Shown here: positions 1 through 30,002 of the stretch, one piece after another
Position numbering within the stretch: position 1 is the first letter of the stretch
How the letters are laid out: every line of letters starts with the position of its first letter
Assembly (NCBI GenBank): GCA_964409155.1
Contig: CAYPCF010000001.1
Span: 4,404-34,405 of the forward strand
Length of the DNA stretch: 30,002 bases
Source of the DNA: an uncultured Candidatus Saccharibacteria bacterium
GTDB taxonomy: Bacteria; Patescibacteriota; Minisyncoccia; Phycocordibacterales; UBA2100
Direction: 5' to 3'
The notes under the pieces: model-generated
The model's input: only the letters and a program-made list of their open reading frames with translations
What the model was told of the DNA's origin: nothing
Databases searched by the model: none
Position numbers and translations under genes: made by a program

Positions 1-2
1 CT

Positions 3-173
3 CAGAGTGAAGAAAAGAAAAAAGACGCACTAAAGATGATGGTGACAAGTATTGCAATTATATTTATCATGACTACAGTTTGGGGCTTGGTCGCCCTTAT
101 ACGAAACACACTTCAGCTTGACGACAACACTAATAAAAATGTTAAAATGCCGGTGGTGGTCCCACTGAGATAG
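3..173 (+). CDS. 3' part of a TrbC/VirB2-like (CPR T4SS-pilin family) membrane protein, truncated by the window edge
   Basis: Frame 3 reads QSEEKKKDALKMMVTSIAIIFIMTTVWGLVALIRNTLQLDDNTNKNVKMPVVVPLR* (TAG 171-173). The charged loop plus hydrophobic helix mirrors the downstream ORF. Not in the ORF track because it has no start in the window. Confidence 0.65.
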   Translation, partial: QSEEKKKDALKMMVTSIAIIFIMTTVWGLVALIRNTLQLDDNTNKNVKMPVVVPLR

Positions 174-187
174 GAATATTGTGATAT

Positions 188-475
188 ATGTATACAAGTA
201 ATGATTCCATAAGCGCGCTTACGACACTCTTGCAAGAATATATATTTACACCCATAGCTTACTTGCTGTATTCTGTGGCAGTCTTGGTGTTTTTTTGGGG
301 TCTCTTTGAATTCATGCTTAGCCTTCAAGATGACAAATCTGACAAAAGAGAGAAGGGCAAAAGACACATGATATACGGAATTGTGGGATTTGTGATCATG
401 CTGGGCGTAAAAGGCATTATCAACATGATAGTGGGCGTCTTCGGTATAACTGATTTACCGGTAGATATTCAGTAA
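188..475 (+). CDS. TrbC/VirB2-like pilin family membrane protein
   Basis: Two hydrophobic helices around a charged loop (FFWGLFEFM...DKREKGKRHMIYGIVGFVIMLGV), the pattern typical of CPR pilin-like proteins. Confidence 0.7.
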   Translation: MYTSNDSISALTTLLQEYIFTPIAYLLYSVAVLVFFWGLFEFMLSLQDDKSDKREKGKRHMIYGIVGFVIMLGVKGIINMIVGVFGITDLPVDIQ

Positions 476-538
476 GACAACTCTGCCTTGACATTTTACA
501 ATTCTTGGGTTTGTGTGTATTCTATGTAGCTACACATC

Positions 539-567
539 TTGATTTGTTCCACAAGAGGGTGTATAAT
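539..567 (+). promoter_or_regulatory. sigma70-type promoter for clpB
   Basis: TTGATT (539-544), 17 nt, TATAAT (562-567). Confidence 0.65.
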
Positions 568-603
568 TGTAACATTATAAATCTTAGTTAATAAAAATTG
601 CCT

Positions 604-3195
604 ATGCCAAACTTAGATAAACTAACGGAGAAATCAGCAGAAGCTCTACAGGTTGCAATAGAAACCGCTTCCAGATCAGGGCATGCGCAAGCGCTTCCTT
701 TGCACTTGCTCGCAGCACTACTTCTGCAAAAAAACACAGCGGCGAATCTCGCGCTTGAAAAAATCGCGGGAGACTTGTCCAAGATAGAAGAGGCTTTACA
801 AAAGGAGCTTTCTCTTATACCTTCTGCGCAGGGCACACAAACCGCAATGTCAAGAGAGCTGGCTGAAGTGATGCAAAATGCAGAATCTGTCGCCAAATCA
901 ATGGGAGATGAATTCGTAAGCACTGAGCATCTCTTGCTATCCATATTGGAGAACAAAAACAAAGCGCAAGATATCCTGAACTCTCATGGAGTAGACAAGA
1001 AAAGCACACTAAAGTCCATACAAGAAATACGCGGCAACAATAAAGTTGACAGTCGCAATCCTGAAAACAAATATCAAGTCCTTGAAAAATACGGGACTGA
1101 TTTTACTGAATTGGCTAAAAAAGGCGAGCTTGACCCCGTAATAGGCAGAGACGAAGAAATACGACGCGTAATGGAAGTCTTGTCGCGAAGAACAAAAAAC
1201 AACCCGGTTCTCATAGGAGATCCGGGAGTGGGTAAAACCGCCATAGTAGAAGGTTTGGCGCAACGCATAAGCAATGGAGATGTTCCAGACTCACTAAGAC
1301 ACAAGAGAATTATTTCTCTTGAAGTTGGAGCCTTGTTGGCAGGTGCTAAATTCAGAGGAGAGTTTGAAGAACGCCTAAAAGCGGTAATGAAAGAAGTGGA
1401 AGACTCTGCTGGAGAGATTATCCTGTTTATAGATGAATTGCACACCATAGTTGGCGCAGGCGGATCAGAAGGCGCAGTAGATGCCGGAAATATGCTCAAG
1501 CCATTGCTTGCAAGAGGGAAGTTACATATGATAGGCGCTACGACACTTGATGAGTATAGAAAATACATAGAAAAGGACGCGGCTTTAGAAAGACGTTTTC
1601 AAAAAGTATTTATCGGGGAGCCTTCTTTAGAAGATACCATATCCATTCTGCGTGGACTAAAAGAAAAGTATGAGCTCCATCATGGTATCAAAATAACCGA
1701 CCCTGCAATAATTGCCGCAGCAAAACTATCCACCCGATATATTACAGACAGGTTCCTACCTGACAAAGCTATAGACTTACTGGATGAGGCGGCAGCAGGA
1801 CTCAAAATAGAAGCAGAGAGCCAGCCGGCAGAATTGGACAAACTACACCGGCAAATACAACAGTTAGAAATAGAACTGGCAGCCCTTGAAAAAGAAAAAG
1901 ATGAAAAATCTAAATTAAGAAAATCAGAGGTTCTCAAGAAACTCTCATCACTTAAAGAAGAATATAACGCGAAGAAATCTCGTTGGGAGAAAGAGCGCGA
2001 CATGGTCCAAAAGATCCGAGATTTGTCAGAAGAGCTTGAAAAGTTGCAAATAGAAAAAGAACAAGCGCAAAGAGAAGGTGAGTATGAGAAAGCGGCGGAA
2101 ATTCAATATGCAAAAATCCCGGAAACTGAGAAGAAGATTAAAGAACTGCAAGCTGAACTGGACAAGATTCCTCAAAACGAAAGATTTATCAGAGAGGAAG
2201 TTACAGAAGAAGATATAGCCAAGGTTGTATCGCGTTGGACAGGTATCCCTATAACCAAACTCATGGAATCAGAAGCACAAAAACTTGCAAAACTTGAAGA
2301 CGAACTACACAAATATGTAGTAGGACAAGATGAGGCAATAGATGCTGTCGCAAGAGCAATACGACGCGCGCGCGCCGGGCTGAAAGCCGGACAAGGTCCC
2401 ATTGGCTCTTTCTTGTTCCTCGGACCTACCGGAGTAGGTAAAACAGAGTTGGCAAGAGCTTTATCTGACATACTCTTTGATAGCAAAAAAGCCATGATAC
2501 GCCTTGATATGTCAGAGTATATGGAAAAACATTCCGTATCAAAACTCATAGGCGCACCTCCGGGATATGTAGGGCATGGAGAAGGGGGGCAACTAACAGA
2601 ACCTGTAAGACGCAGGCCTTACTCTGTTATCCTTTTGGATGAGATAGAGAAAGCACACCCGGATGTGTTTAATATATTGTTGCAAGTCTTGGAAGATGGA
2701 CGGCTTACAGACTCACAAGGAAGGACGGTAAACTTCTCAAATACCATTATTATCATGACTTCAAACATGGGCTCCACACTCATTGCAGACTGGGACGGCA
2801 AAGACGAAAAGAAATTGAGGCACGATGTAATGGAGGTCGTAAATAAAAACATGCGCCCTGAACTGCTGAACCGTATAGATGAGATAGTCATATTCCACAG
2901 AATAGACAAAGAAACTCTTGAGAAGATATTGGACATACGTCTAAAGGAAACAGAGGAACTGTTAAAAGAAGAGAAAGGTATCACCTTAAAGTTAGATAAA
3001 TCAGCAAGAGAATTTCTACTTAAAGAGGGCTATGACCCCGTATTTGGAGCGCGACCCTTGAAAAGAGCTATACAACGTCACCTATTGGATGAATTAGCTA
3101 TGGAGATTATAGAAGGGAAGATAAAAGAGGGCTCAGAGGTAGATGTTTCCTACAACAAAAAAACGGGAAAGCTTAGCTTTAAGCTTGCTAAATAA
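604..3195 (+). CDS. clpB: ATP-dependent disaggregase ClpB
   Basis: Clp-N domain, two Walker A motifs ([16 protein letters not shown]), FIDELH and [14 protein letters not shown] Walker B regions, coiled-coil middle domain, [16 protein letters not shown] at 604 preferred over TTG at 598. Confidence 0.97.
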
Positions 3196-3230
3196 ATCAT
3201 TTTAGTGCGCAGGGTACTGAGTTCTTAGAT

Positions 3231-3261
3231 AAGGCGTGGCAGGCTTCGCCTGCCACGCCTT
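3231..3261. repeat. Perfect 14-bp GC-rich hairpin between clpB and queA
   Basis: AAGGCGTGGCAGGC-TTC-GCCTGCCACGCCTT, with no U-tract on either side. Confidence 0.85.
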
Positions 3262-3304
3262 GCACCTAAATACAACCCGGCAGTAATCACAAACTTATCT
3301 TGCC

Positions 3305-3335
3305 TTGTCAAAGGTGCCAATTTTAGTATTATAAT
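3305..3335 (+). promoter_or_regulatory. Putative promoter abutting the queA start (leaderless-type)
   Basis: TTGTCA (3305-3310), 16 nt, TATTAT (3327-3332; overlapping TATAAT 3330-3335), 6 nt, ATG 3339. No SD. Confidence 0.55.
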
Positions 3336-3338
3336 GCC

Positions 3339-4373
3339 ATGAAGCTATCAGATTTTGACTATTATTTGCCGGAGGAGCTGATTGCACAGAGCCCACTTGA
3401 AAAACGAGATGCGTCAAAACTCTTGGTATTAGATCGCAAGACGGGAAATATTGAACACAAGAATTTCTCAGATATAGGTCAATTTTTTACAGGCAATGAA
3501 GTCTTGGTGCGTAACAATACCCGAGTTTTACCCGCGCGCCTTTTTGGAACAAAAGATAGCGGGGCTGCGATAGAGCTGCTGTTGCTTAAAAAACTAAGCA
3601 TGCAAGACAACTCTGTGATATACGAGGCGCTTGCCAAACCTGCGCGGCGCATGAAGCTCGGATCTTGTATCACATTCAAAAAAGATGTCCTGACAGCAAA
3701 AGTTCTGGAGCGGAGAAAAGAGACTGTGTTAGTGAAATTCTATTTCTCCGGTATCTTTGAGGAAGTTCTGAGTGCGTTAGGGGAGGTGCCATTGCCTAAA
3801 TATATAAAAAGCAAACTGGAAGACGCAGACAGATACCAAACGATATACGCCAAACAAGGAGCTTCTGCAGCCGCTCCTACTGCCGGTCTGCATTTTACTG
3901 AAAATATATTTCAATCACTGCAAGACAAAGGAGTGGAGATACTTGATATCAACTTAGATGTTGGCTTGGGCACTTTTGCCCCGATTAGAACAGAAAAGCT
4001 TAGCGAACACCAAATGCACTCTGAAACATTTAATATAACAAAAACGGTAGCAGACAAGATTAATACAGCGAAAAAAACGGGGAGACCAATAGTTGCACTG
4101 GGCACAACCACCACAAGAGCATTGGAAAGTGCATGGCAAAACGGCAAACTTAACCATGGTGATTTTGAAACAGATATTTTTATAAAACCCGGATATAAGT
4201 TCAATGTCATAGATGAGCTCATCACAAATTTCCATTTGCCCAAATCCACTTTGCTTATGTTAGTCTCGGCTTTTGCGGGGAGAAAAAACATACTACGCGC
4301 CTACAATGAAGCGGTAAAACTAAGATATCGCTTCTTCTCTTTTGGAGATGCCATGTTAATAACTACAAAGTAG
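3339..4373 (+). CDS. queA: S-adenosylmethionine:tRNA ribosyltransferase-isomerase QueA
   Basis: FDYYLPEELIAQ, YQTIYA, AAAPTAGLHFT, VGLGTF, GTTTTRALES, TNFHLPKSTL, YRFFSFGDAMLI. Confidence 0.97.
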   Translation: MKLSDFDYYLPEELIAQSPLEKRDASKLLVLDRKTGNIEHKNFSDIGQFFTGNEVLVRNNTRVLPARLFGTKDSGAAIELLLLKKLSMQDNSVIYEALAKPARRMKLGSCITFKKDVLTAKVLERRKETVLVKFYFSGIFEEVLSALGEVPLPKYIKSKLEDADRYQTIYAKQGASAAAPTAGLHFTENIFQSLQDKGVEILDINLDVGLGTFAPIRTEKLSEHQMHSETFNITKTVADKINTAKKTGRPIVALGTTTTRALESAWQNGKLNHGDFETDIFIKPGYKFNVIDELITNFHLPKSTLLMLVSAFAGRKNILRAYNEAVKLRYRFFSFGDAMLITTK

Positions 4374-4399
4374 ACATTTTGCATAATACTTGATATAAT
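4371..4399 (+). promoter_or_regulatory. sigma70-type promoter for the SPFH gene
   Basis: TAGACA (4371-4376), 17 nt, TATAAT (4394-4399), with an extended TGn. Confidence 0.65.
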
Positions 4400-4433
4400 C
4401 ATAGCATTATTAAGATAATTTAAAAAACGAACT

Positions 4434-5186
4434 ATGATAACAACAATTGGTATTATATTATTTTTTGGCATTCTTTTCATGTTAAAGCAGATTAACCAAT
4501 ATCAACGCGGAGTAATGTTTACCATGGGAAGATTTACAGGAGTAAAAAATCCCGGTTGGAGACTTGTCATCCCAATATTACAGTCAATGGTCAAAGTTGA
4601 CATGCGCACCAAGGCGGTTGATGTCCCGCAACAACAAGCCATTACAAAGGACAATATATCTGTTGGTGTAAACGCAGTGATTTATTACAAAGTTAATGAC
4701 GCGTCAAAGGCCATTTTAAATGTTGAGGATTTCTACTACGCCATCAGCCAACTTGCGCAAACCACCATGCGAAATGTAGTGGGGGAGGTGGAGCTTGATG
4801 AGCTACTTGCCGGAAGAGAAAAGATCAGTGAGAGGATCAGAGAAATCGTTGACAAGGCCTCAGATGAATGGGGTCTCAAGGTAGAGAATGTGGAGCTCAA
4901 AGATGTAGTCTTACCTGAAGACATGGAAAGAACAATTGCAAAACAAGCGGAAGCCGAAAGAGAAAAACGCGCCGTAATCATCAAAGCGGAAGGTGAAAAG
5001 ATAGCCGCAAAAAATATGGCAGAAGCTGCCGAAATGCTCAACGCCGCGCCGGGGGCGCTACATTTGCGCACTTTGCAATCAATAAATGATTTATCATCAG
5101 ACCAGAGCAACACCGTCATATTCGCAGTCCCAATAGAAGTGCTAAGAGCAATAGAAAGCGTTAAAGATTCACTTTCTAAAAAGTAA
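4434..5186 (+). CDS. SPFH/band 7 (stomatin/slipin) family membrane protein
   Basis: N-terminal TM helix, YQRGVMFTMGR, ITKDNISVGVNAVIY, AQTTMRNVVG, WGLKVENVELKD, AKQAEAEREKRA, ALHLRTLQ. Confidence 0.93.
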   Translation: MITTIGIILFFGILFMLKQINQYQRGVMFTMGRFTGVKNPGWRLVIPILQSMVKVDMRTKAVDVPQQQAITKDNISVGVNAVIYYKVNDASKAILNVEDFYYAISQLAQTTMRNVVGEVELDELLAGREKISERIREIVDKASDEWGLKVENVELKDVVLPEDMERTIAKQAEAEREKRAVIIKAEGEKIAAKNMAEAAEMLNAAPGALHLRTLQSINDLSSDQSNTVIFAVPIEVLRAIESVKDSLSKK

Positions 5187-5190
5187 AACC

Positions 5191-5688
5191 ATGCAACAAA
5201 CACAAAATGTCTTAAGAATAGTCAAGCCCGAGCCTGACTCTGATGATTGGTGGAAGCTTAAGGACCGTATTTGGACTTTTCTGGATCGGCACGACAAGAT
5301 GATTCTTGGATATACAAACAATCTCGGTGAGCCGGTTCAAAGCCTGATGCTTTATACGGTAAATGATGATATGGATTTATTCATTGGGACACTCAAACGC
5401 TTCCCAAAATATGAAGCCTTGGTGCAAAATCCACCATTGTCAGTTGTCGTGCAAGGAGAAGGTGAACGGGAAAAACTTCAAGCTCTTACAATAAAAGCTG
5501 TAGTGCTTGAGGAAATATCCGAACAGGACAGCTTAGCCGAGCTAAAAGATTGGTTTGTAAGCAAAAATTCATGTAAATACTTCATCAAAGACCAAGAAGA
5601 TTTCGTAATGTTTAAAATAAAACCATTAAGCCTGCGCCTGATAGAAGGGGTAAATGATAGCTTGGTAAGATATGATATAAATTTATAG
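5191..5688 (+). CDS. Pyridoxamine 5'-phosphate oxidase-like (FMN split-barrel) protein
   Basis: LFIGTLKRFPKYEALVQNPPLSVVV resembles the family T...K..N...NP.VS motif; C-terminal FKIKP strand; 4 nt after the SPFH stop. Confidence 0.6.
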   Translation: MQQTQNVLRIVKPEPDSDDWWKLKDRIWTFLDRHDKMILGYTNNLGEPVQSLMLYTVNDDMDLFIGTLKRFPKYEALVQNPPLSVVVQGEGEREKLQALTIKAVVLEEISEQDSLAELKDWFVSKNSCKYFIKDQEDFVMFKIKPLSLRLIEGVNDSLVRYDINL

Positions 5689-5698
5689 ACTTATCCAT

Positions 5699-8600
5699 AT
5701 GGAGAACGGACTTGCGGAAAAACCATCCTTTAAATTGGGAGGATTGCGCGAAATTGTGAAAAAAGTGTTAGGAGTCCCGCGTATCTTAGGCTTGAGTGTT
5801 TTACTTGCTATTCCCGGGGTAAATCCTGCTTCAGCAGACAGTGAGGTGGAGCTCAAATCAACCCAAGTGCAACCTGAAGAACCCAGCAAACTTAACAATC
5901 TTAAATATGATTATGCTATCAGTAAATTTACCGCTTTGCCCACCATTGAGCGCATGGCGAAAAATCCATTGCAAAGAAAATTGCTGTATTACATACCAAA
6001 AATAGCATTAAATGATAATCCGTATAATCTGTCCACTTCCCTTGAAGTTGGCGCTGATAATCCACATATTTTACTAGGGATCAATATAAAAACCATAGAT
6101 GAGGAACGTGCGCTTGAAGATTATATAATATCAAATATTGAGAGTCCTAACATAAAGAAGTTGATTAACTTTATCTATATGTCTCAAGAGATTGATGCTG
6201 TTCAGAGCAATTTTATTCATTTAGATGATCAAGGGCAAGAAGAAACTGACCCTCTTACTTTATTAGAGAAAACTATAATAAAAAGTGAAGATAAAATAAA
6301 AACTTTTCTTCATGAGAACTTAGATGAAAATGATTTTAAATTACCTCGATCAATACTTTATGCATATCTGGAAAGGCACCCGGGGCAAATTAAAGAAAAT
6401 CGTGAAAAAATTATAAAGTTTATCGAGAATGATAACAGTGGTGCCGCGCTTCATTTTTTGTTCTATATTATGAAGCAGCCGGATCTTAGTATCAAACTCA
6501 GCTTGTTCTCCTCACTTAATGAATTCTCTCGCTTATTAATGCAAAAAGCGAAAGACAACAAAGAATTTTTCTGGTTATACATGTCTACCGTGAGAACAAA
6601 TTTCTCAATGGATGAAAAAGATAGGGATAATATAGAAAGACTTATAACAAATAGAGATTTTTATAATTCATTGGGAAATGATTTTGATTGGTCGGATTAT
6701 ATAAAAGGTAATAACCGCGAGCAGAAAGGGGTTAATATAATGTTCGCTTTTGGATATTCAAATATTATGAGCGAAGGTTCTGCAATTCCGGTTGGCACAA
6801 CTTTAGATAGGCAAATTAACAAATTGGTCGGGGACAATTGGATATTTATGAAAAATGACCCCGGTTTTAAGATGTTACTCAACAATCCAAAATTTCCATC
6901 GAAATTACCCATGGAAACACAATTCAAATTAGCCAAAATAAGTGAACAAAAAATCTTACAAGGCACGAAAGAGCATTTGTATCATAAAATTTACAGTTCT
7001 TTGCTTTCTCACTCTAATTTTATTAGTACTTATTTTTTAAATGAAATTACTCCCAAAAAACAAGTTGACTTGTTGAGAAAAATAGATTCCACACAATTGT
7101 GGCATATAATGTTTAGACTAGACATGCGCTCATTACCCATCGTCAAATACTCTCTGGGTAAGAATCAATTATTAGAACACTTAAAACCTTCAGATTTTTA
7201 CAGCGGTTTGAAATCAGAAGATGGCGCGGCAAGATTTCTTATGCGCTTTATTCTAAGAGCTACAGAGGTACAACTCCCTAATGAGAACCATTTATATAAT
7301 ATGGTGCGTAATTTCCTTAAAGAGGAGGAAGGGGAAGATGCTAAAATGGTTGACAAAGCTTTGATACATCTAAAAACGCAGCTATATTTTCATAATTCAA
7401 AAGGTGGGTGGGAAAACAGAGAAAAAATAATAAAATTGATATCTCATGAACATCGTCTTAGACTACTTAAATTATCCGCCACAGATAGACCTCTAACACA
7501 TGCAAGCTATATTGAAAGAAATTACAACAATCTTCCGCAAGAAGATATAGATGCAGCCATAAATGGTCTTAAAACATTTGTATTGAATGCATTATCAGGT
7601 AACGCCGGAGACTACCAATACAATAAGGTGATGCGTGTTATAAACCATCTACACCCATCCAAACTAAGTAAATATCGTGGAGAGATTATCAGCTTATTGA
7701 GCCCAAAACAACGCTACGCTTTGAGTGTATACGGCGCGGAGGAATTATTTACATCCACTTCAACTTATGTAAGTTATTTATTCCCGGCGATAATGAAAGA
7801 TATACAAAAATATGGATTACAAAGATATATACAATTAGTTGATAAAAATAATCAGCTACTCGGGAGGTTTCTTACCGTTGCCGCACGCTACGGTAAACTA
7901 AGTCTGTTGTTTAAGGATTTCTCATTTAATAATATGAGTGATATTGTCAAAGACATGTTAAAAAACATAAATGCGGATACTGCACTTGCAACGGTGGAAA
8001 TCTTTAAATTGCTTGCAGATAACCAAAGCGATACAGAAAAGCTACTTTCCGATCTGTATGATTTAGACGCACAATTACAAAACAATGGTAACATGGTAGG
8101 GGAGAGGCTTCTGGAGAGTGTTGTTTCTCTAATTTATAACTCTTCAATCAAAAAGAATGCGTCCACCTATAACAAAAAACTTAGAGCATGGCTTCAGAAG
8201 TGTTCAGAACGAGAACATATTTTTATACCTAACACGATATCTTTTGACAAATTATATTTGCAAGAAGGGGACAAAATGGTACATAGACAATTGTGGTTAT
8301 TTTTTGAAGGAGGTGACAAAGACGGGATAGCATCAAGATGGAGTGCCGAGACTCAACTTCGAAAAGCCGGTTTCAAATTTAAGACTTTAAAAGATGATAC
8401 TCGTTTGGCCACCAAATCAACAGGGAATAAAGTAGTTGAGATATATCTGAGTAATATTATTGATGTTCATAATATAGAACATGCATCAGATTCTGTTTCG
8501 CCAACTGTCATGAATTTAATACATGGCTCAGATAAAAAGTTCCAGGTTCTAAGTTATAGAGGGCATAGTACATACATACCAAATCTTTCAGACTTTTTAA

Positions 8601-8962
8601 GTAAGTCATTAAATAAAGCACATCCATTATCTATAATAAACCTTGGGAGTTGTGGTGGGGTATCAAGTATTCGCCGAGTTGATAAATCCATATCTCAAGA
8701 TGTATCCGCATGGATAGGTACGCAAGCTACCGGAACAGCGGAGATAAATGATTTGATTTTATCTAATATGGCCACATTTATATCTCATATAGAACCGGGA
8801 CAAGAATTAAATTTTAAAATTCTAAAACAAAAAATAGATGAGCATGTCCCTCGAGGACTTAGAAATAAATGGAGAGGGTATAAATTCCCACATGAAAACA
8901 TACCGGCTATATTAACAATGCATTTCAACAGAATTAAAACCAACAGGAGTAACAAACCTTAA
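5699..8962 (+). CDS. Large hypothetical protein (1087 aa) with probable signal peptide and C-terminal putative cysteine-peptidase-like domain
   Basis: Uninterrupted AT-rich ORF; hydrophobic segment ILGLSVLLAIPGVNPASA; motifs LSYRGHS (H956) and INLGSCGG (C985). Confidence 0.8.
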   Translation: MENGLAEKPSFKLGGLREIVKKVLGVPRILGLSVLLAIPGVNPASADSEVELKSTQVQPEEPSKLNNLKYDYAISKFTALPTIERMAKNPLQRKLLYYIPKIALNDNPYNLSTSLEVGADNPHILLGINIKTIDEERALEDYIISNIESPNIKKLINFIYMSQEIDAVQSNFIHLDDQGQEETDPLTLLEKTIIKSEDKIKTFLHENLDENDFKLPRSILYAYLERHPGQIKENREKIIKFIENDNSGAALHFLFYIMKQPDLSIKLSLFSSLNEFSRLLMQKAKDNKEFFWLYMSTVRTNFSMDEKDRDNIERLITNRDFYNSLGNDFDWSDYIKGNNREQKGVNIMFAFGYSNIMSEGSAIPVGTTLDRQINKLVGDNWIFMKNDPGFKMLLNNPKFPSKLPMETQFKLAKISEQKILQGTKEHLYHKIYSSLLSHSNFISTYFLNEITPKKQVDLLRKIDSTQLWHIMFRLDMRSLPIVKYSLGKNQLLEHLKPSDFYSGLKSEDGAARFLMRFILRATEVQLPNENHLYNMVRNFLKEEEGEDAKMVDKALIHLKTQLYFHNSKGGWENREKIIKLISHEHRLRLLKLSATDRPLTHASYIERNYNNLPQEDIDAAINGLKTFVLNALSGNAGDYQYNKVMRVINHLHPSKLSKYRGEIISLLSPKQRYALSVYGAEELFTSTSTYVSYLFPAIMKDIQKYGLQRYIQLVDKNNQLLGRFLTVAARYGKLSLLFKDFSFNNMSDIVKDMLKNINADTALATVEIFKLLADNQSDTEKLLSDLYDLDAQLQNNGNMVGERLLESVVSLIYNSSIKKNASTYNKKLRAWLQKCSEREHIFIPNTISFDKLYLQEGDKMVHRQLWLFFEGGDKDGIASRWSAETQLRKAGFKFKTLKDDTRLATKSTGNKVVEIYLSNIIDVHNIEHASDSVSPTVMNLIHGSDKKFQVLSYRGHSTYIPNLSDFLSKSLNKAHPLSIINLGSCGGVSSIRRVDKSISQDVSAWIGTQATGTAEINDLILSNMATFISHIEPGQELNFKILKQKIDEHVPRGLRNKWRGYKFPHENIPAILTMHFNRIKTNRSNKP

Positions 8963-9059
8963 ATTAGAGATGCCGATATCACATAACTTATTTATAGACT
9001 TCCTAAATTGGGCAGGCAGGATAAGGAAAGGATAGGATATTTATATATAAAATATTATA

Positions 9060-9087
9060 GAGTCGCACAATATACCTTTTGCGACTC
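9060..9087. other. dif-like tyrosine-recombinase site (11-6-11 inverted arms)
   Basis: GAGTCGCACAA-TATACC-TTTTGCGACTC; arms are 10/11 inverted complements, extended by TATA on both sides; lies at the + to - gene-orientation switch. Confidence 0.5.
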
Positions 9088-9147
9088 TATATACTATATA
9101 TCGTATACAAATAATACTTGTTGGCATAACAACTACCCATATCTGCC

Positions 9148-9975
9148 TCAGCGTAATTTTATTAGCGCTTTAAATTCTTCACTTAACATCATTGAAGCCC
9201 ACACGGTTAAGATTACCTTGTTTTTACCTGTCCGCTCATGTATCTGATCAATACTGCAACCGTTAATACGCATGTATGCATGTTCTAAAACTGTCATATA
9301 TGCATCTTTTCCATTACCCGAAACTCTTTTGGGGTCAAACATAAAACCTGTTATAACACGAGTAGCTGTATATGGACAATATTTAAAATCCTTATTAAAT
9401 TGACTGGAGATATATCTAGATAAGCCCATAACTCTTATGTCTTTCTTTAAAGCTAATTCAAGTATCACAGCTACCTTAGATGCGTCTCTTATGTTCTTCC
9501 AAAAAGCGCCCAAGCGTCTCAGCTTGTGAATTTTTGCTGCAGGCCCAGGGTCATGCGCTTCTAATTTATCCACAAACTGAGTAAGCATTGATCGTATTGG
9601 CCGGTAATCTTTGGTATCAATACTCAGATGGTCCGTAATCGCACTGAAACCCAAGCGTTCAATTGTCATAGCTAAAATTACTCTTTTATCCGTGTGTTGT
9701 TTAATAGAATAGCTGCGTGGTATAAAACAACATTCCCGCTCAGTTAATTCTAAAGGCAAATCAATACCATATCTTTGCAAGTAAAAATCACGTATTTGCG
9801 CATCTGTCATATTTTTAAAAGCAATCCATCTTCCTTGTTGAGTATCAAAATATGCGCGTTCCGGATTGGCTACAGGAATAATACTTCTATCTTCTAAATC
9901 TGCAAAAAATGCAGGTTTTACTCTCGGGTCAATGGCTTTTAGAAAAGCTCTTCTTATCGCTTCCATATCATCCAT
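9148..9975 (-). CDS. Hypothetical protein with possible helix-turn-helix segments
   Basis: 275-aa ORF from ATG 9975 (track starts at TTG 9981). C-terminal MRINGCSIDQIHERTGKNKVILTVW is HTH-like. No family recognised. Confidence 0.65.
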   Translation of the reverse strand: MDDMEAIRRAFLKAIDPRVKPAFFADLEDRSIIPVANPERAYFDTQQGRWIAFKNMTDAQIRDFYLQRYGIDLPLELTERECCFIPRSYSIKQHTDKRVILAMTIERLGFSAITDHLSIDTKDYRPIRSMLTQFVDKLEAHDPGPAAKIHKLRRLGAFWKNIRDASKVAVILELALKKDIRVMGLSRYISSQFNKDFKYCPYTATRVITGFMFDPKRVSGNGKDAYMTVLEHAYMRINGCSIDQIHERTGKNKVILTVWASMMLSEEFKALIKLR

Positions 9976-10051
9976 ACGCAATATATAACAGAGAATGCCG
10001 CAAAAAACAAGAAGGCATTAACGACTGCCCCACTTTTTATATAACACAAAT

Positions 10052-10071
10052 TTTAGCGTCGCACAATATAT
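10052..10071 (+). repeat. Direct copy of the dif-like left arm plus spacer
   Basis: TTTAGCGTCGCACAATATAT; 17/19 identical to 9056-9074 and 19/20 identical to 11618-11637. Confidence 0.8.
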
Positions 10072-10096
10072 CAGTAACTGCAAAAACAAGATGGTC

Positions 10097-11368
10097 CTAT
10101 TTCAAAAAATCTATAGGGTTCATGTATGCTTTAAGTGGAGCCACAGGCACGCGTGCTTTTGCGCAATAATGCGTCTTTCTATATTGACCTAAGGGCACGA
10201 CACGCACCGCACTGGCATCATAAACGGTGAAATGTAAATGCGGACCTGTAGTATATCCGGTGTTGCCTGAGTATGCGATAACTTGCCCTGTCCGTACACG
10301 TTGTCCTGCCGATACTTTAATCTTAGACAGATGCGCATAAAGAGTGGCAAGGCCGTTGCCATGTTTTATTAAAACCCATTTACCGTATGAGTAACAACCC
10401 GGATATGCATCTGTGTTGCCGGTTTCCACAACTGAGCCCGCCAAAGCCGCTTTCACAGGAGTCCCTATACCCGCGCCAAGATCTATACCGTTGTGCCCCT
10501 TGCCGTTATATGCTCCGGATTTTGCAAAACGCGTATTGCCAAAATATTGAGTAATCCATACTTTATCCAAAGGCCAATGCAAGACTTTTGATCCGACTTT
10601 TGGAATCAAGTTTGGATTAAAAATATATTTAAGCTTGGCTTCATACTCATGTAATTGCTCCTCAAACTCACGTTTAGCGCGTTTTTTTGCCGCCAAAATT
10701 TTCTGGTAATTTGACTCTTTGTTTTTGGTAAGCCGGATTAAATGCTGTTTTTCACGGCTTGCAATGTCCACAGACTGTTTTTCGGTAGAAAGCTTGGCTT
10801 TTGCTTTCAAAAGCTCAGCTTTGATTTTCTGCAAGTTTTCGGCAGATTGCTCTAACTCTGTTTTCTTTATTTTTAATTCTGCGTTATTTTGTCTGATAAG
10901 CTCCTGGATTTTATTGATATTTTCAAGCTCATTAAGCATGGAAGCAAAATTATTTGAAAGAAGAATCTCTGCCAAGCTTCTATTTTCGTACTGGTTAACC
11001 GTCCTTATAGTCTTGGCAAGAAGCTTTTTGTTTTCTAAGATTTTCTGCTCTTTGTTTTTAACCTGCTTTTTAAGTCGTTGTATTTCTTGCTCTTGTTCTT
11101 TTATCTTATTTTCGGTTAATGAGATTTGTTTTTGTAATTTTTTCCTGGATAATTCTATACTATACAAAGCGTTCTTTAGCGTCTTTTTTTTGCGCGACAC
11201 AGACTGTAACTCTGATTCATATTTACGGATTTCAGCTTCTATCTTCTCAAGCTCTGATTTGGAATCATGTATTTTTGCTTTTAGTTCCTGTACTTTATTT
11301 GCCATCACCGAAGAGGTCATAATAAGAAACAGAACAAAGACAAACAATACCAATTTTCTCTTGCTCAT
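10097..11368 (-). CDS. Coiled-coil M23 family metallopeptidase (EnvC/murein hydrolase activator-like)
   Basis: Signal peptide, long coiled coil, M23 motifs HNGID (HxxxD), TLYAHLS and TTGPHLHF (HxH). Confidence 0.9.
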   Translation of the reverse strand: MSKRKLVLFVFVLFLIMTSSVMANKVQELKAKIHDSKSELEKIEAEIRKYESELQSVSRKKKTLKNALYSIELSRKKLQKQISLTENKIKEQEQEIQRLKKQVKNKEQKILENKKLLAKTIRTVNQYENRSLAEILLSNNFASMLNELENINKIQELIRQNNAELKIKKTELEQSAENLQKIKAELLKAKAKLSTEKQSVDIASREKQHLIRLTKNKESNYQKILAAKKRAKREFEEQLHEYEAKLKYIFNPNLIPKVGSKVLHWPLDKVWITQYFGNTRFAKSGAYNGKGHNGIDLGAGIGTPVKAALAGSVVETGNTDAYPGCYSYGKWVLIKHGNGLATLYAHLSKIKVSAGQRVRTGQVIAYSGNTGYTTGPHLHFTVYDASAVRVVPLGQYRKTHYCAKARVPVAPLKAYMNPIDFLK

Positions 11369-11374
11369 GTTGCT

Positions 11375-11383
11375 ATTATAGCA
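11375..11383 (-). promoter_or_regulatory. Extended -10 promoter, 6 nt before the ATG
   Basis: Minus strand TGCTATAAT-AGCAAC-ATG. Confidence 0.6.
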
Positions 11384-11404
11384 TAACTGTTAAACTCACA
11401 AGTT

Positions 11405-12763
11405 CTATGCGCGCAAGTTAGCTAAAGCATCAATCGCTTTGTGTAGCCTCATGCAGGCTTCATCTTGACCAAGAGCGGCAAGTAAGACAAACGGGTTCGG
11501 TGAACGCTTCTGCCCTGATAACGCATACCTAAGTGGCCAGAGCACATCACCTTTTCCTTCTGTCTCAGCATACGGCATGATCATCTCTTCTACCCCATCT
11601 ACTGTAAGCGTCGTTAATTTAGAGTCGCACAATATATTTATAAGTTTTTGTAAATGTTTTATCGCGGTTTCTTTGTCGCTTTTTTTCCAGATAAGCTCAG
11701 ACGGATCGTAATCTAATTCATCCGCCGACTTCAAAATCCAGTCAAACTCCCCTTGCTTTTCCAACTCTGAAATATCCGCATATACATAAATTCTTTCTTT
11801 TAAGTCACATGCAAGCGCTTCTTTTACCTTATCATCAGATAATCGCTCTTTAAGAGATGGCCCGGCAAATCCTAACAAAGCAGCGTAGAATTCGTCACTT
11901 TCCAAGTTTCGCAGATATTCTCTGTTAATCCATCTCAATTTTTCTTCGTTAAAAACAGCGCCGGCTTTTTGGATGCCGGCCAAATCAAAACTCTCTACCA
12001 GCTCATCTATGGACCATAATTCTTTCTCATCATTGTCTTTACTGCGCCATCCAAGCATCGCCAAGAAATTAACCATCGCCTCCGGCAGATACCCCATCTT
12101 CTTATATTCAAGCACAGAAACCGCGCCATGTCTTTTGGACAACTTACTTTTGTCAGGAGCGAGAATAAATGGTATATGAGCATATTGAGGGCTCTCAAAC
12201 CCGAGGGCTTGTTGTAGTAAAATTTGTCTTGGTGTATTGGAAATACCATCTTCCCCGCGAAGTATATGGGTTATCCCCATATCATAATCATCCACAACAA
12301 CAGCCAGATGATATAACGGGTCGTCTACAGAGCGGGCAATAACAAAATCACCAAGGTCACTTGTGTCCACCTTGATTTCCCCTCTTATCAAATCATTGAA
12401 TGATATTTCTTTGTTCGGGTTCTTGAAGCGTATCACTCTTGCGGTTTTGTCTTTGTTCTCTTCGGCCTCGTATGCAAGACCGCTATCAATCAATTCTAAA
12501 AGGTGTTTTTTATATATATCACTGCGCTCACTCTGACGCTGCAAGTCCCCTTCCCAGTTAATGCCCAACCACTTCAAACCGGCTAAAATATCTTCTTCGT
12601 ATTCCTTTTTACTGCGTTCTTTGTCAGTGTCTTCCATGCGCAGGACCATTTTCCCATTGTAGTGTTTTGCGAAAAGATAATTAAAAAGCGCAGTTCGCGC
12701 AGACCCTACGTGCAAAAGACCGGTTGGGGACGGTGGGAATCTTGTTATGACAGTATTACTCAT
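11405..12763 (-). CDS. gltX: Glutamate--tRNA ligase
   Basis: RFPPSPTGLLHVG (HIGH), LRMEDTDKERS, VVDDYDMGITHILRGED, KLSKR (KMSKS), VLWPLRYALSG. ATG at 12763 preferred. Confidence 0.97.
   Translation of the reverse strand: MSNTVITRFPPSPTGLLHVGSARTALFNYLFAKHYNGKMVLRMEDTDKERSKKEYEEDILAGLKWLGINWEGDLQRQSERSDIYKKHLLELIDSGLAYEAEENKDKTARVIRFKNPNKEISFNDLIRGEIKVDTSDLGDFVIARSVDDPLYHLAVVVDDYDMGITHILRGEDGISNTPRQILLQQALGFESPQYAHIPFILAPDKSKLSKRHGAVSVLEYKKMGYLPEAMVNFLAMLGWRSKDNDEKELWSIDELVESFDLAGIQKAGAVFNEEKLRWINREYLRNLESDEFYAALLGFAGPSLKERLSDDKVKEALACDLKERIYVYADISELEKQGEFDWILKSADELDYDPSELIWKKSDKETAIKHLQKLINILCDSKLTTLTVDGVEEMIMPYAETEGKGDVLWPLRYALSGQKRSPNPFVLLAALGQDEACMRLHKAIDALANLRA
11618..11637 (+). repeat. 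Third direct copy of the dif-like arm, inside gltX
   Basis: TTTAGAGTCGCACAATATAT; 11620-11636 is a 17-nt exact match to 9058-9074. Confidence 0.75.
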
Positions 12764-12781
12764 GCGCAATATTAAAACATA

Positions 12782-13666
12782 TTATTCCGCTTCCTCCAAG
12801 CGCTCTAAAAATTCTTGCAACGGCATCGCTGCGCCGGCTGCAAGTTTATGCCCATTACCTCCACAGGCTTGCGCTAAATCAACAGGATACGGCTTGAAAC
12901 TTTCACTCGCACTCCTAAAAGACAAATTTACCGTATTGCCAAACACTTTGAACATCAGCACCGGCTCTTTGACCTTCTCAGACATAGCATTCCCAAAATC
13001 GCTGACTATCGGCCGTATTGACGCGACATTATATGCTTTGATTTTGTACCCTGAGACATTAAAATGCAGAGCGCTTGCATTTCGCAAATAATAATCTATC
13101 AGCATATTTTGATAATCCAGCACCGGCTGGGCTTTTTTGTATAAGTCGTCAAGATCCGCGTTGATAAATTCAATAAATTTATCTAAATCATCCAGATATA
13201 TTGCAGCGTAACTCTCAATCAGTTTTGACTTTGTTTTGTCTTCATATCTGTAAAGATCACCGTCTTCTATGTGCCATATAAACTTTGGCATCTTTTTGTC
13301 CGGGAAAAGATAGGACCATGTCAACGAAGCGCCGGACTTCTCATTGTCAAATACATAGCGCACATTGTCGTATTCTTTGGCTATCGCGCTGAGATTGTTG
13401 TATTCACCCATATGATGGTCAAGCACGGTCACTGCTGCGCCTGTCTTGGCGAAGTCTCTTACAAACCATGGGTTATCCAACACATACACCTCAACTTGCT
13501 TATTATCGTCCAGCAAATCCAGCACCTCATCTTTAATATCCGCATGCACTGAAGACTTCACCGGGAAAAACCGCGCATCAGGATGTGCCATCTTAAATAC
13601 TGCTGCCGCGCTGGAGCCGTCAAGACATGCTCCATGGTAAGTTACCACTTTCAAGTTATTCTTCAT
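12782..13666 (-). CDS. DHH/DHHA1 phosphoesterase (NrnB/oligoribonuclease-like)
   Basis: YHGACLDG, VLDN, VLDHH, SGASLTW, EDGDLY, C-terminal GNGHKLAAG. ATG 13666 overlaps the murG end by 11 nt; the track's upstream extension lies inside murG. Confidence 0.85.
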   Translation of the reverse strand: MKNNLKVVTYHGACLDGSSAAAVFKMAHPDARFFPVKSSVHADIKDEVLDLLDDNKQVEVYVLDNPWFVRDFAKTGAAVTVLDHHMGEYNNLSAIAKEYDNVRYVFDNEKSGASLTWSYLFPDKKMPKFIWHIEDGDLYRYEDKTKSKLIESYAAIYLDDLDKFIEFINADLDDLYKKAQPVLDYQNMLIDYYLRNASALHFNVSGYKIKAYNVASIRPIVSDFGNAMSEKVKEPVLMFKVFGNTVNLSFRSASESFKPYPVDLAQACGGNGHKLAAGAAMPLQEFLERLEEAE

Positions 13667-14798
13667 GTTGTAAGGCAATTTTAAGTAATATGTCAGCAAT
13701 CTTCCTTGCGGCGTCAGGCTTGGCAAAAGCTTTTGCTGAACGCGCCATTTTCTGCCAGAGAACCGGGTCATTCATTATGCGTCGTATTTCATTTTCCAAG
13801 AGAGTTGCAGTGAGATTGTCCTGTTTGAGAACGGTAGCGGCGCCCGATGCAGAATAAGCAAAAGCGTTGTATGTTTGATCATGTGAGACATCTTCCGGAA
13901 TCGGAATCAATATGCTTGGCAGACCCACGGCGGCTATTTCAAATATCACACCTGAACCTGCGCGTGATATCACAAGGGATGAGACACCGTGCGCCATACG
14001 CAGAGCAAGCGCGGACAAATATCCATATGGCTTATACCTCTCTTTAAACGGAGACGCCTGCAACTTCAAATCAGCCAAAGCTTTGACCTCGTCAAAGTTC
14101 TCAGAGCCTGTCTGATGAATAATCTGATAATCCTTTACCAACTCAAGCAAGGCGTCCATCAAGACATCGTTTACTTTCTTGGCGCCGGTGGAACCTCCGA
14201 GAACAAGCAGTGTCGGAACAGAAGAGTCAAGTTCTAAGAATTCATACGCCCCGTCGCGTACAGGCCTGAATATCTCCGGACGCACAGGATTACCGGTGAG
14301 GATGAATTTTTTACGCTCAACATTCTTTGGGAAGAATTTCAAAACCTCATCATAAGAGATAGCAACGGCTTTTGCCCATTTTGATGCGATTACATTTGCC
14401 TGTCCGGGGTGTGCGTCTGACTCATGTATCACTACAGGTATTCCTAAAAAGCGAGCAGCGACAGTTGTTGGGAACGCCGCATACCCACCTTTGGAAAAAA
14501 CAATATCCGGAAAAATCCTATAAAGTTGCCATGTCGCCTGCAATATCCCAAATGCGGTTTTAAAATAATCAAAAAAATTACGGATTGAAAAATACTTACG
14601 CTTCTTCCCCGCAGCCGCCTTAACAAAACGCATACGCCTTTGCACTAACGCCTCTTGGTCTAAGACAAACGGACCGATATATATCAACTCCGGCTCTATA
14701 ATTTTCTCTGTCTTGGCTATGTGGTTAATCTCATCTGCCACCGCCATCAACGGGTAAAAGTGCCCGCCTGTTCCTCCTCCGGTAAAAACTATCTTCAT
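13656..14798 (-). CDS. murG: Undecaprenyl-PP-MurNAc-pentapeptide GlcNAc transferase MurG
   Basis: TGGGTGGHFYP, KGGYAAFP, HESD, TGNPVR, GGSTGA, SRAGS, HDQTYNA. Confidence 0.95.
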   Translation of the reverse strand: MKIVFTGGGTGGHFYPLMAVADEINHIAKTEKIIEPELIYIGPFVLDQEALVQRRMRFVKAAAGKKRKYFSIRNFFDYFKTAFGILQATWQLYRIFPDIVFSKGGYAAFPTTVAARFLGIPVVIHESDAHPGQANVIASKWAKAVAISYDEVLKFFPKNVERKKFILTGNPVRPEIFRPVRDGAYEFLELDSSVPTLLVLGGSTGAKKVNDVLMDALLELVKDYQIIHQTGSENFDEVKALADLKLQASPFKERYKPYGYLSALALRMAHGVSSLVISRAGSGVIFEIAAVGLPSILIPIPEDVSHDQTYNAFAYSASGAATVLKQDNLTATLLENEIRRIMNDPVLWQKMARSAKAFAKPDAARKIADILLKIALQHEE

Positions 14799-14806
14799 AG
14801 AAAACT

Positions 14807-14815
14807 ATTATAACA
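14807..14815 (-). promoter_or_regulatory. Extended -10 promoter, 8 nt before the murG ATG
   Basis: Minus strand TGTTATAAT-AGTTTTCT-ATG. Confidence 0.55.
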
Positions 14816-14822
14816 AATATAA

Positions 14823-15515
14823 CTATGCGTATCTACCTGTCTGCAAAGCCGCCTTTGCCGCAGCTTGCTCTGACTCTTGCTTTGACTTGCCCTCACCTTC
14901 GGCGATTTTTTGCTCACCCACAAAGACCGCAGAGACAAACTTCTTATCATGGTCAGGACCTGTCTCTTTAAGCAACTTGTATTTCGGTGTGGCGGATTCC
15001 TTCTCCTGCACCAATTCTTGAAACCTGCTTTTTGGGTCTTGCCAAAGTCTTTTTTCCACTATCTCGTCTATTTTATACAAAATGTTCTCAGCAATAAATT
15101 CTTTTGCCTCAGAATAGCCTTTATCAAGATAGACAGCGCCAATCAACGCCTCAAACGCATCCGCCAAGATAAATACCCGCGCGCGCCCCGTGTCTCTCGC
15201 CTCCCCTTTTGACAGCAATAAGTAGTCGTTCATATTCAATTTGAGAGCGGCCTCGTATATGCTCTGAGTGTTTACCAACGCGGCGCGCAAAGCTGTAAGC
15301 TCCCCCTCCGGTTTCTCCGGAAACCTTTTAAACAGGAAATCTGACGACACCAGCTCAAGCACAGCATCACCTAAAAACTCAAGTCTCTCATTGTGCTCGG
15401 GGACAAAACCTTTGTTCTCATTCATAAAAGAACGATGAGCAAAAGCTGTTTTAAGCAATGTTTTATTCTTAAAATTTAAGCCTGCATTTTTCTCAAATTC
15501 TTCAAAGTTTGGCAT
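14823..15515 (-). CDS. rnc: Ribonuclease III
   Basis: NERLEFLGDAVL signature, ADAFEALIGAVYLD, dsRBD (DPKSRFQE, GPDHDKKF, GEGKSKQESEQAAA). Confidence 0.97.
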   Translation of the reverse strand: MPNFEEFEKNAGLNFKNKTLLKTAFAHRSFMNENKGFVPEHNERLEFLGDAVLELVSSDFLFKRFPEKPEGELTALRAALVNTQSIYEAALKLNMNDYLLLSKGEARDTGRARVFILADAFEALIGAVYLDKGYSEAKEFIAENILYKIDEIVEKRLWQDPKSRFQELVQEKESATPKYKLLKETGPDHDKKFVSAVFVGEQKIAEGEGKSKQESEQAAAKAALQTGRYA

Positions 15516-15522
15516 AGTCTTT

Positions 15523-16395
15523 TTATTTATTTAGTAAAATATTAACAGCATTAGAGATAATCTCCAATAAGTCATCATAAAATTTAAGCTCTCGTATGTC
15601 TGCAAGACGAAACCACTTGGCATCATCCAGACCGCCATCGGATTTCAGATGCAAATCATCAAAAGGCACCTGCGTTAGGAAATAATTTACCTTACGCAGG
15701 ACCTTATCACCCTGCTTGTTTTTTGCTTTGTATTGACTTTGCCCCAAGTTATCCTGAACCGATACGATGTCTAAGCCTATCTCCTCTTTTACTTTGCGCT
15801 TGAGCGCCTCTTCATCTGTCTCAGTGTCATGCTTTTTCCCTTTGACTACAGTCCAGTATCCAAATATATCATGCACTACGGCCACATATACATCTTCATC
15901 ATGCTTTGTGTAAGGAAGCGCAGCTATCACATCTTCTGTGCCTGTAATATCACCTTGCTCATCCTTGCCCGGCTCACCCATCTCGGTATATACGGCACCC
16001 AGAACACCGTTGACAAATTTTGAGCTTCTGTCTGAACCAAACTCTTTGGCTAACTCAATAGCCTCATTTATCGCCACTTTATAAGGCACATTATCATGGT
16101 CAGCAAACAAAAGCTCAGAAAGACCTATGCGCAATATATTTCTGTCTATCACCGCTATGCGTTCAAGTGGCCATTGCGGAGCCGCTTTTTGTATGATTTT
16201 GTCAAGATCATTTCTCTTTGCAAGAATTGTCTCAAGCAGTGTCTTGATAAAAGGAAGCAGCTTTGTGTCGCCTGCAAATTCTGCGAAGTTACGCATGAGA
16301 ATATCATCATTGTTTTTACCCCAAAGATTATCACTGTCTATCTCAAACAGTGTCTGAAGAACTATGGCCCTCCCCAATGTTCTACCTTTTAACAT
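15523..16395 (-). CDS. nusB: Transcription antitermination factor NusB fused to a C-terminal Nudix hydrolase domain
   Basis: NusB motifs WPLERIAVIDRNILRIG, VAINEAIELAKEFG, SKFVNGVLG; C-terminal ~140 aa carries a Nudix-box-like GKKHDTETDEEALKRKVKEEIGL. Confidence 0.9.
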   Translation of the reverse strand: MLKGRTLGRAIVLQTLFEIDSDNLWGKNNDDILMRNFAEFAGDTKLLPFIKTLLETILAKRNDLDKIIQKAAPQWPLERIAVIDRNILRIGLSELLFADHDNVPYKVAINEAIELAKEFGSDRSSKFVNGVLGAVYTEMGEPGKDEQGDITGTEDVIAALPYTKHDEDVYVAVVHDIFGYWTVVKGKKHDTETDEEALKRKVKEEIGLDIVSVQDNLGQSQYKAKNKQGDKVLRKVNYFLTQVPFDDLHLKSDGGLDDAKWFRLADIRELKFYDDLLEIISNAVNILLNK

Positions 16396-16402
16396 TGGGC
16401 AT

Positions 16403-16430
16403 ATACTACTATTTTAAAATAAAAAAGCAA
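16403..16430 (-). promoter_or_regulatory. Putative promoter for nusB-rnc (leaderless-type)
   Basis: Minus strand TTGCTT, 16 nt, TAGTAT, 7 nt, ATG. Confidence 0.5.
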
Positions 16431-16452
16431 GAGACTCTTTAAGAGCGCGACA

Positions 16453-16493
16453 AAATAAAAGAGGCGCGGCCTACGGCCGCGCCTCTTTTATTT
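16453..16493. terminator. Intrinsic terminator (bidirectional-type) after rpmF
   Basis: 19-bp perfect inverted repeat AAATAAAAGAGGCGCGGCC-TAC-GGCCGCGCCTCTTTTATTT overlapping the rpmF stop, with U-tracts on both strands. Confidence 0.85.
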
Positions 16494-16856
16494 CTCATCT
16501 TTTTTAGCTGTGCTCTCTTTTTTCTTAGCTCCCGCTCTTTTCGTTGCAGCTTTACTGCTCTTGTTAGATTTCGTTTCGCTCTCTGTCTTTTTATTTTTTT
16601 CTGTCTTTTCTTCCACTTTGTTTGATGAAGCTTCTGTTGTCGCTGTTTTAGCTTGCATTTTCTTTAGCCTTGCCTCTTGTTTCGCCACAACATCAACTAC
16701 CATCTTGCCACGGTAATACCCACACTCGGGGCAAACTCTATGCCTTAGGTGATACGCCCCACAGTTGGCGCACTTGGACAAGCGCGGCTCTTTTATATGA
16801 TGATGGGAACGACGGTTGCCCGTATGCCCTTTTGTTACTCTCATTCTTGATGACAT
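16488..16856 (-). CDS. rpmF: 50S ribosomal protein L32 with a long charged C-terminal tail
   Basis: NRRSHH, CANCG and HRVCPECGYYRG zinc-ribbon motifs, followed by a ~65-aa K/E/T/S/A-rich extension. Confidence 0.93.
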   Translation of the reverse strand: MSSRMRVTKGHTGNRRSHHHIKEPRLSKCANCGAYHLRHRVCPECGYYRGKMVVDVVAKQEARLKKMQAKTATTEASSNKVEEKTEKNKKTESETKSNKSSKAATKRAGAKKKESTAKKDEK

Positions 16857-16864
16857 ATTGCGCT

Positions 16865-16892
16865 ATTATACATTTTTATAGACATTTGGCAA
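16865..16892 (-). promoter_or_regulatory. Promoter for rpmF
   Basis: Minus strand TTGCCA, 16 nt, TATAAT, 8 nt, ATG. Confidence 0.6.
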
Positions 16893-16944
16893 GTAGTATC
16901 CACCCACAAAACTCGATACCGAACTAATTGTGCGCAGGATTAAA

Positions 16945-18339
16945 TTATTTCTTTTTATTTGTATTTTCAGACAGATTCTCTCTGTAAAATTCTTCTGCTA
17001 CTAATCTCCCATTTACTTTTCTTAATATTCCCCCAAAAAATGACTCTTCAATCTTTGTTATGCTCAAATTTGTTACTGCGGATACCTGAGCTATTGCATG
17101 CTCTAGCCATTTTCTAGGGACAACATTAAATAATCTCTGCATTATTAACACTTTCTTTTTTAAGTCATAAAGAAGATGATTGGAAAAGCCGCTTTCGTTT
17201 TTATTGCCCTCGTGTAGAATCTGTATCTCTACATTTACGGGGGTGGATTGATAGATAATCTTAAATCTTAGTTTAATATCTTTATATTTATACGCGCTTT
17301 TTTTGTTATCTCTGTCAAATTTTATATCAAGATTTGGAAATTGATTTGATATATTATCTATTTCTTTTTGACTCAATAAATCACCCTTTATTTCAAGTCT
17401 AAATATTTTTCCGTTGTCATATTCGTCTATTCCATAAGCTTCTTTTTGAGAAGTAAAATATTTGATGATATGTGACACAAAGATAGGTATATTATTGTGA
17501 GCTAATTCTATTCTTATACCTACTGCATCTTTTAAAGCCTGGTTTAAATTCGCCTCTCTGTTTAGAATAAGTTTCATTGCGGCGCTATACATACTCTTAA
17601 GTCTGGAGCAATACGAGGCTTTTATATCTAATTCCGGAACAGAAGATTCCTTGCATGACATTACGACGTCTTCAGAAGTCGATATCAGCAATGGTTCTAT
17701 ATCGTCCAGCTTTCCAAATATGGCCTCATTCAGAAAATGAAAGGCTTTCTCTCTTAGTTCTATTCGTCCATCATTTAACATAAACATCACGACGGTAGTC
17801 TTCACAAAGGCACAGAGAGCGACATGTTTCAACAAAGCGTCTTGCGATATTTTCCTCTTTCTACCCTGAGTATTTATTTTTTGCAGTTCTTTATATATAA
17901 TCTTCAAATCATTTAGTTCATGTGCATGTTGTATATGCTCTAGCCAATCTGTTCTATCCCTATCAATTCCAGTAGGCGCTGCTACCAGCGCTCTCGGGAT
18001 ATCCAAAACTTCTCGCAAAAAATCCATCGCCGCTTCAGCTGATTGTTTTATTTTCAATAAATATTCATCATCGGTCATTTCTTCAGATCTCGGGAATTGA
18101 GCATAAAGATATTTAACCCAAGCAGGAATTTCTGAAACTTTTGTTTTCTCTTCTTCAGCAGCTGGGATAGAAGGCAAATCTATAACAGTAAAACCTGTTC
18201 TTGTATCTATCCCGGAGTTCCCCAAAATTCTTCCTGCATCATGAGCATCAGATCCCTTTATTGTATGTCGTAATGAGACAAAATCTGCTCCTATATGCCC
18301 ACTCCTTCCTCTCGTCTCTTTTGGTGGTAACTCTGCCAT
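16945..18339 (-). CDS. Hypothetical protein with a divergent RelA/SpoT synthetase-like (small alarmone synthetase-like) C-terminal domain
   Basis: Ordered motifs SRLKSMYSAAMKL, LKDAVGIRI, YKYKDIK, VEIQI, NHLLYDLKK match the RSH synthetase Syn1-Syn5 order. N-terminal ~235 aa unrecognised. Confidence 0.65.
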   Translation of the reverse strand: MAELPPKETRGRSGHIGADFVSLRHTIKGSDAHDAGRILGNSGIDTRTGFTVIDLPSIPAAEEEKTKVSEIPAWVKYLYAQFPRSEEMTDDEYLLKIKQSAEAAMDFLREVLDIPRALVAAPTGIDRDRTDWLEHIQHAHELNDLKIIYKELQKINTQGRKRKISQDALLKHVALCAFVKTTVVMFMLNDGRIELREKAFHFLNEAIFGKLDDIEPLLISTSEDVVMSCKESSVPELDIKASYCSRLKSMYSAAMKLILNREANLNQALKDAVGIRIELAHNNIPIFVSHIIKYFTSQKEAYGIDEYDNGKIFRLEIKGDLLSQKEIDNISNQFPNLDIKFDRDNKKSAYKYKDIKLRFKIIYQSTPVNVEIQILHEGNKNESGFSNHLLYDLKKKVLIMQRLFNVVPRKWLEHAIAQVSAVTNLSITKIEESFFGGILRKVNGRLVAEEFYRENLSENTNKKK

Positions 18340-18347
18340 GCTTTGCT

Positions 18348-18376
18348 ATTATATCACGATAATATCATTTAGTCAA
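18348..18376 (-). promoter_or_regulatory. Near-consensus promoter for the RelA/SpoT-like gene
   Basis: Minus strand TTGACT, 17 nt, (TGa)TATAAT, 8 nt, ATG. Confidence 0.7.
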
Positions 18377-18424
18377 AGTAACACCTTTACTGATTTATCT
18401 ATATCATGAAGCAAGAGGAGAATC

Positions 18425-19033
18425 TTATTTTTCATTTAAAAAACTCAGTCTGTGCTCTTCGCTTACACCGAGCTTGCGCAAAGCGTCAAAATGCGCTTTT
18501 GTCCCATAGCCTTTGTGTTTTTCAAAATAATATCCCGGATATTTTTTTGCAATCTCTATCATATATCTGTCCCGTAAAACTTTTGCCACCACAGATGCCA
18601 AAGCTACCTCTATGAATTTCTCATCTCCTTTAGTAACGCTTTTCCAGTTGTATATATCCGGAGCTTTCAATGCTCCGTCTAAAATTACAGACTCGCTTGG
18701 AGCAGCTCCTATCTGTAACAATAAATCTGCAACGGCTTTTTGTAAAGCTTCAGAGATACCATGCTTGTCTATATACTTTGCGCTTAGAAAAATATGCTCG
18801 TATTTTATGTGTTGCGCTTGTAAAATATACTCAAAAATCGCATCACGCCTTTTCTCGCTAAGTTTTTTAGAGTCTTTAAATGGGCTCGCCAACATAAACG
18901 ACAACGGCTCTGAATCAAAATCTTCCCTTAAGGCTTCCATATCTTCCACTTTCACAACAGCCACAGACAATGGCCCCGCTATGGGCCCACGCCCCGCCTC
19001 ATCTATCCCATATATCAAGTTTTCTTTAAGCAT
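18425..19033 (-). CDS. rnhB: Ribonuclease HII
   Basis: GIDEAGRGPIAGP, DSKKLSEKRR, ILDG, KGD, ASVVAKVLRD, KHKGYGTKAH, HRLSF. Start ATG 19033 overlaps the SET gene stop (ATGCTTAA). Confidence 0.95.
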   Translation of the reverse strand: MLKENLIYGIDEAGRGPIAGPLSVAVVKVEDMEALREDFDSEPLSFMLASPFKDSKKLSEKRRDAIFEYILQAQHIKYEHIFLSAKYIDKHGISEALQKAVADLLLQIGAAPSESVILDGALKAPDIYNWKSVTKGDEKFIEVALASVVAKVLRDRYMIEIAKKYPGYYFEKHKGYGTKAHFDALRKLGVSEEHRLSFLNEK

Positions 19034-19427
19034 ACAAGTGTTTCTCAGAGCCACATGCGCAACCTTTCGGTTTGATAAATTCTTCAAAATACTCTCTGCC
19101 GTAGTCAAAGCCCAGCTCATCACCCGCTTTTATATCTTTTAGGGCGTGGAAAACTATCTCACCCGCTTCTATCTGCGCTTCTAAGTTTGGTTTACAGAAA
19201 TGATTTATATAGCGCGCAATATTGTCTCTGCCGGAACCGTCTATTGTATAGTCATCATCTATCTGAAACAAATACCTCGTATTCAACTTATCAGCTTCTT
19301 TTGTGCTAATGAGTTTACCTGTATATTTTATGACAAAATCCCCCTTTTTGATGTCCTCTCCTGCAAAAAGCCCCAAACCCGACACACCACGCTTGACCAT
19401 GACTTTTTTAGCTTTTTGTGATAACAT
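19026..19427 (-). CDS. SET domain protein-lysine methyltransferase
   Basis: GLGLFA, ARYINHFCKPN, ELGFDY and post-SET CACG. ATG at 19427 preferred. Confidence 0.9.
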   Translation of the reverse strand: MLSQKAKKVMVKRGVSGLGLFAGEDIKKGDFVIKYTGKLISTKEADKLNTRYLFQIDDDYTIDGSGRDNIARYINHFCKPNLEAQIEAGEIVFHALKDIKAGDELGFDYGREYFEEFIKPKGCACGSEKHLYA

Positions 19428-19430
19428 AAG

Positions 19431-19461
19431 ATTATAGTAACAAAAAAGAGTATGCTTGCAA
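19431..19461 (-). promoter_or_regulatory. Putative promoter for SET-rnhB
   Basis: Minus strand TTGCAA, 16 nt, TACTAT (overlapping TATAAT), 6 nt, ATG. Confidence 0.5.
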
Positions 19462-19643
19462 ATATTCATTCTATTATCTTGTGGTTGACGATTCTGCTAT
19501 ACTTTTTGATTACCATAACCTTGTTTTATCATTGGTATAAATACACCATAAATCCAAGCGTATTTTTGTTTTCGGTTATTATCTACCTTGGGCTTACAGC
19601 TTTTCCCCTCTTGCTTATGGCGGTTGCAGTGGGTGCCATGTAA
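19452..19643 (+). CDS. Small two-TM membrane protein
   Basis: 63 aa with two hydrophobic helices separated by HWYKY; fills the gap between the SET and PH-domain genes. Confidence 0.65.
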   Translation: MLANIHSIILWLTILLYFLITITLFYHWYKYTINPSVFLFSVIIYLGLTAFPLLLMAVAVGAM

Positions 19644-19656
19644 AAAACAAACGCGT

Positions 19657-20214
19657 ATGCCAAATAAAATAAAAAAACTACAAAAACTTATAAACCTGCA
19701 AAAAGACGAAAGCTGTAAACTTATTGTCCGCAAGCATTGGTTTGTATTCGTCAGAAACGCTGCCGGCGTCTTTTTTGGCACTTTAGTCTTGTGGATAATT
19801 CTCGGAATCGCTCTACGACTTGGGCACTTTAATGACGCCATGGTTGTTTTTTGGCAAGCTTTGGTGGTGCTTATGGGGACTGTCGCTATTTTCGTGATAT
19901 GGACAAATTATTTCTTGGACATGTGGATAGTCACAGACAAAAGGGTTGTGCATGTGGACCAAAGGACCCTCTTCTCGCGCGTCATCATAGCCACTCGCAT
20001 AGATCGTGTCCAGGATGTAAAAGCTCAGGTTAAAGGCATCATACCTACCATGCTCGGTTTCGGCAATCTCCAAGTCCAAACAGCCGGCGCCAGCTCTGCA
20101 AACATGCTCATCAACGGCATTCCAAAACCAAATGAAGTTAGACGAGTCATTTTGGAAAGATTAGATCAAGCATTAGACGGAGCGCACAATCACGACGGTG
20201 TGGGGCACAACTAA
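19657..20214 (+). CDS. Membrane protein with a bacterial PH domain (bPH_2/YdbS-like)
   Basis: VRKHWFVF, two TM helices, WIVTDKRVVHVDQRTLFSR, RVQDV, LGFGNLQVQTAG. ATG at 19657 preferred. Confidence 0.85.
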   Translation: MPNKIKKLQKLINLQKDESCKLIVRKHWFVFVRNAAGVFFGTLVLWIILGIALRLGHFNDAMVVFWQALVVLMGTVAIFVIWTNYFLDMWIVTDKRVVHVDQRTLFSRVIIATRIDRVQDVKAQVKGIIPTMLGFGNLQVQTAGASSANMLINGIPKPNEVRRVILERLDQALDGAHNHDGVGHN

Positions 20215-20230
20215 GCGCATCTGTGTCAAG

Positions 20231-21490
20231 CTAATCAGAATCCGTTACAAAAAATACGGCAGAGTCAAAACTAAGCTTATGCTTTGATTTGTCAGATAGT
20301 TTTATTAAAGTGAATTCATCTTTATCCAAGTCACATTTATCCTCCAAAGTCACAACATAAGGAATTGATAGTTTATCTGCCGTTTTTATTTGCTTGTCAA
20401 ATTTCCTTGCGGAATAATTCACTGCAGTCTCAATGTTAGCTCTCCTAAATCTCTCCGACAAATCAAAAGCGGCCCTTTTCAACTCCGGATCATCTTGCAA
20501 TACCATAATCATGAGCTTGCTTGCCGGCTCATACTCCGGCAAAAGCCCGCGCAAGTCCATAAAATCCCTTATCGTGACATCACCCATACCAAAACCTAAA
20601 GTAGGCACAGGCTCTTGTCCCAGAGACTTCATTAGATTGTCATAGCGCCCACCACCACACAAAGCCCTTGGGTTGGCCTTATCCGTATCAAAAACCTCAA
20701 AGATAAACCCGGTATAATAGTCAAACCCTCTGACTACCGAACTATCCACCACAACATTGTTGATGCCTCGCAACTTGAACTCATCCAAGTAATTTTTAAG
20801 TTCTCCCTCTGCCTCTGCATGCTTTAATGCAGCAAGAAAAGCATCTTTTTCATTGGCTAAAATCCGTGTTAGATGCTCATCAAAATCTTCTTCTGAAATC
20901 TTAGCTTTTCTGTCCAAGAGCGCCAGTGTGCTTTTTGCGGCAAGCGGCGGCACCTCTAACTCATTAAATATTTTGTCCAAAACGGAACGGGAGTTGATCT
21001 TTATCAGAAAATCTTCTTCCTTGGCGCCGAATGCAAAAAATATCTCTCTTACAAGAGCAACAAGCTCTATCTCGTAGTCCATACCTTCTGCGCCAAAAAT
21101 ATCCGCATTGAGCTGCCAGTGCTCGCGCAAACGCCCTTTCTGAGGTCTTTCATATCGGAAAACATTGGGTATTGAATACAAACGCAAAGGAAAACCGAGT
21201 TCTCTGCGTTTCTTAGCCACCATGCGCGCCACAGTCGGGGTCATCTCGGGGCGCAGTACGACTTCTCTACCACCTCTGTCTTCAAAGATATAAGTCTGCT
21301 CGTTGACTATCTCATCACTTGTTTTGTTTCTATACAAGTCTGCCGACTCCAAAACGCTTGCGCCATAATGCTCAAAACCGAAAAGCTCGCAAGTCTCAGA
21401 CATCACTCGGCGTATATAATCAAGAACGAATTGATCTTGCGGGTAAAAATCTCTCACCCCTTTATAACTTTCCAATATTTCTTTTTTCAT
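20231..21490 (-). CDS. hisS: Histidine--tRNA ligase
   Basis: GVRDFYP, LRPEMTPTVAR, FRYERPQKGRLREHWQ, RGFDYYTG, GGGRYD, anticodon-binding domain. ATG at 21490 preferred. Confidence 0.96.
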   Translation of the reverse strand: MKKEILESYKGVRDFYPQDQFVLDYIRRVMSETCELFGFEHYGASVLESADLYRNKTSDEIVNEQTYIFEDRGGREVVLRPEMTPTVARMVAKKRRELGFPLRLYSIPNVFRYERPQKGRLREHWQLNADIFGAEGMDYEIELVALVREIFFAFGAKEEDFLIKINSRSVLDKIFNELEVPPLAAKSTLALLDRKAKISEEDFDEHLTRILANEKDAFLAALKHAEAEGELKNYLDEFKLRGINNVVVDSSVVRGFDYYTGFIFEVFDTDKANPRALCGGGRYDNLMKSLGQEPVPTLGFGMGDVTIRDFMDLRGLLPEYEPASKLMIMVLQDDPELKRAAFDLSERFRRANIETAVNYSARKFDKQIKTADKLSIPYVVTLEDKCDLDKDEFTLIKLSDKSKHKLSFDSAVFFVTDSD

Positions 21491-21496
21491 GTGTAT

Positions 21497-21524
21497 ATCA
21501 TACACTTTTTAAACACTTTCTCAA
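21497..21524 (-). promoter_or_regulatory. Promoter for hisS (leaderless-type)
   Basis: Minus strand TTGAGA, 16 nt, TATGAT, 6 nt, ATG. Confidence 0.6.
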
Positions 21525-21562
21525 ATATGAAAGAGCTCAAATTTAACAGTTAACACATTTTC

Positions 21563-21571
21563 TGTTATAAT
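21563..21571 (+). promoter_or_regulatory. Extended -10 promoter for the exonuclease gene
   Basis: TGTTATAAT-GCCCGCC-ATG (21579). Confidence 0.6.
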
Positions 21572-21578
21572 GCCCGCC

Positions 21579-22157
21579 ATGCGTAAAGTAGTCTTTGACA
21601 TAGAAACAAGTAACACCTTTAGAGATGTCGGAAAGTCTGACCCCGCCGCATTGGATTTGTCTGTTGTTTGCATTTATGATTACAAAGAGGACTCTTACCA
21701 ATGTTTCTTTCAAGATGAATTAAACCAATTATGGAAAATCTTAGAAAGCACTGACATGTTAATCGGATATAACTCAGACCACTTTGACATCCCTCTTTTG
21801 AACAAATACTTCCCGGGTGACTTAACACAGATTAAGAGTCTTGACATTATGAAAGAAATCCAAAACTCCTTGGGAAGACGCATCAAACTTGACACCATAG
21901 CGGAAGCCACTCTGGGCGAAGGGAAATCAGCTCACGGACTGCAAGCGATTAAATGGTGGCAAGAAGGCAAGTATCAGGAAGTTGCCGAATATTGCAAGCA
22001 AGATGTGAAAGTAACAAAAGAAATTTTTGACTACGCAGAGCAACACGGCAAGTTGCTTTACAAAGATTTGGGACAAACAAAAGAAATGGAGATAGACACA
22101 AGCTCCTGGAACAAACTTGACGAGAAAGCCACCTTGACGCATACATTACCTTTTTGA
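21579..22157 (+). CDS. DEDDy 3'-5' exonuclease, RNase H-like (YprB/RNase_H_2-like)
   Basis: ExoI VFDIET, ExoII GYNSDHFDIP, ExoIII YCKQDV. Confidence 0.88.
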   Translation: MRKVVFDIETSNTFRDVGKSDPAALDLSVVCIYDYKEDSYQCFFQDELNQLWKILESTDMLIGYNSDHFDIPLLNKYFPGDLTQIKSLDIMKEIQNSLGRRIKLDTIAEATLGEGKSAHGLQAIKWWQEGKYQEVAEYCKQDVKVTKEIFDYAEQHGKLLYKDLGQTKEMEIDTSSWNKLDEKATLTHTLPF

Positions 22158-22221
22158 AGCTTACATGTAAATTTGTGGTAAAATAGTTGATACATTATCA
22201 GTTTAATTATTTATAAATTAT

Positions 22222-22929
22222 ATGAGTAAAGAAAAAGATTTGATGACGCCGATTGCCATAGTGGTAGCAGGCGCCATAATAGCGCTTGCAGTTTACTTTT
22301 CTATAACCGCAAACAAACAAAACGCGGCAGGCAACAATGCTAACACACCGCAGAAAGCCCCCGTAGTCAAAGTGCGCACACCTCAAAAAGACGACCTTAT
22401 CAAAGGATCTAAAAATGCGCCTGTGGTTGTGATAGAGTATTCCGATACAGAATGTCCATTCTGTAAAAACTACCACGACGTAATGAACCGTATCGTAAAA
22501 GACTACAAAGGCAAAGTGGCTTGGGTTTACAGGTTCTTCCCATTGCCACAGTTACACCCAAAAGCTGAAAAGGAAGCTCGGGCGGTCGCCTGTGCGTACA
22601 AACTAAAAGGCAACGATGCAGCGTTCAAATACTTGGACCGCATCATGGAAATCACACCGTCCAACAATGGGTTGGACTTGAGCAAATTACCTGAGGTGGC
22701 GACATATGTCGGCTTAGACAAAGCGGCATTCCAAAAATGTCTGGATTCGGGTGAAACCAAAAGCCGCGTGAGTCGCGACTCAAACGAAGCGATTAAATCA
22801 GGCGCAAAAGGCACACCTCATAATGTGATACTGTATAAAGGTGAGCAAATGGTCGTCCCCGGCGGTTTACCATACGAACGATTGAAGCTCATTATTGATC
22901 AACTGTTGAAAGATAACGCAAAGAAATAG
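22222..22929 (+). CDS. Membrane-anchored DsbA-family thiol-disulfide oxidoreductase
   Basis: N-terminal TM anchor, EYSDTECPFC (CxxC), YRFFPL, cis-Pro loop GTP. Confidence 0.9.
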   Translation: MSKEKDLMTPIAIVVAGAIIALAVYFSITANKQNAAGNNANTPQKAPVVKVRTPQKDDLIKGSKNAPVVVIEYSDTECPFCKNYHDVMNRIVKDYKGKVAWVYRFFPLPQLHPKAEKEARAVACAYKLKGNDAAFKYLDRIMEITPSNNGLDLSKLPEVATYVGLDKAAFQKCLDSGETKSRVSRDSNEAIKSGAKGTPHNVILYKGEQMVVPGGLPYERLKLIIDQLLKDNAKK

Positions 22930-22955
22930 TTATCTCACTTACAGTAGCGTCACAC

Positions 22956-22987
22956 AAAAACTCTCGGTCAAAACCCGAGAGTTTTTT
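22956..22987. terminator. Bidirectional intrinsic terminator between the convergent DsbA-like and helicase genes
   Basis: AAAAACTCTCGG-TCAAAAC-CCGAGAGTTTTT(T). Confidence 0.85.
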
Positions 22988-23011
22988 ATTCCTAAATTGA
23001 AAGCACTTCCC

Positions 23012-26005
23012 CTATCTCATCATGTCGCGCAAGGCACAATACTCACATTTACCTTGCTTGTGTTTTTCACAGCGACTATCCCAAAAATCAAAATTGTATA
23101 TGGACTGCACTGCAGTTTGCATCTCAGAGCGCAGCTCTTTCAAATCGTCATCGCTAATATCAAAAAATTCTCTTGAAAAATCCCCTGATTCTTTCGGCTG
23201 TATGAAGTCTATCACTCCTTGTCTCATCTTATACTTCCCTTCCGTATCAAGTAGCAACTTATAAAACACGAGTTGGCGGAAGTAGTCTTTATTGCCGTCT
23301 TTGTTCTTGCCTAACAATTTGTTGCGGGTTCTCGGCTTTCCGGTCTTGTAGTCATATACCAATACCTCCGAGTCATCCACAAACTCTAATTTGTCCAATT
23401 TTCCCGTTATCCGCAATTGAGGCAAAAATTCTAAGCCTGTTTCAAACAGAACATCAATCGGATATTCGTTCAAGGTCTTCTGAGGCTTTGCAAAACTCTC
23501 CTTATAGTGATTCATCCAAGCGAAAAGATATTCTTTGGCAAGCTTTAGTATGTCTTCGGCTCTTTGCTCGCCAACGGCACGCTTTTGCAGATAATCACGC
23601 ATGATTACTGTAAGCTCTTTTTTTGTTTTTATTTGACCCTGCTTTAGCCCCTCATGCAAAACAAAAAGAGCGTGGTGCAAGACATTTCCCAGCAACAAAT
23701 ACTTATCCTGCATTTTGGGTATGCGTATCAAGTTGCTGTAAAAAAAATTCCATGGACAATCTAAGAAATTATTTAGCGCTGTAACCGATAGGCCTTGTTC
23801 CATAAAAAGCGCGCGTAGATATTCCATATCTGCTACTGATTTTGCGCTTAAAGGCGCGGATTTCAAAAGCTCCGCTTTTGAAATCCGCGCCTCCTCTTCA
23901 CTCATATCCAAGTTACAAAGAGCGCTACCTGTCAACTCTGTAACAAAAACCGAAGGCAGTCTCTCTTTGCCCGCCTCTGAGAATTTGCCGTAAGACATAT
24001 GCACCGCCAGCTTAGCTCTAGTCAGAGCGACAAAAAACAATCTGCGCTCGTCATCATTTCCTTCGTCAAATTTGGCTTTCTTGGTGGGCAAGATAAACTT
24101 ATCTCTTGATGCTCTGTTGCCCCATTTTTTATCATAGACCCGCAACAAAAACACATGCTCAAACTCTAAGCCTTTCGCTTTATGCGCCGTCATAAGCTTG
24201 ACCGTATTCGGGCGCAGGGTCGGCTCTTTGCTGATGGACAGCTTATGTTTGCGTAAAATACTCAAATGCTCCAAAAAATCCTCTAACTTGTAGTCAAGCT
24301 GTCCGGCAGACATTGCGCTGGCATCTTTAAAAAGAACATGCAACTTGTCCAACAAATCCAAACTGTTCTTTCTGTTTAGCGCAAAAGTTAGAAAACCGGA
24401 GTTATTGAGTATCTCGTTTATGAACTCAGGTAACGGCTCATTTTTTGCAAGTTTACCAAAGCGCGCCATAAAATTTCCAAAAGAACGCATGCTCTTTACA
24501 TCCTTAACTCCCGCGCTTTGCAGCTCCTTGTCAGACAAGATGATATCATACAGACTCTTTTTTGAACGACGATAATGCTTAAGCGTCTTATACACATCCA
24601 ACTCATCAAGCTCCAAAAAATCAAGGTGCATCACACGCGCCAAGTATTCATCATGACCAAAATTATTTACAGCTTCAAGCAAAAGCAGGAATTTATTTAT
24701 ATCCTTATCTTTGAGTGTATCTGCGCCCGATGCAATATGAAAAGGAACCGACTCTTTCTCAAGAGCTTTTACAAAGAGCTCAGCATCGGCATTTGTGCGA
24801 TATATCAAGGCGATTTCTTTTGCCGGCACACCCTCATCCAGAAGTCGTCTTACTTGCTTGGCGACATGCGCAGCTTCCATTTCATCATCAGAATATACCG
24901 CCAAAGAGAGCTCCGCTTTTTCAATGCCGGCTTTGGAGTGCAGTTTTGCGCGTTTTAGATGGTCTGTTGCATGAGACATTAAAGCATGAGCCGCGTCCAA
25001 TATCTCTTGCCCTGAACGATATGAGTCTTCAAGTTCTATTACCTTTGCATCTTTAAATTTATTTTTGAAATACATAAAGTTTTCAAGAGACGCTCCTTGA
25101 AAGCGGTAAATGGCTTGCTTTTCATCCCCCACAATAAAAAGATTCGGTGACTCATGAAAGTCCGTCAACAACTCCAAAAGCATGTTTTGCGCATCATTTG
25201 CATCTTGATGCTCATCTGCCAAAACATAAAGGAAGTTTTCTTGCACACGCATTTTAAAATCCTCGTCTTCACGCATCTGCCTTACAAGCTCTAATATCAT
25301 GTCCTCAAAATCGTACAGTTTCTCTACACGAAGCAAGTCTTCGTATTTCTCATATATATCTACCAACTCTAAACCCCGTAAAAGTTTCTTTTCTATCGCA
25401 GAAGCCTCTTTTTTGAGTTTGCCGGTTCTTTTGTTGTAGGATGTCTCATCCGCCCTTAGTCTGTCCAACTCTTTGACGGTAAATTCTTTTAGAGTCTGCG
25501 CCGAGATGGCGTCTCGCTTAAGCTCAGATATTGCACCCATGATAGATGTTAAGTGCATATGCTTATCATAAAACGGCTTTAGCTCGCTATAGTCCCCCTC
25601 GTCTATGATGCGCGCCAAAAGCAGTATTTTCTCCACATCAGTCATAGGTTTTGACAATACCAAACGCTCAAAACTCTCCGGGTCATTTTGTATCACAGAG
25701 TTGGCAAAACCATGAAATGTATGAACATTCACCTTGTAACCCTCCGGGCCAATCATTTTTACCAAGCGCTCTTTCATGTTGGCGGCAGCGCTTTCGGTAA
25801 AAGTCAAAGCCAAAATACCGTCGGCCGGCGTATCGGTTTGTCTTAAAATATTTGCTATGCGAAGTGTAAGTATTTGTGTTTTTCCGGTTCCTGGTCCTGC
25901 CACTACCATCACGGGGCCGTCTATGCTATCTACCGCCTCTTTTTGCCTGGCATTAAGCATTTTATAGTTCTTTGTAAATGCCGGTGTTACTTTTACCTTA
26001 GACAT
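23012..26005 (-). CDS. UvrD/PcrA-family SF1 helicase fused to a C-terminal PD-(D/E)XK nuclease (AdnA/B-, AddA-like)
   Basis: AGPGTGKT, ADEHQD, VGDEKQAIYRFQG, YRS, MTAHKAKGLEF, DERRLFFVALTRA; nuclease GKLDK, YDYKTG, QLVFY; four Cys (DCPW...C...CEYC). ATG at 26005 preferred. Confidence 0.9.
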   Translation of the reverse strand: MSKVKVTPAFTKNYKMLNARQKEAVDSIDGPVMVVAGPGTGKTQILTLRIANILRQTDTPADGILALTFTESAAANMKERLVKMIGPEGYKVNVHTFHGFANSVIQNDPESFERLVLSKPMTDVEKILLLARIIDEGDYSELKPFYDKHMHLTSIMGAISELKRDAISAQTLKEFTVKELDRLRADETSYNKRTGKLKKEASAIEKKLLRGLELVDIYEKYEDLLRVEKLYDFEDMILELVRQMREDEDFKMRVQENFLYVLADEHQDANDAQNMLLELLTDFHESPNLFIVGDEKQAIYRFQGASLENFMYFKNKFKDAKVIELEDSYRSGQEILDAAHALMSHATDHLKRAKLHSKAGIEKAELSLAVYSDDEMEAAHVAKQVRRLLDEGVPAKEIALIYRTNADAELFVKALEKESVPFHIASGADTLKDKDINKFLLLLEAVNNFGHDEYLARVMHLDFLELDELDVYKTLKHYRRSKKSLYDIILSDKELQSAGVKDVKSMRSFGNFMARFGKLAKNEPLPEFINEILNNSGFLTFALNRKNSLDLLDKLHVLFKDASAMSAGQLDYKLEDFLEHLSILRKHKLSISKEPTLRPNTVKLMTAHKAKGLEFEHVFLLRVYDKKWGNRASRDKFILPTKKAKFDEGNDDERRLFFVALTRAKLAVHMSYGKFSEAGKERLPSVFVTELTGSALCNLDMSEEEARISKAELLKSAPLSAKSVADMEYLRALFMEQGLSVTALNNFLDCPWNFFYSNLIRIPKMQDKYLLLGNVLHHALFVLHEGLKQGQIKTKKELTVIMRDYLQKRAVGEQRAEDILKLAKEYLFAWMNHYKESFAKPQKTLNEYPIDVLFETGLEFLPQLRITGKLDKLEFVDDSEVLVYDYKTGKPRTRNKLLGKNKDGNKDYFRQLVFYKLLLDTEGKYKMRQGVIDFIQPKESGDFSREFFDISDDDLKELRSEMQTAVQSIYNFDFWDSRCEKHKQGKCEYCALRDMMR

Positions 26006-26012
26006 ATACAAG

Positions 26013-26021
26013 AGTATATCA
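26013..26021 (-). promoter_or_regulatory. Extended -10 promoter for the helicase gene
   Basis: Minus strand TGATATACT-CTTGTAT-ATG. Confidence 0.55.
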
Positions 26022-26082
26022 CAGATTAAAAATCTGACAGCTAACAATGTCTGTCGCAGTGCTTCTCACCTTGCACAACTGA

Positions 26083-26838
26083 TTAAATATTCACTTTAAG
26101 TATCGGGAATTTATTTTTGAGATGTTCTTGCAAATGCTCAAGGGTCTTGTATATGTGTGTTTTATGGATTTGTTTTAGGTGGCTTTTGTCAAATTTTACT
26201 TCTTGCTCCTCGGAAAAATCTTCTGCCAAGCTCTGCAAAACCTTCAAAGCGACAGCGCTATGGCAGACAAAAGCCGAGGCATCTTGCAGACTGCCCGAAG
26301 GTAGCCTAACTTTGTCTGACTTTTCAAAAATAATAGCCAAGCTCTCTTGATGATCTCCTTGCAATATGACTGCATTTTCATCTTTTTCAGGGTCTTTCTC
26401 ATTCATGTGTATATCATCCAACAGCTTGTTACCGTCAAGCCCGTATTCATCACCGTGTTTAATTAGCAATCCCGCATAGCCGCAACCGGCACATGCCATG
26501 GTTTTGCCTTGCTCTATGGCATGCTCATCTGTATGATATGTTATCTGACCCATTTTATTTTCAAAAAAATTTAAAAGCTCTTTCGAGTCTTGCTCTTTAA
26601 ATACAGCACGCAAAACGGCAAACAAACCGAGAGCGCCTCCCGGATACGCTAACAAACCACCTCTATTATCTCGCCCGTCTATACACCTCCAAGACTTACT
26701 GTTAAAAGCTTCTATCTCATCTTCTGCTTTCGTCTCACCACCTCCTCGTTTGTAGTCAACACTTTTTTTAGGAGCGCCTTGCAATAATTTTTTTATATCC
26801 GGCAATTCAATATTTTCCATAGTCTCTATCATAAACAT
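26083..26838 (-). CDS. Cadmium (zeta-class, CDCA1-like) carbonic anhydrase-like protein
   Basis: CIDGR, PGGALG, HTD...GCG and LQGDHQE match CDCA-repeat motifs. Start could be 26838, 26832 or 26820. Confidence 0.65.
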   Translation of the reverse strand: MFMIETMENIELPDIKKLLQGAPKKSVDYKRGGGETKAEDEIEAFNSKSWRCIDGRDNRGGLLAYPGGALGLFAVLRAVFKEQDSKELLNFFENKMGQITYHTDEHAIEQGKTMACAGCGYAGLLIKHGDEYGLDGNKLLDDIHMNEKDPEKDENAVILQGDHQESLAIIFEKSDKVRLPSGSLQDASAFVCHSAVALKVLQSLAEDFSEEQEVKFDKSHLKQIHKTHIYKTLEHLQEHLKNKFPILKVNI

Positions 26839-26845
26839 TTAAATT

Positions 26846-26879
26846 AATAAAAGCCCACACAGGATACTCCCGTATGAGC
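26846..26879 (-). terminator. Intrinsic terminator after rpoD
   Basis: Minus strand GCUCAUACGGGA-GUA-UCCUGUGUGGGC (12 bp with 3 GU pairs) followed by UUUUAUU. Confidence 0.7.
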
Positions 26880-26900
26880 AAAAGTCAAGTTGAAAATGCT

Positions 26901-28196
26901 CTAATAATCTTTTATCTTTTTTGCTTCTTCGTGGTTGCGCAGTTTTTCCAATGCTTTTGCTTCTATCTGACGGATACGCTCTCTTGTAACTCCAAATTTG
27001 TTGCCAACCTCTTCAAGAGTGTAGCTGACTCCTTCCGGGTTTAGTCCGTTTCTTAGTTTAAGTATTTCTCTCTCTTTCTCAGTTAAAAGATTTAACATGT
27101 CTTGCAAGTGCTTGGACAATATATCCTTGTCCGCCGCCTGGTCAGGCCTGTCTATGCTGTCATCCGCCACAAAATTACCTAAAGTGGACTTACCGTCCTC
27201 ATCATCACCTACCGGCTTCTCAAGTGAGACTATGCTTTGTTTGATTTTCTCTATATGGTGTATTTTACTTACATCAAGTCCCATCTCTTGGGCTATTTCT
27301 TCAGAGCTTGGGTCACGCCCCAAGATTTGAGAAAGCTCTCGCATCTTTTGCTTGTATTTGGCTATTGTCTCAACCATGTGCACCGGAATACGTATTGTGC
27401 GCGACTGATCCGCCAAAGCTCTGGTAACCGCTTGCCTAATCCACCAAGTTGCATATGTTGAAAACTTATATCCTTTTTTATAGTCAAATTTATCTACAGC
27501 TTTAAAAAGACCGATGTTCCCCTCCTGAATCAAATCCAACAAAGTCAAATCCGGCGAACGACCAACATACTTCTTTGCAATGGAAACAACCAAACGCAAA
27601 TTTGAACGCGCAAGTATCATTCTTGCCTCATCATCACCTTGCTCTATGCGTTTTGCAAGCTCCACTTCCTGCTGAGCATTCAGAAGACTGTATTGCCCTA
27701 TCTCTCTTAGATACATTTGCACAGAATCTTTCTTACCTGTGCCCATGTGCAAGAGTTGTTTTTTCGCCAACAAATCATCTCCCGTCTCATCAAGGATACC
27801 ACCTGATTCCAAGACATCTATACCCGCTCCGGAGAACTTGTCATACAAATCTTCCAAAAAACTCACATCTTCCTCTATGTCCGGGAACTCCTTCAATATT
27901 TCATCATATGTAACATAACCGTGCCCGCGCGCCTTGTCCAAAAGTTCCTCGGCTTTGTTAAGTCTGTCTAAAAGGGCGGTCTTTGGCGCTGCGGCTTTTT
28001 TCTTGGCTTTTGCCGTCTTTTTTGGGGTTTTTGCAAACGCTTTTTTAACCGCATTTTTTTTGCTTCCGGCCTTGCTTGTTTTTGTCGCTTTCTTTTTAGT
28101 CGTGCTTTTAGATGCCGCCTTTTTGGCGCTTTGTTTCTTCGGCGTTTTTGCGACACCTTTAGATGCTTTTTTCTTTACCGATTTTTTACTTGCCAT
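26901..28196 (-). CDS. rpoD: Primary sigma factor RpoD/SigA with a Lys/Ala-rich N-terminal extension
   Basis: DSVQMYLREIG, NLRLVVSIAKKY, DLIQEGNIGL, KFSTYATWWIRQA, RTIRIPVHM, GVTRERIRQIEAKAL. Confidence 0.97.
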   Translation of the reverse strand: MASKKSVKKKASKGVAKTPKKQSAKKAASKSTTKKKATKTSKAGSKKNAVKKAFAKTPKKTAKAKKKAAAPKTALLDRLNKAEELLDKARGHGYVTYDEILKEFPDIEEDVSFLEDLYDKFSGAGIDVLESGGILDETGDDLLAKKQLLHMGTGKKDSVQMYLREIGQYSLLNAQQEVELAKRIEQGDDEARMILARSNLRLVVSIAKKYVGRSPDLTLLDLIQEGNIGLFKAVDKFDYKKGYKFSTYATWWIRQAVTRALADQSRTIRIPVHMVETIAKYKQKMRELSQILGRDPSSEEIAQEMGLDVSKIHHIEKIKQSIVSLEKPVGDDEDGKSTLGNFVADDSIDRPDQAADKDILSKHLQDMLNLLTEKEREILKLRNGLNPEGVSYTLEEVGNKFGVTRERIRQIEAKALEKLRNHEEAKKIKDY

Positions 28197-28200
28197 AAAA

Positions 28201-29907
28201 TTATAATTTTGCTAATTCTTTAGCCAACTGAGCAATTCTAACACTTAATTTTTCAGCTTCAAGTTCATTTGCTGCCGCTTCCAGATTCCGCAACTCCGCC
28301 GTCATAAGATCCAACTTCCACTTTAATAAAAATTTCTTGTTAGTGTTGATAAAATCCTGCGCTGCACTTTTTATGTTGTCAGAACTTAAGAGGGTTTTGT
28401 CCAATTCATTGTAAGCTTCAAGTAAATACTCTTCAGAGACATCCTCTTGTCTGTTGTCCGCAAGAAGCTCATCTATCTGTAAGACCAATTCGGTCTTGTC
28501 CTTTTCTGAGATTACAGCAGCCTTCAACTGCGTAAGCCACTTCTTTAGTATATAAAGATCCAATACCCTTTCTTTTACCCCTTTTGTTTCTTGTTTGTTG
28601 CGAGAAGGCGTTTTATCGCTCATGCTTCCCATTTGCGGTTGTTCTCGTTCTGCATCCGCCAAAACAGCTGCGACAGACACCGCCATAGCTTTGGCAAGCT
28701 TATTTGCCAAAAGCTCCCTTTCTGTTTTAGACTCTACAAAAGCCAGAAGCGGAACAACTTTCTCTCTCAAGAGCTTAGCATATTTGTCTTGGTTTTGCAA
28801 TTTGTTATGAAAATGCTTTATCAAAAAATCAATTATATTCAAAGCGTCTTTTACCAACTCTTTTATGGCATCTGCACCTTCTTTTTTAAGGACATCTGCA
28901 GGATCCTCTCCTGCTTCAAGCGCCAAGACTTTGACATCAAAACCCAAAGAGAAAAGTTTAGGCACATTCTTAATCATAGCCGTAACACCGGCATCGTCTG
29001 AGTCTAAAGCAAGCAGTATGTTTTTGCTGAAACGCCCCAACAAAGACAAGTGTTTATCTGTTAAAGCCGTGCCGGAAAGAGCCACGGTGTTTGAAAAACC
29101 GGCCTGATGCATGGCCAAAAGGTCAGCCTGTCCTTCCACCAAAATTGAAAAGTCGTATTTTCTTATTGATTGCTTGGCTATGTGATAGCCGTATAAAATT
29201 GAGCTCTTATTATAGATTGGAGTCTCGGGAGAGTTTATATACTTTGCTGATTTGTCGTTATCTTTTGCAAAGATGCGCCCGGAAAAAGCTGCCACTTCCC
29301 CTTTCTCATTATATATGGGAAACATAATTCTTGAGCGGAAGCGGTCATATGTCTTCCCGGTCTCAGCTGTCTTGATTAGCCCGGCCTTTTCTATCTCTTC
29401 TGTCTTATAGCCTAAAGACAGCAGATACTTCAGCACGGCATCCCAAGCATCGGGCGCAAAGCCCAGAGAAAATTTCTCTATAATTTCTTTACTCAGACCC
29501 CTGTCTGAGAGGTATTGCATTGCGTCATTTCGCTTTTGTAACTCTTGTCTGTAGAAATTTGCAGCCTTGTTGAGGATTTCCAAAAGCTTTTTATTCTCCT
29601 TTGAAGATTGTTTGTCTGCAAAATGTCTGTCTTTGACTTCAACTCCGACTTTATCAGCCAATCGCCTTAGAGCCTCTTTAAAATCTATGCCTTCTATCTC
29701 TTCTATAAAGGTAAATATATCACCATGTTTGCCGCAACCAAAACAATGAAAAGTCCCACGCTCCGGAGTTACTATAAAAGACGGTGTCTTCTCAGCATGA
29801 AACGGGCACAAACCTTTAAGGTGCACACCGGCAGGTTTAAGTGTTAAATATTCAGAAACCAGCTCTTCTATCGCCAGTCTCTCTTTAATCTCTTGGACAG
29901 TATCCAT
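28201..29907 (-). CDS. dnaG: DNA primase
   Basis: CHC2 zinc finger CPFHAEKTPSF...CFGC, DRFRSRIMFPI, KYINSPET, Toprim VEGQAD and DSDDAG; 4 nt upstream of rpoD. Confidence 0.97.
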   Translation of the reverse strand: MDTVQEIKERLAIEELVSEYLTLKPAGVHLKGLCPFHAEKTPSFIVTPERGTFHCFGCGKHGDIFTFIEEIEGIDFKEALRRLADKVGVEVKDRHFADKQSSKENKKLLEILNKAANFYRQELQKRNDAMQYLSDRGLSKEIIEKFSLGFAPDAWDAVLKYLLSLGYKTEEIEKAGLIKTAETGKTYDRFRSRIMFPIYNEKGEVAAFSGRIFAKDNDKSAKYINSPETPIYNKSSILYGYHIAKQSIRKYDFSILVEGQADLLAMHQAGFSNTVALSGTALTDKHLSLLGRFSKNILLALDSDDAGVTAMIKNVPKLFSLGFDVKVLALEAGEDPADVLKKEGADAIKELVKDALNIIDFLIKHFHNKLQNQDKYAKLLREKVVPLLAFVESKTERELLANKLAKAMAVSVAAVLADAEREQPQMGSMSDKTPSRNKQETKGVKERVLDLYILKKWLTQLKAAVISEKDKTELVLQIDELLADNRQEDVSEEYLLEAYNELDKTLLSSDNIKSAAQDFINTNKKFLLKWKLDLMTAELRNLEAAANELEAEKLSVRIAQLAKELAKL

Positions 29908-29914
29908 TGGCTAT

Positions 29915-29943
29915 AGCTTAGCAGAAAAACTCCCAACATCCAA
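29915..29943 (-). promoter_or_regulatory. Promoter for dnaG-rpoD (leaderless-type)
   Basis: Minus strand TTGGAT, 17 nt, (TGc)TAAGCT, 7 nt, ATG. Confidence 0.55.
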
Positions 29944-30002
29944 CACCCCTACACCCCCAACCACCCCAAAAGGGAGTCAAAGAAATTTTGTAACGGTGAG
30001 CT

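Follow-up and report, generated by a model that had tools for sequence, protein, structure and literature searches.

The C-terminal module of P0001, a large multidomain protein that is probably exported, is predicted to be a clan-CD-like (caspase/CHAT/separase-like) cysteine peptidase, a reading to which we give a probability of roughly 0.6 and which draws on a structural model as well as on conserved residues. The module most likely founds an unannotated family of thiol hydrolases, which would be enzymes of a known kind whose motifs have changed. The case for clan CD comes from the combination of the fold with the position of an invariant His-then-Cys pair. The original prediction of a cysteine protease stands in part: the His-Cys pair is invariant and the nearest folds belong to clan CD, but no significant profile link to CHAT was found and the His is followed by Ser.

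The Gene and Its Genomic Neighborhood

The gene lies in the window (the whole stretch of 30,002 nucleotides that was analyzed) among the following features:

5699..8962, + strand: whole P0001 gene, an intact ORF of 1087 aa plus stop codon
598-3195: ClpB
3339-4373: QueA
4434-5186: SPFH/Band-7 protein
5191-5688: 165-aa protein without assigned function, directly upstream of P0001
9056..9091, no strand: perfect 12-bp stem hairpin, 94 nt 3' of the P0001 stop and before the convergent gene
9148-9981: 277-aa orphan, convergent to P0001
10097-11368: M23 peptidoglycan endopeptidase

The reading frame proposed at 5699-8962 on the forward strand is open and translates to the expected 1087 aa. It had also been described as visibly AT-rich, and its GC content is indeed 34.7% (GC3 30.8%) compared to 40.4% for the window and 41–45% for the flanking housekeeping genes (clpB, queA, gltX and a murG-type gene). 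GltX comes after the M23 gene. Three relatives share the order ClpB-QueA-Band7-small ORF-large ORF-M23-GltX-...-MurG, two of them with the large gene inverted. Full-length homologs of P0001 occupy the syntenic site of relatives (P0002 with 56% identity, P0003 and P0005 with 31–39%). An invertible element was considered and rejected, since the ORF has no flanking inverted repeats despite its opposite orientation in relatives. The gene context of a Bacteroidota-type homolog is unremarkable, and a conserved partner gene was likewise rejected, since the 165-aa upstream protein does not resemble the 181-aa protein that precedes that homolog. A search for related loci with P0001 alone as the query found none.

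The hairpin at 9056..9091 folds as RNA with -20.6 kcal/mol (z = -4.45), a value equaled by none of 200 shuffled sequences. It was not flagged by a simple terminator scan because its loop exceeds 8 nt and its T-tract is weak; it is possibly a bidirectional terminator.

The source assembly measures 0.49 Mb in 49 contigs with a completeness of 83%, and every listed genome of the family, order and phylum has a size of 0.5–1.6 Mb, which suggests the Patescibacteria/CPR with their ultra-small genomes. ClpB did not narrow the assignment down, its matches (52–59%) being spread over many phyla. The gene was found in 5 of 101 genomes (3 of 11 genera) of the organism's family and, among 301 genomes sampled across the phylum, in 2, so it is a rare accessory gene in its own lineage. 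Low GC, patchy occurrence and a fast-evolving N-terminus mark P0001 as an accessory and rapidly changing gene.

The N-Terminus and Export

Two features make up the N-terminal part of the protein (the slash in ASA/D marks the predicted cleavage site):

5699..5836, + strand: probable Sec signal peptide, residues 1-46, with basic n-region, h-region and c-region to ASA/D
5837..7618, + strand: lineage-specific N-terminal region, residues 47-640, matched by phmmer in its own cluster (P0002) alone

A signal-like start ending in ASA/D had been noticed in the original prediction, and it holds on closer inspection: a long basic n-region is followed by the h-region ILGLSVLLAIPGV and by a c-region that closes with ASA/D. 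Residues ~23–41, which run into PASA/D, form the sole hydrophobic stretch of P0001 with the length needed to act as a membrane or signal segment; by inspection, the n-h-c organization, an AXA site and the lack of any other membrane segment agree with Sec export. Counterpart hydrophobic N-terminal segments occur in P0002, P0003, P0004, P0006–P0008 and P0011, and a signal-like hydrophobic start is present in about half of the family representatives, including all small-genome relatives with a complete N-terminus and the Bacteroidota-type members. P0001 is thus likely exported through Sec, with cleavage presumably at ASA/D, because its one signal-like segment, at the N-terminus, has an AXA site and recurs in relatives. 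Many relatives are labeled as Bacteroidota, where a signal peptide means the periplasm or the envelope. Residues 47–640 gave no Pfam or NCBIfam match.

A Conserved C-Terminal Module

A word-indexed search returned one close relative, P0002 (56% identity, 1089 aa), whereas exhaustive phmmer found 69 proteins at E < 1e-3 among 1.84 billion cluster representatives. All of these matches except P0002, which belongs to the same cluster as the query, are confined to the C-terminal part and start at about residue 547–660 of P0001. An HMM built up in iterations from these proteins delimits one conserved module, residues 641–1079 of P0001 (~440 residues), which forms the C-terminus of proteins of ~460 to 1480 residues whose N-terminal parts are unrelated. 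Family members that have names in their source records are all called "hypothetical protein", and most of the Atlas clusters of the family carry a Bacteroidota label. A stand-alone catalytic domain was suggested by the 256-aa representative P0031 and was rejected, as P0031 turned out to be the C-terminal end of a protein of 1129 aa; short representatives may therefore be fragments.

Alignment A2 (70 sequences of the module, mean column identity 25%) revealed the following motifs, all on the + strand:

8315..8323, + strand: D873-K-D875, conserved DxDG (D873 66/70, D875 67/70)
8558..8569, + strand: R954-G-H956-S957 motif (H 70/70, R954 69/70, G955 69/70, S957 68/70 and T 2/70)
8642..8659, + strand: L982-G-S-C985-G-G motif (C 70/70, G983 68/70, S984 66/70, G986 68/70)
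8879..8899, + strand: Y1061-x-x-P1064-x-x-N1067, conserved C-terminal motif (Y 70/70, P1064 68/68, N1067 69/70)

RGHS, GSCGG and DxDG are each more than 90% conserved, and H956, C985 and Y1061 are invariant. Judged from the alignment, the family signature reads DxDG ... RGHS ... LGSCGG ... Y-x-x-P-x-x-N; further near-invariant positions are G1012 (69/70) and N1017 (68/70), and in the helical subdomain N649, R660 and S686 are conserved in every sequence that covers the position. The dyad named in the original prediction was located exactly, with LSYRGHS starting at residue 951 (H956 codon at 8564), IINLGSCGG starting at residue 979 (C985 codon at 8651) and 29 residues between His and Cys. P0001 has only two cysteines, 835 and 985. 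Loss of the dyad in homologs would have spoken against the claim, and both residues are kept in all 70 sequences. A pair invariant in 70 sequences with a mean column identity of 25% is far beyond chance, which is strong evidence, at the level of sequence, that His and Cys are functional; H956 (8564–8566) is the putative general base and C985 (8651–8653) the putative nucleophile. The reported substitution of Ser for Gly after the His is a family trait (Ser in 68/70 and Thr in 2/70), Gly instead preceding the His in 69/70, so the family lacks the His-Gly motif of clan CD. By analogy with C80, C25 and metacaspases, D873 and D875 are candidate acids for orienting the His or shaping the S1 pocket.

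Predicted Structure of the Module

AlphaFold2 with alignment A2 gave a confident model of P0001 residues 638–1087 (pLDDT 93.3, pTM 0.91), while a single-sequence model of residues 820–1087 was discarded (pLDDT 37). Two domains can be distinguished:

7619..8233, + strand: helical subdomain, residues 641-845 (HMM envelope 641-1079; model helices 2-202, pLDDT mostly >90)
8234..8938, + strand: alpha/beta catalytic-type domain, caspase/CHAT-like, residues 846-1080

Model residues 1–205 are helical and ~209–445 constitute the alpha/beta domain, so that the C-terminal domain placed at ~860–1080 from the sequence reappears as an alpha/beta domain from ~846 to 1080. Some 800 residues ahead of it had been described as predominantly helical; this applies to residues 638–845, the part of that stretch that was modeled. 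The alpha/beta domain runs through strand 222–233, a helix, a short strand, a beta-hairpin (265–285), helices, strand 313–317, a helix, strand 342–345, a helix, strand 367–371, a helix and strand 399–401. H956 (model residue 319) sits two residues past strand 313–317 and C985 (model residue 348) three residues past strand 342–345, ahead of helix 350–360; the His thus precedes the Cys on consecutive strands that flank a single helix, the order seen in clan CD. D873 and D875 are found in the loop just past the first core strand (222–233). Read from the secondary-structure string of the model, all near-invariant residues of the alpha/beta domain appear to lie at or just past the C-termini of strands, the usual active-site edge of such sheets.

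Structural comparisons place the nearest neighbors of the module, an alpha/beta/alpha sandwich, in clan CD, with seven different clan CD families among the top matches. The best of these are the defense-associated CHAT proteases SAVED-CHAT, Craspase and Roc-COR-CHAT; CHAT and separase outscore every C80 structure, and in SAVED-CHAT (8tl0) the aligned chain range 304–495 takes in the published dyad H375/C422. The shape search of the ESM Atlas returned on top the family's own clusters (TM 0.74–0.79), then two Myxococcota clusters and then five with Pfam CHAT. Roc-COR-CHAT protease was the best match among the Swiss-Prot AlphaFold models, and the AFDB clusters yielded family members, including one with the name "CHAT domain-containing", along with weak matches to CHAT and to peptidase C80 (E 5.8e-3 for C80). 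Foldseek against the PDB, on the other hand, returned Arf-type GTPases alone (E ~5e-3, TM 0.2–0.5), with the same outcome on re-examination, and generic 2-1-3-4-5 alpha/beta proteins score almost level with CHAT. A 2-1-3-4-5 parallel sheet is common to small GTPases and caspase-like domains, and the overlap between them in structure searches is therefore expected. A GTPase reading was rejected on the missing nucleotide-binding motifs: neither Walker A (GxxxxGK[ST]) nor NKxD is present in P0001 residues 841–1087, and a Walker A-like pattern occurs in the C-terminal domain of only 2 of 71 family representatives. The comparison of folds, as far as the model goes, favors clan CD by a modest margin; structure prediction with Foldseek-type searches had been put forward as a check of a caspase-like fold, and the closest folds turned out to be CHAT, separase and caspase.

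Comparison With Known Families

Neither Pfam nor NCBIfam gave a match to P0001 or to the scanned family members, the Pfam scan taking in all 70 aligned members down to E <= 10. PADLOC, run on four members, matched neither these nor P0001 and its neighbors, and no PDB chain sequence matched P0001 or the family profile. With the cutoff relaxed to E <= 10, Pfam CHAT (PF12770) still matched neither P0001 nor a single one of the 70 members, and it gave nothing in the whole genome at E <= 1. Peptidases C80 (CPD), C11, C25, C13 and C14 are not listed for the P0001 module at E <= 10, nor are they among the 25 Pfam families shown as matching most members. CHAT was also represented by a profile of four CHAT genes from the same phylum and by a 105-sequence profile built from 120 database CHAT proteins. 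Aligned by hhalign to the four-sequence profile, H956 falls on the CHAT His and C985 on the CHAT Cys, with values that are not significant (probability 12.6%, E 0.0023); with the 105-sequence profile the Cys strand alone aligns (E 0.13). CHAT against the family by hmmsearch was not significant in either direction, the lowest E of the local CHAT HMM being 0.028 over 71 sequences. On these sequence comparisons the family does not qualify as a detectable member of CHAT or of another Pfam clan CD family. A literature search on secreted caspase-like proteases in Patescibacteria found nothing relevant.

P0001 differs from the CHAT proteases (PF12770; SAVED-CHAT 8tl0, TPR-CHAT/Csx29 7zoq, Roc-COR-CHAT) in several respects besides the lack of significant HMM or profile similarity: the His is followed by Ser rather than Gly, His and Cys are 29 residues apart compared to 47 in SAVED-CHAT, an inserted beta-hairpin separates the first helix from the His strand, the protein is predicted to be exported whereas CHAT is cytoplasmic, and it has neither a sensor nor a defense context. 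Separase (MEROPS C50) is eukaryotic, much larger and regulated by securin, and P0001 has no sequence similarity to it. The nearby known systems among secreted bacterial clan CD proteases are clostripain-type C11 (6nag, 9cip), gingipain C25 and CPD C80. Set against canonical clan CD, the family has Gly before the His and Ser after it, a His-Cys gap of 29 residues and a hairpin before the His strand; its Cys stands in a G-x-C-x-G strand-turn-helix that resembles a nucleophile elbow, unlike the canonical arrangement. Arf/Ras-like small GTPases differ in possessing the P-loop and NKxD that P0001 lacks, their TM-scores are low, and the conserved residues of P0001 are His, Cys and Asp.

Alternative Explanations

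That elbow-like G-S-C-G-G between strand and helix speaks for a non-peptidase thiol hydrolase or transferase (esterase, amidase or acyltransferase) on a flavodoxin-like scaffold, whose likeness to clan CD would be convergent or very remote. Such an enzyme would also fit the Ser in place of Gly after the His, the close scores of generic 2-1-3-4-5 alpha/beta proteins and the failure to find a sequence link to clan CD. However, the His of P0001 comes 29 residues before the Cys on consecutive strands as in clan CD, whereas to our knowledge the nucleophile precedes the His in enzymes with a nucleophile-elbow Cys (class I amidotransferases, DJ-1/PfpI, C26), and these are missing from the top structural matches in which seven clan CD families are present; we consider this explanation rather unlikely. 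It is very improbable that the domain is a non-catalytic binding or metal-binding one, either GTPase-like or a pseudo-protease, with a structural role for His and Cys or with both serving as metal ligands together with D873 and D875. One His, one Cys and two Asp on one edge of the modeled sheet could ligate a metal and Arf-type GTPases do top the Foldseek ranking, but those matches are weak (TM about 0.2–0.5, E about 5e-3), Walker A and NKxD are missing, and the dyad, which pseudo-enzymes typically lose, is kept in 70/70 sequences.

Other alternatives concern the task of a protease. In MARTX and large clostridial toxins, C80 domains release cargo by autoprocessing, and in a comparable CPD-like scheme the C-terminal protease of P0001 would cut its own chain after export and free a variable N-terminal cargo. 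The constant C-terminal module behind N-terminal regions of ~20 to >1000 residues of varied sequence, the Asp-His-Cys order and the weak AFDB match to a peptidase C80 protein (E 5.8e-3) are all in line with this; nevertheless, Pfam C80 is unmatched, CHAT and separase score above all C80 structures and the N-terminal regions show no recognizable effector domains, which makes the scheme doubtful. The broader proposal that the family is a previously unrecognized delivery system, with the module releasing polymorphic secreted effectors in ultra-small episymbionts and Bacteroidota, appears similarly improbable. Finally, the best structural matches (SAVED-CHAT, Craspase, Roc-COR-CHAT) might point to an intracellular defense protease of the CHAT type, such as those of CRISPR type III, CBASS or TIR-caspase systems. 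Such a role is scarcely credible given the signal-peptide-like N-terminus, the blank PADLOC result for P0001 and its neighbors, the housekeeping nature of those neighbors (ClpB, QueA, SPFH protein, M23 peptidase, GltX) and the lack of a sensor domain.

Proposed Mechanism and Biological Setting

As a clan-CD-like peptidase, P0001 would be exported and its signal peptide then cleaved at ASA/D. H956 would activate C985, both apparently placed at the C-terminal ends of neighboring parallel strands, and the attack of C985 on a peptide bond would lead through a thioacyl intermediate. Beyond the first core strand, the loop residues D873 and D875 could orient the His and/or shape an S1 pocket, in which case a basic P1 residue might be preferred. 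The helical regions of separase and TPR-CHAT select or gate substrates, and the helical subdomain of P0001, together with its lineage-specific N-terminal 600 residues, may do the same.

Should the module prove to be an active protease, it would represent a new clan-CD-like family distinguished by RGHS/GSCGG, a helical subdomain and an exported location. The family is covered by none of Pfam, NCBIfam, PADLOC and PDB, comprises no fewer than 69 sequence clusters, many with a Bacteroidota label, and is present in a few bacteria with ultra-small genomes. For a genome of ~0.5 Mb, 3.3 kb spent on an accessory gene whose product is an exported enzyme is a considerable cost, which makes this gene a sensible candidate for interacting with the cell envelope or a partner organism. 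The suggestion of a host-directed effector finds no support in the family labels, the Bacteroidota-type context or the small-genome locus. The protease reading is directly testable, as a high-confidence model and two obvious point mutants are at hand.

In the small genomes the gene occupies a conserved site that adjoins the M23 peptidoglycan peptidase and is near murG/ftsW. No RNA runs are listed among the sequencing runs for this DNA. DNA near-identical to the window occurs in metagenome runs of three studies, and two of these runs are labeled with an organism, in both cases as a hydrothermal-vent metagenome.

A common slot with a variable gene orientation

The large gene, which encodes the putative exported caspase/CHAT-like cysteine hydrolase, occupies a syntenic slot between the Band-7 gene and the M23 peptidase gene that is common to the window and relatives, as shown by comparison of window 5699-8962 with the corresponding loci of relatives (L004:2415-5615 and L013:6001-8991). 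Two relatives carry the large gene inverted relative to the window, and no inverted repeats flanking it were found in the window. Further elements around it in the window:

5191-5688 (+), 165-aa ORF directly 3' of the SPFH/Band-7 gene
9148-9981 (-), 277-aa orphan of low GC (37.2% GC, GC3 28.8%)
9053-9074, 10049-10070 and 11615-11636, copies of a 22-nt repeat in direct orientation
9056-9091, hairpin with a perfect 12-bp stem and a 12-nt loop

The stop codon of the 165-aa ORF is separated by 10 nt from the start of the large ORF, and its position is kept in relatives, where the counterparts measure 166 and 170 aa. Pfam yields no match for this ORF, and NCBIfam only a weak one, to a PPOX-class family (E 3.9e-4); its product may act with the SPFH protein as an NfeD-like partner.

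The 277-aa orphan is missing from both relatives having the inverted arrangement, and a 347-aa orphan occupies the equivalent position in the genome that encodes P0002, a full-length homologue of the large protein. The likeness between these two orphans is confined to an N-terminal motif of about 59 residues (31% identity, E 3e-8); there is also a weak match of this motif to NCBIfam LIC13344_fam (E 0.0013). Of the 22-nt sequence, which contains GTCGCACAATATA and whose three copies are 86-100% identical, the first two copies flank the orphan gene and are spaced 996 bp apart; the remaining copy is within gltX.

The hairpin (-20.6 kcal/mol, z -4.45 when folded as RNA) is positioned in A/T-rich surroundings exactly between convergent genes whose ends lie at 8962 and 9148. 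This site has also been read as dif-like; that it is a terminator acting in both directions is no less plausible than a role in recombination.

Homologues and other genes

Two family-level homologues recovered by six-frame search each contain one stop codon within the match, TGA and TAA (G387:C6:33927-35297 and G024:C6:3424-4683), which might mean that the gene is decaying in some lineages, or might mark the boundary of a gene. In the genomes of P0002 and of P0006, another homologue, small genes matching T4SS_pilin are found just upstream of clpB:

L012:1-857, T4SS_pilin (PF18895, Pfam)
L013:14337-14990, T4SS_pilin (PF18895, Pfam)

The window also holds a second markedly low-GC gene at 16945-18339 (-), with 35.1% GC and GC3 28.8%, a composition that resembles that of the large ORF.

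Follow-up and report, generated by a model that had tools for sequence, protein, structure and literature searches.

The 28-bp sequence at positions 9060-9087 (+ strand) of the window, i.e., the whole 30,002-nucleotide stretch analysed here from an uncultured Candidatus Saccharibacteria bacterium, is very probably the chromosomal dif site of this CPR (Patescibacteria) bacterium, as judged from sequence comparison. The original prediction, in which the site resolves chromosome dimers with the help of a single Xer recombinase, is supported by the conservation of the site, its single copy, its position at the replication terminus and the presence of one Xer in the relatives, all of which were observed directly, as were the architecture of the site and the fact that relatives with one Xer also encode FtsK carrying a gamma domain. 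By the criteria of earlier in-silico predictions of dif (PMC3025954, PMC2958812), the site qualifies as one.

Architecture and conservation of the site

The site is composed of a left arm (9060-9070, + strand; GAGTCGCACAA), a spacer (9071-9076, + strand; TATACC) and a right arm (9077-9087, + strand; TTTTGCGACTC), forming an 11-6-11 unit whose arms are complementary at 10 of 11 positions. Geometry, spacer and inverted arms were exactly as first described, and the reported 7/11 match of the arm to the XerC arm of E. coli was correct (E. coli sequence from PMC3025954). The palindrome even extends outward into a 15-6-15 inverted repeat (9056..9091, no strand assigned; TATA...TATA at its ends), complementary at 14 of 15 positions; this extension is species-specific, since its outer four bases are not kept in relatives. 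In first-order Markov surrogates of this AT-rich DNA, 11-6-11 repeats with at most one mismatch arose by chance at a mean of 0.53 per 30 kb, and 15-6-15 repeats as in the window at 0.003 per 30 kb, the latter being rare and significant. Because an 11-6-11 repeat by itself is not significant in this AT-rich DNA, the case was built on comparative evidence. One full site was present in the whole assembly of this genome, the single occurrence expected of dif.

With up to three mismatches allowed, 15 of 61 close relatives each had one copy of the 28-mer, and these matches showed that the conserved part consists of the inner 24 bases, spacer included. At the same threshold, the 24-mer matched 208 of 301 genomes in the order of this bacterium (more than 100 families) and 152 of 401 genomes across the phylum (93 and 249 genomes, respectively, were without a match at up to three mismatches), and the 24-mer pattern read backwards as a control gave 0 matches. 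These tallies include unpublished genomes: G283 in the site and recombinase counts of the order, and G490 in the phylum count; none of the single claims depends on either. Copy number was exactly one in nearly every matching genome of the order and the phylum, and one in the complete genome G228. The motif, which the original prediction expected to recur in relatives, is thus kept as sequence and in single copy, in the order and beyond it.

Among the matches listed for the exact degenerate pattern, almost all were Patescibacteria records (Saccharibacteria, Paceibacterota, Nomura-, Kaiser-, Campbell-, Shapiro- and Berkelbacteria). Some records titled Gammaproteobacteria, Pseudomonadales or Bdellovibrionales also carried the exact site once (L131, L137, L148, L155, L156, L158 and L173); the genomes of L131, L137, L148, L156 and L173 measure 0.6-1.4 Mb, and such titles are probably wrong labels for CPR genomes.

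In an alignment of 38 loci, a 28-bp block was informative (R-Y-GTCGCACAA / TATATC / TTTTGCGAC-A-Y), with conservation falling to background level outside its borders. The left arm was almost invariant and more variation was seen in the right arm; when each arm was read on its own strand, the two always differed at position 9 (C vs A), and a second difference was present in ~45% of the sites. In other CPR classes the spacer was TGTATC and the right arm TTATGCGAC or TTGTGCGAC, through which the core of these classes comes nearer to that of E. coli dif: the consensus of the order was identical to the dif of E. coli and of B. subtilis at 17 of 28 positions (sequences from PMC3025954), and the variant of the other CPR classes to E. 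coli dif at 19 of 28. [quoted passage not shown]

The site and the replication terminus

As the original prediction implied, the site and the skew-defined terminus coincided in complete relatives, and a local flip was present in the window. Among eight long-contig relatives, the GC-skew maximum lay within ~160 bp of the site in four, at 1.7 kb in one and at 8 kb in one, and the skew was flat in two. In the three closed genomes, the distance from dnaA to the site was 44-50% of the chromosome: i) in G228 (617,472 bp in one contig), with the site at 305,726, dnaA lay at the cumulative-skew minimum and the maximum at 304 kb, the site being 49.5% of the chromosome from dnaA; ii) in G083 (742,714 bp), with the site at 614,658, the skew flipped at the site (157 bp) and dnaA was found at the opposite flip, 45% away; iii) in G121 (981,549 bp), with the site at 484,909, the skew flipped within 8 kb and dnaA was 44% away. 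In 80-kb windows centred on the site, the local cumulative-skew maximum was at most 30 bp from the site in G144, G233 and G311, and the GC-skew flip was weak in G227 and absent in G205.

Location at the terminus or skew shift was thus established in relatives and, in the present genome, whose assembly is in 49 contigs and 83% complete, as a local flip. The cumulative GC skew of the window peaked at 8.5 kb. GC skew at third codon positions (GC3) on the + strand, which separates replication bias from coding-strand bias, was +0.040 left of the site and, right of it, -0.213 for the - genes and -0.185 for the three + genes. Being strongly negative for the genes of both strands right of the site, the GC3 flip is independent of gene orientation. 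GC3 skew was far weaker on the left replichore (window 1-9000, +0.04) than on the right (9100-30002, about -0.2). The caveat that clpB gives no clear sign of leading-strand bias holds, its third-position GC skew being only +0.042; that spot check was inconclusive because GC3 skew is weak on the left replichore.

A second and partly independent mark of the terminus, beside GC skew, was the polarity of AGGGAAG, which is more strand-polar than any other 7-mer of G228 (leading:lagging, 92:11). In that genome the site was bracketed by the last forward copy (305,193) and the first reverse copy (307,769). In seven other genomes, forward and reverse copies stood at 33:3 in the 40 kb to the left and at 1:49 in the 40 kb to the right (counted in the 80-kb windows L085-L088, L098-L101 and L286-L305, in addition to the whole of G228). 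The word was polar also where GC skew was uninformative, with 4:2 left and 0:12 right in G205, and 10:0 left and 0:7 right in G227. It flipped at the site in seven of the eight long-contig relatives, copies in G311 being too few to tell. In the window, copies pointing toward dif were located at 1515..1521 and 3114..3120 (both + strand, left replichore) and at 18922..18928 and 23234..23240 (both - strand, right replichore), and the sole wrong-way copy at 6036..6042 (- strand, left of dif). AGGGAAG behaves as FtsK-orienting words do and, by this analogy, is a candidate for such a word in CPR.

Recombinase, arm half-sites and alternative readings

A strong hit to a Xer-type recombinase was found in 291 of 301 genomes of the order (mostly exactly one) and in four of the five genomes of the genus. 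The relatives thus encode one Xer, not two, as had been proposed; the present, 83%-complete assembly yielded no xer gene by PF00589 or by tblastn with the proteins of 35 relatives. The closed genomes G228 and G083 carried exactly one Xer, whose gene was distant from the site and 25-30 kb away from dnaA; the distance from xer to dif in this order was 250-400 kb. The Xer proteins of relatives scored 225-254 bits against the XerC and XerD equivalogs TIGR02224 and TIGR02225 (below their cut-offs of 335 and 330) and 232-240 bits against the XerA NCBIfam NF040815 (above its cut-off of 220; relatives' proteins only), and their best PDB match was 4a8e. Aligned with XerD (1a0p) and XerA (4a8e), they showed the complete catalytic set R-K-H-R-H-Y, and they were without the RQ..QQ tail of XerD, which has been tied to the interaction with FtsK (PMC5357621). 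As the recombinase has no such tail, we only infer control of the reaction by FtsK. A gamma domain was present in the FtsK of five of five complete relatives, and FtsK itself is encoded in this genome. In the congener G004 (L283:7863-9431, contig C62), xer was the immediate neighbour of the M23-gltX-murG cluster and of a pair of diverged copies of the arm, so that the place of xer varies within one genus, being close to the dif region or at another location.

The 11-bp arm followed by the first spacer bases recurred at or just before the start of xer in 27 of 35 genomes (among loci L110-L113 and L240-L268; for example, L113:1112-1146 in G228, L112:~2376 in G083 and L111:~2406 in G311), and in 0 of 35 in a downstream control. 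This half-site overlapped the ATG in some genomes, was inverted in five, and was out of frame or non-coding in G228, G083 and G311; given such positions, the constraint acts on the DNA and not on the N-terminus of Xer. G228 had two half-sites at xer, facing outward, and the arm 13-mer occurred three times in its 617 kb, i.e., in dif, in the xer promoter and in one other place. In the congener G003, a half-site was found on contig C20 just upstream of xer. The half-site at the xer start suggests that Xer is the binder and that xer is autoregulated by repression of its own gene.

Three copies of the arm 13-mer, all pointing the same way, were found in the window (9062, 10058 and 11624). The second half-site (10052..10072, + strand) consists of the left arm and the spacer TATATC without a right arm, and is flanked by the stop codon of an M23 peptidase gene on one side and by a terminator-like hairpin (10031-10012) on the other. 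The third (11618..11640, + strand), again without a right arm, consists of the left arm and the spacer-like TATATT, and lies inside gltX at the codons for Ile-Leu-Cys-Asp on the - strand. In the gltX of G003 these codons carried the same 12 bases although the stretch around them had diverged; the residues were not kept in G004 and G005. G003 also had a half-site 0.5 kb from its dif, comparable to the second half-site of the window. Downstream of dif-proximal half-sites in other genomes there was no consistent ORF. That simple integration of elements at dif gave rise to the three direct copies of the arm was considered and rejected by reasoning: in the arm-to-arm direction, the full site comes first here and integration predicts that it comes last.

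Half-sites at a gene start and near dif would also be found if a non-Xer protein, such as a terminus-organising protein, a replication-termination protein or a transcription factor, bound the site; in favour of this we also counted the inner part CACAATATAT, which we take to resemble half of an NrdR box. However, the 11-6-11 geometry and the identity to bacterial dif at 17-19 of 28 positions fit Xer, and the gene that carries the arm half-site at its start in those 27 of 35 genomes is xer itself. Moreover, the site is present here in one copy, whereas known terminus organisers and fork traps have many, and no conserved gene follows it downstream. Binding by a non-Xer protein is thus very improbable, and the dif reading is preferred.

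The site lies in a 185-bp gap between two convergent genes, 5699..8962 (+ strand) and 9148..9981 (- strand). Counting ORFs of at least 100 aa, five of five to its left were on the + strand and 16 of 19 to its right on the - strand, so that the gene convergence of the original prediction stood and its counts (seven left on +, 16 of 20 right on -) were close though not identical. The left neighbour (1087 aa) is the last gene of the + replichore, and the right neighbour (277 aa), between dif and the second half-site, is an orphan with no homologue in the congeners G003-G005; Pfam and PHROGs searches with these two proteins and with a 165-aa neighbour protein gave no match. In relatives the site was intergenic in essentially all of 107 loci, its flanking genes were convergent at 46, divergent at 5 and tandem at 34 of 85 classified loci, and no neighbour gene was conserved around it. 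The 1087-aa gene, which is left of dif on the + strand in this genome, is right of dif on the - strand in G003 (L281:2463-3983); this opposite-side, inverted placement is a rearrangement across the terminus between the two genomes.

With convergent genes on both sides and no other terminator-like site in the gap, the palindrome might instead be a simple bidirectional intrinsic terminator that acts as an RNA hairpin, and the extended stem of this genome would fold as RNA at -18.9 kcal/mol (+ strand) and -22.1 kcal/mol (- strand). The conservation pattern does not fit this alternative, which had been raised along with the prediction. Relatives keep the sequence and not the structure, the 6-nt 'loop' being nearly invariant: among 148 unique sites, stem pair 4-19 was an uncompensated C.A mismatch in 67 and stem pair 6-17 was C.T in all 148, and a T-run followed only 5-6% of the sites on either strand. 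Furthermore, the flanking genes are not conserved and include the tandem neighbours at 34 of 85 loci, and terminators are not expected to occur just once per genome, at the terminus. A consensus terminator scan did not flag the site, which lacked the properties of an intrinsic terminator, and the best Rfam 15 hits over 8600-9500 reached 17-20 bits vs gathering scores of 37-100. A primary role as terminator is thus very improbable, although in this species the extended stem could incidentally act as a terminator too, in a secondary role. All sequencing runs in which the locus was found were DNA runs.

Several observations concern mobile DNA and strain variation at the site. Contigs (not reads) of related strains from other hydrothermal-vent samples (runs X2-X4) stopped matching at 9055, 9062 and 9093, i.e., at the edges of the palindrome; their synteny also broke at 8820 and 11334, and their foreign flanks were absent from this genome (G000) and its congeners. 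In G235 (L284:10248-13783, equal to C5:75248-78783), two dif-like sites in direct repeat stood 3.5 kb apart, with small ORFs including a HicA toxin gene, and the module between them looks like one inserted at dif. In G121 (L285:5742-9836, equal to C1:483742-487836), a second, weaker tyrosine recombinase gene ended ~280 bp before dif, PadR and PspC-domain genes were on the other side, and the GC-skew maximum was 8 kb further; this dif region may be an inserted island.

The loss of synteny right at the palindrome edges, the direct repeats around the toxin gene in G235, the extra integrase 330 bp from the site in G121 and the orphan gene between dif and the second half-site of the window would all suit a site that serves mainly for the attachment of integrating mobile elements and not for dimer resolution by the host, but elements that use Xer target dif as a host site, which makes attachment a complement to the dif reading and not its replacement, and only a function for the host would account for single-copy conservation at the terminus throughout the phylum in genomes that have no element close to the site, so that we give this alternative hardly any weight.

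On the dif reading, a further role of the arm can be entertained, tentatively: it may serve also as an operator, through the half-site at the xer start, for self-repression by Xer and as a cassette boundary. In this genus, the half-sites of arm plus spacer near dif (10058 and 11624 here, with counterparts in G003) would then mark the places at which Xer moves strain-specific DNA in and out at the terminus. If so, the 277-aa orphan gene and the foreign flanks in the other vent samples would be examples of swapped DNA.

Proposed mechanism and relation to known Xer systems

In the proposed mechanism, two monomers of one Xer-family tyrosine recombinase would bind the two nearly identical 11-bp arms, which differ at arm position 9 (C vs A); the arm half-site at the xer start also points to such binding. 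Strand exchange across the asymmetric 6-bp spacer would then convert chromosome dimers to monomers at the terminus. Polar words such as AGGGAAG probably guide FtsK, which here has a gamma domain, on its way to the site, where it probably brings the two dif copies together. Control by FtsK is presumed, as is the order in which the strands are exchanged.

Several features are shared with XerCD/dif of E. coli and B. subtilis (PMC3025954, PMC5357621): i) a 28-bp site with 11-bp arms and a 6-bp spacer, identical at 17 of 28 positions; ii) a single copy in each chromosome, located at the GC-skew shift, with FtsK-gamma and polar words that converge on the site; iii) an xer gene near the origin and far from dif, as reported for xerD. 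Unlike in XerCD, there is one recombinase and not a pair, it scores below both equivalog cut-offs and is without the RQ..QQ tail, and the arms are nearly identical.

On the other hand, the system resembles archaeal XerA/dif (PMC2958812; 4a8e, 5hxy) in its single ~300-aa recombinase and its 28-bp near-symmetric dif, which is often unlinked to the gene, and the best PDB match (4a8e) and the score above the NCBIfam XerA cut-off agree with this. It differs in that the organism here is a bacterium with FtsK-gamma, whereas archaea have no FtsK and XerA works without it (PMC2958812); moreover the site is ~180 degrees from dnaA here, vs 122-144 degrees in archaeal XerA/dif (PMC2958812), and the arm sequence is different.

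With XerS/difSL and XerH/difH it shares the use of one recombinase on two slightly different arms and the presence of FtsK (PMC1914069, PMC2965235, PMC5241119, PMC5357621), and by comparison with XerS and XerH the difference between the arms could determine which is cleaved first. XerS and XerH, however, are ~355 aa long and their genes adjoin the site, and difSL is 31 bp long with an 11-bp spacer (PMC1914069, PMC2965235, PMC5241119, PMC5357621), whereas the present system has an Xer of ~300 aa and an 11-6-11 site, with 250-400 kb separating xer from dif in this order.

In the protein classification of Smyshlyaev et al. 2021 (PMC8138268), Xer-related tyrosine recombinases from candidate phyla form a 'Cand' subgroup, to which the Xer of the relatives probably belongs; we saw no recombination site described there. 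In line with the original remark that no characterised CPR dif was known, our literature search found no published description of one, no text joining Patescibacteria and 'chromosome dimer' and none containing the sequence words of the site, and among its top-ranked results none linked CPR or Saccharibacteria to Xer/dif.

A large part of bacterial diversity belongs to the CPR/Patescibacteria, which are almost all uncultured and represented mainly by fragmented assemblies. A word of 24-28 bases that occurs once per genome would provide a terminus marker for these bacteria, of use in orienting contigs and in checking closed genomes; it would also anchor coverage-based estimates of growth rate and reveal elements that integrate at dif. 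Some Saccharibacteria can be grown with their hosts, and since the exact site is present in Saccharibacteria records, binding and recombination are testable. These bacteria, in which a single XerA-like recombinase is combined with a canonical 28-bp dif and with FtsK-gamma, would possess a system that stands between archaeal XerA and bacterial XerCD.

Follow-up and report, generated by a model that had tools for sequence, protein, structure and literature searches.

A divergent stand-alone RelA/SpoT-fold protein encoded in a Candidatus Saccharibacteria genome, a probable accessory pyrophosphokinase

The window analyzed here, a stretch of 30,002 nucleotides from an uncultured Candidatus Saccharibacteria bacterium, carries a gene for a divergent stand-alone RelA/SpoT-fold protein, P0001 (Table 1). 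The initial annotation had described this open reading frame without giving its strand; it is real and lies on the minus strand. Homologues of P0001 were recovered as 49 clusters at E<1e-3 from a search of 1.84 billion representatives, nearly all of them 450-490 amino acids long. The near-consensus promoter noted previously was found again, with 11 of 12 consensus positions matched in addition to the extended TG. Since its -10 element ends only 8 nt ahead of the ATG and a Shine-Dalgarno sequence is absent, the mRNA of P0001 is probably leaderless or nearly so.

The gene is flanked by rnhB and rpmF, and the order rnhB-X-rpmF-nusB/nudix-rnc, in which X is the P0001 gene, is maintained down to 25% identity. 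At other loci, the homologues have unrelated housekeeping neighbors. Over all of these loci, translation genes (rpmF, pheST, rplI, serS, thrS, rplK/rplA, dus, yqeY) are frequent near the gene. No antitoxin or defense context was present at nine independent loci, and PADLOC gave no match. The earlier statement that no obvious antitoxin ORF accompanies the gene is thus upheld for the P0001 locus and extends to other homologue loci, and a toxin-antitoxin or CapRel-like defense reading was rejected on the gene context together with the negative PADLOC result. Functional coupling with the downstream NusB-Nudix fusion was also considered, and was weakened because in a relative (G006) rnhB, a small ORF, and the NusB-Nudix gene adjoin each other without a P0001-type gene. 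In a genome of the same genus (G001), the ORF of at least 343 amino acids that follows rnhB is unrelated and not a hidden P0001 homologue.

Of 401 genomes sampled from the phylum, 8 carry a P0001-type gene, which marks it as accessory. The genome that encodes P0001 also encodes, on contig C40, a canonical Rel with HD_4, RelA_SpoT, and TGS domains. A search for related loci in genome contigs returned no confirmed locus. Retention of P0001 next to a canonical Rel in a genome of about 0.5 Mb suggests a non-redundant role.

Table 1 Features of the P0001 locus (coordinates are positions in the window)
Feature	Coordinates	Strand	Basis or remark
Promoter of P0001, sigma-70 type	18348..18376	-	Consensus match only: TTGACT-17-TATAAT, extended -10 TG
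ORF P0001, divergent stand-alone RelA/SpoT-fold protein	16945..18339	-	464 aa, complete, stop codon included
Orphan helical N-terminal domain, residues ~40-165	17845..18222	-	Model and conservation
RSH synthetase-like catalytic domain, residues ~166-405	17125..17844	-	VIA, Foldseek, Pfam
Syn1, putative ATP-triphosphate site, R246-x-K248-x3-S252-x3-K256	17572..17604	-	51-sequence alignment
Syn2, D271-x-x-G274-x-R276, putative Mg2+ ligand and adenine-stacking Arg	17512..17529	-	Alignment
Acidic insertion separating Syn2 from Syn3, ~40-50 aa, residues 296-344	17308..17454	-	Family-wide
Rebuilt Syn3, putative acceptor loop, N345-x2-S348-x3-[Y/F]352-x3-K356, basic flanks	17272..17307	-	Alignment counts
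Syn4, E371-I-Q373, putative catalytic Glu	17221..17229	-	Alignment
Syn5, N381-E382-x-G384-x3-H388-x2-Y391	17167..17199	-	Aligned to Rel A-E-x-G-x3-H-x2-Y-K
Basic C-terminal domain, residues 406-464	16948..17124	-	pI, weak VIA matches, past the TIGR04552/TIGR04562 profile end

All of the residues quoted in the initial annotation (R246-L-K-S, D271-AVGIR, Y350-K-Y-K-D, E371-IQILH, H388-LLY) were found in the translation. The HMM comparison with RelA_SpoT that it had suggested did give a match to Pfam PF04607, covering residues 245-394 and profile positions 1-111 of 113 (E=2e-4, 22 bits), but the gathering threshold of 27 bits was reached neither by P0001 nor by any homologue (best 26.4 bits). At E<0.01, the same profile was matched by 17 of 51 homologues, the best with an E-value of 1.1e-6, and in a profile search of the PDB, GTP pyrophosphokinases ranked first. 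BLASTP and hhalign both aligned the Syn1-Syn2 region with Rel; against 30 Rel proteins of relatives, the default hhalign setting aligned this region alone, and the greedy setting gave a full-domain alignment of low probability (27%). A phmmer search of PDB sequences and a word-indexed profile search added nothing.

Conservation was counted in a 51-sequence alignment with a mean column identity of 16%. Its sole invariant columns are R246, K248, D271, and E371, which are exactly the RSH catalytic residues, so both catalytic acids are kept among the homologues; Q373, N381, E382, H388, and Y391 are conserved in at least 90% of the sequences. Judged from this alignment, the motifs of P0001 exceed chance. 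Within Syn1, R246 and K248 of the R-L-K-S string named previously proved invariant, but S249 did not hold (18/51), the conserved residues of the phosphate helix being S252 (34/51) and position 256 (K in 46 and R in 5 sequences). In Syn2, which hhalign and BLASTP aligned to the D-x-x-A-L-R motif of Rel, the invariant D271 is followed by G274 in 44 of 51 sequences and by R (38) or K (10) at position 276. Syn4 retains E371 in every sequence and Q373 in 47, and Syn5 retains H388 in 46 and Y391 in 48. Taken together, the alignment indicates a complete and conserved ATP/Mg2+ donor site made up of R246, K248, S252, K256, D271, R276, E371, Q373, H388, and Y391. In the toxSAS FaRel2, the donor-site residues are R64, K66, S70, K74, D90, and R95 (PMC11782079), and the spacing in P0001, R-x-K-x3-S-x3-K followed by D-x4-R, is the same.

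An AF2 model of P0001 (pLDDT 87.7, pTM 0.88) agrees with this assignment. The ten best Foldseek matches in the PDB are all SAS or toxSAS proteins, and VIA placed seven RSH entries at Z 8.1-6.2, among them SAS2 (6fgk, Z 8.1, model residues 187-425), Rel (8acu, Z 7.3), an exported SAS (8vx3, Z 7.2), RelQ and RelP (Z 6.6), and CapRel (7ztb, Z 6.2); SpoT was also matched. The best viral matches are RelA/SpoT, Tas1, and YjbM. The RSH or Pol-beta-like synthetase fold proposed in the initial annotation is thus supported, since the best solved matches of the model are RSH synthetases. TdT, MenT1, TENT5, aminoglycoside adenylyltransferase, and OAS1 were matched at Z 6.0-6.5 (6.3-6.5 for the first three), so that in the structural scores of the model the lead of RSH over generic nucleotidyltransferases is modest. 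Two lead-in helices of the catalytic domain, in which C176 is conserved in 47 of 51 sequences, align with the helices that precede SYNTH in Rel and SAS. The matches of the homologues, the invariant residues, the structural matches of the model, and the FaRel2-like donor spacing are the reasons why the RSH assignment stands despite the sub-threshold Pfam score.

The family is not wholly new. NCBIfam TIGR04552 and TIGR04562 were matched weakly but consistently by 24 and 23 of the 51 homologues, the matched stretch being either positions 10-199 of the profile, which cover the N-domain, or positions 160-356, which cover the catalytic domain. These profiles align to the equivalents of P0001 residues ~48-405, spanning the N- and catalytic domains, and end at about residue 405. 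The homologues score at most about 38 bits, far under the curated cut-offs of 125 and 140 bits, respectively, and P0001 itself had no match at E<=0.1. The Atlas hints at clusters in Woesearchaeota and Acidobacteriota as well. Such weak, consistent matches across both domains indicate that P0001 is, by its sequence, a remote branch of the catalogued, uncharacterized TIGR04552/TIGR04562 superfamily, and the suggestion of a possibly new RSH-fold subfamily is to be revised, as about half of the homologues weakly match these two entries.

The acceptor side is altered. The spacing of 100 residues between D271 and E371 was confirmed and ranges from 88 to 123 in 51 homologues (median 102); it results from the insertion between Syn2 and Syn3, which the model builds as additional strands (E313-318, E337-341) and one helix (H324-333). 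As had been observed, Syn3 lacks the GYxSLH histidine, and a Lys occupies its position. The whole G-Y-x-S-x-H motif is absent, with neither Gly nor Ser at the canonical positions. The aromatic residue to which Syn3 had been assigned, Y350, is variable; among the 51 sequences, position 352 is the conserved one, with Tyr in 27 and Phe in 23. With low confidence, hhalign placed Y352 on the G-loop Tyr of Rel and K356 on the His; these equivalences are provisional because the full-domain alignment needed the greedy setting and had a low probability. A Y-to-F change at the equivalent Tyr has been used for crippling classical RSHs (PMC11782079). With Phe352 in almost half of the family, either the acceptor chemistry may differ or the alignment may be wrong at this point. 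Alarmone synthetases have a positive acceptor patch, which is reportedly reduced in FaRel2 (PMC11782079); the loop around residue 352 in P0001 is basic, like the patch of the alarmone synthetases. A non-standard acceptor specificity, as the initial annotation proposed, is plausible.

Two further domains surround the catalytic domain. The N-terminal one has conserved residues of its own, T51, D54 (44/51), P122 (43/51), and D144. Modeled alone (pLDDT 82.7), it had a best PDB match of Z 5.5, no match in AFDB, and TM <0.4 in the Atlas. The whole-protein model matched Nudix- and HD-named AFDB proteins, and the "HD domain-containing" matches prompted us to consider a pseudo-HD N-domain. This candidate was rejected, as the N-domain alone has neither an HD-fold match nor any other convincing one in the PDB, AFDB, or Atlas, and no HD motif is conserved in it among the 51 sequences; the longer homologues (541-818 amino acids) have no Nudix or HD Pfam domain. 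The absence of HD, TGS, or ACT domains stated earlier agrees with our searches, which returned no HD_4, HD, or TGS match. The N-domain might conceivably gate P0001, as had been suggested. The C-terminal domain has a pI of 9.9 (family median 9.5) and appears weakly winged-helix-like in the model: residues 384-460 matched winged-helix domains in VIA at Z 5.0-5.7, which is weak, and there were likewise weak matches labeled "putative nucleic acid binding".

We consider it probable, from the sequence and the model, that P0001 is a cytoplasmic and catalytically competent RSH-fold pyrophosphokinase that depends on ATP and represents a second, accessory RSH beside the canonical Rel. Most likely, it would use ATP to pyrophosphorylate the 3' position of a purine nucleotide and would not be a toxin. 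P0001 would bind ATP as SAS enzymes do. D271 would hold the Mg2+ and, together with this ion, E371 would catalyze the step that moves the beta,gamma-pyrophosphate onto the 3'-OH of the acceptor. Residue 352 would stack against the acceptor's purine base, and the Lys-rich loop (K346/347/351/353/356) would receive the acceptor's phosphates. A nucleotide resembling (p)ppGpp or (p)ppApp, perhaps of a non-canonical kind, would result, with regulatory input coming from the N-terminal and/or C-terminal domains.

The basic, winged-helix-like C-terminus could instead indicate a nucleic-acid substrate. P0001 would then pyrophosphorylate RNA 3' ends (tRNA CCA or other RNA), as FaRel2, PhRel2, and CapRel do, and act as a self-controlled housekeeping regulator of translation, with the RNA held by the C-terminal and/or N-domain. 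The structural matches include CapRel (7ztb) and FaRel2, the basic character of the C-terminal domain and its nucleic-acid-binding matches would suit an RNA substrate, the neighbors are often translation genes, and the Tyr hydroxyl at position 352 appears dispensable across the family. Nevertheless, we regard this activity as unlikely: the winged-helix matches stay below Z 6, neither an antitoxin nor a pseudo-Zn-finger or Panacea-type domain is present, PADLOC has no matches, and the acceptor loop is Lys-rich as in alarmone synthetases, unlike the reduced patch of FaRel2. The neighborhood is weak evidence because translation genes are a large share of tiny genomes.

A reading in which P0001 is a generic nucleotidyltransferase of the Pol-beta superfamily, merely RSH-like and transferring NMP to a protein, a small molecule, or RNA, would account for the sub-threshold RelA_SpoT score and for TdT, MenT1, and the other nucleotidyltransferases lying near the RSH matches. 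It is improbable, as P0001 lacks the classical G[GS]...D-x-[DE] signature, the RSH-specific features (R-x-K with the S/K helix, a single strand-2 Asp, E-x-Q, and H-x-x-Y) are all conserved, and RSH synthetases come first in each of the searches with Pfam, the PDB profile, Foldseek, and VIA, which are four independent ones. Loss of transfer activity, leaving a scaffold or nucleotide-binding sensor, appears less probable still. The degenerate Syn3 motif and the off-consensus residues of P0001 after Syn5, Q401 (T in the family) and N405 (G in 49/51), would fit such a pseudoenzyme, but the donor-site and catalytic residues are all invariant or nearly so, and near-invariance at 16% mean identity marks selection on catalysis. 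The reading as a purine-nucleotide 3'-pyrophosphokinase is thus preferred.

RSH enzymes are central in bacterial stress signaling through ppGpp-type signals, and newer activities of these enzymes include (pp)pApp synthesis and tRNA 3'-pyrophosphorylation. The TIGR04552-like branch is a widespread, uncharacterized side branch of RSH, and, because it has kept the ATP/Mg2+ machinery and has a redesigned acceptor pocket, a new product or target may well be sought there. A bolder proposal, which we hold as doubtful, is that the TIGR04552-like enzymes, including the P0001 branch, do not make (p)ppGpp. They would instead produce a nucleotide messenger not yet described, or serve as housekeeping regulators, without toxicity, by pyrophosphorylating the 3' end of a particular RNA, with the orphan N-domain as sensor. 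If true, this would amount to a second, Rel-independent alarmone-type pathway, kept even in genomes of about 0.5 Mb. The finding is incremental because the family is already catalogued; its practical value is that P0001 offers a clean target, one soluble-looking protein of 464 amino acids with defined catalytic residues.

Among characterized systems, the best structural matches of P0001 are RelP/SAS2 and RelQ/SAS1 (6fgk, 6ewz, 6ex0, 5dec, 5ded, 5f2v), which likewise stand alone without a hydrolase domain and share the conserved Syn1, Syn2, Syn4, and Syn5. However, identity to them is 13-16%, and P0001 has 464 residues against about 200, adding an insert of ~40 residues between Syn2 and Syn3, an N-domain of ~165 residues, and a C-terminal domain, and lacking G-Y-x-S-x-H. 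With the toxSAS FaRel2 (8pu4/8pu1) and CapRel (7ztb) it shares the fold and an identical donor-site spacing and, as in CapRel, extra domains are joined to the synthetase, whereas the antitoxin gene, the pseudo-Zn-finger domain, the defense-island or mobile context, and a PADLOC match are missing. The SYNTH domain of the long RSH Rel (8acu, 6yxa) aligns with P0001, model residues 188-384 with Rel 203-340 at Z 7.0-7.3, but P0001 has neither the HD_4 hydrolase nor TGS, and its N-domain alone matches no HD domain. The members of TIGR04552/TIGR04562, for example, M. xanthus MXAN_4858 and Bdellovibrio DOE51_RS08710, are chromosomal and uncharacterized, like P0001, and share its arrangement in two parts, with one profile covering both the helical N-domain and the long RSH-like catalytic domain behind it. 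The P0001 branch differs from them in an extra basic C-terminal domain, reaching ~60-90 residues past the profile end, and in its occurrence in tiny-genome bacteria, whereas TIGR04552/TIGR04562 proteins are found in Myxococcota or Bdellovibrionota.

A single long open reading frame on the minus strand (window 16945-18339) encodes P0001, a protein of 464 residues, and the plus-strand translation of this interval is riddled with stops. All residues named in the initial annotation (R246-L-K-S, D271-A-V-G-I-R, Y350-K-Y-K-D, E371-I-Q-I-L-H, and H388-L-L-Y) were found with correct numbering, as was the 100-residue separation of D271 and E371, and its observation holds once the minus strand and two residue corrections are supplied. 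The near-consensus promoter that it described is also present. Since the -10 boxes of the P0001 and rpmF genes end 8 nt from the ATG and neither start is preceded by a Shine-Dalgarno sequence, both mRNAs are probably leaderless or nearly so, which suggests that such mRNAs may be commonplace in the host genome.

Run exhaustively against 1.84 billion cluster representatives, phmmer yielded 49 relatives of P0001 at E<1e-3, nearly all 450-490 aa long, the closest sharing 57-60% identity. In the family alignment (51 sequences, mean column identity 16%), R246, K248, D271, and E371 are the sole invariant columns; conservation is 90% or higher at Q373, N381, E382, H388, Y391, R402, C176, and the column of N405, which holds glycine in 49/51 members. 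The four invariant residues are those of RSH catalysis. The Pfam RelA_SpoT model aligned with residues 245-394 of P0001 over profile positions 1-111 of 113 at 22 bits (cut-off 27) and was matched independently by 17 of the 51 relatives (best E 1.1e-6). Against PDB sequences, the family profile was led, weakly, by GTP pyrophosphokinases (E 0.016-0.37).

The confident AF2 model built from the 51-sequence alignment (mean pLDDT 87.7, pTM 0.88) found its best solved matches among SAS and Rel proteins, in agreement with the RSH fold proposed in the initial annotation. The first ten places of the Foldseek search against the PDB were taken by RelP, RelQ/SAS1, FaRel2, and two further small GTP-pyrophosphokinase-family structures, 3l9d and 2be3 (E 6e-3 to 0.1). 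An independent structure search with VIA over 48,161 chains placed SAS2 (6fgk, Z 8.1) at the top, followed by Rel-DarB (8acu, 7.3), an exported Streptomyces SAS (8vx3, 7.2), Rel (6yxa, 7.0), RelQ and RelP (6.6), SpoT (6.5), and CapRel (6.2). The top viral structure matches were RelA/SpoT, Tas1, and YjbM proteins. Fold resemblance by itself is not decisive; taken together with the sequence evidence, it makes the assignment of P0001 to the RSH proteins highly probable.

The RSH-like domain begins with two helices, containing the conserved C176, that correspond to those preceding SYNTH in Rel and SAS. Its acidic insertion is common to all members, with a D-E spacing of 88-123 (median 102; 51 sequences). 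Modelled separately (pLDDT 82.7), the N-domain matched nothing convincingly in the PDB (best Z 5.5), the AFDB clusters, or the ESM Atlas (TM below 0.4), and its interpretation as a degenerate HD hydrolase domain was ruled out on these searches. By analogy with other multi-domain RSHs, regulation by the N-domain, as in the gating put forward in the initial annotation, is plausible. The C-terminal domain gave weak winged-helix-like matches in VIA (Z 5.0-5.7).

Features of the P0001 gene, its product, and neighbouring genes
Feature	Position	Strand	Remarks
N-terminus	residues 1-~40		low-confidence part of AF2 model
Helical N-domain	residues ~40-165		conserved family-wide; T51, D54, P122, D144
RSH-like domain	residues ~166-405		VIA alignment
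Acidic insertion	residues 296-344		extra strands and one helix in AF2 model
Basic C-terminal domain	residues 406-464		pI 9.9; family median 9.5
P0001 gene promoter	window 18348-18376	-	sigma-70-type; TTGACT-17-TATAAT, 11/12 matches, extended -10 TG; -10 end 8 nt 5' of ATG
rpmF promoter	window 16865-16892	-	sigma-70-type, 11/12; -10 end 8 nt 5' of ATG; no Shine-Dalgarno
rpmF (L32)	window 16488-16856	-	122 aa, long Lys/Glu-rich C-terminal tail; 93 aa in syntenic relatives
Terminator hairpin	window 16453-16493		strong, bidirectional; after L32 gene
NusB-Nudix fusion	window 15523-16395	-	Pfam NusB 7.5e-31, NUDIX 4.9e-10
SET-domain protein	window 19026-19469	-	147 aa; Pfam SET 4.2e-24; just upstream of rnhB, overlapping its annotated start region
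329-aa ORF	window 12782-13771	-	earlier labelled DHH phosphoesterase; no Pfam match at E<=1e-3; 5' end overlaps murG 3' end (~116 nt as listed)

P0001 by itself matched no NCBIfam model. Among its 51 relatives, 24 matched TIGR04552 (best E 5.5e-10) and 23 matched TIGR04562 (best E 1.6e-11), over the N-domain (profile ~10-199) or the catalytic domain (~160-356), together equivalent to P0001 residues ~48-405; every score lies far below the curated cut-offs (125 and 140 bits). These weak matches over both domains place P0001, which fails the curated membership test, as a remote branch of the TIGR04552/TIGR04562 superfamily, from which it differs by an added C-terminal domain. TIGR04552 is an uncharacterised family recorded in Myxococcus (MXAN_4858) and Bdellovibrio. 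The proposal of a possibly new RSH-fold subfamily is thus partly supported: the fold stands, and what is new is an outlying branch, found in tiny genomes and lengthened at the C-terminus, of a family that is already catalogued. As leads only, a language-model and structure look-up returned unnamed clusters in Woesearchaeota, Acidobacteriota, Myxococcota, and Thermodesulfobacteriota. One 651-aa member (locus L055, 68-2023) translates only with TGA as a sense codon, so the family extends to a lineage in which a stop codon is recoded.

The host is a reduced-genome bacterium (assembly 0.49 Mb, 83% completeness; relatives 0.4-1.3 Mb), probably one of the Patescibacteria/CPR type. Another contig of the same genome encodes a canonical Rel (HD_4, RelA_SpoT, and TGS; 533 aa), which was found in 34/41 relatives searched. 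The P0001-type gene is accessory, occurring in 7/61 relatives and in 8/401 evenly sampled genomes of the phylum. Where present in the lineage, the gene (X) has a constant position, rnhB - X - rpmF - nusB::nudix - rnc, retained around homologues of 40%, 34%, and 25% identity. In one relative that lacks it, a small ORF adjoins rnhB and nusB::nudix; the NusB-Nudix fusion, also kept in syntenic loci of distant relatives, is thus independent of it. At L053, the locus of a 25%-identical syntenic homologue, an extra unannotated 93-aa ORF (6492-6773), which may be a diverged rpmF duplicate, lies between X and the 93-aa L32 gene. Distant members neighbour other housekeeping genes: pheST / X / nrd / rplI, hrcA / X / yidD, dus / X / serS, yqeY - X, and rplK - rplA - Y1 transposase - X - thrS. 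In the last, the IS200/IS605-type transposase gene (L065, 3391-3768) directly upstream of P0005, a 25%-identical homologue, is the sole mobile-element neighbour among 9 loci. The loci examined showed neither a conserved small partner gene nor a defence gene nor a mobile context, in agreement with the initial annotation, which saw no obvious antitoxin ORF, and no PADLOC model matched.

The best-supported prediction from sequence and model is that P0001 is no toxin but an active RSH-fold enzyme, an ATP-dependent 3'-pyrophosphokinase whose acceptor pocket has been redesigned and which carries two accessory domains particular to its family. Generic nucleotidyl transfer is improbable: TdT, MenT1, TENT5, and OAS1 reached Z 6.0-6.5 in VIA, a modest margin for the RSH proteins, which nevertheless lead both structure searches and the sequence-profile comparison. 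A pseudoenzyme is more improbable still; the Syn3 segment is rebuilt, and the donor-site spacing (R246-x-K248-x3-S252-x3-K256, D271 fifteen residues on, D271-x4-R276) is intact and canonical. It is the same as that of FaRel2 R64/K66/S70/K74/D90/R95, which bind the ATP triphosphate, Mg2+, and adenine (PMC11782079). Conservation extends to Syn4 (E371-x-Q373) and Syn5 (E382-x-G384-x3-H388-x2-Y391), which align with their Rel counterparts.

The family consensus of Syn3 is N345-x2-S348-x3-[Y/F]352-x3-K356, with lysine at the histidine position and Lys/Arg-rich flanks; the aromatic that is kept lies at position 352 (Y 27/51, F 23/51), not at Y350 as first assigned. A Y-to-F change at the equivalent tyrosine serves to cripple catalysis in classical RSHs (PMC11782079), and the natural phenylalanine in almost half of the members argues that the acceptor is bound in another way here. 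The conserved stacking aromatic and basic loop point, at roughly even confidence or slightly better, to a purine nucleotide acceptor; the product would then be a novel alarmone or one resembling (p)ppGpp or (p)ppApp. This candidate product poses a real, testable biochemical question. An RNA 3' end, for which the basic C-terminal domain would be used, is an unlikely acceptor. The tRNA-modifying FaRel2 has a reduced positive acceptor patch compared with alarmone synthetases (PMC11782079), and the basic Syn3 loop, to judge by sequence, appears closer to the positive patch of the latter.
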